Of a stretch of 64,000 nt of DNA, positions 1-64,000 are shown piece after piece. Where the stretch lies: positions 28,655,178 to 28,719,177 of the forward strand of contig JAHRHZ010000025.1 in the NCBI GenBank assembly GCA_024137785.1, read 5' to 3'. Origin of the DNA: Ginglymostoma cirratum (Eukaryota). The notes beneath the pieces are model-generated. The model had not been told where the DNA came from, did no database searches, and worked only from the letters and a program-made list of their open reading frames with translations. A program made the position numbers and the translations under genes. How positions within the stretch are numbered: the stretch's first letter is position 1; the number at the start of each line of letters is the position of its first letter.

Positions 1-49
1 TTAATACACACAGCAGTTTGAGAAACATGGCCCTGGGCTATGACCCTCA

Positions 50-345
50 AGGCACACCATCTCCCTCAACAAACAGAGTCACCTTCCCACCCATAAACAC
101 AGCCGTGATTCCATTCAGTATTTCATTCTGTGGGCCTCTCCCTTGACAAATATAGCTGTGAACCCCCTTGACATTTGACAAACATGGTCGTGACATCCCC
201 TTGATAAACAGCCCGCAACCCCTCCCTCTATAAACAAGGCATTACACCTCTCAATAAACAAGTCTGTGACTTTACCTAATAAATAATTCTGCACCTCAAT
301 GAACACAATTGTAGCCACTCTCCCCTCGACAAACACAGCCAGGAA
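50..345. repeat. degenerate ~26-bp tandem repeat (consensus roughly cctcccttgacaaacacagctgtga)
   Basis: about ten imperfect units recurring with an aaac core. Confidence 0.55.
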
Positions 346-1059
346 TCTCAGTCAGCTCTTTTAAAGTAGAGAAACAAATGAATTACCATTATCAACCATA
401 CGATGGATTTGATCCTGAGCATAGCTGAAATATTTTTGTACCAAATCAAAAATGTGAGAGGTAACCTTGCATTTGATTTATTTTATTTCATTTGATTAAT
501 GCGCACTGAAAATTTACAGATGTTTTGGGTGTATAAAATGAAAGGGGTTTCCATTCTGACAGGTGAAAGTTTAAATGGATCACCTGCAGTTATAAGGGCA
601 GAGATGGAAGATTTTGTCACAAAAAGAGACACAGGACAGATTTGACAATTAAATTATGACATTCAAGAGTCAAAGTAGCTGGCCTGTTTGAGAATTTCCC
701 TTTGTGCACCATCTGTTAACGTGTAATTGAGGCTTTGTGAAAGTTCCCTTCATGGCTCAGTTGTTTAATGCAATACCTTAGTGTGAAAGTAGAAATCTTT
801 CAGGTTTAATCTCTTACTGGGTTGAGTTTCCTGATTTCAGACTGAGCCCTATAAATACCTTCACCATTGCCAGATCTTCTGTTCCTGATTGATAATCCCC
901 GACCTTGCAATATTAATAATGTCCCCTCGGGCAAAGTCTCACATGGTTACATGGAAACGTGCATCAGTGCAAGTGTGCATTCTCCTGAGAGGTAGTTTGG
1001 GAATACATTGAAGATTTAATACCAAGGAGATCATTACGCTAATGTTGTCAATCACTAAA

Positions 1060-1370
1060 ATTTTCACTGAGGCTAGTAGAAAGAAAAACTGATTTTTTTT
1101 CAGGTGATGTTAGGTGGAAGGATAAATATTAGCCAGTATAGTGTGGAAAACTGCTTTTCCCTTCTTCCTATTAAAGCCATGTTATCTTTTATGTCCTCTC
1201 AAGAGGGCAGATGAGGCCTCAGTTTTAACACCTAATTTGAAAGACAGCACTTCCAACAGTGCAGCACTCCCACAGTACTGCATTGAAATGTCAGCCTGGA
1301 TGTCATTCCCCAGCCTCTTGGGCCAGGAAATGTGTGTCAGGGGTGAGAGTGTGTTGGCACTGAGGCACGA
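1060..1370 (-). mobile_element. Deu-domain SINE (SacSINE1/AmnSINE-like) fragment
   Basis: minus strand reads gggagtgctgcactgttggaagtgctgtctttc...gttaaaactgaggcctcatctgc, the Deu-domain core. Confidence 0.6.
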
Positions 1371-2799
1371 TGACACTGCAGAAACAGAGTTGTAACAGTG
1401 GAGCAAAGTACAGCTGCTGTGGTCTTGCTATCTATATCGTCTCCAAGAGACAGCTTGTTTTCATAGTATACAGCACCAAGCAGGCCTGGCTAAGTGAGGT
1501 GGGGTCTCTAATTTCAAGATGTATACAATATATTTAAGGACTATTGCTGTTACAGGTCAACTATAGGGCAGTGCAGGCTTATTGCAAAATAGTGAGTGTG
1601 GGTAGATGCCTGTCTGCTCTTTCAGTCCTGAACTGTGCACAGTGTGCAAATGCAGCATCATCAGTAGCTTCTCAGAGTATAGCTTTTTCACAGGAAGCAC
1701 AGCACAGAGCGAATTGGGCTAACTGTTATCCTGTGGTCCAACCGAAAACCGTCACGCAAATTGTCGTCAAAGATTTGCACGCACAGTCTGCAGTCCCGGT
1801 TCAACAACCATCACAGCTTTCTCTTTGAGAGCGAGGGATAATTATTTCAACACCTCTATGTATAACATTTGTGTATTACAGTTTACTCAGGGAGCCTGAG
1901 TCGTCATGGCACTTTTTAAATGCATGTTGCGGTCTGGAGCCACGGATGGTGAGGGCAGAGGCTCCAACACTCCCGCTACTAAACTGCTGAACAGGAATTT
2001 CTCCCGCACTAACTGCCTGCAATCGACAAGTGTCATAAGGATTGTCAGATTCATACTCAACCGCTCTGACCACGTTATTTTGTGAAACAGTCCTGGGGTG
2101 GCTCTCAAACCTGAGTCTCTGGGCTCAGGAACGCCACAAATCTCTTCCTCTATGAACGGGAAGCCGGTATTGGAAAAAGGACCATTTTCCCACTTTTTCA
2201 GATGATGTTCCACTTTTTGGAGATCCTTTTAGTATTGGCTATTTGATTCCAGTGTCCTTGTACACTCACACAGACAACACCATCACAGCCCCCGAACGTT
2301 CTATAACCCAGGTTGTGCCTTTATCCTGCTGAATATCTCAGTAATATGCTGGTACATGTGAAAATCCTTCACTGTATGGCAGCTTCCCAGTTTTTGGCCT
2401 CAGAAGGTAATAGAATCAACAGTGCAGCAGGCTGTGAGATAGGCGAAGAGTTGTTTAATTGATTCACTAGTCAGTAAACGGATAAGTGAACAGAAACAAT
2501 AACACATTGGGCCACATCTTCCAAGGAGAGGCAATCTCATGCACGTTACTACTCCAGCTCTTCTTTACAAAAGAAGGGAGCATCTAATTTCAGAGAAGAG
2601 GCTCCATTCAGAGTTCCCTCAGAGGTACAGAAACGTCCTTCCATTCTAACAGTTCTTTTGTAGCATGTAACTGTCAGGGGGAAGGTAAACCAAGCCCACC
2701 CTCCACTTTCACAGCAGTCAGCTGCTATATTCGGATATTTCAGGTCCTGTTGGTCACTTTCACAACTACTGTCACAGGATAAGTATATAAGTTAAGTGA

Positions 2800-3056
2800 G
2801 GGATCTTGCAGTGCAGTGCTAGTGCCCCTATCTTTGGGCCAGAAGGATTAGGTTCAAATCCCACCTGCCCCAAATGTGTGTTTTAACATGTGTGAACAGG
2901 TTGTTAAAAAATATCCAGGAAATTTATGACTTCTTGGGACTTCTGTGGTGCAGTAATAGTGTCCCTACCTATAAGCCAGAAGGTTTCAGTTCCAGTCCTA
3001 GCTGCTTTGGAAGTGTAACATTACAGATCTGAACAGGTTGATTAAAAAAAAATCTA
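2800..3056 (+). mobile_element. two tandem ~115-bp tRNA-derived short SINE copies
   Basis: both read gtgcagt..tagtg.cccta..gccagaagg...ggttc..tccc...tgaacaggttg.ttaaaaaa; similar copy near 48520-48620. Confidence 0.55.
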
Positions 3057-4285
3057 CAAAGTGAATATGATGTTTGGTTGCTGGGAGGGGAGGGGCAAGG
3101 ATGCCAGGTTAGGGATCAAGCTGGGAGGGGTAGGATACCAAGTGACAAGAGAGAGAGAAGCAGGTAAGAGATGCTGCGTTTAGAGCGCAGGAATTGGGTT
3201 TTCCCGGGGCTGGAAAGTGCTGTCAACTCTGGCAGGGGGAGGGTCTAGATGCAGGGGGAATGAAGGGGGCTCAGACTGGGTCATGTCTGGGGAGTTAACT
3301 GCTCTGGAGGTGGCCATCTTAGGGGTGTGTGAGGTAAGTATGCGATCAGTTCACTAGTTACTGAGAAGTTAGACTATGTATTATGTCTGGCATTTACTGA
3401 GAAACTATTTAATCTCATCGCAACAACGCAAACTCGCCGATTTAAATTGAGATTTTAGGGGGATCCCAACATAGCCGAAATTCCCAGTGGAAAACTCAAT
3501 TTCCTGTGCAATTGCTTTGGAGTTTGCTAAGAATGGGATTCCATAGGGGCCCAATGCAGAACTCCCACCTACACTGCCTGGCCATCAGAAAATCTGGCGC
3601 ATTATATTTACAGTACTTACACTTTTTACCTACTGATCTCTGGCTATGAATAATTTGTAAAATGCACCAGATATAAAGGTCCCAATTTAAACCTTTGTGC
3701 CCAATAATGAGAGAATGTCAATGATACTGGGATTGGAGATTAGGATTCCTCAATTCAGACCCCGTATGAAGCTTATGCTAAAAAACAGTCAGAGATTACT
3801 TAATATTGAAAAGTGGCAGCTCAATAATTCCCTGGGTGCAATGAGTTACTTTCAACTCCATCACAGGGCAATCCACTGCGAAGCAGCATCATCATCTTGG
3901 CAGGAGAAGTCAACTGGCCAGAATAGGCCTAAAATAGTACCTGTTTTTCAAGTCCTGGTTGGCCAGGATATGCAGGGGTACTGAGCTGATCTCAAATGCC
4001 CATATCCTTCCTGACAATTGTGCCAACCTCTCATTTCACCAGATCCCATCCCATCCCTCTCCCTGACTGCTGGCAGTATTCCTGCAGACACTAGCTGTAG
4101 CCTCATATCATTAATCTGTACTCCCACTCTCTAGCTAGACTCTCAATCTGGCCAGCTGTAGAAGGGAGCCTGCACTGATTCACCTAAATGAGGACTTGCC
4201 ATCGAGATCAGCCTTGTTTCCATGTCCTCAGCCTTGCCAGATTTGGTGTTCTCCCCCGAATCTCCCACTCCACATAGACCCACCA

Positions 4286-4642
4286 GGGAGGCGATGGCCT
4301 AGTGGTATTATCACTGGATTGTAAATCCAGGGACCCAGACAATGTTCTGAGGACCTTGGTTTGGATCCTGCCACAGTAGCTGGTGGAGTTTGAGTTCAAT
4401 TTTAAAAAATGTGGAATTAAGGATCTAATGATGACCGTGAATTCATTGCTGACTATCGGGGAAAACCCATCTGGTTCACTAATGTCCTTCAGGGAGGGAA
4501 ACTGCCATCCTTACCTGGTCTGGCCTATATGTGACTCCAGACCCACAGCAATGTGGTTGACCCTTAACAGAATTAGGGATGGGCAATAAACGCTGGTCCA
4601 GCCAGCAATGCGCTCATCCTGTTAATGAATAAAGGAAAAAAA
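4286..4642 (+). mobile_element. full-length tRNA-headed SINE with CR1-type tail
   Basis: A-box-like tggcctagtgg, B-box-like ggtttggatcc, tail gggatgggcaataaa...aatgaataaaggaaaaaaa. Confidence 0.75.
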
Positions 4643-5759
4643 CTGCCCATTAATACGTCATCCGAGTTATTCAAACAAAAATCAACATGTAGCTTGAAGC
4701 TGAATTGAAGCGCTAGTTCCTTCTCTCTGACACACAGACTAATATCAAACACAGCTAAGCCAGCAGTAAAAGTGACCGACATCTGATTCTATACTCAATT
4801 AACCACAGGTAACATTAAATGTCAGTAACCTGAAGTAAACTGGCCAAGTAGGATGTCTGACAATTACCCCTCACATATTGTCAATTACTAACTCTATAAC
4901 CAGTGGGGAATGAGTAATCCTTATTGAGCACACCAGGTTAGGTACACACATTCTCAGAGTGACAGATTTTGAGACACTGGCTCAGACCTATGCTTTTTAA
5001 CGTCACAGATTACAGGAGATTGTGTTCATCCTCTGCTGAGTTGAAAAAGATTAGAGGGACAGGATTTTTTTTTGCACAGAGTACAAGCTTTTATAAATAC
5101 ATCAATTACATTTCGCTAATGTGTCCACACCAGCAACATCAGAGGTTTGAAACTTGATCTCAGCTCAGTTAGCCTATCTAAATATCTTCAAAGGAGGTGG
5201 TTTTGCAAACACCAAGATCGTAATAGGCACTGTTAGGACAAAACATGCAGTTCTCACTGTGGAATCTCATTTTTTTTTAACTAGTTCATTGCCAATTCTA
5301 CACAAACCTAGTGTTCTATGAGCTTTTATGTCTTTTAACTTGTCAACAATTCATTGTCAATGCACAATGCCTGCCCATCAATCAATCAAGTAATATTAAA
5401 TGGAGAGTTTCATCCCAGCAGAATACTATATCCTACAGCATGTGTGATATTATTTCCCTATTTAAACATCAAACACATACAATGTCAGGGAAGTCCGATA
5501 CAATAGATATCTGTGTAATATAAACTTGTATTATGCTATGTCCTAGGGCTGGATCTGACTTATTTCTTACTTTCACCTTTATGGATGATTCCTGGCCAGA
5601 TATCACGGGCCACAGGGTGGGACCTGGTGACCTTGGAACTGAACTGTCAGTTCTGAGAGGTGAGTTTTTTTGTCCAGTTTTGGAGATGGCATTCTATGTG
5701 TGCACTGGTCTCAGTATAATACATATGACAATATATTATAATAGGTCATATAACAAATG

Positions 5760-5995
5760 GGGAGGCAATAATACAGCAGTATTATCACTGGACTGCTAAT
5801 CCAGAGACCCAGGTAAGGATCTCAGCACCCGGGTTCGAACCCTGCCGTGACAGATGGTGGAACTTGGATTCAGTAAGAGTCTAATGACGATCATCAATCC
5901 ATTGCCGATTGTTGGAAAAACCTATCTGGTTCACTAACGTCCTTTAGGGAAGGAACAGCCATCCTTACCGAGCCTGGCATACATGTGACTCCAGA
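5760..5995 (+). mobile_element. 3'-truncated copy of the 4286 SINE family
   Basis: aligns with 4286-4540 (ggttcgaaccc B box; ctggttcactaa.gtcctt.aggga). Confidence 0.7.
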
Positions 5996-6544
5996 GCTGA
6001 GTCCATGAAAAAATCGGTCATGATCTTATTGAATGGCAGAGCAGGTTCGAGGGGCCAAATGGCCCACTCCCGTTCCTATTTCTTATGTTCTTATGTACAA
6101 TTACTGAGCCTCCTCACTTAAGGGACCTTGCCACTAACTTGTGGATTTGGAGGGTGAAGGGATACTCCTGAAGAAGCAGAAAAGTGACTAAAGCCCTCTG
6201 CAAGTAGTGCTGCACTTGTGCCTTGAGCGAGGCACAGTTATCTGGGCAAGGTAAAGAAGACCAGCCCTTGCCATCAAGAAGGAAGCAACCACAGAGTTAC
6301 ACCATCTGCTGGTGTCTGAACATCAAAGACAAGGATAGTCTGCCCATGGACCCAGATTCAACAGCTCCCTGCAGTAAAGAATTCTACAGATTTACCACCC
6401 TCTGAGATAAGAAATTCCTCCTCATCTCTGTCTTAAAAATGGATGACTCCTCACTCTGAGATTACGTCCTCTGGTCTTAGACTGTCCAACAAGGGAAAGA
6501 ACCTTCTCATATCCAACATGTCAAGCTCCCTAAAGAGCTTGTAA

Positions 6545-7600
6545 TGCTCCTGGAACTGTTCTGTCTCTTTAACCCCGTTCAAGCTTTCCACGATTATGGG
6601 TGAAACTATAACCTTTACTCCAGCTAAATCATTCCCCAGGAATAAGTCAATTCCAACCATGGGTAATTTCTAAATAAGTCCTGTTCCCAGTGATCCAATT
6701 AATAAGCCACACACTTTTACTTTATTCAACAGAACTGGGATACACTCTCCACTTATCCCATTAATTAGCATTTTGGCATTCATTTCACTCTCTGGTGGGA
6801 ATATAATTCCTTCTGTTGCAAAACAGTGTTGAGTAGCTCCAGTGCTCCCTTAATATCGTTAGGATTTTAACAGCATCATATGAAGAAAACTGAGCTATCT
6901 TCTCTTTTGACATAAACTCTTTCCACCTTTGATCTACCCTATTCACCTCTACTGCACTTAGCAATGTTTACCTCTGTTTTCCTGATTGTAGTTCAAAATG
7001 CAAACTATCTGTGGTGTTTATGTTTTGAGTTACTTTTTTATGGACTCACTCTTACAAACCCCAATAGGTCCCATCGGCTTTCATTGCCATGTCCAGCATT
7101 CTGAACAAGGGTATTCCACTTCTTTACGATGGAAATATCTAAACATTTGATTTTTACCTCCACCATCAGCACCTTCTGTGTCTCCATTTTTGCTTCTTGA
7201 TGCTTGATCTAGTGACAGTGCAGGATATTTATCTTTTGCTTTTTGCACGACCCTTTTCAGTTGAAGGAGCAAGTGCAACGTGCCACATTTCTGCTGGATA
7301 TGAAAGGTTATAGGTGTCAGCAGCTCAGCATCTGCCCCGGTCAGCTGCTGCTGTTCCCTACCTGACACAAGTGAGACCTACTGACAAGGTCCTGGCTAAT
7401 TGAGGGCCCTTTGAAACTCACTGTACTGTACAGCCCCTTGTTCCTCCACAACAAAACTCAAAGCTGCTTCAGGAACTCTAAGCCATTCAATTACCAACAG
7501 AAAATGAACGACTCATACTTTGTTTCCCCCTCTTGGTTACTCTTCATTTCTTTTAGTCTTCAAATTGTAATTTGTTTCAAGCACTGAGCTGGTGACACTT
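6545..7600 (-). mobile_element. degenerate Gypsy (Gmr1-like) LTR retrotransposon gag-protease fragment
   Basis: minus frames give GIDLFLGNDLAG and a broken IL-R(D)TGATQ aspartic-protease motif near 6830-6865; stops and frameshifts. Confidence 0.65.
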
Positions 7601-7866
7601 CATTTCGGTCATGATCTACTTTTGCTTTTGCAGCCACCTAGTGGTCTATCCTCAAACATCATCAAGGCCCAGCTCCATGTGTCTATTCTCAGTGGAAGTT
7701 CATTAATCAAGTTGTGATGAGTCTATGCAACCTTGAGAGAAGAAATATGCACCTGATATGGATTTAATCATTTTCTAAGTGATGTAAAGCCACAATCTAA
7801 TCCCAGGTTTGACAGGGCTAAGGGAATAACTTTAAATGTTAACCAGCATGCTTCCACAGAGCAGAC

Positions 7867-8221
7867 CATGGAATCCCTACTGTGGAAGCAGGCCATTCAG
7901 TCTGTGACGTCCACACCAACCCATCGAAAAGCATCCCACCCGGATCCCCACACCCCCTACCCTATCCCTGTAACCCTGCATTTCCCATGGCTAAACCACC
8001 TTGCATATCCCTGGACACCATGGGGCAATTTAGCATGGCCAATCCCCCTAACCTGCACGTCTTTGGACTGTGGGAGGAAATTGAAGGACCTGGAGGAAGC
8101 CCACGCAGACACAGGGAGAATGTGCAAACTGCACTCAGACAGTTGCCTGAGGGTGTAACTGAACCCAGGTCCCTGGCGCTGTGAGGCAGCAGTGCTGACC
8201 ACTGAGTGACTGTGCTGCCCC
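7867..8221 (-). mobile_element. HE1-type (V-domain) SINE, full length
   Basis: tRNA head cagcactgctgcctcacagcgccagggacctgggttc, V-domain tttgcacattctccctgtgtctgcgtgg...ccacagtccaaagacgtgcaggttagg, CR1-like tail. Confidence 0.85.
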
Positions 8222-8917
8222 TAGATCCTAGTGAAATATGGCCATTTGGAAGCAAGCAGATGTGGACTGATGCTTGGGATCGGCATCTCCAAAGCAGTAT
8301 TTGGCTAGCAGAGTAATCCGCACTGTTGGTCTTTCTGTTGCCACATGTCTGGGTCTTTGTCAGATTTTCACTGCTTCCTGCTCGGTTATTTCACTACAGC
8401 CATTTATACATCCTCTGCGGCCAGATTCTGTTTCTGTATCATTCTCATATTGATTATCATCATCACCATTTTGGTCATTTGCTCACACCTCTCCTCTACC
8501 CAACACAGATAAGAAGCCTTATGCAAATGGAACAAAAATGGCACTTCCTTACTCTTACAGGCTAACCTCTCAGATGGTGTAGTGTGTGTATGCACTACCT
8601 TATTCAAAACTGAATCAAAGAGACCAGAAAGGTCCTTATTTTCATCCTTCTCTGTGCTAAGTTACCAGGTCTGAACCAGGGTGGCAGTAAGACCTCTACA
8701 TTGAACCCACTGCCCAGGCAGGGGAGGGATGCCATATCACCCTCAACGATACAATAATAGATTGTTCACTATGCTCATCTAACTCGTGCTTAAGTATCTA
8801 CCCTTAACATAAACAGCATCCCAAGGTGGGTTACAAAAATAAGCTAAGAAAACTGACATTGTTCCAGGATGTGGGAGATGCAGAATATTACTTAAAAGTC
8901 AGAGCTGAAGAGGTGTA

Positions 8918-9228
8918 TTTTTTAAGTATATTCATAGAACATGGGCATTGCTTGCCAAGCCATCATTTGACTGGCAGGTAAGAGCCAACCAAATTGCTGT
9001 GGGTTTGGTGTCAAATGTAGGCCAGAACATGTAATAACGATAGATTTCCTCCCTACAAGCAGATCAGTGAAATTAAGGGATTTTTTACCAACAGTTTCAA
9101 TTCCAGATTTTTCATTGAATACAGATTTCACCATCTGTCATGGTAGGTTCTGAAATCATGGCCCAAGACCATTAGCCTGGGGTTCTGGTTTAGGAGTCCT
9201 GTGACATTACAACTACATTACTGCCTCC
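8918..9228 (-). mobile_element. diverged copy of the 4286 SINE family
   Basis: reverse complement aligns loosely from head (ggaggcagtaatg) to tail (atgaatatacttaaaaaa). Confidence 0.55.
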
Positions 9229-10199
9229 TCCATGGGGTATCTCTTCAACTAAACTGCAAATGAAATAGAGTATGTAATAAATTAACCAACTGGCTGATTA
9301 CATGTAAAGACAATGAGTGAATGGAATTATTATCCTACAGTTTTGGGCTTTCCTACACTGGCCGTCGGCATTTTCTCCAGGAATGTTTATGTGCTGTCAC
9401 ATTGTGCCATATTCTGACCTTAATAAGCGACTGTGATTTAGCCTGTAATGAGTGAAACTTTTAAGTACTGATGCATTTTCTAGCAAGCAACATGAGATAA
9501 TGGTCAGAAGGTGGAATGTTGCTTGATTACCTCCCCAAACTCTCCTCTAGACAGTAATGCAATGGGATACTGAAGTCTGGAAGCAGATATAAAGCGAAGC
9601 TAGGAGGCTTATTGTCATCCGGATGTTCCTTCCACAATTTGTTTGTTTTCAAAACCACTGGTCCTGACAATCAGTTTCCTGTTCTGTCCAATTGTACAGA
9701 ATATTCTGAGTTCAGATCAGTTATGATCCTGTTATAAGATAGAGCAGGCTTGAAAGGCCAAATGGTCTATCTCAGCTCCTATTTCATACATCGGTAGGTT
9801 AGTTAACATTTCAGGTCGATTATTTGCAGCAGGGCTCTATGTGCATCATGCCTGTATAGATCAAGTAATGAACACATCATTCTTCCACCTCCTCATGATT
9901 GTCAACAATGGCCTAATGCTCCATCTCACTCATGTCCTCTCCTGTTGAAACCCTCATCCACAGCCCCTGTGCTCATTACTCTACACACCAACTACTCCAC
10001 TCCTTTCCTCTCAATACCCTTCAAACCCAACTGAGCATCAACTCTATTCATCCCTCCACAGAAGTTGCTCATAGTGCTGAGTATTCCCAGTATTTTCTGT
10101 TTTAATTTCAGATTTACAGCTATACTTTGCGTTTGTTGTAGAGAACATCCTGCCCTGTCTCCGAGACTGATTAGTTCACGTTTGGAAGGCAAACTAATA

Positions 10200-10400
10200 A
10201 AGGCACTGTGACACTCCTTTTGACTGGGTGGCTGCAACATGAAAATAATATTTGGATTGGGTCAGATCATCAGCCTTCTGTTGATCAGAGAAATCGAGGA
10301 CGGCAGCATAGGTTGTGAGAAATGCAGTGGAGAAGTCGATGAGTATGAGAGAGACTGATTAGTGTCATGGAGGAAAGCTTCAAAAGAAGTTTTGATTGAG
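10200..10400 (-). mobile_element. old L2-type LINE RT fragment
   Basis: minus frame SLILIDFSTAF...KGVSQ resembles LILLDLSAAF and GVPQ RT motifs. Confidence 0.4.
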
Positions 10401-11762
10401 ATCAGGCACAGGGAAAGGCCAGCAGTAACAGTTGTCAGAAAGTGGTTGATTTCATTGATGTACTGAAAATGAACAGGGTAGGATACTGGACATAATTGGT
10501 GCTGATTTCAAACAAATAGCTTACACGTTCAGTTCAATGGAAACTTTTAACTGACATACTGCTAGCAGTATAGGAGGTTATAAGCGTACAAAGTCAAGGT
10601 TACAGGCTATCAAAACCATCAATAAATGTCACAATTAGTAAAAACTGCAATTAAATAGAACATAATACAATGCAATTAGATGAGTTCACTGATACACTGT
10701 CCTCCCACTCCAGGAATTGAAGCTCAGCTCCATCCCAAACTGCTGGAATGAAAGAGAACTCCTTTGCTAGTTGTGAGCATCTTCTGGGAAAAAGAGGCTC
10801 ATTTTCAATCCAGTTTCCCAAAGCACAAACTCCACTTCACTTAGAAGTTGCAATATACATGAAACCAAACTGGGTGTGATTTTCCCCTCTCTCTGGAGGT
10901 GGCGACAAAGTTGTCAAGCAAGTGAAATATTAGGGCAAGTTCACCCTGGACACAAACTCACCCAGTTCTTGACACTTCACTAGCTAAGGTCTCGACAAGA
11001 AGATCCATGGATGACTTGCTTGATCCACCAATTAATGCTCTTAAGTGGTCGAGCGGGCAATCGGAGGCACAGATAAATGGCAAGAGGGTGGTCTGTGGAA
11101 GCCACCTTCTCCCCTTGCCACCAACTTCCTTGTGCCCCCTTCTCCCCATGTCACCAACACAGGAATGATATAAAAAGTAGTTGGTTTCTCACAGTTGGGT
11201 GTGCCAAGGACTAGGCCTCAACTGACTGACTTTTGGACTCAGAAGCTGCTGGCCTCTGACTGGCTGGGAACTCAGTATGCCAGTGTTGAGGCCTGTGATT
11301 CTCTGAGCTGATTGGTGGGTCAGTCAGATGGTCTTCTCAGTGGTTGGGGTGGCACATTAGTCATTATCTCTTACGCTCACCAACCACCCCCCCTCCGCCC
11401 ACCCCGAATCTCCCCACACACAAGAAAAAAGTGAGTAAATTCCATCCACTGATACATTTTAAAGGTAGAGAGGAGAAATAGGAGTTGTATTTTCTGTACT
11501 GTTTAATATCATTTGACAAGGACACCATCATTCACCTTTATTTGAGGATGAAGAGCCTTGTTTCTTCATTCTATCCTCATGCTTCACTGATTATTTTTTC
11601 CTGTGAAGTTAGATGCACTGCCAGTGCCTGAACAACCTTATTTGTCAGTGAAGTGAAGGAATAGCAGAATTTCTGATTGATCAGCATGCTCACAACAAAG
11701 CCCGTGCTAATCATGAGTGAGTCTGGCTGAAGTATATTTTACTGGACTTTGTCATTTCTTAC

Positions 11763-11943
11763 CCATCATAACGATGGCAAGGACAATATCACTGACTTCC
11801 TGCATGAACTTCAATCCAAACGCCAGTAGAAATCCTCCAATCAATTCGATCCAGCCCACCGTCTTTAGGTAATTCATTGGATCTACCTCAATACCCGTGT
11901 CAGTTAAAGGGAACACTTCAGCGAACTTCACAAACTCATCAAC
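11763..11943 (-). CDS. TMEM35B: TMEM35B coding exon 2, VDEFVKFAEVFPLTDTGIEVDPMNYLKTVGWIELIGGFLLAFGLKFMQEVSDIVLAIVMM+G
   Basis: gtttcttcatag| acceptor, G|gtaaga donor, 181 nt in phase with exon 1; FV.FAEVFPL...DP.NY...VG..EL motif of TMEM35B; missed by the ORF track. Confidence 0.93.
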
Positions 11944-12129
11944 CTATGAAGAAACAACAAATAAAGGGAATGAAAATCAACAACATCTTGTGACAAGATA
12001 ATGCGGTATATTGGGGAGGCTAAGTAAGCAAATAAGGTCCAACCCCATCAGCCCAGCTTTACAAGGAAGTCTCTCTCAAGTACTACTATCCTTTCAACCC
12101 ATCTGTACTGTGAACATAATTGGCATCAA

Positions 12130-12520
12130 CTAATCACTTACTGAAAACATAGAGGTTGGTATTGCAGTGCCAGGAGAAATTGGGTGCTGCTTTGTCAGAA
12201 ATGCCAACTTTTGGACGGGACATTAAACAGAGGTCCCATTAGCGCTTCAGTTCGTCTGGAATAATGCAGTATCTTTTACAAGAAAAGCAAGGGAGTCTAC
12301 CCTATTGTGCTGAACCATATTTATCCCTCATCCAGTGGCTAAGACATATGATCTGATCATTTTCTTTTTGTTGTCTATGAGATTTTGCCATGCACAAATT
12401 TGCTGCAATATTTCCAATACTACAACACTTGCAAAGTATATAATTGGTCACAAACATTGTTGGAAAAAGGAGATTGTCAAAAGCACCAGAGAAATGCAAG
12501 TCTTTCTTCCTATAAATGGA
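12130..12520 (+). mobile_element. Deu-domain SINE fragment
   Basis: gtgctgctttgtcagaaatgccaacttttggacgggacattaaacagaggtccc core and L2-like tail. Confidence 0.55.
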
Positions 12521-14512
12521 TTTTACTGGACATTACACTTCATTTGCATTTTAAGATTGCGCCACTTGGAAACTTTGAAATAGTGATCAATCTGCCTCCA
12601 TTAAATTGGCGCAATCCTCCATATGGTCTTGTAGCACAATAGATAATATTCCCACCCCAGAGCTCAATTCTCCAGGTTCCATCTCTATTCCAGGACTCAA
12701 CAGCTACAGAAGACATGGGCATAATGTGGCCAAACAGACTTATTGTTAATCTGCAAATATTTCCAAATCGCGTCTGGCAGAGGTAAGAGTGAGAGAGACT
12801 CCTGTTTCCCCATGTTTGATGCAGAGTGTTACCCTCAAACCACAGCCCCTTGTGACAGGGTAGCTAGCACCTTGTTCACGGAAAACCCAGCAATGGAAAC
12901 ATATATTAACATTTGCCTTCACTGCTTCATAAGCCAGGAGGCATGGGAAGAGGAAATTTTCTTCAAATGCATTGTACTGAATTCTCACATGAACAAGAGG
13001 AAGATTATGACCAAGAGTTATCACTTGACCAATGGTACCTATCTTCCTGCAGCCAGCATGGCTGTCTGGTGCTAGTTGGTAGCTTCCTCCCTAGGGCATA
13101 CAGTCTATAAGAATGGGGAGAATCAAACGCTCAACAAGGAGATGGCTTTGAATGTTACAGAATGCGCTTCTTTTCCATCTTGTGCTTGCAGTGACCCCTG
13201 GACTGGGTATAATGTAGTCAGCAGTAGACACTCTGCCCCAATCCAGGAAAGCTTCCATTGTACAAATGTATGAAGTAATAATGCCACAGTAGCCATCCAA
13301 ACAAATCTTTCAATAAGCTCCCTAATATGGTAACCATTGGCCAGTGGAAATTGGGTGCAGGTTTGTACTGCGAGCCAATTCACAAGTCGACCTGGGCTGC
13401 CACTGAGAGGGCTCAGTTCATATACAGCCAGTGTTCTTGGTCTGAATTCGGACAGACAAGAGAGATGCAAATGCAACATCTGAACAGAGTGCACCACCTA
13501 GACTCCAGTTATGCAGACATACAACGTACTTGAATGGGACCATTGTCACTTGTTTTATGATTCCAGCTGATGGTAATACTGACATGTGAGCTTCAGGAAT
13601 GGAAGAACTTGACTTGATAGATCATGTTCAGCCTTTACAGATGGTTACTGTGGTGGTTACTTCACTAAAACATAGTCACATGAGGCTGCAAATGTTCTTG
13701 AATAAAAGAATATTAGACTATTACATAGAAGAAAGAAAAATAAAAGCTATATATCCTGCTATATGAGACAGTTACAAAGATCTTAACATAAACAACAAAA
13801 GTTTCAACATGTTTCCCTGACCATCCTTTCACAAAGAATCAAACCCAGAGAAATCTCACTCCTATCTCAATTCTTTATAATGCCTTCCTTAACTGACTCT
13901 TCCCAGTTATTTCCCTTGGATTGCTGAGAGTTTTACGGCTGCTTTCATATTCTGTTGAAATGAGACTTTTTCACTTCTGACGGTCTAAGCGCCTTTTCAG
14001 TTCAGATGGTGGAGCCCTCTACACACTCTCACAACCGGGATTCTTCACAAACTTCCACCATGGTGACCAACTCTTCTAATTTCAAAACTTGAACCTTCTG
14101 ATTTAAAGTCAAAACGAAACTAGTGGTGCTGCATCATTTACCCTGCCCATCATCCAATCCCTGCACAGGTGCATGATTAGGCACTTAACAAAAGTCACAA
14201 GATTCTTGGAAATATGTATTCAGGTCACTATTTGAATGGATTTTCTGATCTCTCTTGGGGAAAAACCTTCACAGCACTGACTAAAATTCATCTGTCTCTA
14301 CTTTAAAATCCAAATCCCAAATGACACTGATGTTTGTACAAACAGACACTTTATTACACTTATTCCTTTTCAATGAATTTCAATTACAACTTTAAACACA
14401 GAGAAACTTTTAATGCAGAGAGAGAGGCAGCTGTAGCCTGTTATGAAAGAAGTTTTATTCCTTTTCTTGCTTATGGAATGTTAAGGACAAAGATTTCCTA
14501 TTTTTTAGCAAT

Positions 14513-14842
14513 ATAGAACCCCCCCACTAAAGTCTGGAAACAGGCCATTCAGCCCATTGAGTCCACACTGACTCTCTAAAGAGCATCCCACCCAGACACA
14601 CAGCCCTATGCTATCCCTGCATTTCCTGGGGCTAATCCACCTAACCCACACATTCCTGACCACTATCAGCAATCCACCCAACCTGCACATCTTTGGACTG
14701 TGGGAGGAAACTGGAGCATCCAGGGGAAACCCATGCAGATGCAAGGAGATTGTGCAAATTCCACACAGCTAGTCACCCAGGACTGGAACTGAACCTGGGT
14801 CCCTGGCACTGTAAGGCTGCTGTGCTAACCACTGAGCCACCC
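14513..14842 (-). mobile_element. HE1-type SINE
   Basis: aligns with 7867-8221. Confidence 0.85.
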
Positions 14843-16958
14843 CACTTAAATGAGTGCACAAAGCTTTGGTTCTTAATAGCTAACATTCAAATTTTTACCC
14901 TTTCCCACATACGCAGCCATTCATCCCATTCCGGTCAGAGTTCCTTTGTTCAGAAATGAATCTCGACGTTTGATCTATGTTCAAGGTTACCATTTGCAGG
15001 GCATCAGCCACTGACAATAGCTGCTGTAATGCTACTGACCACCTTCTGAATTTTCGCTGTCCATCTGCCTGGCAGAATTCACCGTTTTGGTCATCAAACT
15101 GAAGCGGCGACTTCCTGGTGTCAACTCATTTACCATTATAATCATTCATCACATTAGTAACCTGACACTGTTTATTGCAAACATATAACTTTTAAATAAG
15201 ATCCCTTCTTATTCTTTGCCATTATCCCCTCTTCTACTGACAAAGGAGTAGAAATCCGAGCTGGAACTGCAACTAGCCCATTAGTAACTCATTAAGTGGC
15301 AATTCACTATGTAAATGCTTGCTTCTTAAGAGCTACAAATCTTTGTGTACTGTTTCTAGTGCCGTGGTTAATGCATTCATTGTGAAATACTTGCCAACTG
15401 ATGCACACAAGCATTTGGCTCAAATATATCAAGCACGGTGCAAAAAATAGCACACGAAGAAATATCAACTCAAAATACTTATTCATTTTCTGATGCTGAA
15501 GGTGGTAGCAGATACCAATGTCCAGCACAGATTACCAAGGAGAAAGCCAAAGGCCGAGAACGCAATCCGCATTGCAAGGAGTTAAGGCGTCTGCACACTG
15601 AATGCAGGTCACGTCCTTCAGGATAAACTGCTTTATAACATGAAGAGAGCACACTGAAATAAATTCAATCTGCTCCCCGTACCTAGTGCCTGACCTCACT
15701 TTGAAACCATTACAGAAGGAGACAGAGTAAAGATGCAACCTGGCAGCCCACTGGGAAATGTTGGAGCATTTAAAGATACCATGGTTGCACAAGCAGCAGA
15801 TTTGGAACAGTACTTCTTCTCCTCGATTTTCTAATATCTTTTAGGGCTTGATAGCTTTTTCAAATTATACAATATCAAGGCACAAAGCAAAGGATGTGGA
15901 TGAGTGATGGAACAATACAGACTTCAAGCCTAGTTTCTGACAGGGGTTATAGTAGATATGAGGCTGCAGACGGAATTGCAAAGAAGGCACCTGCGAACAT
16001 ACACGTAAACATACTACTTAGGAATAGGAATGGGCCTCTCAAGCCTGCTGCACCACTCAGTAAGATCATGGCTAATTTATTACTCCACATTCCACCTCCT
16101 TTTACTTTTCATGCACTTGTTTATTAAGAATCTAACTGTGCCTTTAGAAGAGCCAGAAACGCTGCCTCTAAAAAAAAAGTTTCAAAGACTTACTACTCTG
16201 AGAAAAAAAATTGTCCGCATCTCTGTCTTAAATGGGTGACCCCTTCCTTATTTTTAAACATTGACCCCGAACTCAAGATTCTCACACCTGTCAAGACCAT
16301 TTAGGATCTCGTACGATGCAATCAAACCATTCCTTACTCTTCTAAGTTCTAGAGAATACACATCTAACCTATGCAACTTTCCTCATAGGAAAACACAGGT
16401 ATTAAGCCAAGTAAATCTCTATTAAACAGTCTCGATGCATTTCAACCACAAAGAATTTCAGCTACAGCTTTAAACACAGAGAAGCTTGCACTGGAGAGAG
16501 AGATTACAAACAGCCATGGCCTATTATGAAAGAAGTTTCTTTCCTTTTTTTGCTCATGGAATGTTTATGGGAAGAATGTCCTTTTTTTCTATTTTTAGCA
16601 AAGCCTTAAATGGAGCATGCAAAGCTGTAGTTCTTAATAGCTAAGTCAAGGCTATACCCTTTCCCACATACCTACATGCTCATTCCATTCCTGTCAGGGT
16701 TCCTTTGATGAGAAAATCTTCAAATCAAATCTTTAAATAAGGAGGCCAAATATTGCACCCAGTATGCAAATATGGTCTCACCAAAAACTGAATCTTACAC
16801 TCCTTACTTTTTTCAGTCCATTTCCCTCGCAATAAAAAAAATCATCTAGCTCACCAAATTGCCTACTCTATTTGCATACTAACGTTTTGTGATTCACACA
16901 ATAGGACACCCAGATTCCTCTGCACCTCAGAGTTTGGCAATACCTCACCATTTAGACA

Positions 16959-17050
16959 ACAAGCATGGGGCTGGATGAACACAGCAGGTCAAGCAGCATC
17001 ATAGGAGCAGGAAAACTTGACGTTTCGGGCCTAAACCCTTCATCAGAAAA
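16959..17050 (-). mobile_element. Penelope-like element terminal fragment with minimal hammerhead core (17019-17046)
   Basis: minus strand CTGATGAagggtttaggcccGAAACGTC. Confidence 0.75.
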
Positions 17051-17526
17051 ACTCTGTTTTTACATTATTCCTGTCAAAATGCGCAAGTGTACATTTTCCC
17101 ACATTATAACCAATTTGGCAGATCTTTTCCCAATCACCTAACTGCAGCCTTTTGTAGCCTCCTTATTCCCTCTTCACAACCTACTTTCCTAACTACCTTT
17201 GTGTCATCAATAAATTTAATGATCATACCTTCCATCCTTTCATCAAAGACACTTGTTTAAAATAAGGCTCCAGTGCTGATCCTGTGATAGATTTTTTGTT
17301 ACATCCTCCCAACAACAAGATGACCCATTTATGTCTAGGCAGCCAGTCTTCTATCCATGCCAACAGGCTTCCCCTGTACGATGAGCTTTTATTTTCCATA
17401 ATAACCTTTGACGTGGCACCTTATCAAATGCCTTCTGTAAATCTAAGACAGTATATCCACCAGTTCCTCTTTATCCACATATTACTTCCTTAAAACACTC
17501 TTGACAGATTAAGAAAAGGCTTAGTA

Positions 17527-17884
17527 GGGAGTGGCACGGTGGCTCAGTGGTTAGCACTGCTGCCTCACAGTGCCAGGGACCTGGTTCAATTCCATTCTCG
17601 GGCGACTGTCTGTTTGGAGTTTGCACATTCTCCCCGTGTCTGTGTGGGTTTCCTGTGGGAGCTCCAGCTTCCTTACACGATCACAAAGATGTGCAGGTTA
17701 GGTGGACTGGCCATGCTAAATTACTCATAGTGTCCAAGGATGTTCAGGCTGGGCAGATTAGCTGTGGGAATTGCAGGGTTGCAGGGATAGGGTAAGGGAT
17801 GAATCTGGGCAGGATGCTCTTCAGATGCTCAGTGTAAACTCAATGGGCCAAAAGGCCTGCTTTCACAGTCTGGGGATTCTATGA
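17527..17884 (+). mobile_element. HE1-type SINE nested in CR1
   Basis: ggcacggtggctcagtggttagcactgctgcctcacagtgccagggacctggttc head, V-domain, gggattctatga tail. Confidence 0.85.
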
Positions 17885-18195
17885 GGTAGATTGGTGAAAC
17901 ATGATTTTCCTTTCACAAAACCATAATGACTCTGCCTGATTACCTTTATCTTCTCTAAGTGCCTTGCTTTAACATCTTTAATAACAGCTTCTAACATCTC
18001 CATGATGATAGATGTTGAGCTGACTGGCCTGTAGTTTTCTACTTCCTGACTCCTTTTCGAATACAGGAGTTACATTTGCTATTTTCCAAACTAATGGGAC
18101 CTTCCATGAACATAGGGAATTCTGGACAATTAAAAGCAATGAATCAATTATTTCAGTGGTCATTTCTTTTAAGACCCTAGTGTGAAGTCCATCAG

Positions 18196-18620
18196 GAATC
18201 AGAATCAGGATCGGAATATCCATTATTGTCACATGTACTCCAGTACAGGAGTACAGTGAAAAGTTTCTACAATGGCTGTCCTTAATGACGCCATCTTTGG
18301 TACAAATACCTAGGTACAAATCTTACAGAGTAAAACAATAGTGTTGTTTCAGAGTAAAAGAAGAATATAGATTTGCATGAAACAGTGAAAGAGTCTGGAA
18401 TGAATAAAAGTGCCCATAAGTATGTAAGTTCCAGGCCGTATCTGCAGGCCCTTCAGCACGAAGCCGTGGTGCTTCCATGTGCCAGTCTCCATCAACGGCT
18501 CACTCCACCGCCATTCCAGGAATCGCCCATTCACTCCCCTGCTGCCAAGGGACTTGGCATGTGTTTGTTCCGCCACCGGGCCCGGCCCACGCGCAGCTGT
18601 TCCTCCAATAAGACATCACC
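18196..18620 (-). mobile_element. non-LTR retroelement 3' end with (GATTCT)n-like tail and GC-rich body
   Basis: minus strand ends gtacatgtgacaataatgga...gatcctgattctgatt; abuts the CR1 fragment; family not identified. Confidence 0.45.
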
Positions 18621-19350
18621 TTTTCTTCTTCCCTTCCCCCGGGTACTCTCTTGCCTGTCCCTGTGCAATCAGTTCTCAAATCAGTACAGCTCCCGTAGCT
18701 TGTATAAGTAAGATTCCCTTGGCTGCACCAGTGCGGCTTTGCCTGCAGCCTCAGTGTGTATATGATCTACTCTATCTTTCGTCCCAGTGTGGTTAGTCCT
18801 GTGACCTCGCTGCAGGGTGACTTGTCCAGCGCAGATTTGGCCTGGCCTCCAAAGGCTTTCCTCGGCGCCTCCTGTCCTGAGTACTCCTTCAGATTCTTTC
18901 AGTGTTCAACTGGACTGTTCCCAGGCTTACTGCACGAACTGTGGGTGTTAATCGAAATATACTGACCCCTTTGCAGTGTCTTTCTGATGACCTGATACAA
19001 GTATCCTGTTTGTGATGCAAATTGTTATTGCAGATTATTTTACAAAATAATCTCAGAAGCCTTGAGGTACCGGTCAACAATCATTTACTGAGCCAGCGCT
19101 GGGAGAGTCTGCCTCAGAAAAGATTCCAAGGTAGCACTCTAACACAATGAGGATTCATCAGAAAGTTATACATTTTAAGTCGTGTAGACAGTACATTGTA
19201 CAGATTCCAAAATGGTCTGTTTGAGACAAACACCTTGGTTATCACACATTCCAAAAATGGCAAGGTAACTGTTCCCCCTGGTCTCACCACACCCTGTCAT
19301 TCACGGTGCCATTCCATCTCCTCTCCTTGGCCTGCGCTATTGTTGCTAGA

Positions 19351-20680
19351 TATTAGCGATACTACTGAAATCTAGGTAATGTTCTAGGAACTGGTTTTGA
19401 ATCCCACCACGGCAGTTGGTGGATTTTGACTTCAACCAAACTTGGCATTATAAGTCTAATGATGACCATGAAACCACTGGTGGATGTTGTGAAAACCTAT
19501 CTGGTTCACTTTAGAGAAGGAAATTTGTCATACTTACCTGGTTGGGCCTGCTTGTGACTCCAGACCCACAGAAATGTAGGTGACACTGAACTGCCCTCTA
19601 AAATGGCAGCTGTATCAAACCACTGAAAAGTTTCAAAAATAAGGAATGGAACCAGAAGTAATGGCAAACTCAGCCTTGTCAGCACTGCAAAGTCCTCCTT
19701 ACCGACATCTAGGAGTTACTGATAAATTTGGCAGACCAGACTCACAGACCAGTCAACTAACAGCCTGAAATAGTCATATGCACGGAATCAGACCTACAGA
19801 TATTGTCATTCCAGCAGAGTGGTATAAATTTGAGCAGTTGTGTTTTTGGGAGTGTTTCAAATTGACTCCAAAACCCATGAAATCTCATGGCATCGGGTTA
19901 CATACGGGCAAAGAAACCTCCTGCTGATTACCACATACCATTTCCCCCACAATTGGAGAAAGTACTGAGTGTGGCAAGGACACAAAAAGAACTCTTGGCG
20001 GGGAATGTCAACGCTTTCAATGCACTAACAGTACTGATTGAGCTGGTCGACTCCTGAAGGACATAACTGCTGAACTAGGTCTGCAGCAGACGGTGAGGTA
20101 ACCAACAAGAGGGAAAAACATACTTGACCTCATCCCCATCAATCTGCCTGCCACAGACACAAGTGTCCATGTCCAAAGCAGCAGGAGTATGAACCATACA
20201 GTCCTTCAGGAGACAAAGTTCCGACTTCAAACTGAGGATATTCTCCAATGTGTTGTGTGGCACTATAATTATACCAAATGGGATAGATTTTGACCAGATC
20301 TAGCAACTCAAGCCAAACTGTACTCGAACGCAATCTGCAACCTCATGGCCTGGCATATTGCCCACTTTATCATTACTATCAAGCCAACACTGGTATAAAA
20401 AAGGGTGCAGATGAGCATGCCAGAAGCAGCACCAAGTCTACTTAAAAATGAGGCGTTAACCTGATAATGTTACAAGACTGTACTACTCCTATGTCAAACA
20501 ACATAAGCAGCAAGAGACAGACAGAACTAAACGATTCCATAACCCATAGATCAGATCTACGTTTTGCAGTCTTACCACATCTAGTCACGGGTCGTGGTGG
20601 ATGGTTAAACAATTCAGTGGCAGAGGAGGCTCTACAGATATCTCACCTCAATGGGTTTGAAAGACAGGGCATTCGTCAGA
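19351..20680 (+). mobile_element. 5' part of CR1-group LINE: tRNA/SINE-like head followed by degenerate AP-endonuclease region
   Basis: first ~250 bp align with SINE at 4286; QPEIVICTESDL (APE-like) near 19760-19797; 3' part overlaps the family at 36800. Confidence 0.65.
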
Positions 20681-21244
20681 GACTAGCAGCCTTTAGGGCA
20701 TTTCTTATAGGATTAAGAAAGCAGGGATGCTTCCTCCGAACCTCAGGAGAGACTTTCACCTGCAACTTGTCAAATAGAGCCAATGTCTAGAAGATTATAA
20801 TTCAGTTTGTAATGCATTCCTCCCTTTTAAGCCTATCCCTTTGATAATTCCTTCACACCTTATCAGCTGTGACATTTCAAAGTCCCACTCTCTCTAGACA
20901 GCAAGTGAATTTACATCATTTTGGCTGTATCACTCCTCTTTTAAAGATACTGGAATGAAAATTCAAGATGTCCATAGGTGATCTGTGGTTATGATAAATG
21001 GTCATGATAGCAAGGCCACGTCAATAATGATGATTGCTCAATGATGTTGAATGGCAGCAACCAGCAGGACGATAAGCAAACTGTCAAACAAGTGTGTATT
21101 TCCCCAGATGGGCAAATGATTACCAGACCAGGGCAACTTGTCAAATATTCAAAGAATTACATTTGCACTTAAAATGTCAATTTTGTAAACTATTTTACCT
21201 GTTTGCATAATTATGAATTGACATCAAGTGGCTATGTACAACTA

Positions 21245-21327
21245 GGTGTGGAGCTGGATGAACACAGCAGGCCAAGCAGCATCATAGGAGCAGGAAAGCT
21301 TGACGTTTCGGGCCTAGACCCTTCATC
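21245..21327 (-). mobile_element. Penelope-like terminal fragment, hammerhead core truncated
   Basis: same family as 16959; core lacks the leading CT. Confidence 0.7.
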
Positions 21328-21585
21328 TATGTATCTTTGCTTGAGACAAGCTTTTATTTTTGAGAAAAGGTGATGTATGACAATGCAAGGTCAACGTGCA
21401 ACTATGTCATACTAAATCTTAGTGAGGGCCAGTAGAAGTACAAAATTCTACGGGAAGTAGCTCCTCTGTTATAACCTGATAGTGTAATATTTGCCAAGAC
21501 ATTTATGTGTCTGAAAATGCAATAGTGGGAATAAGTTAATTGCAATAAAGATTTGATGGATTCTTCAATACCATGATATCCACAC

Positions 21586-21707
21586 CCATCAGGGTAGTTT
21601 TACCTGATGAGACAACGCTTATGTTATCTTCGGTAACATAAGAAACTGTTCTTATGTTACCGAAGATAACATAAGCATTGTCTCATCAGGTAAAACTACC
21701 CTGATGG
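21586..21707. repeat. near-perfect palindrome, 59-bp arms, 4-nt loop, one mismatch
   Basis: 21586-21644 is the reverse complement of 21649-21707 except one position. Confidence 0.95.
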
Positions 21708-21941
21708 AGATAAACTCGCACTCAAGCTGTGTTTTACATGGAAAGCACTGACACACTCAAATCTTCTAAGAACTTCAACCTTCAAACCACCATGACACAA
21801 ACACAGTTACCTAGTGTGGGTGCTATGCAGTCTTCACGGATCTCGCACCTTGGGAAATGCAGTTCAGTTCCAACAGGCAATCATGCCAAGCTGTTTGGTG
21901 TGAAAACAGACTGATGAGTTAGGGACAGATGAGTAACTGGG

Positions 21942-22036
21942 CAGTTCTGAGGAAGGCTCACCAGACCCGAAACAGTAACTCTGATTTTTTCTTCACAGAT
22001 CCTGCCAGACCTGCTGAGATTTTCCAGCAACTTCTG
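21942..22036 (+). mobile_element. Penelope-like terminal fragment with degenerate hammerhead core
   Basis: ttCTGAGGAaggctcaccagacccGAAACag...gccagacctgctgag. Confidence 0.65.
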
Positions 22037-22339
22037 ATGAGTTAGGTACCTCACCATGCTGTGGCAGCACTTCAACTGATTTTGTAGAGTTTGCCATAAT
22101 ATGGCACATATCAAGGCACAATTTGCCTGTAGGCTAGCTTACTCCAAACGGCAACAGTTCTTGCAAATGACATCCTTGTGAAATTCACAAGATGGAGTCA
22201 GTATTACGGGCTGGTGGCTGAGCCAATGCCTTCCCGTATGTTTAGAACCTGCTGACTCATCCAGAATCCTTTTTAGTCGAGTACCATAAAAACATTTAAA
22301 GTAAACAAATTTATTACAAATGGTGAAAAGAAATGGCTA

Positions 22340-22822
22340 TTTCATCTGGACATTTTGTAAGAACATAATTTCAAGGGGAAATTCAACATTTATACTTAAT
22401 TGGGGGGGGTGGAAAGTGCTGATTGGTTGGCAATTTTTGCTTTCTTCTGGAACTTACAAGTATGAATGCACAGCACCCTGTTCTTTGCGAACAGAAACAA
22501 CATGTCCATGCACTCCATATGTTTCAACTCAATTAAATATTGAAAGCCATTCACTGGTTCATTAGGGAAGTGCCCTGACCAATCAGAGATGATCTGTCCA
22601 GTTTAAAAAAATTAAGAAAGTATGTCTGTTAACTGTCAATCAACATTACTGGATGCATTGTCCATGCCAACATTTTTAACAAACAGATTCCACTTGACAA
22701 CCAATCACACTCTCCCCTCATGCAATTTATGTGTTGGTTTTCCCCTTGAATTTGTTCCTGCAAAATGTCCTAATGAGTACAAGATTAAAAGCTTCAACAA
22801 AAGTGTCTTTTTTCAACAGTAC
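22340..22822. mobile_element. old foldback element with imperfect ~90-bp inverted arms (22340-22432 / 22694-22775)
   Basis: ggacattttgtaagaac...ttcaaggggaaa...gtgctgattggttggcaa mirrored by ttgacaaccaatcacac...tttccccttgaa...caaaatgtcc. Confidence 0.55.
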
Positions 22823-23624
22823 TGAAATTCTATAAATGAGTATTAATAGAGCAAAAGCAGTAATCAATTCACAGAAAGCATTTACGTTAAAGAAGTTCCT
22901 TCTCCCAATCCAACTGAGCAATAAATAATGCCCTAAAGTCTCCTTGTTTCAGAGCCAACCAACTCTGTTAATCTGTCAGAAATGAAGTTCAAAACCAAAA
23001 TGGTAATCAATAGTCACATCTCAGCTGCCAAGGCCTTGATCAGCACTCTTCGGCTCAAACTGCTGACAGAGAGAGCTATGAGCAGTCAAACCCTGAACCC
23101 ATCATGAGAGGCTTATACCCTTGCTGGTCATTAATTGAGACTCAAGCTCTAAATTATGCCATATGAATATATTAGTAGATCAACGCTGAGCACATTGAGA
23201 TAAAACACTGCCTTCTCTTTTAATGAACAGAGAAATTTCATTCAATTATGGTAAATACTTGAACAACAATCAACATCATTTTAAGGCCCTAGGCTTTAAT
23301 AAACAACTGTCTGCACAGTGGCTACTTCCATCACACTCGGGCGCATCTACGTTTACTCCAAACGTGCAGAAATCATGACTCGTGAATAATTAGTCAGTTT
23401 TCTTCATAATTCTGTAAACACCAGAATGAGGGGGTTATTTCAGAATTAGCAACCCAAATTATGATTAAGGCAAAGTGAAGTACACAACATTTTTAAATGA
23501 AAATGAAAATTCTGGTATGTAATTAGCTTTAATAGGTGAAATATTCACCAAAGTCTAGTTTTCATCCAGTTTAAATATATTTTGGACCAAACAACATTTA
23601 GCAGCTATTTAACACAATGGGGAA

Positions 23625-23885
23625 AGCAGCACACATCCTCCCTACCCCCCTACCTACACTCACCTTTACTGGCTCCATCCCCGCCTCTTCGACTTGTCTG
23701 CCTCCTCTCCACCTATCCTCTCCTCCATCCATCCTCTATCCGCCTCCCCCTCTCTCCCTATTTATTTCAGAACCCTCTTCCCCTCCCCCATTTCTGATGA
23801 AGGGTTTAGGCCCGAAACGTCAAGTTTTCCTGCTCCTATGATGCTGCTTGACCTGCTGTGTTCATCCAGCCCCATGCTTTTTATC
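23625..23885 (+). mobile_element. Penelope-like element 3' terminus with intact minimal hammerhead core (23794-23821)
   Basis: pyrimidine-rich body then CTGATGAagggtttaggcccGAAACGTCaag. Confidence 0.8.
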
Positions 23886-26787
23886 ACACATCCCCAGACG
23901 ATGCCTCTCATGGCTGATGAAATTGTTTTTGTTCACTTGCAATATAGTGAGAGATATAACTGCAAACAGGATCAAAAACACGAACTGCTGTTCAAACAGG
24001 AGTCAAATTTGCTTTTTTAGAGATAACCAAATTAAAAGGCTTTGCAGCTGTCTCAGGCTTACAAAAGAACTCATCATTGAAAGTGCAGTGGCAATGCACT
24101 GCACACTATATACAGATGGTGTAGCTGTAATGGAAAATCACAACTCTTACAATATACTTGCTGGCTTACAGAATTTACAACTGACAATGACTGGCTCCTG
24201 GAGGGACCCAATTTTGTAGGGTCAAATGTTACCTTTTCGTTAAAGAAAATATAACCTGTATAAACTAAATACAGATCAAAACTGTGCCTCTGCCACAAGG
24301 CTGATAGGAGAAGTATTTCCTAATAGCCATGTGATTTTATATCATTTTCCAATGATATAAACGTCCACATTAATCCTTTACATTACTTGAAATAGATTCA
24401 AATCACTGCCCATTAATCGATGTAGAATTCAACAATCTGGTGGCCAGGCCAGATTAACCTCTCACTGAAGACTTAGATGGCGAAGTTTGGGATGGAGTAA
24501 CGACAAAGAGCAAATAACGGACGAGAGGAGAACACATTGCTGGTTACGTATGAAAGAGCAAACTTAGTACTGAAAAACAAAGAAGAAAAGCAAAGAAAAC
24601 CTCCAATTAGATGGACTAAAATCCCGTTCAGGATGTGTATCCAAGCGGTTCTTTTCAGGTTCGGGTAAATATAATTGAGAAGGCTCAACCACATCAATTT
24701 GCTTAAATATGAACGTTTATTAAGTCATAATCAATGAGTATAATGTTAATAATAAATGGAAGAGAAAAGAAAAAAAAGTCTCACGCCCTTCTGGAGCATG
24801 CAATAAATCTCACACCCTCCTGCCCATCTGGGGCCCTTCAATCAATGGCTGGTCTGGAGGAATAGGTTAGTTTGTGTCACCATTCACGATCCCGAGCCGA
24901 GGCGAAGTTCCGCGCTTTGGAACGAGACTCTCTCTCTCTTATACAGTGTAACAAACAGCCAGCACAAAGAAAGCAGATACTGAAAACAAGACACAGCTAC
25001 AGAAAAACAAGTTGCAGGTGCTGTCATCGGCCAGTAAAGGAATGTTAACAAGACTCATCCAAGGTCATGCAGCTTGTTGAGTATCATCACCAATTTTAGC
25101 CATTCAGCCCATCCTATACAATCTATCTATTCGTGCAGCTGTCGATTATCATCACTAACTTTCAGTCCTTCGGCCCATCGTATAAAGATGTGCACCGCAG
25201 TAAACACCTAACAAACATTAGAAAAGCCAGCCCAAAATCAATTGATCATGCAGGTTACCTGCCTTCCTTCTTTTCCAGAGGAAGTCACAAACATTCGGGT
25301 TTTAAGTTTACTTTACAGGAAAGTAAATAACACATGGTGACATAACCAGGGAATGAAGGTCACATCAGAGTTTATTTTGGCCAATCATTTATTTGATTGT
25401 TAATGTTTGCAGAAAACATGTCTCAGCACTAGGTCTCAGTAGAAATAATGACTGCAGTTCACAGACATGTTAGAACTACAAGGCTAATATAAAAGCTTTG
25501 GGGCCAGATGTCAATAAGCATTGCTTAGGATCGAAGGGCCTAAAGGCTCTAGATCACGTGGTTAGAATCATATTGGAAATAGATGCAGAAACCTTGAACA
25601 TGTAATATTGGGTTATACTGACTTTGATAGTTAAACCTCTGGCAAATATGTCAATTTAAGTCCACAGGTGCAGCTCAACTAAATTGCAGGGAAGCACTTT
25701 GCTGCAAGTATGAGAAAGAATAAGTGGCCCAGGAGCTGCTCACTAGCTGAGCGTTGTCTGCTGAGAGCACAGACTGAAAGTGCAGTTTTAATTTATCTGA
25801 GCCAGCTTTTCAGAAAAAAACATGAGAATCCACAGCAGAGGACAGCATTGTTACAAAAGCTTAGGAACAAAATCAGGTAAGATATCCTGATTCTTAAAAC
25901 ACATATTTAAAAAGGCACCAAATGTATCCTTTAAGAAATGTGGAATTTGTGGGGCAGGAATTAATCCCTAGACACTGCATTGTGGAATGAAAATAAATGT
26001 CTGAATGGACAGGCTGTGATGTTAATTCCACAAAATGCATCATCCAATGAGAAACTCTCCAGAAGGTGATTCTAATGTTGGAGTAAGACAAGAATACCTT
26101 AAAGTAAGAAGTGATACAAGATTAGGAAATTTAAGAATAGAGATTACAAGATTGATCCACTCTAGTATAAAGTCCTTACATATCGAAAACTCACAAAACT
26201 GCAAAGAAATATTTCAAAATCAAAGTAAATGTTCATTACTCTTTAAGCCCCTGAAAAATGAATTTATTAATACAAATGACCATCTATAGATTCAATATGA
26301 ACACACAAGGAAATTCTGCCAGACAATAGCCCAAGTTGAGCAGTTCTCACACAGCCTGTTAAAAGACCCAACTTATATCGCAGATTGCTACAGTTCAGAT
26401 TCTAGCACAGGGGCTTCTCAAATTATGAGTCATAAACCCACTGAGATTTTGGGATCACATGCTCTGAGGCTGCCGGGGGGGGTCAGATTGAACATACACA
26501 GCTGCAAACCCCTTTTATCGTCAAATCTTTTTCAAATAAGACCTTGAGATAAATGCACTCCATCCTGCACTCCAGAGCTTAACCAACCTCTCCACCTGCA
26601 GCTAAAGTATTAATCCTTGACCCACCCCCTCAAGAGTTAAAACACACACCTGCGCACACACAAGGTTACACAAAGGCACATCAGGGAAAGGTTTGGGAAG
26701 TACGGTTCCAGGATACTAACGTAACCTGCCCAAGTTGACATCTCAATTTCATATTTCAAGTGACTGATGTTTTTCCTGTTGGAGACT

Positions 26788-27006
26788 TGTAGTAATTGGA
26801 ATGATGGCCAAGTGGATCCATTGACTATAAGATCCTTGATTGGGGCTTTTAACCTGGGCCAATCAGGGAGCCCTGGATGATAGATATAAACAAGGGATTC
26901 AGAATCTCCTCAGTCTAGGGACCAGCTGGTCAGAGGCAGTGTAATGTGCATATTTAAATAAAAGGTGACTAAGTGATGGGATACCAGCCTCTGTGCAGTT
27001 ATTTCA
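26788..27006 (+). mobile_element. solo LTR (219 bp) with 5-bp target-site duplication AGACT
   Basis: TG...CA termini, AGACT at 26783-26787 and 27007-27011, internal CCAAT, TATAAA and AATAAA in the expected order. Confidence 0.8.
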
Positions 27007-28599
27007 AGACTGATTAGCCAGATGAAGACTGTATTTGGAATGTCCAGCAACTGATAAAACAAAAAGATAACCATTCCTTTGCTGTTAAAGATCCTTTATG
27101 TAATCATAAAATTTCTTATTGATTTTGATGTCCCTTGCAAGTTTCTTTTCTAATCCCTTTCTGTATTTTATCTAAGCTGCTTTGTGGCCCTTTTCTGGTC
27201 TATTGTGGGGGTCTGTGACCTTACTGGTACGTTAGAAATAGGGAGAAGAGCACAGTGCAATTATCGGTTCTGATGATAAATAGGACTTAATAATCCTGGA
27301 TGAATCAGTGACGTTCCAGCGCTAAATCAACAACAGCTTGCATTTTATAGTGCCTTTAACACAAAAAGTCCAAAGAAACTTATCTTTGTTGAGTCATGAA
27401 AGGTAAAATTTGGATGGTTTGACCAAAACCTTACTCATGGGATGGGTTTTAAAGAGCATCTTAAAAGGTGAAAGACGGATTTATGAATGTTAGATTATTG
27501 AATTATGAAGCACAAAGAATTTTTGGCGGGGGGGGAGCGGTATGCAGATTGAAATTATTCAAACAGTATTTGGGAGTTGTGGGAGGGGCAGAGGAATGAT
27601 GAGGTCATTTGGGGGTGGCAGAGATTCAGACAATAACTCCTAATATTAACGTAGTGCCTTTACCTCAGCAAAACGCCCCAAGACACTTAACCATTACAAA
27701 TCATTGTTTTAAATTTGCAGTCAATTCAAAAAAGTCTTCAAAAACTCTCAAATATGATTTGACAAATATGTGCGTTAATGAGAAATAAATCAATATCTGA
27801 AGGAACCACATCTTTAATACGGCAAGGCATTTTGCATAGCCCACAAAAATGATTAAACATTTCTTGCCCAGAAAAAATCTTTCAATTTTTTGCTCTGTCT
27901 TTGCCAAGAATTCTACTTCTGTGGGTAGACAGCTAATGGTGAATTTAATCACATCTGTAAATGTGAAAGGTCTCTGATACACGGTCTCAGTCACAATTAA
28001 ATCCCATTTTGTTCAAAGTGTGTAGCCCCCTTTTAATTCCTCATGTAAAAGTCACAGGTGGAATTTAAGCAGCAGCTCCCAATCAAAATCAACTAATTAC
28101 ATCTCACTTGCGAAGCACATACTCTTTTTGTGAAAAACTGTGACCAGAACACAGTGAGATAAGAATTTATACATACTCTTACAATGTCAGTCACATTTGT
28201 ATTTTATCTATCAGAGGATAAGTTTCTTCAATGGTTCCACTCAACCTTTTCTTTTCTAGTCTTGTGTTAATTTAATAACTTTAAAAAATTCCACTTCATT
28301 GACTGAAACCATCATTGATTGGCAAAGTCGTAACAAAAACAGGAACACAGCTGTAGGAGCGAAGTGTGCCTTTTTGAAAATAATGTACAGGTGTTCCAAC
28401 AGGAAGGGAAATGTTTATATGCAGGCTCAGTTCCTAAACCAGGCCCTGCTGTTTCACGGCTGCTGTCAGTGATATTTCAGTCACATGGTCGCACCAGAAC
28501 AAACACTATCTTGCTCTGGTACAGATATGCAAGAGTTGCCGATGTGTTGTTCTCTCCAATTTTCCATGTTTTCTTGTCAAATATTTTTGCATAACATTC

Positions 28600-29930
28600 T
28601 ATCCTAGGATGGCACTGGCTTAGCTTATCTCTGACAGAATGTCAGATGGGCCGCTACAATTGCCACTTGTTCTTTTACGCCAATAAGTTTCCTACACCTT
28701 ATTAGTGTCCAATAACCTCGCTGAATTTATAGATGTCCAATGAAAACAAGATTGAGTTCATCTGTAGTCTGCACCACAATCAAACTGCCACTGGCACTCA
28801 TTTCAGTGGACACATGAGAACTGGGCACAAATTGATTACTGCCCTAAAGGAGCCAACATCCTCATATCCAAAGGGTAAATCCTGATTCTGCTTTGTGCCT
28901 GTGCTGAGACAAGTAGCTCACCGTTCCAGCCTGTGCAACATCAGACTGAGGGCATTGTAAGCTGATGTAATAAATTAGGCTGTCAGTTCAGAGATGGATA
29001 AACACCGTAGCATGGACACATTCACCAATGTGTACAGTGACTCCAGCCTTACAGTCAGCATGAAGAAAACTAAAGCAATGTATCAACCTGTTCCAAGATA
29101 GCCATAACTCCAGACCATGACCAAAACCAATCACAGTGGATAAGTTAACATCTCAGCGGCACGCCAATGCAACTTGTCCAGATCAAAAAGGTACGTGCAG
29201 GAATTGTCAATTTCGGCAACTTCAAACATCAGACTGGGAATGAAGAGAAGTAAGTCTGCCTGCCAAACAAAATCTACAGAGCAACAGCCCTCTCCACTCT
29301 GCTCTACTTGGACTGTGTCTACCAGCATCACGCCAAGAAAATCGATCACTTTCACTTGAGCCAACCTCAGAAATTGTTAAAGGCCAGATGATCAGACAAA
29401 ATACCAGAAACTGAGGTGCCCACCCGAGCTGGCATCCAATGCATTGACACCACAATGAAAGAGTCAGGACTGATTTGCGTTGGTGACGTAGCCAGAATGC
29501 CTGACACTCGCTCAGCAAACCGACCAAAACAGTGCTGTCTAGGGTGCACTTTCATGGCAGTCTAGAGGAAGAGCTGAAAGATCACTCTGAAGGCTTTGCT
29601 TGAGGAGTTTTGATATCGACCCCAAGCCGTGCAAGAAGCACCCGTGGATTGCTGGACCTCATGCCATCAAATTAAGTAAAAATGGTGCCACCTCCTCTGA
29701 AAATAGAGACAGGATAAAGGGAAATGGTTCACTGCATTACGACCAGACCATGAAAATTTCAGATACTGAGGATGAAACAGTGCAATCCTAGTGACATTCG
29801 TGTCAAGTTGGGCCTATCTACATTTTGGATCTTTCTCCTACACCCTTTTTCAGTGATAAAACCAGATCTTGTCCACTGCTGGTTTGTTAAATCCTGCCCA
29901 ACACCTTTTACTGTCATTCACATCCCCATA
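28600..29930 (+). mobile_element. degenerate RTE-clade LINE, RT C-terminal region
   Basis: LTVSMKKTKAMYQP, DKIPETEVPTRAGI, VARMPDTR, KITLKALLRSFDIDP resemble RTE ORF motifs. Confidence 0.7.
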
Positions 29931-29984
29931 ACAGTGGGCATGGTAAATGCTTCCACAATTCTGTCAGTCACCTCCCTTTCATCA

Positions 29985-30080
29985 GAGATAATGAAGCGTT
30001 TAGGCCCGAAACGTCAAGTTTTCCTGCTCCTATGATGCTGCTTGACCTGCTGTGTTCATCCAGCCCCACGCTTGTTATCC
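29985..30080 (+). mobile_element. Penelope-like terminal fragment, mutated hammerhead core
   Basis: nearly identical to 23797-23883. Confidence 0.7.
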
Positions 30081-30279
30081 CTTTCATCACCCCATTTCCA
30101 TCACAAAAACATTCTTAACCTCTCTTTATTTGCAATCTTCCATTTTCCTTTTCTTTCAAGGTGCTTGAATGGGATATTGCCTCCCAAATCTGTATTTATC
30201 TTTTCTGCAACTGAAAGCTCGAACTTCTCCAATCCCCATATGTATCTCCCCCTGTACAATATCACTTGAGCCCTTCGGC

Positions 30280-31200
30280 AGATTTGCGACAAGAACTTTG
30301 AAAACGTGAATCGCAGTAACGCTGGTTGGGGGTGGCGGCGGGGGGGGAATTCATCCATATTTAATTACACATTTCATTGCTGCTTTTTTTAAAAAAAACG
30401 ACTTCTTAATGCTGGAAGAGCGAGCAAAATCCCTGTTGATCGAAGTGGATCGCTTTCCAGCCCATGTTAAAGTTTGGGTCAGTCGTTAAACAAAGTGCGG
30501 ACCGAAAGGGAGCGCAAATTCAACGCTGCAAAACGTCTGGAAATATTAGTTATACTGAGAGCAAAGTGCACCTCGTTTACTGCACATTGATTTTAAAATG
30601 CTACACAAGCCTCGAACTTTTTAAATTCCTCGAACCTTCTCTCGGTTAGCAGATACTGATTTAGAAATGTGTGTGTTTAAGCAGCTAGATCTCCCCAAAA
30701 TGTAGCAGCTCTTTCTAACCCCCCAAGCCAGCCGCCCTGGTAGATTTAGCGCCAACGTGGATGGCTGTGCTTCTGATGATTCTCTGGGTTTGTAGGAGAA
30801 GCGCTGCAGCAGCGCTGAGCCTGCTCATACCCACCGCCTCCGCATGCAATTCCGGGGAGATCCGATCTGTCAGCTTGATCGCTCCCGTCAGCATAAAAAA
30901 CAGACCCAACAAGACGCGAATAACCACGAACACAAGCGCCATGCTCGTCACTTCATCAGAATGAAACTGGCAACAAAGTGCAATTGACTTCTTAAAGGGC
31001 CACACACTTCTCTTTGGCAACCAAAACAAAAACTGCCTCGTGTCACCTACTCCTCTGTCACTCATCACATTCTTTTTCTTTTAACTTTTCAAAAATATAT
31101 TCATAAAATAACTTTATATACATGCACAGCCACTCAAGCAGTTCCGTTCTTTTAAAGCGGCCTGCGAAGAAACGAACGAAACATCGGAATGAAAACCGAA
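30280..31200 (-). promoter_or_regulatory. CpG-enriched first-exon/promoter region of TMEM35B
   Basis: visibly higher CpG density than flanks, spanning exon 1. Confidence 0.5.
30835..30942 (-). CDS. TMEM35B: TMEM35B (DoxX-like membrane protein) coding exon 1, MALVFVVIRVLLGLFFMLTGAIKLTDRISPELHAEA
   Basis: agcATGG Kozak context, 36 codons, GCG|gtgggt donor; resembles TMEM35B N-terminus (MALLLSVLRVLLGGFF...KL...IS); CpG-rich surroundings. Confidence 0.9.
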
Positions 31201-31325
31201 ATACCTGCAGATGCTGGAAATCAGTAACAAAACCAGAAGTTGCTGGAAAAGCTCAGCAGGTCTGGCAGCATCAGCGGAGCGAGATCAGAGTTAACATTTC
31301 GGGTCCAGTGACTCTTCGTCAAGAC
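31190..31325 (-). mobile_element. Penelope-like terminal fragment upstream of TMEM35B
   Basis: gttgctggaaaagctcagcaggtctggcagcatc...gttaacatttcgggtcc family sequence. Confidence 0.65.
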
Positions 31326-31825
31326 AAACTCTTTAAGCAAACATTGGAGTTTGATTCTATTTAACAACAAACCATAAGCATTTCTTCCTTGAACAATATT
31401 TACATACATACGAGGCACCAGGAGGTAACTGATGACTGGACTGGCGCCCCACTTTGACAGAAAGACCTCAGACGGTGGTCTTTCTCACTGCGCCTTGCCG
31501 GCAGCTGCCCCAACCTTTAATGAATCCCTCAGCACGCAGTCCTTTGACCTTGGAATATGTCTGTCTGCAACCCTTGGTCGAGGCCAACTCCTTGCTGTGG
31601 AAAACTAACAAGTTTCGGGCAGACCAGGTCAGACTCAGTTGATGTTTGTCCTAGTGTGTGTCTCAGGGGACAGCCTGTGGGGAGACACTGTCCTGCTGTT
31701 AGTGTCCAGGGAGTATCACAGTACTCCATCAATTCCAGCCCTTATTTTGGTGACAACGAGAGGCTCCCTAAGTTTGTAGCTCCTTGTTTTCTTTACTCTA
31801 AAATGGACTATTTTTATTAGGAACG

Positions 31826-32290
31826 AAAACAAAGTTGCTGGAAAAGCTCAGCAGGTCTGGCAGCATCTGTGGAGGAGAAAACAGAGTTAACGTTTCGGGT
31901 CCGGTGACCCTTCCTCAGAACTGATGGTGGCTGGCAAAACGTCAGTTTATATGCATAGAAACTGCATTTGCTGCATATAAACTGACGTTTTCCCAGCCAC
32001 TATCAGTTCTGAGGAAGGGTCACCGGACCCGAAACGTTAACTCTGTTTTCTCGACAGATACTTCACAGCAGTGAAGTCCATTAGATCAGTTTCGTTCTAC
32101 AGCATAACCCATAAAAACAATCTTCTGCCCTCGGTGCTCACATTTCAGTTGTAGAGTTTGGACCCAGGCTGGAAATGGAGGTGTCTTTTGTCTTCAATAT
32201 GCTCGCTAACCAACTGCCAGACCTGCTGAGCTTTTCCAGCAACTTTGTTTTTGTTCCTGATTTACAGCATCCGCAGTTCTTTTGGTTTTT
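31826..32290. mobile_element. inverted pair of Penelope-like termini, each with a hammerhead core; right arm interrupted by a 154-bp insertion
   Basis: 31875-31955 is the reverse complement of 31972-32052 (2 mismatches); outer arms resume at 32216. Confidence 0.85.
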
Positions 32291-34515
32291 GTCTATTTTT
32301 ATTGATGTGTGTTATCCAAAGTATTGATCTACAATATAATCGTCTGGACTTGTGTTTCAAAAGAACATTTTGCAAAGCCAAAAACACTGCCAAAACAGCA
32401 ACAATGTTGCACTTGCAAGGAACAGCTGCTCGGATGGAGCCACCAAGTCTGCAACTCTTGGTGAGAGAGTTACATGCTCCAGATTGGATTTGAACAGTCT
32501 GAGAGAATTTGCCTCAGGAGCAAAAGCGTTTGACCTCTCTCTCTATTTCCTCTGAAATCCCTCTCAAAAGTTTGTAACTGATAAACCCACTGGAAAATCT
32601 CATCACGACAAGTGGAAGTTGCCGAAAGGAGAATTCGAAATGTATGTCACTATCAGTTCTCTGCTCCTAACTAGATTATAACACTAATGTCAGCTGGGCT
32701 CAACTGCATCCCTTGACAATAACAGCATTTTTCTAAAGAAATGGACAGAGATTAGTAACAAATGATGCAAACCCATCACCAGCCTCTCACATCTTAGCTA
32801 AAGAGGAACACTAACTCCTCAGAAAGGATTCAAAGTTAGAAAAAGTAAGTCAAAGGGACATGCTTTTTGCAGGGTATTTGAGAACACTGGGCCACACATT
32901 AACTGTCAGCAAAGTCAATCATACAACCCTGACATGATGCATGTTCCACTTTACAACAGCCCATTCTGACCAACTCTTCACTTTTTAATGTATTCAGGAA
33001 AAAAAAGCAAAGAAAGAAAATGAACTAGATCCTTCGGCTTTTAATCCCACCAGCACCGCATCACATGTGTCATTACTCAGTCAGTCTTTCTACTTTGTGC
33101 ACTAACTCTTGAGACATTCGCTCAAGGGAGATTAAAGAGGAGCCAAAGGGGAATGCACACAGGGGAGCTGTACAGGTTAGGAGAAGCAGTTGTGGGACAG
33201 AATGCACTGCTGATGGCAATGTTAACAGTCATTGTTTCGGTGCTCAGATCTCATGAGCCTTGCTTTTAAAAGAAAGACGCTTACACATCATTGAACATAT
33301 TTACAGGTACTGGAAAAGGTTCTCCATGTTGTGCAGCAGATGCCAGGTTACTGAGAGAATCCACCGCCTGCAACCCTGGCATCATAGGTTCACAGCAGTG
33401 AAGTCCATTAGATCAGTTTCGTTCTACTGCATAACCCATAAAAACAATCTTCTGCCCTCACTGCTCACATTTCAGCTGTCCAGAGTTTGGACCCAGACTG
33501 GAAATGGAGGTGTGTTTTGTCTTCAATATGCTCGCTAACCAACTCTCAAAACTTCTCTGAACTTATTGGTGCCTCTAGGTTTTCTTTCCAATAAATCAGG
33601 GACATGCACTGACACAAAATGCAGTCTGTTGCAGATCTGTCTCAGGAGATAATTTCCTTCCCAATCAGAAATAATTCAATCTAACTACACAGAGGCTACC
33701 TTATATATTCCTACTACACAGGTAGCATTTGGGCATTGGGTTTAAAGGATCACATATCACACACTTGCACCAAAGGAAGCTTAGTGGAAAAGTACAGTGT
33801 GTACACAATATGGGCATTGACTGAAATTACAGTTGCTCTGAATTTGTATTCATGGAAGCATTAACACCAAGCTTGTGATCAGTAGCAAAGTGGAGGCATA
33901 TGCCTTTAAAACTATATTCCTATTTTTCTCTCATAGGCTGCAGCAGGAACTAACTTTTCCGATTGTAGCATAGGTCCATGGTGGAGTTAAATAGGAAAGT
34001 TGACTGGTGACATGCAATTCCAACAAAGCCATGCTTGCTTTGATGTCAGCAGGTATAGATGTGCCCTTTGAAGTCGGCCTTAAGCTCAATGACAGGTAAG
34101 TGTTTTAATTATTTTAAATGTTTTCTTTGTTCCACGTTTAATTCTAGCACCTGGTTCACCTCTGCCAGTGTCACAGAAACAGAGAAGGGTGAGACATCTA
34201 AACATGACACTGATCACCCTAAATTGGAGAACCGAGGGTCTTTGTAAGTCTGGGACAGGAACAATAAATGAGTGAGACTTAGTGTGCAATAGAAAAAAAA
34301 AGCACAGTTTTCAATGAGCTAAAGTTTAAAGATTATGAAGATTGAGTGACCAGCCAAAAGTGAATTAAAATAATTGAATTTTGTGAGCAGATCTGGTTTA
34401 CTCATTCTAGATTTAATGTGCTTAACTTGACCACTTTTAGCGAAGCTTCACAAAAATATGTATACTGTTAGTCTGACAAAGACGTTGAGGTGCCAGTGTT
34501 GGACTGGGGTGGACA

Positions 34516-34892
34516 AGGTCAGAAATCACACAACATCAGGTTATAATCCAACAGGTTTATTTGAAAACACAAGCTTTCTGAGCCTTACTCCTTCTTCAGG
34601 TGCTGTTAAATTTTTAATATGTATGTGTAATTCCCCGACTTAAAAGAAATTTGGGGATTTACATATATATACTAATCAATTAAAACCTTCTAACTGATTA
34701 AAGATTTGACAGCATCGTAGATTTGTTTAATACATTCTCATCAGTGGTGTGACCCTTTGATCTTTTACTTATAAATTCTATGTCTCATTCCACCTCTCTC
34801 ACTAACACCTGAAGAAGGAGTGAGGCTCAAAAAGCTTGTGTTTTCAAATAAACCTGTTGGACTATAGCCTCGTGTTGCGTGATTCCTAACCT
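34516..34892. mobile_element. second Penelope-like family, inverted termini (34516-34602 / 34807-34892)
   Basis: cacctgaagaaggagtgaggctcaaaaagcttgtgttttcaaataaacctgttggactata and its reverse complement; degenerate hammerhead cores. Confidence 0.7.
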
Positions 34893-36199
34893 AGTCTAAC
34901 AAAGCACAGAGGCAAACTTGTGCGGTCACCCTCTGCCACTCGAACATAATAATCACTAATATTATACGTAGCAACTGTGCACTACAGATGATTGATTAGA
35001 AGTACTTCAAATATGCTGCAATTGAAGAGTAAGTCATTCATAATCAGCTGTTAAAAGATACTTTGTGTTATTCGTTTCTACTAATTACATTCACCGTACT
35101 TTTAAAAGTATTGTTAGAACAGACAATGGGAAAGAGTTGATCAAGGCCCCTCCAGAATCTTATCAGTAGTACTTCCCTTGAGTCTCAAACCATAAGGACA
35201 TTGATGAATAAAAGATTGTTCACTTTTAAGATAAAAGAAACACTCTAAAACTTAATTATCTTCAAACTTAAAGCAATCTGCACAGACAAATAAATCCAAT
35301 CAAACTGACTATTACCACATTATCAACATAATATATTTCAACAATATCTTTTAATAAAGGTGGGGGGAGGTTAATTCCGCACTAGGTATAAAAAGAGGGT
35401 TGTGAGAGGATTTACTTTTGAGTCTTTCATTAATCCTGTAACAGTTTGAATGCATTCCTGCCCCATTTAGATTGAGGTCAGCTAATTTAGTTTTCAAGAT
35501 ACAATTCTCAAGGCAGAGGACCTCTGTCTGTGAGTTGCATTCCTGTCAGTGTAAAAACGGGAGGTGCTTTGCCTCAAGGAAGGAAGAGATTTCCTGTTTG
35601 TGAGCTGGATGTTGGATATCCAGTTTAAATTCCATTTTGTGTTTCTGATAAGCATATTTTGTTGTATCTTGTCATGTGTCAGTTAAATAGCCCTTAGATC
35701 CTAGATGAGTATATTGTTCTGATTGATTATACTTAATAAAATGTGATAATATTCATTAATACATTAATTTCCGCGTCTTACCTGATGGTATATCTCTACT
35801 GAATTTGAAGCATCGAAATGAAACAGTTTAAAAGGGCTCAATGCAGACATCTAATTAGATGAGATTAGCCAAATTGAACTTATCCAAGTTATTTAAACAG
35901 CCTTTCCAAATTTACAACTTGCAGTTGACAATGTGTGAGAGATTCAGAAGCTTACGTTTCAGTTGTGTCAGCATCACTGACTATTATCCATATTTTGCCA
36001 ACATTTCTATAGGTAGTCCTAAACCAAAAATGACCTGATAAAATGGTAGGTATGGTAATGAAAACATTTAAATGGAAATAACCCAAAGATTGGTTTTAAA
36101 GATTTCAAATGATGAGGCTGTGACTATTTCTGATGGGAGTTTCATCCATTGTTGAATGTTCCTTGGCGGGGTAAAAGTATTGCATCTTTAAGACAAATT

Positions 36200-36800
36200 A
36201 CGTTTATATTTTGAATGATGAGGCAGAGGTAGGAACTGAGGCCGGAGATTTTCCAGATGTGAAAGTAAGTAGATAATGTGTTAGTAAGGATGCAGGGTTT
36301 ATGCTGAGTTCAGAGCCTGATGGGGTTCCCAGGTTGGGAGCTGTCTTGATTCAACCTAAAACAGTGTTTGGAGAAAGGAATGCAATCAGTGACAAGAATA
36401 AAGGTTTTTTTTGAGAGCATTGAAATTCATGGATGGAATCTTCAAACTCTTCAGTGAATTGAGTTCATCCAAGATTGGATGTTGGACAAACAGTCTGACA
36501 ACACAGAGACAGTGGAGTGATTGCGTGAGATAAGGAGAGGTACAGCTGGCTGTCTCAGCCAGCAGATCTTCTGATAATGTGGTCAAAGGATACAAGTGTA
36601 TGATAAAGAGAATGGAATGAAGAGTAGAATCTTGGAAATGCAGAGAAGGGAAATCATTGCTTGAGATGATTTAGCTACAATTGTAACAAAACAAGGCAGT
36701 CTACTGAGCTGGAGAATATGGAAGATGCATTAGAGAAGGATAGTGTGGTCAATCGTGTCAAATCCTGAAGAGAGATCGGAGTGATTGAAGAGTCAAGGAT
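36200..36800 (-). mobile_element. L2 LINE RT fragment (apparently continues at ~39055-39650)
   Basis: minus frame DLSSGFDTIDHTILL near 36735-36778. Confidence 0.6.
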
Positions 36801-39053
36801 ATTATGCCAGAGGAGCACCACACATACCTAAAAATGAGGTGACAATCTGGTGCATCACAAGGTTACTCGCATCTCAAAAAGCCGAAGCAGCAGGCAAAAG
36901 GGAGGGCTAAGTAATGCCATAACCAACAGGTCACACTTATGGTCTGCAGTCCTACCGCATCCACTTGAGAATGGCAGTAAACAATCAAACAATGAATTGA
37001 AGGATGAAGCTGCACAAATATCCTCATCCTCAATGAAGGTGGAGGCCAGGACATCAGCGCAAAAGACAAAGCGAAAATATTCACGTCCATCTTCAGGTCA
37101 AAGCACCAAGTGGATGAACTACCTCAGACTCATTGTAAGCTCCCCAGCATCACAGATGACAGTCTTCGACCAAGTCAATCAACTCCCCACTGTATAAAGA
37201 AATAGCTGAAAACAGTTGCAATTGTAAAGGCTTTGGGCCCTGACAAAATTCTGGCAATAGTATTTAAGATTTCAGAACTTCTGAGCTCTGAGCTAAACTG
37301 TTATTGTATACATTCAACACTGACAACTATACAACAATGTGGAAAATTGCTCCGGTGTGTTGTGTCCTTAAACGGGTCAAAATCCAATCCAGCCAGTTAC
37401 AGCACCACCAGTCTCTTCTTGATTCTCAGTGACATGATAGAAGGGTTTCGTGACAGTGCTGTCAAGTGGCATTTGCTAAGCAATAACTTGCTTGCTGATG
37501 CCCCGTTTATTTTCTGCAAGGCCACTCAACTCCTGACCTTTTGCAGCCTAATCCAAACGGTGACCAAAGAGCTGGACTCCTGAAATGGGGTGGAAGTGAT
37601 TTCCCTTGAAATCAAAATAATATTTGACTGAATATGGAATCACAGAGATGAGAAAAACTGAAGTTAATGAACATCGCTCCGTCGGTTGGAGTCAGAGCTA
37701 GTACAAAGAAAGATGATTGTGGTTCTTGAGGTCAACCATTTCAATCCCAGGATTCAGTCATGAGTTTCTCAGGGTAGTATCTTAGGCTCAGATATCTCTG
37801 GGCCAACCATCTTCAGCTGATCCATTAATGACCTCCCCCCTCCCCCATCATAAGGTCAGAAATGGGGATGTTCTTGGATGATTATACGATTCTAAGCACC
37901 ATTGATGATTTCTCAGACATTGAAACGGTCTGTGTCCATATGCAGGAAAACATGGCTAACAGCAAAGACTTGGCAAGTAATATTCACACCACCTAAGTAC
38001 TGGACAATCACCATCTCCAACAAGAGACGATGTAACTAACTCTCCCTAAAGCTCAATGACATTACCATCACTGAATCCCCCACTATCAACATATCCTTGG
38101 AGTTACCATTGACCAGAAACTGAACTGAACTTGCCACATAAACACAATGGTTACAAGGGAAACTAAGAAGCTAGAAAATATGGGGTGAGTAATTCATCTC
38201 CTGTGTCCCCCGACCACTGTTTACAAGGCATAACTCAGGGCTGTTAACACTTTTCACTTGCTAGATGAGTGCAGCTCCAACAACACTCAAGAAGCTCAAC
38301 AGGATAAAGCAACCCACATGATTGCCAACCCTTTCACTACCTTCAACATTCTCTCTCTCTTCACCACTGATGTATATACCAGCTACAAAATGCACTGCAG
38401 CAACTCACCAAGGTTTATTTGACAGCACCTTCCAAACCCACCGTCTGTATTAGGAAGGAAAAGCAGGGCAGATGCATGGGAACACCACGACTTAAAAGTT
38501 CCATTCCGAGTCACACCATCTTGACTTAAAAACATAGACGGTAGGCACAGGAATAGGCCATTCAGCCCTTCAAATCCACTCCACCATCTAATATGGTAAT
38601 GGACGATCATCCAACTTGGTACCCTGTTCCATCTTTCTCCCCATATCCTTTGGTTCCTTTAACCCTAAGAACTATATCTAATTCCTTCCTGTAAAGCTTT
38701 CAATCTTTTGGCCTCAAACATTTTCTGTGGCATAGAATTCTGCAGGCTCACAGCTCTGTGGGTGAAAACATTTTTTCTCATCTCATATCAACTCCATATC
38801 CTTAGACTGTGACTCCTGGTTCTAGAAGTGTGAATCTTAGTTCTGAACTTGAAGCTATATTGATGTTCATTCACTGTCACTGGATCAAAGTTGAGGATCT
38901 CCCTTCCTAACAGCACTTGTGGATATAACTACACCCCAAGGACTGCAGCTGTTCAAATAGGCAGCCTACCACCGCCTTCTCAAGGGCATTATGAAACGGC
39001 AGCAGAGGCTAACCAGCCAGTAACATCTACAATGCATGAACAAATCCAATAAA
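36800..39053 (+). mobile_element. CR1-group LINE RT region and 3' tail (same family as 19351), with a nested minus-strand CR1 3' end at ~38530-38825
   Basis: KALGPDKILAIVFK, SNPASY, SQGSILG, MFLDDYT motifs; A-rich tail. Confidence 0.75.
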
Positions 39054-40939
39054 AAGGTGAGTGTGTTAGAATCATACAGAATGGCATTTATGGATTTGAT
39101 TAGAGTTGTTTCAGTGCTGTAACCTGACATACAAACTTGCAATTATGGAAAAAATGCAAGCATGGGATTTGGAAGCAACTGTAAATTCAATGACATAGGA
39201 GAGGGAAGGGAGATTACAGATAAGGTGGTAGTTTGCATGAAAAGAGTGATCAATAGTGATAATGAGTAGTTTTGAAATGGGAGACAAATGAACCCCGTGG
39301 AGGCTGATTCATTTCCAATGTCAGCTGATATATCAACCAGGGAAGGAAATTTTGGTGGTTGGCAGTATAATGTACGTAGGACCCAACGAACTAGAAGGTG
39401 GGCCTCAGTAACAAAATGGCTTCAGACCGGGCATGAGGAGAAATAGAAGTGAAATGGAGGAGGGTGTAAGATCAGAGCTAGAGCAGAGGGAAACTTCAGG
39501 AAGCTTAGCCTGTTGGGTGAGTCAACCTAAGGGAAGTGTCGAACACAGATGAGCAGATAGATGTTCTTGGTTTTAGAGACACAGATGTCTATGAGCTCCT
39601 TGTTGTTGAAAGTGAGGATGGAGGAAGCTAGGGAAAAGAAGAGAGCAATCTCACCTGTCTGAGTTGCTCTCCTATTTTATTTTCTCAAGTTGTCATCAAT
39701 CTTCTGTTTGGTCTTATGGACAAGTGAGCTCAAAACAATCTGAAGTTAGATGAGAGATGCAGGGTTAGTGTTCGAACTAAAATTTAATTGTCAGTGATTT
39801 TATTCAAATTGCGATTTTGTCATCACTTTTGTTACTGTTTTTCACACACAGGGAGCAAAGATAGTAATTTATCATGTTCACATCACGTACAATTATAAAA
39901 CACGAAAATAATCACGTGTAATACTGAAGTGCCAACAGTGTTAATTTGAAACTATTTTATGATAATTTAGCAGAGGCATTAAGTATATATTACAAAATAC
40001 GTTAAAAGAATAAACAGCAGAAAGAGGTTTTAAATGATTTTAAATGTTTTAAATGAACACATTCATTAATCACACAAAGTATTACCTGCTGTTGTGTCAG
40101 AGCCAGTATTTTTGTGACTAAGTGTTATATTCTAACGTGAAATATACCACCATGGTCCGGTGTTTGACAAACAAAGCAAATACAAGGTTCAACCAAACTG
40201 TTTTGGACAGGCTGCGCTCCATTTACCAATCCTGAGTCAATATTTTAGGATCAGTTCCAGAATGTTGTGATGAAAAAGAGACAAGAGAGAGCCACCAAGT
40301 TACACTCTCTCATGCTAACACTCAGGACAAAGAAACTACTGGTACAAACCAAGCACATTCCTATAAAGATAAAAAGTTGCATCTTTCAAAGCTTGAACTC
40401 CCTTGAAAGCTAATACAGTAATGGTTAAAATAAAAACAGGTAAAAGGTTTATGAAAATGTTCAGTACAAAACTATGCAATAAGAAGCTGGAAAGGCATAC
40501 AGGAAGGACAAAGAGGAAACATAAGAAGAGCTGAATAGTTTATATAAAAGTAAATTCCCCAAAACTTTTGATTAGGACAATTGTTTTTACAAAAATGACA
40601 TTGATTTCAGTATGGGGAATATAGTGTTGAAGTTGGTGGATGATACAACATTTAGCAACATAAAGTCTTACTATCCATGGGGGTTTCAATCCTTGAAAAT
40701 CACAAACTGAATTTCACAAATAGCAGAAATATGCATGCATAGTGTGTACTTTTTACTCAAGGAAGTAAATTGTCTTTCATCTGGTTCTTTAAATCCATAG
40801 ATAAGTGCATTGGAACTGCAGTGGGCAAAATGGTGTACAGTAAATTTTGCCCTGTTAAGCAAATTAATAAAAGGTGCAGATGCAAATGGCAGAACTTTAC
40901 TGTAGTAAATAGTGATCAACATAGTAACAGACATTAGGA

Positions 40940-41760
40940 TGTCATTGACTGGTCATAAGGACAGACACATGGCAGATGCAATTTACTGTGAAAAAGTATG
41001 TACTTTGGAAGAAACAACATGAATAGGCAATGTACTAAAAATGGTATTAACTTGAGGGAGTTCAAAAGCAGAGGAGCCTGGGGATGCATGTTCACAAATT
41101 ATTGAAGGCGGCAAGCAGTTTTGATATGGCCCTTAAGAAACTGCATCTGAAACTTGGCGTTTGTAAGCGGGAACACTGAACACAAAATCAAGAAAGCCAC
41201 GCTATATCTGGACATTTCACTAGTTAAGTCTAAGCTTGAGTATTGTCTACAATTTTGGGCACTGCAATTTAGGAAGAACGTCAAGGCCTTTGAGACAGCA
41301 TGGAGGATATTTGGCAGGATGAAATCAGGAATGAGGGACTTCAATGCTGTGAAGAGACTAGAGAAGCTGAGATTGTCCTCCATAGACCAGAAACTAAGGG
41401 AGACCTAATGGATGTATTTAAATCACAAGTAGTTTTGATATCGCAATTAGATAGAAACAGATTCCTCTAACAATGGTGTTGTTAACTGAAGGTCATGGAT
41501 TTAAAATAATTGACAAAGGAACGAAAAGAGAAATGATTTCAAGCAAACAAATATTATAATCTAGAACACACTACTCAATAAATGCTGAAATCAGATTCAA
41601 GAATTTTCAAAAGGCAATTGAACATGCAAATCTTTTATCTTCAAGTACAAAATTAAGAAGAAAAAAACTGGCATCTGGGACTATCTTTGACAGCTCTTTC
41701 AAAGAACACCACAAGATAGCCCAATCGTATCCAACCGTACCATAAGTCTCTATGTTCTAG
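40940..41760 (+). mobile_element. degenerate CR1 3' fragment
   Basis: LVKSKLEYCLQFWALQFRKNVKAFE...RLEKLRLSS CR1 ORF2 C-terminal motif. Confidence 0.7.
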
Positions 41761-43699
41761 TTACCCAGCAGCAGTTACAGTACATCCTCCAAGTTAATAA
41801 TGAATTGGCTATTACAAAGGACACTGACATCACTTTCCGTGCACCACACTCCAATCCCTGATCATTTCAGTTCATCTGCTTTCAACTTGCATGTTTCCAT
41901 GGGAACTACATTAAGTTCTTTGAGACGAGCCCTGGATCTCTCACCATCTGCTGTATAGTATAATAGGGCTCTCCTCACGCACACACACACAAATTCAGCC
42001 TGCAGTAATTCAAAATCAATTTTCAGCGATGGCCACTGCATCCACTTGTTCCTGAAGAAACACTCCGTTCAGTTGAAGACAGTAGACCATTGATAAAGTG
42101 CAGAATCACGTTGGTGCATAAAACGTTCTTGCTTTTATTCTTAAATCCTTAAAGTACATACAATTAATACAGTCATAAAACTATTTGTGACATTATACTC
42201 AGCCATCCTTTTATTTCTTTTCAAAGAATAAGATTAATGACGTGAGATGTTTCATGATTTTATATTTTAAAGAAAGGGAAAGACAAGAAGCAACTATTTT
42301 GTTGTTGACCAAATTTGCCAATTAAACATTTTGCTCTGATCTTCAGTTCTACCTTTGTAAGATTAAGCAAGTTCCCTCTGGAACTTCCCACGTTGGCAAC
42401 GCGCAATGAGGCAAACAGACCAGTAAAGTCAATATGGAATCAATCTTTAATCTGTGTTGAGTTAGGCTGCAAACAGGGTGAGCTGGTTGAAGCTGGTGTG
42501 GAGATTATGATTCTCTTCTATCATTAGGACTGCTAACATTGTCATCAGGAAACAAAATATCTGTCAGTTTTCTCCTCCTGACTGTCTTCCATTCGGTCCT
42601 GAAAATGTATGTGTTCTCATCTTTACTGAAGACAAGATCTTCCAAAGTTTTGCTGATTGTCACAGTCAACCATGCCACCAATGCACATTAAATTCATTTG
42701 CTGGCATTTATATGACTGACCAGAGGGTTGCTGTGCAACAGTATTTCAGACAAGCCACCACCTGCCAGAGTGTGGCTGAGTGTGCTAAAGGAATGCTCCA
42801 AGTTAGTGAATGTAAATACTGGAAGTCTGGCACAAAAAAAATCAGCATGGCGATACAACTCCACAGAGTGCAGGTGATTCGTGAGGTGAATTGAGAAATA
42901 GTACTTCTACTAAATGAAACCTCAAGTGACTCTTAAGGATATTTCAAAACAACGGAGTACATAAAATTATCGCAAGTTAAAGTAGACTTCTTGATCTTTC
43001 AGTGGTTCAGCAGTGACAAAATGCCAAAATTAACTGACCATGGCCTTCATAGTATTTGAAAACTACAACTAACATCAGCAAGATTAAACTGCAGGATAAG
43101 GGTTGTGGTAATGGTGTTAGAGAGAAGTACAATTCCTATTCCATACCACAAGTAAGTGTTAGACAACGTTATCAAAAGGTCAGCATTGATTCTTAATCTC
43201 CCCCCATCATCAAATATTTTGCTAATCATGTGTTCTTCTTATACCATGTTCTTCCCCTCCATTTAAAATGCCTTGGGACATTATTACATTGAGAGACACT
43301 TGTTAAATGCAAGTTGTTATTGACGAAATTGACCAATTGTCCAAATACAGACAGAAAGAATGAACTCTTGGCCAACATACTGAAAAGCTGCAGTTGGGAA
43401 AGCAAATAGTCTGGTCGACATTTTCACCTTGGGAGCACAAATGGGGAAGTATTCCAGGTTTAACCTGTTTAGAGTTAACTTAGGTTTCTCACTCACTCCA
43501 TTAATCGGTCCCATCACACTAACCTCAGTGTTCTGTTAACAGTCGTCCGTGCTTAAATACATATGCTGGAGGAAAACAAATATTGGAAGACAGAAAACAG
43601 ATGTTCCAGTTAATAATACGTTTGGTTAATTATTGATTCTAGAAAATTTACTGGAACACTAGGACTTTCCATAGAGTTTCTTGTGCCCAATCACTGTAT

Positions 43700-44430
43700 C
43701 TTTGCCACCATCTCCATCCTCCTCCCAGCCACAGTCTTGGCTCAAGCAGATTGTTTACAACCTTGTATTATGTCTGTCTGTGAGCTGAGCTTCTGATGTT
43801 ATATCTCATCATCATAAAGATCATCTACTTCTATTTAACATCACCTGTCTTCACCCTGCTTTGTTTCATCTGTTGCCAAGACCCTCATCCATGCTGTTGT
43901 TTCCTCTATTCACAATTATTCCAATGATCCCTTGGCCATCTTCTCATTTCCTCCTGTTCATATTCTTGAGCTCATCAACATTTTGCATTCTGTATCTGGA
44001 TTCACACAGAATCTGATCCACTCTTCACCCCTATTTTTGCTGATCTACATCAGCTCCTGGTGATACCTCAATCTTAAAATCCTCGTCTCACTCTCAAACC
44101 CATCCTGGGCTTCAATTCTTCTTATTTCTGTAACCTTCTCCAACGCATTACATTTCCCTGGTTTTATTCACTGCACCATTGGTAGCAAAGCCTGTAGCTG
44201 CTTAAGCCCTAAGTTCTGTAATTCCCTCCATAAAACACTTAGCCTGTCTCCTCCCCTCTCCTCCTTTAAGATGCTTCTTAAAAATGGCCTCTTCAACTAA
44301 GCTTTTGGCCACTTCCCTTAATCTTTGTGTGTGGCTGTGGGACAAATTATGTTCAACGGTGTTCTCCTGGAGTACCTCAAGATGTCTTACCATGTTAAAG
44401 GTGCACTCGGATGCAAGTTGTTGACATTTT
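43700..44430 (+). mobile_element. L2 LINE 3' fragment
   Basis: accctcatccatgct...cctttaagatgcttcttaaaa...ttaaaggtgcact...gcaagttgttg L2-type 3' end. Confidence 0.6.
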
Positions 44431-44649
44431 AACTTCAGCAGAAATCACTTTCACACACAAGGAGTTGAATTACATGAGCATTGCATTCTTTGCCCTGTGC
44501 CAGCTAAATTGTTGGTTAGGGGGAGCGAAAGAGCCTGTACATGATTCCAGCAGCCACTTTGCAGCAATTTAACATTGGAACAACATGAATTGCTTTAAGA
44601 TGAGACTTATACAGTTTTCTTGAGAGAAATGTCATGAAAATGTCCCATA

Positions 44650-45950
44650 TGAGACATATACAGAGTAGGCCATTCAGCGATAAAGCCAGTTCTGTGATAT
44701 AAGATCATGGATGACTTCCTTGTAGTCTCAGTTCTACTTTCCTGCCTACCGCCATGACCTTTGACCCCTTTGTAGATCAAAAATCCAACACAACCTTGAA
44801 TATAGTCAATGATCCAACGTCCACTGCTTTCTGTGGAAAATAATTCCAAGGACAAATAAGAACATAAGATACAGGAGCAAAATTAGGCCAGTTGGCCCAT
44901 TCAGTCTGCTCCGCCATTTGATTATAGCTGATATGTTTCTCAACCCCATTCTCCTCCCTTTTCTTCATAACGCTTGATCCCCACACTAGTCAAGAGCACA
45001 TCTATCTCTGTCTTAAATATACTCAGTGACAGAGGGTGTCCACAGCCCTCTGTGGCAATAAGCTCCACAGATTCACCACCTTCTGGATGAAGAAAATCGG
45101 CCTCATCTCAGTTCTAAAGTGTCATCCATTCACTCTGAGGCTGTGCCCTTGGGACCTAGTCTCTCCTACCATTGGAAACATCTTCTCCATGTCCAATTTA
45201 TCCAGGCCTGTTAATCAGACTCCCTCCTCATCCTTCTAAACTCCATCGAGTACAGACCCAGGGTTCTCAGCTGCTCCTCATATGATAAACCTTTCATCCC
45301 TGGGATCATTCTTGTAAACTTCCTCTGGACCTCCTCCAACACCAACACATCCTTCCTTAGATATGGGGCCCACGACTACTCACAATATTCCAAATGCAGT
45401 CTAACCAGAGCTTTATACAGCCTTAGCAGTCCATCTCTGCTCATGTATTCTAGTTGTCTTTAAATCAATACTAGCATTGTATTTCCCTTCCTACCCGCCA
45501 AGTGAAAGTGCATGTTAACCTCAAGAGAATCTTCAACTAGGACTCCCAAATCCCTTTGTGCTTCAGATTTCTGATTTAGAAAATAGTCTTTGAAAATGAT
45601 CTTAGAAAATGATAGTTGAGTGAAGACATTCCTCTTCATTTCTTAAAAAACATCTCACCTTCTCAAGAGCCTCTAGGGATAGACAGTAAATGTTGGGCCA
45701 ACCAGCAATACCCACATCCCATGAGTGAATAAAACAAAACTGTGCTGTCTAGTTATAGATTCCTCCATAATGGGAACATGTCCAGTATCCACCTTGTCAT
45801 CCACCCTACAGAATCCTGTATCTTTCAATAAGATCACCTCTCATTCTTCTAAAGTCCAATGGGTATAGGCTCAAACTTTACTCATATAACACTTTCCTCC
45901 AAGGAAACAACCTAGCGGGCTTTCTCTGAATTGCACTTGAAACACATACT
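44650..45950 (-). mobile_element. nested CR1 3' fragments (younger copy ~44855-45575 inside an older one)
   Basis: aagaacataag tail, accagagctttatacag...gaatattgtgagtag CR1 motifs. Confidence 0.7.
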
Positions 45951-47314
45951 CAAAGCATAACATCTAGCCACAGGGGAGATATTAGATTTGATAGCCAAGA
46001 GCTTAATGAAAGAGGTGAAGAGGGGGCATTCCAAAGTTGGGTCCCGGGTAACTGAAGGTGCAGCCTTCAACGATGGAGAAATTAGAACAGGAAATTGACC
46101 ACCCAATCATAAAAGATAAATACAAGATCCACTGCAGCAATCCCCAACCCCTGTTAATTCTACCATCAAAAGGGACACATATGAATTGTTGTCGACATCT
46201 CAAAGTTTTCTCCAGGCCAAGCAATATCTTACAGACATTACCATTCTTTTATTGAGTTCGTATCCACCCCATCTGAAACCGAGAACTTCATCAGGATGAG
46301 CAGCTACTACAGATCAAAGAGGTAGATCACCACTCCTTGTTTAGACCAACTAAGAATTGGTATAAACTGTAGTCGTACAAGAGTTACTACAAAAAAAAAC
46401 TGTTAAATTGCTCAATCTTGCTGACTGCATCCAGGATTTATTAGAGATTCTATAATCAGCTTTGATACACTTGGATTAATGGGAGAAAATCAACAATTAG
46501 ATTGTTACCTCTGATCGCTATTCAGCAATTCTTTTTGAACAGCACACCAGGACATGAGATGAGGGAGGTTACCTGTAAAGGTGGGTCACTTGAGTAAAAT
46601 CACAACAACAATCAGTAGCTTCAGTGGAATGAGATAAAAGGGAGAGCAAAAATACAGTCTTTCTCTATGATCCTCAAGGTATGCTGAATGTTGTCACCAG
46701 GCAATGGTTCCATGATCGTCTTTCCATACAGCTGCATAGTCTTCATTTTGAAGGTCAATATAGCAAAAATAGAAAGGTGCAGCCTAAATATAACTGTTTT
46801 TAGCAGAATCAATCATCTGTACAATACCAGATTTGAGATGTACATAGACCTCTGTTCAATTTTTCTGCAAATTCTGACAATTGTGAAACCAACTTACATC
46901 ATGCTTCCATTTCAATTCTGTAAAAGGCATGACCAAGCAGAGCACAAGATGCTTATAGCAACTACTTCAGTGTAATTAGGCAATATGCCACTGGTATTGG
47001 TACATATTTGAATTGCCTTTTCAATTTTTAACAAAACTCATCATATAAATAATGAATTGGTATTCAACAGTGTGGAAACTAATACAGGCATAAAGATCTC
47101 ATAAATTACCCATGAGCCAGTATTATTAGCTATTCCCAGTGATTCAGGCATGAATTTCCCCACAAGAAATGTAATTTTCAGCTTATCTCATTGAAAGGGT
47201 AGCTGGGCTGTTCTTAAAATAAGAAATTGGTGGTTAGTTGAAGAATAAATTATTGAAGAAGCTGCAAACTTGTGAAGATAAAAAGCATGTCTGAAAATAT
47301 AAAACTGTAGAAGT

Positions 47315-48277
47315 TTGACAGGATGCAGAGCTGGACAAAGAAGTGGCAGATGGAATTCAACCCAGGAAGGTGTGAAGTGATTCATTTTGAAAGGTTAAAT
47401 TTGAATGCAGAATACAGGGTTAATGGTAGGATTCTTGGCAGTGTGGAGGAACAGAGGGATCTTGGGGTCCACGTCCATAGATCCCTCAAAGTTGCTACCC
47501 CAATTGATAGGGTTGTAAAGAAGGCATACCATGTGTTGGCTTTCATTGGCAGCGGAATTGAGTTTAAGAGCTGTGAGGTTATGCTGCAGCTCTATAAAAC
47601 CCTGATTAGACCACACTTGGAATACTGTATCAGAGATAATAGGAACTGTAGATGCTGGAGAATCCGAGATAACAAGGTGTCGAGCTGGATGAACACAGCA
47701 GGCCAGGCAGCATCATAGGAGCAAGAAAGCTTGACGTTTTGGGCCTCGACCCTTCAACAGAAAATGTGTTCAGTTCTGGTCGCCTCATTATAGGAAGGAT
47801 GTGGAAGCTTTAGAGAAGGTGCAGAGGAGATTTACCAGGATGCTGCCTGGACTGGAGGGCAGGTCTTATGAGGAAAGGTTGAGGGAACTAAGGCTTTTTT
47901 CATTGGAGAAAAGAAGGATGAGAGGTGACTTGATAGAGGTGTACAAGCTAATGAGAGGCATAGATAGAGTCGATAGCCAGAGACTTTTTCCTGGGGCTGA
48001 AATGACTATTACGAGGTGGCATAATTTTAAGATCATTGGTAGATATAGGGAGATGTCAGAGGTAGGTTCTTTACACAGAGTGGTGGGCGTGTGGAATGCC
48101 CTGCTGGCAGTGGTAGTACGAGTCAGATACTTTAGAGAATTTTAAGTGACTCTTGGAAAGGCACATGGGTGATAGTATACTGTAGGGTATGCAGGATAAT
48201 TTGATCTTAGTAGGATAATAGGTCAGCACAACATTGTGGACTGAAAGGCCTGTATTGTGCTGTACTGTTCTATGTAC
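47315..48277 (+). mobile_element. 5'-truncated CR1 LINE, ORF2 C-terminus and 3' UTR, split by a Penelope-like insertion
   Basis: KWQMEFNPGRCEVIHF...LYKTLIRPHLEYC | VQFWSPHYRKDVEALEKVQRRFTRMLPG. Confidence 0.9.
47630..47764 (-). mobile_element. Penelope-like terminal fragment inserted in CR1
   Basis: same family as 16959/21245; mutated hammerhead core. Confidence 0.75.
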
Positions 48278-49089
48278 TGAAAATTTCCTAAAAATAGTGT
48301 ACACCTGAAACAATAACTATTTTTCTTTCCAGATGTGGTCCAATCTGCTTACTTCCAATGTGGTCTAATTCTACTTCATTTCAAATTGACTTTAAAAAAC
48401 ATGCAGTACCTAATTTTCAGTTTCCAAGTAGCTTGCTAATCCTTCAATCCATTAGGAAAAGAATCTTTATGAGCTGCAATTGTGCCTTTTGTTTTTTAAT
48501 AAAGGCATAAAAAAATTCTTGTGATGCAGTGGTAGTTTCCCATCTTTGGGCTGGAAAGACCAATTCACATCCCAGCTGTTCAGAGATGGATCATGTCTGA
48601 ACAGATTGATTAAAACATTATACAACAAATGGAATTTAGCACCCAAGCCTGAAACTAGCATGAGGCCCCTTCTTTGCATGTGGAAAGACTCTAGCTTGCG
48701 AGGTGCTGGGAGAACTAACTGCATTCGAGATGGAAACACAGAGGAGGTTACAATAATATTTTGTAAAACACTGGATCAGCCAGACTAAAATGCCACATTT
48801 CCCATTATAATGTGAACATGAAGAAATGGCAGAAGTAGCACTCTCTTCCACTTGTGCTGAATGTAACACATTAGGCATGATTAATAAAATGGACCAAGTC
48901 AGTCAGGTATAATTCCAAGAAAATACTCTGACCCCGTGGACACAAAGTCTGTTCTGTTTTGACGTTCAGCCTGTCTGGCAATCTGCACTGCTTATGGCTG
49001 TAACCCCACTACAACATGATCATGTTTCCACATTGACAATTATTCATGAGGCAGGATAAATTATTTATAAAGGAGTCAATGGCCTCCCC

Positions 49090-50030
49090 TGACTTTTTTT
49101 TTTATTTGTTCATGGTGCATGGGCATTGTAGCCTAGGCCAGCATTTATCGACCATCTGCAATTGTCCTATAAGGGGTGATGGTGAACTGCCAGTCAAAAG
49201 ATGTGCAGGTTAGATGGATTGGCTATATGAAATCACACCATAATATCCAGTGATGTGCAGGTTAGGTGGATTAGTGATTGTTAATGCAAGGTAATAGAGA
49301 TGGTAGAGGCATGGATCTGGTTGGGACGCTCTTTGGAGGATTGGTGCAGAGCTGATTTGTTCAATGGCCTCTATCTGCACTGTAGGGCTTCTATGATTCT
49401 TGAACACCTACTATATTGCTAGAAAGGAAATTCCAGGATTTGGACTTGAGTCACAGTAAGGAACAATATAGCTTAAAGTGAGGATGGTGTGTTTGACAGG
49501 ACAATGTACAAGTGGTGCTTTCCACACACCTGCTACTTGTCCTTCAAGATAGTACAGGCCATGGGTTTAGAAGGTGCTGATGCAGTATTGGGGAGATAAT
49601 GCAGTGTGCCTTCTAGGTGGTACACACTGCCGCTATTGAGCTTTGATGAAGGAAATGGCCATTGAACACAGTGGATGGTGAACTGAACAAGCAGCCAACT
49701 TTACCTTGGATGGTATCAACCTTCTTGAATGTTGTTGGAGCTGCATCCACCTAGGCAAGAGTCCTCCATCACACTCCTGATTTGTGCCTTGACGATAGGA
49801 CAACTGACCCACTCTTGCAGTAACAGTACATAGGCAGCAGTTCTTCAGTTTCTGATCAATCATAAGCCACGGAATGTTAATAATGGGGATTTAAGCAATG
49901 GCAATTCCATGAATTATCCAGGAAAGATGACTATTGCTTGACATTGTAAGATCTGAATAAAACCTGTCACTTATCAGCTTAGCATGGCAATTGTCCAGGT
50001 CCTGCAGCACATGGACGTTTACAACTGATA
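49090..50030 (-). mobile_element. 3' fragment of the 36800 LINE family with an HE1 SINE 3' fragment inserted at ~49198-49400
   Basis: cttcttgaatgttgttggagctgcatccacctag is the reverse complement of 38260-38293; poly-T tail at 49094. Confidence 0.6.
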
Positions 50031-50279
50031 CTGAAGCAGTGGTTCTAAATGCAACTCTGATGTAAATTTAGTGCTGTCTGGGAAAACACTAAGTCTATGG
50101 ATTTTCCACCTGCAGAATGCTAGGGAAACTTCACGTACACATACAAACAGGGGCGAGATAGAGGGGACTGCCGAACCTGCCCCCACTTAGTAGGTTCACT
50201 AGATTGATCCTGGGCATGAAATTGAGGGGTTGAGCTTGTACTTTTTGCTGTTTATAAGTTTAACAGACCTTATTGAAAC

Positions 50280-51505
50280 AAAGGATATTTGGGGACCTTT
50301 TGAAGGTAGGTGCATAAATCATATCCACTTTTGGGAGAATCTAAAACCAGAGGGCACAATCTCAAATGGGTTGTCCACGTAAAGTGGAAATAAGAAGAAT
50401 TTTTCTCAAGTAATGCATCTGTGGAATCCTTTACTGGGGAGGACTGTCAACACTGGTTATTAAGAATTTCAGTCCCAGACACTTTTAATGAGCAAAGAAA
50501 TCAATGGTTACGGGAAAAGGAGAGTTTAGGATTAAAAGATCTCAATGAATGATACAGCAAACTCAATAGATTAAACGGCCTAAGCTTGCTCCAATACATT
50601 ATGGCCTTTGTAAATCAATGAGTGTAAGAGGGCAGCAGAGTTTGATAAAGAGCAAACCTGTGTGAAGAAAACAGGGGTAGGAAATAAAGAAAACTGCACC
50701 ATCAGCACTTTCAATCTATTTGAGAAAAAGAGTGAAGTCACATTATTTTGAAAGTGAATTTCCTAAAACTTTCAAAGCAGTTAATGGGTGATGTGTTGCA
50801 GGTACATTATGTGGGAGTTGTGCATGGTGATCACTTGCATCGTGTCGGCTGCCTGAGGAATTCAGTTGAGCTGGAGTGGATACTTTGACTCATCAGGGAG
50901 GGATACCCAGACACTAAAGGAAGCAGTCATATCCCTTAAATTACCTGTATCAGGTTTTAGTCCCTGATGAGAGGCAACAGTGAGGTGAGTACAGGATGCA
51001 CAAGTTATACTGCAGCTATACAAAGCCCTTGTCAGACCCCACTTGGTACTCAGCATATCTGTGCAGCACACTTTCGGAAGGAATATTGTCTTAGATGGCA
51101 TACAATGCAGGCTTGCAAGAATAAATGACACCAGGTCTTCAGGGGTTAAATTTCAGGTGTGATTATACAATTTAAACAGATTTAACTGAAGAGGATCATA
51201 GTCATCAAAATATTAACAGGAAAAGTGTAAAACATATTTCCATTGGCTGCAGTTTCTAGAACCAGGAGCACTGTCTAAGAATTAGGGCTAGACCATTTAG
51301 GAAAGAGGAAGCATTCAGACAGGAGTGGTCAAGGCTTGTAACTTCTAAAAATGGTGGTTGATACAAGATCCTTTTGAAAAATTAACTTTTTTGCTCGAAG
51401 ATATTATAGAACATGGGTGGTATGTCAAATTAGGCCACAGATCAGCCATGATCTCAAAAATGGTAGAACAGGCTCAAGGGGCTGAATGACCAACTGCTGT
51501 TTTAT
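50280..51505 (+). mobile_element. two degenerate CR1 3' fragments
   Basis: ctatacaaagcccttgtcagaccccacttgg and gatcagccatgatctc...aggctcaaggggctgaatg CR1 motifs. Confidence 0.55.
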
Positions 51506-51659
51506 ATTGCTACCTTGTTGGGATGTGATAATACATATTAATATTCATGCTTTGCTGGAATAATCTTCCAGATGCCTAATGCCAGAGCCCAAAGTATCCT
51601 GGGTGACCCAAGAAAGATTGAGGCAATTGCTTATTATCTCAATAAGTGCAAATAAAAGC

Positions 51660-51759
51660 AAAGTTGAGTCAAAACAAATTTTATTTTAAAGAATGCATCA
51701 AATACGTCAATGCTGCACCCAAGGTGAATATTCCAGGTTCTCCTCCTCCAAACACGATC
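51660..51759 (-). other. SFPQ: candidate distal terminal exon of an alternative SFPQ transcript
   Basis: tttttttcattctcttactag| acceptor, AATAAA at 51680-51685 followed by T/GT-rich sequence. Confidence 0.6.
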
Positions 51760-52368
51760 CTAGTAAGAGAATGAAAAAAATGTCAGGTCTGAGGATTTAT
51801 TCGTTTTAAACAGTCCACCACAGACATTTGCCTGCCACAGTAGATTCAACTTTGCAATGCAGATGGTCAAAAAATGAGTTAATTGAAAAATAAATCTCTC
51901 TTGCTTTAAAAAAGTCAAATGATCTAGCAGATGTTAGAATGACCTGGGTTCAACCTCAGTAACAAACATGGCAGATGAATACTAAAGGCATTTAGCCCTC
52001 CGACTGGAGGCTTTCAAAATCTTATCGTGACTTAAGCATGCTGCGGAATGTTTAGCTGCAAAGCATATACCCGGACTATTTCAGAAGCTAGTTTATTGCT
52101 GATATGGAGATAATATTAGGACACCTTAAAAAGGTGAGCAAACCAAAGCAAGCAGAACTTGTCATAACATTCATACTGTATGAAGTCAGCAGCTCAAGTT
52201 GTGTCTCAACTCTACCCAAGACAAAAGACCCCAATTTAGTTTAGCTGCCAAGCCCATGTAAATATTGGTTATATTCAAACCCACATGATACACACACAGT
52301 AGTGACAAATGCAAGATTGGAGGAAAACAAACCAAAAGAGGCCCCTAGGAACAAATCAGAACACCTAC

Positions 52369-52498
52369 CTTTTCAGAAATATCCCAGAATGCATCCATGT
52401 CCTTCAACTTTTGCACAACTCTATGCACCCTCACTCTTTCATTTCTGGTGACTGACCAGATGTGAAAAACATTCTGGTTTTATCACATTTCACAGGAG
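52369..52498 (-). other. SFPQ: candidate downstream non-coding SFPQ exon (130 nt)
   Basis: very strong acceptor (T-run, C-run, tcacttgcag|) and AAG|gtaggt donor; stop codons present. Confidence 0.62.
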
Positions 52499-52979
52499 CT
52501 GCAAGTGAGGGGGGAAAAAAAAAAAACATTGTCGGAAGCATACCCTTATTTACTAGCTGAACAGGCTCCATATTGTTTATTCACAAAGCTAGGAAATCAA
52601 TTATAGTTTGATACTCAGGTTAACAATCAACTCAGCAGACAGGGAATAGCAATAATGCCATAAGAAACCCTGCTCACAGCAAAAGTCCAACAATCTTAAT
52701 TTGAGGATGATCATATGCAAGGGGAAACATGAGGAACACCACAAAATTCAGAGTGTTATTCCGAATCTCACCTCTGAAGGAAATCTGAACATTCTATGTA
52801 ATGGAAGGCCTGAAACCTTTATGTCAACCTGTCTGATACCTTGCTGCACACACCCCTTTAGGAGTGGGGGCAGTGCTAGCAGGATCACTAGTGTCAAGGC
52901 CACAAGTCATTTTCAAAAACATTTGGGGATCTGCAATTCTACAACAAGTGCTTGGAAATTTACTGTTTAAGATTCTTGA

Positions 52980-53465
52980 AGATTTATAGCTCAGGGTGTG
53001 GAGGTGGTTGCTGGTTTGCTCACTGAGCTAGCTGGTTGTCATACCTGTTTTGTAACCATGCTAGCTAACATCACTGCGGCCTCTGATGAAGCGATGTTGT
53101 TCTAGTCCCCTTGGCATTTATCTGATGTGGTCTATTAAGTTGGGTTGTCTCATTTCTGGTTCAGTTCTGCACACTTTCATATGCAATCCAATTCCACATG
53201 TTTGTTGATTGCATTACAGGTTGAAAACCAGGCCTCTAGGAATTCCTGTGCATGTCCATGGCTGGCTGGAGCTAAAATAGTCAAACAGATGCAGAACAAA
53301 ACCAGAAATCAGGCAACCTAACTTAACAGACTGGATCATATACATACCAAGCAGAGTAGAATGATATTGCTTCATCGGAGGCCGCACTGATGACGTTACC
53401 TAGACTGGTGACAAAACATCTGCATGATAACCAGCCAGCTTGGCGAGCAAGCCAACAACCTCATG
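52980..53465 (-). mobile_element. Penelope-like element remnant: GIY-YIG endonuclease C-terminus flanked by inverted termini
   Basis: minus frame HAQEFLEAWFSTCNAINKHVELDCI (PLE EN C-terminal motif); arms ~53005-53105 and ~53355-53460 are inverted. Confidence 0.75.
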
Positions 53466-56086
53466 ACAAGATGGTCTCCAAAGTACTAACGTCAAGCAAC
53501 ATGATTTATGTTTCAGACAGATACTGCAGCATGAACTGATCAAATAGCTACTTACTTGCATCTTTACTGCATCAGAGTTTCAACATGCATCAAGCCCTTT
53601 CCATGCCTAAAGGAAATACAACAAGTTAATAAATACTTATCACTCCAATGCACAGCAATTCTCAACTCAGTTCTACAATAACCCAAAAGGTCAGATTACT
53701 TCAGAATAGCCATGCAAATCTATCCCAGATGTAGACCTGGAATAGAAAGGCTGACTGAACCCCTAACAGCCTGCGTGGTGCTGTAACTATTAATATTTTA
53801 TGGGGCCAGAATAGAAGAGCTGAAGTCAAAATTAAGGGTACATACAATTCATCCAAACTGTAAACATTTCAGTGGTTAGCCAGAAAAGTACAGTATATTT
53901 TTACTGACTAGTCTGACAACCCTACAGAAAAGATGCAAAATATGCATTTGTGCTTTAGGCCCAACTTTTCCTAAACTAGTACACTAGTGAAAAATTCTCA
54001 GCATAAGAGGATTAAACTTGCTGTTAATGCTAAAGCTTTGGACAGGCCAATTAACAGCTGACCAAGTTGGCACAAAAATGCCTAATCAGGCATGATTGCA
54101 TAGACGGGAAACTACACCCACATCTTGGAACACAATATTCTAGCCTATTTTGCAACACTGAAAGAACATGTACCACATATCCCTATTATGTTCTGGCATC
54201 ACTTTTCTGAACAGACATTCTAGTCAAAAATTGAAGCCAATTGCACTGGGAAAGCTCAGGCACACAAGAATTTAGATGGAATACAGTGTAGACACTTTGC
54301 TACTAAGTTTTAATCCCACTTGCAAGTCCAGTGCAATAAGATGAAACATCACTTCCGCTCGAGGGACAAGCCACTGATGACATTTACACAAGAAAAAGCA
54401 TTTAATTGCTTGGTCTACAGATTTGCTAAAATTTGACCTAACAGACAAGTTACATCTCCCATAAATGGAATACAAATAGCAAATATTATAGGTTCAAGAC
54501 CTGGAGCAAGACCAATCTTGCAGTTAGACCTGTGGAACAAGCTGCAATTTACACAGATTTTAAAGGAATGGTGCCAAAATCCTAGCATTGCAGTAAGACA
54601 GAATTCTAGTGGCACAAGACTGGAAAACATTAGTCCCAGACCACGTTTTTCATATCTGTACCACCCCAGGACTAGAACTTCACAGCATTTCATTTCATCT
54701 AAAGCAGCTGAACAACTAAGCAATCAATAGCAACACCAATATTCTTGATTTGGTTAGCCATCTCTAGGCAATTTCAGGGATAACTGGCACAAAATTTTAA
54801 TCAGCTCATTCAGTCACGTTATGACACCTCTGGAGCTCGCAGGACTTCAATTCAGACCTCAAATTTATACAACAAATGCCTTCACCACACTTTACACTTG
54901 ATACTGATGGTGATCCATTGTGATATAATACAGGTCAACTTTATGCTCTGAATTGATTATCAAGCCTCCTTTGATTAAAATTCAAAAACAAACTAATTTA
55001 GTGAATGAAGCCCAAAGCAATACAATTAGGCTATGGCCTAATTCAATTGCACATATACAAAGTGAACTTTAACTATTATTCATGAAATGCCTGAATAGGC
55101 AAATGGACAGCACAGAGCCTAAGGACTTAGTTTCTACTGAAATATCAAAGGATTCCATTGTATTTGTTCTGATCAGAATCCTAGATACACTTGAAACCCA
55201 AGCAGTGAAAATTCATCACATTTACAGTATTTCAATCTTCACTACATGTTTAAATCTGTCATACGGCTCTGTGGTAAACATCTTACACATAGGTACACAA
55301 GGTCTGGTCTCAGGGATTTCAGGTCAGATAACTCAATGGCAAAGATTGCTGGCAGTTAGTCATTGCAAGCTGGCTTGGTAAAACTGAAACTAAGTAATTT
55401 GTCCAGTCTCCAAGCTAAGCCAAAAATACAAGCGTAACACCAAATACAATAAGTCACTATATAATAGTTATGCATTTGATGGGTAGGTGTCTGATGGAGA
55501 TTCAAGAGGAAGTGAAAAGTTTTTCTAATCCCCAGCACAGTTCCCCAAACCCAAGTAGGCGTACCAAGTTACCATCTCATTTATACAATGCAGGCAACTG
55601 CCCAAATAGTCATGGCGTTTTAGTTTTGCAAGTATTATCTATGGTGCTAAATGGCCTGGAGTACATTTATTCATTATATACAAGTAGATCACATTGCTGC
55701 TTTGTAGATGTTCTGGCAAAGCTTGAAAGTGCACAGTATGTAAAAAGACAAGTTTAAATACTAAACCACAACCTTCCTGTTCACGGTCTAAGTCACAGCT
55801 TTGTTCAGCTCAAAAAAAGGTACAAGGCAGAAAGCGCAACTACCCACTGTTGATAATTCAAGGTGCCAGTGAAGTGTCAATGTTGTGACTGCAGTATTCA
55901 AAAAGTGCATACTAGCTGTACATCATTTGGGCCATTATACTCTGATACCAAATCAGTATTCACTGGTAACAGCCCAACCGTAAGTGGTACACTGTATTTC
56001 CACAGTCAGAAAGGTGATGCCCGAACCATTATACTCATCTTTAAGAAATTACGAAAGACATTTGTTAACAAGTTATTTGTACATAC

Positions 56087-56348
56087 CTGTATGCAGTCTT
56101 TATTGTGTAACGCAGAACAAGCAGGAATACTATTCTCCAGGTCTTACTGCCCAATCCCATTTGCAGTACTACAGATCCTCAATGCAATGTATTGCAGACA
56201 AGCTGACTGTATTTATTCACTGTAGAGCGGCATTACTTGCAAGGATGCAGCACAATTGGCTGCCAGCAGCCGCTTGCTGGCTTGTAACTCAGATGCGTTG
56301 CCATGTAACCTGAGAATCTGAAACTGTTATAACTGCCACTGAAGAATA
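56087..56348 (-). other. possible downstream non-coding SFPQ exon
   Basis: cttgtcttccccag| acceptor, CAG|gtatgt donor; internal AATAAA; pairing of these sites is uncertain. Confidence 0.3.
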
Positions 56349-57237
56349 CTGGGGAAGACAAGTTATTTCAAGTTGTGCCCAAACTTAGTGGGCATTGCAA
56401 ATTCAGCACCTAAATGCCTAAACAGCAACAGCTAAATCTTTGTATTCAGATTAGCCAATACCATAAATCAAATTCAAAGATGTGAAATATGTTGTTTAAA
56501 AAGCGGGGCATTTAACTTGACAGGTGTTCATGAAATTATACTGCAGGCATCTCATGCAGTATTTTGATTTAAGTTGAAATTCAATATTATGTAGAAAGGG
56601 CATTTCAAAAAATAGCTCGAGTACTGCTTGCACAGCCTAAATTGTTAAAACACCCAAAACAAAGGACTAATTTAATACAAATTCAGGTCTCTAGCTGCAA
56701 GTATATCACAAAGCTAGTTTTTCAAATTTGAGGTGAACCCTTAGGCTTTCACCCACAGCTGAATAAGCCAAACCAACTTTGTTTATGATGGATTCCATGT
56801 TCAAATACAGCAACTCTGCCAAGGAACGGCAATGAAAATTATTGCAAGTTTGCAAAGGTTATCCAACAGGAAATCAGAGCAGCTGCTCATTCAAACCCCC
56901 ACCAGCTCACAGAGTAATTTTATAGTTGCACACTTATTTTGCCAGAAGTCAAATTTGATGGACCAATACCAGATTCTGTACTAAAGAAATATTTAGGCAT
57001 AAAGGACTTATGGAATGTCAGATTAAAATTAAGCCTTGCTCCAATCAAAGAAACTACACTCAAAGAAACTTAAAACCCACCATCCCGGAATTTAGAACTT
57101 CTGATCTTGGATTACAATAATTGCTCAGTATATTAATTCTCAAGATTGAAATTAAAGTGGAGAGCAGCATCTAAAGGCACGATTTGTTTCTACGTCCAAA
57201 CCCCCATCCCCACACACAAATAAGTTTTAACACTTAC

Positions 57238-57320
57238 CATTATCACAATCCTAAAGCAGCAATTTTGACACTGCATGCTACTGCTTGGTTCCAGTTACCC
57301 ATCGAAGCTGTTCAGCTTCT
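57238..57320 (-). other. SFPQ: candidate downstream alternative SFPQ exon (83 nt, early stop AGA AGC TGA in phase 0)
   Basis: cttctgtaccctctgcctag| acceptor and ATG|gtaagt consensus donor. Confidence 0.6.
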
Positions 57321-59449
57321 CTAGGCAGAGGGTACAGAAGTCACGTTCTGGTAGTCCGGGTATCCTGATGCAAATTCATTCCTACTGAGTACATCTGCAG
57401 CTCATCTTGCTACTGGTTTCCAATTGTGACTTTCCAATCAGAATTCCCATTCACAAACGCAGAATGGCCAAATTTTCCAAAACTCAAGGTTAAACTTCCA
57501 TAAAAGTTATTGGTTGAGGAGCCCAAGTTGGGTCAGAAGGTTTAAACAAAAGCACTGTGGACCATTAACTGCAAGTCTTTTAAGTGATCATGTTTCATGA
57601 CATATGAAGTTCATTTAGAAGTTAAAACTGTTTAGATGTCCTATCACATGCAAGATCCTGTCCCAATTTTTCAGCACTACTGCCCAAAACTGAAAGACCC
57701 TATTACAGCCAAGTTACTTAAAAGAACTCCCAACTCCAGCTATGATTCCATAATTAGCAATGTGTTGATGCAATAGAATCATGCACTGAACAGTGGTATA
57801 AGATTTATCTTAAGTACTCGTACTCTTAGTATATAGATTTTACACACCTTACTATATTGTCTAGCCCGACCAAAAAAACCACCACTTTCATCAGGATTGC
57901 TCAGTTTGCAGAGTTGCTATTTGTAACTGGGATATTGCCATTCCAGGTTTCTTGCTGTTAATCTGACAAGACTCGACGTATTGGTTTACAGACCTAGCAC
58001 TCAACACTTAGTGTCTAACTTGACTGGTTATTGGTTGCTATATTCAACATCTCAGGCACTTCAAGCCAGATGAGTAATGCAGTTTTTAAATAAGCCACTT
58101 AGGAATTCAATACACTGAACAATGGAGTGTAGTTTTGTTGCAAAACATGTTTTTAATAGGCTTGAACTTAGGCCAGCGGTGATGTTTCAAATTCTGCCAT
58201 GTGGCCGAGCAAGATCAAATTTCAGTGATTTAAAATGGACCCAAATAATAAAGAAGTGAAACACGCTATTTTGGTATTCCATGTATTCTGGAAAGATACT
58301 GTAGCAATTAGATCAAAATCAAGATAAGCATTCATTTAGAGAAGTCTATCCAATACACTGAGAATTATGCACATCACCTGTGAGGCCTGTTTGAGCTCTA
58401 ATCAGATGTGCCACTGCCGTGAGGACAAATCCAAGCAAGTAAGCTGTTAAACTGACTTCATTCACAAAACCTGAAAATGAACAACTTTGTCCTTTTCCAA
58501 ATACAAAGGAAGGTGGTAACAAGTGTCTGATTGCCCACCACAAATCTAAATGCAAAAACTGTTGTATATCCTTGGACTATGGACCAAGTGAACCAAGGAT
58601 AATCCTTGGGTTGTGCCAACCAACACAGTCAATAGTACAGCACTGCAATGGAGTTTACATCTATGGATTGACAAGGGAAAATTGTCAGCCAAAGCTCCTG
58701 ATCATCTAGTAACCCTTAATTATGCAAAAATTGTGCAGGGAAATCAAGCTTGGCTTCAAAATTAAACAGTTTCACCACAATCTAAATTCTCATGAGTCAC
58801 TTGACATTGATGCCCAGGGCACTGCTGGTAATCATAGCTTCTCAGCACGAAAGACCTTCTGAAGAGAAAGTTGCAATAAGTTGTGAACAGAAGAGGAAGA
58901 AAAATTTGAAATACAGGTGTGCTTTGCATAATCAGTCAAAACACAGTTAACATGTTTTGTAGTACCAGCTACAATAGAACCTTCCTTGTCCCAATATCTA
59001 TTTCAGAACATGCAAACCAAGATAGAATCGCCAGAATGTCAGTAGACTTCATCCCACCCCAGCATAGACTGGATTTGACTGCCAAAAACACTTCTGGGAA
59101 GAAAAGGAAAATCTTTTACAAAATACAAACGTTAGAACAATCCAGCCTATATCCAAAACTGAAGCCACAAAAATTTAAAAGAAAATCAATTCTTCCAGTT
59201 AACACAAGCCAATTAGGTGGCAATTTAAATGTAAATGGGTCCAGAAATTTCAGCACTGCAGTTTTAAGTTTCACAAGATCTTTTCCAAGACCTAGATTCA
59301 CCCCCTCTGTGTGGCATTAAGACACGATACAAAGCTAGCCAAAGTAAAAAAAGTTTAAAAAACCAAACTCAGGCCTAAAATTGGTACAACTTAAAATACA
59401 AGATAATAAATAACCATGACTAAAGGTTTTGTTTTCAGTGCACTTAGTT

Positions 59450-60005
59450 TCCATTGGAATCTTACCTTATTTTATTAAACAACTCCAATAAGTGATACAC
59501 AAGAGTTTGCAAACATTAGTAAATGCAACACTTGGTCTCACTTAGCAACCAGAGAAGTTGACAACTATGCTGCGACTTTGCTCAGTTAAAAAATCATTTC
59601 AAAATCATGAACACTATGAATGGGTTTTAATTTAAAAAGACGCACCAAAATACAGAATGCCACCATTTCAAAACAGGCTTTTAGCCTACACAATTTAACA
59701 TGCTTCTAAAACAATTCAGAACAAAAAAAATACATGGAGCATACTTTCTAGAGATTTAATGGCACGTCAGCGTACACAGTCAAAAGTACTGGGAAAAGAT
59801 GCCTATGTGCACTATCACTGTTGTTTGACATAATTCAACATTCATAATGTGCCAGCGTGACTTGTTACAGTTTACAAAGTTTTATCAATACACAAATCTA
59901 TATAGGCATAAAATGCAACTTTGCCACCAACTAAAAAAACGCAAGAATGAAGAGTTCAAGTCTAAATGAAAGACTAATCTGGAATGCACTACAGCACTAT
60001 GAATT
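59450..60005 (-). other. SFPQ: SFPQ canonical 3' UTR with poly(A) signal AATAAA at 59471-59476
   Basis: AU/U-rich sequence after the stop; TTTATT on + at 59471-59476; 3' end approximate. Confidence 0.6.
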
Positions 60006-60140
60006 CTAAAATCTAGGCTTCTTTCCGCCTGCTTCATATTCTTCTCTCCCTCTACTAAAACTAGGCCCAGTAGGCCCCATAGGACGGGGGGGCTGAGCAT
60101 TCATTGGACCTGGGGCTCCCTGTCCAAAGCGGTCATTACG
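60006..60140 (-). CDS. SFPQ: SFPQ last coding exon, RNDRFGQGAPGPMNAQPPRPMGPTGPSFSRGREEYEAGGKKPRF*
   Basis: ctctcccaatag| acceptor, 44 codons + TAG; homologous to the SFPQ C-terminus RTERFGQGG...GRGREEYEGPNKKPRF including the terminal NLS; missed by the ORF track. Confidence 0.97.
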   Translation of the reverse strand, partial: RNDRFGQGAPGPMNAQPPRPMGPTGPSFSRGREEYEAGGKKPRF

Positions 60141-60352
60141 CTATTGGGAGAGATTTTAAAAAGTTCATCATACATGAAAGCATTCAATGTCCATTAAGTT
60201 GCACGCGACAAAGTGAGTAAAATGTGTAACATTAGGTCAGGGAAGACATCCGCAGTCAATGTTCGTCGATTACAACCAGGAATGGGGCGATCCACAGGTA
60301 CCAGGCACATAAAAAGAAAAAAAGAGGGCAAGTTGTTCATTAGTTTACTGAC

Positions 60353-60397
60353 CGGTACATGGAGGAATCCAAGGTGGGTATAATCCTCCCATGACGA
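60353..60397 (-). other. SFPQ: candidate alternative micro-exon in SFPQ last intron (45 nt in frame, SSWEDYTHLGFLHVP; or 55 nt from acceptor at 60407)
   Basis: donor CCG|gtcagt at 60352; two AAG acceptors (cacaag|, gttcttaag|); CpG-containing, non-repetitive block. Confidence 0.5.
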
Positions 60398-62527
60398 CTT
60401 GTGATAACTTAAGAACAGTGGCTATTTGCTTGTAGTGCAAGCAAACCACTATTATCAACACAGGAATGCATTCAAATATGCACAAGTCTGATATGGGTTG
60501 ATAGATATATTTACATTATCATAACAATCTCCACATCATAGTTTTTCAGAGATGCAGAGCTTTAACACTTCAAGTTAAATAGCCTCTGCCCTTAATGAAA
60601 GTCACAAGTAACCAACTTATCCCAACCCACCTTTTCCCCATTTTAAATGCAAGCTGACCAATGATCCAGTATTGTTGTACATGTTCTGCAAATTTTCAAG
60701 TAATGCAGTGGCTGCTGAGCATAAGGATTTGACAGTACAAAGCTAAACTTTAGACAACTTCCACTAGTTAAAGCACCAGAAGAATGCGTACATCTCCCTG
60801 TGTTAGGGAGTCACTCTTTAATGCATGTTGGTTTGGATTAATTAGGAGAAACTTGACTACACTGATTATTTTTATTCCAGCAGGCAAGAAAATTTATAGT
60901 TACAGTACAGCACAAGTACGACAACACTGGATCAGCATTACTATTAAAGTTTAACTGGGTAAAAATGTATACTCTACAAAACATTACTCATTAAGTGCAA
61001 AAAGGTAATAGGACATTCCCTCAATGTTCAGTTTAAAATGCCTAACGTAATTTTACCACTTGCACAATACACCTCAAACTGAGGTTGAGCAACTGGGTTT
61101 GCCATGACCAATGGCACATTGATGTGCTAAGGGAGGGCACTCTTATAATCCCTCCTTCACTCAAAAGCAGTTTTCATTGTGGCAAGACAGCCAAACTAAG
61201 GCTGGCAAACACTCAGAAGACCAGAGGATTTTAACAAGTTGCAATGTGTTAATGTGGCAGCATTAGTACTAACCATCCCACTCACAATCGGAACATTAAA
61301 ACCTAATCAATCATTGATTATCTAAAGCAATCAGTGCTCACCTCCCTCGTATGCCACCCAAAGTGTGCCACATAGTCACAAACTATCAAATCAAACTGAC
61401 TGCATCACTTCACTGTACTAAACCAAACAGACGGTCAGAATCAGTTTTTTGATGCAAGGAGATGAGATTAGACAGCAAGGTGAACAGCTCAACCATTGCA
61501 GATACAATAGGACAACTGGCTTTTTCTCATGTTCCAATATGCAAAACTACATGGCTGCCCACTTCAAATGAAAGATCATCTGCAATGCAGAAGAGTTATT
61601 GTCATTACAATACTGCCTAATTTATTTTGATAAAAGCACCACTTATTGTGCAAACACATTGTTCTAGGTTTAGTTTACACTAGCAGCTGCAAATGCCAGC
61701 CTTCAGATCGGAAACTGGAATTTTACTGCAATTTCCCGCAGAACAGGAATTGGTAACTTATCAATGTGCTAAGGTAAAACAAACTTCTATCATGCAAGCC
61801 TTTCTTCCTTAGTACTCAAGTGACCAGTTTCAATCTGGATCAAGATGCCAGTCAGACCAGTCATCAGTAACCCAATAACGGCTTGGGAAGTTTACGTTAA
61901 CCTAGAATAAATCACTTATGTATCTGATCTGCCTCAACATACCCATCTCAAGCACACAAACTATTGTCTGCCCTAAGACTGTAAACAAAACATTGACTGG
62001 CAAACCAGGTTAGGCAAGTAGTTATTTCAAGTTTTAAAACATGCAATTTTGCAATTTGTTGCAGTGTATGCATGTTCTTGATCATTTCACTTGTAATAAG
62101 TATTGAAACTAATGTTGACACAGTTAGACTTCAGGAGTTGTAAATAACAATTAGACCACAGTGATCAGATGGCATGACATAAAGCATCTGATTAGTCTGT
62201 CTGCATTGATGATCAGATTAACATATCACAACTAAGTGCACATTCCTGAAACTGAATCCTCCCACAAAATCCATGCTGAAACAGCATTGCTTATGGTAGC
62301 TTATTCAAGCTGCCTCTACAGTCTGTTATTTTGGTACTTTGTTTCAATAAGTAATTAAGCTTTTGCTAAAACAAGCGTTCCCACCCCTCCAGTCCTTAGT
62401 ATCCTTGTACATTTAGTTGTTCCAAGATCCCAACAAGCCTTTTCTTCATACCATACACACACATTCATTTCACTTTGCAATCCAACCATACATCCAAGCA
62501 TTCACTCCTAACCACAGTACACTTTAC

Positions 62528-62673
62528 CCCTGCTATGTCGCTGGTGTTTCCACTGTTGCCCATCATCTGTCCAGTCATTGCACTTGGTCCTCCAGGGCTA
62601 TTCATTGCACTGTGACCTTCATAGCCCATTGCTGCCATTGGTGGGAAGCTTTGGTTTGTAGCAGCATATTGTT
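62528..62673 (-). CDS. SFPQ: SFPQ penultimate coding exon, (E)QYAATNQSFPPMAAMGYEGHSAMNSPGGPSAMTGQMMGNSGNTSDIAG
   Basis: tttacatttcag| acceptor, GGG|gtaaag donor; 146 nt, phase 1 to 0; resembles SFPQ ...FPP...GYE...MSGSMMGSDM segment. Confidence 0.92.
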
Positions 62674-62831
62674 CTGAAATGTAAAAGCATACGTTCAAGT
62701 TTTTCCATGAGCAGTGATGGAACAGACACTAGAAATGGTTACTCTGTTTACAATCAAAAGCCAGGTACTGGAATACTGAAAAGGAATTATGGTATTCAAA
62801 TTACTAACAAACAATTCAGATTGCATCTTAC

Positions 62832-62868
62832 CTGCCATTCCTCCAGCCATGCGCATGTCACGTTCTCT
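62832..62868 (-). CDS. SFPQ: SFPQ coding exon (antepenultimate), RERDMRMAGGMA+G
   Basis: ttctctcttcag|AGAGAACGTGACATGCGCATG...GCAG|gtaaga; 37 nt; matches the RERDMRM motif of vertebrate SFPQ; phase 1 end fits the next exon. Confidence 0.93.
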
Positions 62869-64000
62869 CTGAAGAGAGAAATTTCAGCAATGAATACCAA
62901 GACAACTATTAATTTTTCAGTTTGAATTATAATTCAGACAATGAAGAGCTGACCAAGTCTTGTTTAATTGTAATACTAGTCACCAAATACACAAGCCAAA
63001 GTAAATTTGAATGGTTTCTTAAACTGACCAATTTGGAGCATAATTGCATCTGAAGCACTTCCGTTGCAATGCGCACACATTTCTTGCAAACTGTCAGGAC
63101 TACAAAGGGACTTGCTTTTGAAATCCGTGAAATCAAGGATTGTTCAGTACTGAGTGGCCAACTAAGCTAACCATTCACATTTGATGTGTCAGAGGTACAA
63201 AATGCAAGCAAAAAAGTGAAATATAAATTATACCTAAATATGATACTGCCCAGGCAGTTGAGGCTTCAGTATATTCAAATTTTCTCACCACCACTGAAAG
63301 GATCAGCAATTTCAGAAACATAACTGAAAATTAAATTTTCACTAAGGACATAATTTCCATCTCAAAGGCAATTATAATGGTGGCTGACCTAAAATCCATT
63401 CCAAATAGTATTCCACAGGGCTTGCAACAAAAGATCCAAGTGTAATCTGCAATCTTAGCATGAAGAAATTTCAGGATGAAGACTCAGGAGTTTGAGAGAT
63501 CCAGTAACTTCTACTCCTGGTGGTTACTTTTATGCCCAAAACTAGGCACCTCTGAAACAGCAGTGCACAACACACCTCAATTATCAACAGCAACATTGTC
63601 GAAAGGACCAACGTAATTTACAGTCTCAAAGGCAGAAACCAATGGCAATTTTCACCAGAACACAATCTGTCAGTTCAATCTTTTGGTCAATTACTGGCAC
63701 AAGGACCCAAATCCAAATCTGAGACTAAAGCAGCATCTACTGGGCAGCAGGACTGATAGCACTGTAGTATCCATTAGTGCCATCACGAAATTTTTCCAAA
63801 TCTGGTGCTAAGAAACAACACCTGGTAAGTTCCCAAACCAGCCTACCCAAAACAACTCAAAATCAAATTCTGCTGGATGGGACTCTTCAATCACAAGCAC
63901 CCAGGCTCAAAGCAACTCACTGAATGTTGTTGTAGGAAACTTGCGGACAGGACATTGAAATTCTTTGTGAACGAAGCATCCCCAGAAAGGCCAAAAGTAG

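Follow-up and report, generated by a model that had tools for sequence, protein, structure and literature searches.

The SFPQ locus and its two 3' ends

The window, a 64,000-nucleotide stretch of the Ginglymostoma cirratum genome, contains SFPQ on the minus strand. The host gene had been predicted to be SFPQ, and this is confirmed by the RRM2 exon, which scores 185.9 bits to SFPQ vs 167.5 to NONO and 166.3 to PSPC1, and by exon 1, which is 98% identical to SFPQ of Rhincodon and Stegostoma. The canonical last exon holds 44 codons ending in KKPRF, with a stop near 60006 and an AATAAA at 59476; its 3' end was placed from this hexamer and a drop in read depth. The features of the 3' half of the locus are as follows.

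62832..62868, minus strand: SFPQ exon 8 (numbering by analogy with human), 62832 to 62673 spliced in 280 reads, translation RERDMRMAGGMA
62528..62673, minus strand: SFPQ exon 9, donor 62528 in phase 0, 98% identical to Stegostoma SFPQ
59455..60140, minus strand: canonical last exon, 62528 to 60140 spliced in 159 reads
57238..57320, minus strand: originally predicted cassette, strong splice signals, single copy, a pseudo-exon or minor exon
56087, minus strand: minor donor spliced to 53606, 16 reads with 10 starts
53556..53606, minus strand: first alternative exon, 51 nt, 41 junction reads, single genome match
53010..53480, no strand assigned: a high-copy repeat present as two inverted copies (genome search, 6535 candidates)
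53045..53271, minus strand: optional repeat-derived non-coding cassette, 227 nt, with a second acceptor at 53404
52369..52498, minus strand: non-coding exon, 130 nt, read junctions, single copy, its donor being the junction 154 nt after the stop
51665..51759, minus strand: terminal non-coding exon, 72 junction reads, poly(A) loose end and read ends, single copy

The alternative distal 3' end of SFPQ in Ginglymostoma cirratum is real, and consists of a spliced message in which the last exon is swapped out. The first alternative exon encodes AWKGLDAC, followed by a TGA at 53582-53580 and a further 24 nt. The product ends DIAG-AWKGLDAC*, which replaces the 44 residues ending in KKPRF, so that the NLS motif is gone and an altered localisation is predicted. 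The exon junctions lie 24 and 154 nt past the stop, or 24, 251 and 381 nt when the repeat cassette is included, and the terminal exon carries an AATAAA at 51685-51680. The layout is that of altSFPQ: two introns past the stop, one junction over 50 nt from it and a distal poly(A) site.

Each of 57320-57238, 53606-53556, 52498-52369 and 51759-51665 has one match in the genome. A repeat origin of these exons is therefore ruled out, only 53000-53500 being repeat, and a search of 50000-64000 against Rfam gave no matches at the gathering score. The inverted repeat copies are predicted to form a long hairpin (MFE -227.7 vs -124.8 for 20 mononucleotide shuffles), and in RNA reads some A positions of the SFPQ strand within 53024-53441 are partly changed to G, likely by A-to-I editing. 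The repeat cassette is spliced from 53556 to 53271 in 27 reads, from 53556 to 53404 in 8 reads and from 53045 to 52498 in 51 reads.

RNA support for the distal chain

RNA reads support both splice choices of exon 9, the junctions further down the chain and the poly(A) site at its end. Junctions were counted in one raw-read poly(A) run of the same species (X21, chosen by its species label), of which about 24% was sampled. The best 15 of 43 junctions were considered, and the chain was joined by overlapping junctions rather than by single long reads. Two further studies, X1 and X2, have contigs that carry parts of the distal chain. In another run, X22, 27 reads mapped, all of them on a repeat, with no reads on SFPQ. 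Judged by library labels, none of the 22 runs listed comes from shark RNA with NMD perturbed.

From donor 62528, 159 reads lead to 60140 and 41 (35 starts) to 53606, the latter junction also being found in a contig of X2. The distal share at this donor is 20.5% (95% CI 15-27%), where mates are perhaps double-counted. Such a steady-state share of about 20% is high for an NMD target; the human values in HEK293T cells are 2.23 vs 42.86 puncta per cell (PMC12372870). Further down the chain, 53556 is joined to 52498 in 66 reads and in contigs of X1 and X2, and 52369 to 51759 in 72 reads (40 starts) and in a contig of X1. All nine SFPQ joints among the best 15 of 43 are GT-AG and lie on the minus strand. 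The poly(A) site at 51664-51668 is marked by a loose end of 19 T in X1 and by read ends in X21, and the genome is not A-rich there. In one X2 contig (51732-52498) the last intron is unspliced, which would leave only the junction at 24 nt past the stop.

The original prediction, made from the DNA alone, described a chain of three cassettes. All three are found with their splice signals on the minus strand, the last with its AATAAA at 51685. Exons 52498-52369 and 51759 onward are used, as the 66 and 72 junction reads show, and polyadenylation, expected near 51660, is located at 51664-51668 by the loose end and read ends. The claim that the NLS-bearing last exon is dropped, leaving junctions past the stop, is borne out by the 62528 to 53606 reads and the downstream splices. 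The chain also belongs to SFPQ, as proposed, and not to an independent transcript, since it is spliced to exon 9 in 41 reads.

The role given to 57320-57238 as the first exon does not hold. The best 15 of 43 joints include none at 57320 or 57238, and donor 62528 instead goes to 53606, in an exon absent from the original prediction. The RNA-seq check on junctions in poly(A) reads thus recovered two of the three cassettes. Exon 9 joined to 57320 would indeed read RS*, as had been stated, but the RNA gives AWKGLDAC*. As the main route this splice is rejected, being absent from the best 15 of 43 joints and matched by an RS-type end in 0 of 198 stored proteins. A loose end of X2 at 57307 did not match the end of exon 9. 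Under a strict consensus splice filter, the region 59400-51600 yields 4 acceptors on 3 donors (57320, 53736 and 53606, 52498), and 14 control stretches of equal length yield 0-3 each. Chance is therefore expected to give about one strong-looking cassette in 7.8 kb. The cassette 57320-57238 may be of this kind; it may also see minor use as an exon.

Conservation of the first alternative exon

The DIAG-AWKGLDAC end is identical in SFPQ isoform X2 of Rhincodon typus (XP_048469226.1) and Stegostoma tigrinum (XP_048414015.1), so the annotation of close relatives already includes the first alternative exon. Read-through into intron 9 was rejected as the source of the annotated tail, as its translation would be VKCTVV...*. 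Close variants of AWKGLDAC occur in seven more sharks and rays (nine species in all), among which the tail differs by only 1-2 nucleotides; chimaera has a related tail. A non-canonical SFPQ end is present in 14 of 46 cartilaginous-fish records and in 12 of the 22 named species. The first alternative exon is kept in sharks and rays, and likely in chimaera. In skates the tail is down to AW* or A*, an argument that the splice event is more important than the peptide. The two downstream non-coding exons are known from Ginglymostoma cirratum, the species whose genome and RNA junctions the analysis covered.

Bony vertebrates have short tails at the same exon-9 boundary, and the sequences of these are unrelated. 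The tail comparison left out long, fused and VMYP/VTYP-type ends as probable intron read-through or gene-model artefacts, judged from the protein sequences. Cartilaginous fishes and nine ray-finned species with short tails agree in a tail length of eight codons (chance 0.037). For a first set of ten bony-vertebrate tails, picked after viewing, 27 of 1673 null sequences were as close (frog p=0.004, Bos p=0.07). This signal was not replicated in 11 fresh tails, for which 396 of 1659 null sequences were as close. Homology of the shark first exon to the mammalian exon is thus supported by two features, position and tail length. The originally proposed "ancient" isoform is in this way sustained across the cartilaginous fishes by its first exon, but its link to mammals goes no further than these two features.

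Probable regulation by the distal message and relation to human altSFPQ

The EJC rule for NMD holds in zebrafish and mammals. The shark distal message, with a junction 154 nt past the stop, is by this rule a predicted NMD substrate. In zebrafish, EJC-dependent NMD works at distances of 50 nt or more (PMC7310861). In humans, altSFPQ arises by splicing of exon 9 to exon 11, has seven unique residues and no NLS, and carries a PTC followed by two introns (PMC12372870). It rises 20-fold with cycloheximide, and it rises on SFPQ overexpression (PMC12372870). Its decay by NMD has been demonstrated, and it contributes to the autoregulation of SFPQ (PMC12372870; also PMC6547761, PMC12586192).

Exon 9 is spliced either to the usual last exon or to the distal chain of 53606-53556, 52498-52369 and 51759 to the poly(A) site. 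We consider it probable that the distal form, a predicted NMD target, serves negative autoregulation of SFPQ as human altSFPQ does. Donor 62528 is the decision point between the proximal last exon and the distal chain. With the distal choice, the protein ends eight residues on and lacks the NLS motif, and the message would enter NMD through the junctions downstream of the stop. On the model of the human gene only, we infer that excess SFPQ may favour skipping of the proximal exon and its poly(A) site. Messages that escape decay could give a cytoplasm-leaning SFPQ in which the RRM, NOPS and coiled-coil regions are kept.

A stable short SFPQ in non-mammals is a speculation of PMC12372870, and the distal isoform could be mainly a stable, productive mRNA for an NLS-less protein, while its decay in sharks would be weak or incidental. 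The share of 20% that the distal junction has in poly(A) RNA, the near-constant eight-residue tail (1-2 nucleotides) in sharks and rays, the RefSeq models of the isoform as protein-coding in several species, the X2 contig that keeps the last intron and the translation of human altSFPQ all point this way. We find it unlikely, as 72 reads support the splice that places a junction 154 nt past the stop, the tail is shortened in skates and has no conserved sequence in bony vertebrates, and close kin share sequence in any case. Still less likely is that most distal splicing takes place in long transcripts, which would keep the last exon or the whole intron, pass the proximal poly(A) site and be spliced from 53556 on, as 3' UTR-intron or nucleus-detained RNAs, with exon-10 skipping as a side product. 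Among the best 15 of 43 joints, 101 reads are spliced out of 53556 vs 57 into 53606; however, 3' bias and the 51-nt length of the exon lower the upstream count. The poly(A) depth of 41-74 over 52005-56006 vs 83 in the canonical UTR bin, and contig 12 of X2, which is unspliced from 60140 to 53578 and joined to exon 9, also fit long transcripts. However, contigs are not single molecules, and 41 reads tie exon 9 straight to 53606. Such long transcripts would also be NMD or detention substrates, so they add to the autoregulatory reading more than they replace it.

A reading of the exons as noise from the splicing of read-through RNA, or as an independent non-coding transcript, is very improbable and largely refuted. 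Cassettes of this kind occur about once per 7.8 kb by chance, 57320-57238 possibly among them, and one cassette is repeat-derived. However, the chain is spliced to exon 9 of SFPQ, is abundant, recurs in data of three studies and ends at a defined poly(A) site, and its first exon is conserved in sharks and rays, and probably in chimaera too.

The shark SFPQ isoform is the counterpart of human altSFPQ (ENST00000470472 / NR_136703.2). The two downstream exons of altSFPQ are said to have arisen in mammals (PMC12372870), and it was proposed that a protein role came first, with decay and autoregulation added later through these mammal-specific exons (PMC12372870). The shark layout of a stop followed by two introns challenges this order, as the layout is either ancestral or has arisen twice, and it suggests that the likely self-limiting SFPQ switch did not originate in mammals. 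It is quite possible, although we would not call it probable, that an NMD-coupled distal 3' end is older than the divergence of sharks from bony vertebrates. The ancestor of jawed vertebrates would then already have had the exon-9 switch, a stop some eight codons on and the decay-triggering introns; the non-coding exons would have been replaced by lineage, and autoregulation would be the original role rather than a mammalian addition to a stable short protein. In such an ancestral scenario, the lineage of this shark would still be gaining a repeat-derived, likely edited cassette. The evolutionary order is now testable for SFPQ, whose alternative form is raised in ALS and FTLD-TDP. A literature search, judged by titles and the opening of abstracts and with most subscription papers outside its scope, found no report of a shark SFPQ alternative 3' end, and none on the evolution of NMD-linked unproductive splicing in cartilaginous fishes. 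As the mechanism is known and the first exon is in RefSeq for related sharks, the gain is in evolutionary depth and not in a new system.

Human and shark share the gene, the exon-9 donor, a distal exon that replaces the NLS-bearing last exon, a short tail (7 residues in human, 8 in shark), a PTC followed by two introns, a distal poly(A) site and coexistence with intron-retaining RNA. The tail sequences differ, e.g., VRMIDVG in Bos and AWKGLDAC in shark; NMD and autoregulation are shown for human altSFPQ but predicted in the shark, which has two downstream exons of its own and alone adds an optional repeat-derived cassette. Isoform X2 of Rhincodon typus and Stegostoma tigrinum is an automatic protein model, known by its protein end and with no regulatory role attached. 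A wider parallel is the SRSF5-type AS-NMD of Lareau and Brenner (PMC4379411), where a splicing factor likewise combines an old PTC-generating choice with sequence turnover. There the choice is an internal ultraconserved poison exon, while in shark SFPQ it is an alternative last-exon chain.

Distal 3' end of SFPQ

The window end cuts the minus-strand gene, whose other exons follow on the contig within 4 kb. Its RRM2 exon scores highest against SFPQ (185.9 bits, vs 167.5 for NONO and 166.3 for PSPC1), and exon 1 is identical to SFPQ at 201/205 positions in Rhincodon and 200/205 in Stegostoma, which points to a carpet shark. Upstream of SFPQ, L006:2256-4415 (minus strand) has broken reverse-transcriptase-like frames that resemble a Penelope-type retroelement. 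The exon numbering is borrowed from human SFPQ.

62673-62528, minus strand: SFPQ exon 9, phase-0 end after DIAG
From 60140, minus strand: canonical last exon, C-terminus ...KKPRF*

RNA mapping covered 4 of 22 runs. Junction counts are from X21, a run of poly(A) raw reads with the same species label; X22 gave no usable information. All eight junctions are GT-AG on the SFPQ strand.

SFPQ junctions in X21 (about 24% of the run sampled; mates possibly counted twice)
62528->60140, minus: exon 9 to canonical last exon, 159 reads
62528->53606, minus: exon 9 to first distal exon, 41 reads, 35 starts
56087->53606, minus: minor donor, 16 reads
53556->52498, minus: 66 reads
53556->53271, minus: 27 reads
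53556->53404, minus: 8 reads
53045->52498, minus: 51 reads
52369->51759, minus: 72 reads

Of the 200 reads spliced from the exon-9 donor, 41 take the distal route (95% CI 15-27%). Two other studies presumed to be RNA, X1 and X2, have contigs that repeat parts of the distal chain. Exon 52498-52369 is entered from 53556 by 66 reads and left to 51759 by 72. The terminal exon from 51759, with its AATAAA, is also used. Its poly(A) site is placed by a loose end of 19 T (51664) together with read ends (51668) and lies some 12-16 nt beyond AATAAA, where the local sequence is not A-rich. RNA depth is close to zero over 50004-51337. Outside SFPQ, a repeat cluster at 47336-48300 (word depth >100,000 in contigs) draws reads from elsewhere.

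The original prediction of an alternative SFPQ 3' end is borne out by the reads, including its last two exons, while its first exon, 57320-57238, is corrected to 53606-53556. Among the best 15 of 43 joints, none is at 57320 or 57238, and the distal exon joined there to the exon-9 donor is 53606 (41 reads), in place of the proposed 62528->57320 splice with its RS* tail; an RS-type tail ends 0 of 198 stored proteins. The three proposed cassettes are all found in the sequence as described. Our own strict consensus filter (at least 14/20 pyrimidines, at least 5/6 donor positions) gives four acceptors on three donors in 59400-51600, whereas the 14 control stretches have 0-3 apiece. When the filter is relaxed, the region shows no enrichment over the controls; therefore, real exons are not identifiable from sequence alone. 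The strict filter also recovers 53606-53556, overlooked originally. The minor donor at 56087 has eight candidate acceptors within 400 nt upstream.

Coding outcome, retained introns and probable editing

Exon 9 joined to 53606 translates to an AWKGLDAC* tail, which takes the place of 44 residues including KKPRF, the C-terminal NLS in human SFPQ (PMC12372870, excerpted text). The stop-to-junction distances are 24 and 154 nt, or 24, 251 and 381 nt with the optional 227-nt cassette (53271-53045). Because the 52369->51759 splice lies beyond the minimum of the NMD rule (at least 50 nt), which according to the excerpted text of PMC7310861 holds in zebrafish, the distal isoform is an NMD candidate. 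NMD and autoregulation of shark SFPQ are inferred to be likely.

Other observations complicate this reading. An X2 contig keeps the last intron (52369->51759) unspliced, 101 reads leave 53556 vs 57 that enter 53606 through the listed junctions, and the depth of 41-74 across 52005-56006 comes near the 83 of the canonical UTR. Therefore, long read-through or intron-retaining RNAs form a substantial class. Poly(A) RNA depth is high over 52005-60140, between the canonical and distal exons, and is lower the farther a position lies from the distal poly(A) site. Intron 9 (60141-62527) has a poly(A) RNA depth of about 15-18 plus X2 contig coverage; its retention would encode VKCTVVRSECLDVWLDCKVK*, a layout that resembles the human intron-9-retaining form.

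The distal intron also contains a high-copy repeat in two inverted copies (53010-53480), whose predicted long hairpin has an energy of -227.7 kcal/mol vs a shuffle mean of -124.8 (n=20). Within this pair, the plus strand shows partial T>C changes at eight sites, which are A>G in SFPQ RNA, and four of them pair with U in the predicted fold; judged from the RNA reads, they are likely A-to-I editing. The cassette is exonised, with its donor and acceptors inside the repeat pair, which could tune splicing or nuclear retention.

Tails in other vertebrates

The SFPQ records of cartilaginous fishes number 46 and come from 22 named species, with two unnamed records in addition; 14 of them, from 12 species, have non-canonical ends.

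SFPQ tails
AWKGLDAC: Rhincodon, Stegostoma
AWKELDAC: Heptranchias, two Mobula, Hemitrygon, Hypanus
AWKELDAR: Narcine
ARKALDAC: Rhinoraja
AW*, A* or MVALDAC: Amblyraja
A*: Leucoraja
GWEDPGVC: Callorhinchus
VRMIDVG: Bos (669 aa)
VKMMQAE: turtles
VWNLETG: frog

The four elasmobranch tails tested differ from the window exon by 1-2 nucleotide changes and the chimaera tail by seven (p=0.002 vs 1673 G-initial null sequences). Judged from protein records, the Amblyraja tails fit a one-base shift that shortened the peptide, with the exon still used. Separately, isoform X1 exceeds X2 by seven residues in the ray and skate records P0013, P0027, P0034 and P0041 (in P0013, WVLKNQV follows NPMYQK), which suggests that the NOPS region of batoids has a small alternative exon or a shifted donor.

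Among further bony-vertebrate matches, 41/105 have non-canonical ends, and many of these are tails of 6-8 residues at the boundary seen in the shark; longer or fused ends were left out of the tail comparison. Ray-finned short tails (9 species) have eight residues in every case (the chance of eight codons after an AG is 0.037), and coelacanth tails have five and six. In Amia, the tail is a separate exon, because one tail joins two different upstream exons. The similarity of the shark exon to the first 10 bony-vertebrate tails looked significant (27/1673 null sequences equally close) and was not significant on a fresh set of 11 (396/1659). Homology of the distal exon across jawed vertebrates is putative, argued from position and length.

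Comparison with human altSFPQ

In the excerpted text of PMC12372870, human altSFPQ, the alternative 3'-end isoform, arises by an exon 9-to-11 splice, has seven unique residues and no NLS, and carries a PTC followed by two introns. It is NMD-sensitive, promoted by SFPQ overexpression and also translated; excerpts of PMC6547761 and PMC12586192 concur that it is subject to NMD and uses a distal poly(A) site. The same text of PMC12372870 calls its first distal exon well conserved, places the origin of the two downstream exons in mammals and speculates that the non-mammalian transcript is stable. Unproductive splicing can be ancient and also re-evolve repeatedly (PMC4379411, excerpted text). Among the papers listed by our literature search, none reports the shark isoform.

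All altSFPQ structural features tested are present at the shark locus, apart from sequence homology, on which the two tail sets disagree (27/1673; 396/1659). The distal chain is the shark counterpart of altSFPQ, and downstream introns of the kind described in the excerpted text of PMC12372870 as mammal-specific exist in a shark.

Follow-up and report, generated by a model that had tools for sequence, protein, structure and literature searches.

What decides whether an SFPQ transcript ends with the exon that encodes the nuclear localization signal (NLS) or with an alternative 3′ end? The question is raised by a stretch of 64,000 nt of Ginglymostoma cirratum DNA (GCA_024137785.1, a 4.36-Gb assembly; contig JAHRHZ010000025.1, 28,655,178-28,719,177), referred to here as the window, whose coordinates are used throughout. 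The 3′ end of SFPQ lies on the minus strand, close to the right-hand limit of the window. The gene had been assigned to SFPQ from the sequence, and this stands: the RRM2 exon just outside the window scores 189.9 bits for SFPQ in phmmer, against 170.7 for NONO and 169.5 for PSPC1. The first SFPQ coding exon (L002, ~3330-3980, outside the window) encodes a short N-terminal region and crosses RRM1 without an intron. In human SFPQ, the same part is split over two exons and the N terminus is longer. With exons numbered as in human, exon 9 (62528..62673, minus strand), the penultimate coding exon, has a donor, GGG/GTAAAG, that joins both exon 10 and exon 11, as seen in RNA joints and sequence. Intron 9 (60141..62527, minus strand; 2387 nt) separates it from the coding part of exon 10, the canonical last exon (60006..60140, minus strand). 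The C-terminal KKPRF encoded there is the NLS by comparison with the human protein, whose cNLS is described at the extreme C terminus (PMC12372870). We propose that the 3′ end of intron 9 likely uses a distant branch point 200 nt upstream of the acceptor, which probably makes the NLS exon slow and regulatable relative to exon 11, whose inclusion is predicted to lead to decay.

Which RNAs are made? The RNA came from one raw, unstranded poly(A) run (X21; 24% of its reads). Between 59950 and 62650, 1020 reads were placed, and all joints and loose ends were called at a floor of three reads from two starts. The exon 9-10 junction has 159-160 reads, and the use of 60140 as the acceptor of the NLS-encoding last exon, claimed beforehand, is borne out by 160 of these. 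Exon 9 is also joined directly to exon 11 (acceptor 53606) by 41-42 reads. Intron 9 is partly retained in poly(A) RNA: its depth is ~11-25 vs ~190 in exon 10, and unspliced intron 9 contigs are found in three organisms. RNA contigs lose minor forms (X17 is without even the 9-11 joint) and so were not used to judge absence. The poly(A) library X21 yielded no lariat read from this species, and run X22 yielded no reads on SFPQ. Exon 11 (53556..53606, minus strand; 51 nt) adds eight residues and then a stop. Among the joints listed, its isoform continues on the minus strand through an optional non-coding exon within an inverted repeat (53045..53271; joints with 27 and 51 reads) and another non-coding exon (52369..52498; joints with 66, 51 and 72 reads) to a terminal exon (51668..51759) with its poly(A) end at 51668, where reads end, with a poly(T) loose end at 51664 and AATAAA at 51685. 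Because spliced junctions follow the exon 11 stop by 24 and ~154 nt, the exon 11 form is a predicted NMD target.

The alternative 3′ region has further features of its own. Two or three non-coding exons lie 3′ of exon 11 (51668-53606). The extra downstream exons of SFPQ are described as having arisen in mammals (PMC12372870), and those seen here may have been gained separately, with the NMD trigger preserved. At 53024-53441 (minus strand), RNA reads carry partial T>C changes on the plus strand (A>G in the sense direction), such as 13/38 at 53024 and 30/66 at 53319. These sites sit in the inverted repeat of the alternative 3′ region and look like A-to-I editing. RNA coverage is continuous over 53556-60141, with single contigs running from exon 10 to exon 11; this agrees with the human gene, for which a long 3′ region, retained or extended, has been described. 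Elsewhere in the window, 47336-48300 holds a multi-copy repeat that is strongly expressed and has numerous loose ends in every run.

What is unusual about the 3′ end of intron 9? First, the minus strand is free of AG over 205 nt (60143..60347). This is the longest AG gap of the window on either strand, ahead of runners-up of 177 and 141 nt between AG starts. The zone’s own composition predicts 7.7 AGs, and only 13 of 200,000 mononucleotide shuffles are AG-free, so the original prediction of an AG exclusion zone was correct. The second-longest gap, at 27460-27637 on the minus strand (177 nt between AG starts), is C-/A-rich, has no clear tract or exon, and is probably compositional. Second, the 5′ end of the zone carries a branch-point motif, GTAAACTAAT (60339..60348, minus strand), in which the A of CTAAT lies at 60340, or −200 from the acceptor. 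Third, the motif is followed by a polypyrimidine tract (60311..60331, minus strand; 20/21 pyrimidines). Over the 8-30 nt 3′ of the CTAAT, the pyrimidine fraction is 0.91, the highest among the nine yUnAy motifs in the zone, just as had been noticed at the outset. Fourth, the tract is followed by a conserved 62-nt block (60249..60310, minus strand), a candidate regulatory element, and then by a less conserved spacer (60195..60248, limits approximate, minus strand) that is longer than that of human in a by-eye comparison. Branch-like motifs nearer the acceptor lie at −116, −97, −92, −78, −74, −54 and −35, those from −97 to −74 within the spacer. The weaker motifs named in the original prediction as a caveat are among these (−97, −92 and −74).

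The element looks more like a site for protein binding than like a folded RNA, because no stable structure is predicted. RNA folding was no better than shuffles in five windows and the whole zone (z −0.71 to +2.21); the 62-nt block gave z +1.4 with no stable fold predicted, and the paralog elements discussed below gave z +0.5 to +0.7. The zone has no tandem repeats, and an Rfam scan of the window gave no match. Compared by eye with human, one short hairpin shows what looks like a single compensatory pair, but only part of the predicted folds contain it, and we do not claim it. Scanning the genome with a permissive pattern of the element was uninformative, with 429 matches vs 1189 for a reversed control.

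Is the distant branch point used? Human SFPQ has an identical GTAAACTAAT, keeps the tract, has the same acceptor context by eye, and matches 60310-60249 at 52 of 62 positions, also by eye, in the human sequence as printed. Branch points have been mapped in human by lariat reads in a table whose rows carry no gene names; we tied rows to the SFPQ acceptor through an hg19 coordinate presumed to be that of this acceptor. This coordinate agrees with the motifs as printed, with the distance of −162 and with the scale shown in the browser. All 11 branch positions tabulated within ~170 nt of the acceptor fall at −131 to −171; the interval from −6 to −105 has none, and one further row coincides with the acceptor (PMC5378181 Table S5). 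The A of the orthologous CTAAT, at −162 in human, satisfies six of seven quality criteria, all but usual position, and is the best-graded (PMC5378181 Tables S1, S5). It has a mismatch in 8/8 lariat reads; non-A tract positions have 35 and 18 lariat reads with no mismatch, vs the 8 at the A, among the rows listed, and four other non-A positions, all distal, have mismatched lariat reads (PMC5378181). Printed predictions for the human acceptor (entry IDB1147464.9055) give a zone of 183 nt and a branch point at −163, together with higher-scoring branch predictions at −82 and −16 (PMC1431707 supplement 2). A distant branch point at 60340, as originally proposed, is thus well supported: human SFPQ keeps the motif, and lariat reads place branching at it in that gene; the A in this genome presumably branches as well. 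Conservation was judged from human entries, two relatives and paralogs. In organism C, the last 588 nt have 3.9% substitutions vs 9.9% elsewhere (p=1.8e-6), in pieces that include ~30 nt of exon, with two unalignable stretches excluded.

The three DBHS genes date from early vertebrates, and the genome contains the other two: PSPC1 (183.5 vs 164.5 bits) and NONO (159.5 vs 157.0, a marginal difference). Their last-exon acceptors, placed by reading frame rather than RNA, have AG-free zones of 158 nt (NONO) and 248 nt (PSPC1). At 20 other acceptors of the three genes (5 RNA-confirmed and 15 frame-inferred, with one SFPQ acceptor left unscored), the zone measures 16-59 nt when taken to the likeliest AG and at most 78 nt for any candidate. 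A CTAAT lies at −156 in NONO and −191 in PSPC1, followed by a tract and then by GGTAC, which aligns with the start of the SFPQ 62-nt block; counterparts of the tract are present in human SFPQ and PSPC1 too. Near the AG, the pyrimidine fraction of the NONO and PSPC1 last acceptors is only 0.45, and weak near-AG tracts (0.41-0.55) are found at other acceptors of DBHS genes too. The SFPQ-PSPC1 and NONO-PSPC1 alignments beat 500/500 dinucleotide shuffles, and the SFPQ-NONO alignment alone is not significant (57/500 shuffles), all with scores that pyrimidine tracts inflate.

How general is the layout? The human NONO last acceptor was located by a presumed coordinate. Because all four branch points listed there are proximal (PMC5378181), the layout is probably not universal. 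The supplementary entry for human PSPC1 has a zone of 172 nt and the motif at −166 (PMC1431707 supplement), and a long zone is present at 5/5 DBHS last acceptors whose sequence was compared (human SFPQ and PSPC1, as printed; SFPQ, NONO and PSPC1 here). A human PSPC1 branch point was not found among the tabulated rows at the coordinates presumed for it, which may be wrong (PMC5378181). At the other end of the intron, the penultimate-exon donors of NONO and PSPC1 (contigs C16 and C264) have the same unusual context, ATG/GTAATGTAT; the printed human SFPQ intron 9 begins with GTAATGTAT, and SFPQ here differs. The intron 5′ end may be part of an ancestral module. The PSPC1 last exon (contig C264 near 24818630) ends KVHSRF, without the basic cluster of SFPQ and NONO.

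How might this architecture control the choice of 3′ end? In this species, U2 would branch at 60340 and scanning by the spliceosome would run from there to the first AG downstream, following the scanning model (PMC1431707); AGs would therefore be purged from the zone. The long distance between branch point and acceptor would slow exon 10 and so give exon 11, which lies another 6.5 kb downstream, the chance to compete. By analogy, DBHS proteins would putatively repress exon 10 through the tract and block, and the element, which would be ancient, is likely to serve as a candidate splicing dial for protein level. A micro-exon would not be needed. The human isoform known as altSFPQ is reported to arise by direct exon 9-11 splicing, to be NMD-sensitive and to be favored by SFPQ itself, and the autoregulation is described, in the text available, with no mapped element (PMC12372870). 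Several points count against this explanation: a second CTAAT (−92) and a CTGAC (−97) within the zone, the larger lariat read counts at non-A tract positions in human, SFPQ binding reported as widespread over the 9-kb region, and the modest effects that distal branch points had in three minigenes (PMC5378181).

A more far-reaching version is tentative, and we give it somewhat less than even credence: the branch point, tract and block could form a cis-regulatory module from a single ancestral DBHS gene, through which DBHS dimers divert SFPQ and PSPC1 from the NLS exon to unproductive 3′ exons. If true, the module would supply the mechanism so far lacking for the increase in PSPC1 and SFPQ mRNA after NONO loss, which is reported to occur without mutant-mRNA decay and, in the parts of the report available, with no cis-element named (PMC13648420). 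It would also be a control point for ALS-linked altSFPQ, and human NONO, which seems to use a near branch point, would have dropped out of the circuit's targets. SFPQ loss is reported to raise intact paralogs (PMC13648420); these may include NONO, which would fit the ancestral module less well.

What else could explain the layout? The best-surviving alternative, which we consider rather unlikely, is that the distant branch point merely delays splicing so that exon 11 competes, with regulation coming from QKI against SF1 on ACUAAY, from PTB, or from elsewhere in the region, and not from DBHS feedback on the block. Distal branch points have indeed been linked to delayed splicing (PMC5378181). 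ACUAAY is present in four of the five elements, QKI is reported to compete with SF1 at ACUAA branch sites (PMC13004596), and antisense oligonucleotides (ASOs) placed close to the splice sites of exon 9 or exon 11 are described as shifting the human ratio. However, delay alone leaves the 84%-conserved 62-nt block unexplained, and the ratio is reported to be moved by SFPQ dose itself (PMC12372870).

The other alternatives concern the donor-like site CCG/GTCAGT (60347..60355, minus strand), whose G at 60352 lies 12 nt before the branch A, and the nearer branch-like motifs. With a 7/9 fit, this site is the best donor-consensus match of the 175 GT sites in SFPQ intron 9. It could act silently as a decoy for U1, which, once bound 9-12 nt 5′ of the branch A, would hinder U2 and favor retention or skipping with no splicing at the site. 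Decoy donors are reported to act in this way, without being spliced, in SF3B1, OGT and SNRNP70 (PMC7373989). NONO of this genome has a tied-top donor match (2 of 438) 9 nt before its branch A, and it is because of this match that we rate a decoy as improbable instead of discarding it. Organism B shows no difference at the site among 40 of its 61 differences listed, which is weak evidence. However, the pattern was noticed post hoc and the site occurs in only two of the five elements, being missing in human SFPQ, human PSPC1 (by eye) and this genome’s PSPC1 (4/9 match); and all five have a GT at 7-9 nt 5′ of the A, which makes donor-like matches likelier. A shade less probable again is a shift of branching in this species to the −97 and −92 motifs in the longer spacer, with 60340 secondary. 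Both motifs, CCCTGAC and CCTAAT, are of good quality, and pyrimidines make up 0.74 and 0.70 of what follows them. However, the exclusion of AGs continues for another 100 nt upstream, and human SFPQ has a higher-scoring predicted site at −82 with no lariat listed there.

The donor-like site was originally read as the donor of a micro-exon. The sequence and its 12-nt distance from the branch A are as described; use as a donor was not seen. Neither the donor (60352/60353) nor the seven AGs upstream has a junction, loose end or depth step of at least three reads among 1020 reads of one library (tissue unspecified, 24% of reads), vs 160 + 42 exon 9 junction reads. Read depth around the site is flat (25.0, 22.8, 22.4). 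For this one library, micro-exon use thus stays below ~1.5% of the reads in which exon 9 is spliced. The seven AGs have pyrimidine fractions of 0.50-0.65, and there is no good acceptor upstream of the site. NMD alone poorly excuses the absence, because the exon 9-11 form, itself a predicted NMD target, is seen. In human, the MAJIQ analysis names only 9-10, 9-11 and retention in the text available (PMC12372870). The expected lack of 60353-to-60140 junctions did hold in the 1020 reads of this library. Routing to downstream exons fared less evenly: such exons exist, but exon 11 is reached straight from exon 9. Thus, although the intron’s best donor match, the missing junction, the existing downstream exons and the ability of distant branch points to enforce mutual exclusion (PMC1431707) are all compatible with a micro-exon ending at 60353 whose donor blocks splicing to exon 10 and routes the RNA downstream, this is very unlikely: the outcome named beforehand as refuting it, a donor neither used nor conserved, is largely what was found, and no good acceptor lies upstream.

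What is new here, and why does it matter? The human zone and branch point are already in print, unnamed, in supplements (PMC1431707, PMC5378181), and the switch of SFPQ to an NLS-less, NMD-sensitive isoform has been published as autoregulatory and raised in ALS neurons (PMC12372870). A full-text literature search, which covered few subscription papers, found no description linking the branch point to the isoform or to a family-wide element. In the main texts, “branch” occurs 0 times in PMC12372870, and SFPQ occurs 0 times in PMC1431707 and PMC5378181; the validated distal branch points of PMC5378181 Fig. 4 could include SFPQ. The ~100-nt stretch common to the paralogs offers a target for mutation or for blocking with an antisense oligonucleotide; the published ASO walk, as described, went over the splice sites of exons 9 and 11 rather than this stretch. 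In addition, variants that create an AG up to ~160 nt before human exon 10 are predicted to disturb SFPQ.

How does SFPQ intron 9 compare with known systems? First, alpha-tropomyosin exons 2/3 (cited in PMC1431707) share with it a branch point ~175-200 nt upstream with its own tract, and steric mutual exclusion of that type had been predicted here. The 12-nt distance is real, but SFPQ here has no used upstream exon near the branch point reaching three reads in one library, and the donor is not in human; SFPQ intron 9 does not show this type of exclusion. Second, decoy exons (PMC7373989), as described in the text available, resemble it in their setting: a splicing-factor gene, an intron of >1 kb that is partly retained, and a donor-like site inside that intron. 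Their rare junctions are best seen under NMD inhibition; in the one untreated library used for SFPQ here, none was seen, and the site has no decoy acceptor and is not conserved to human. Third, the locus has three features of the Gooding distant-branch-point class, in which zones of at least 150 nt are reported for 165 of 67,334 human introns (PMC1431707): a zone of 205 nt, a branch motif and pyrimidine tract at its 5′ end, and conservation in the human ortholog (183 nt) and paralogs without a tandem repeat. Fourth, PTB exon 11/nPTB exon 10 (PMC1940037) likewise involve paralogous RNA-binding proteins, a long AG exclusion zone, a distant branch point, extended conservation and an unproductive NMD outcome, the last being predicted for SFPQ here from the premature stop in the exon 11 frame and the joints downstream. 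The same layout recurs in the DBHS paralogs, with human NONO an apparent exception at its presumed coordinate. In PTB/nPTB, a cassette exon is skipped and repression by the protein through the zone has been shown, whereas in SFPQ two alternative 3′ exons compete, the alternative protein loses the NLS, and such repression is putative, by analogy. Finally, a further close counterpart is human SFPQ intron 9 with altSFPQ. The zone is 205 nt here vs 183 nt there, and the donor-like site is found only here. Both species have the acceptor, branch motif, tract and block, as well as the 9-10, 9-11 and retained forms, and in both the short, NLS-less alternative C terminus (seven residues in human SFPQ, eight here) is followed by further introns.
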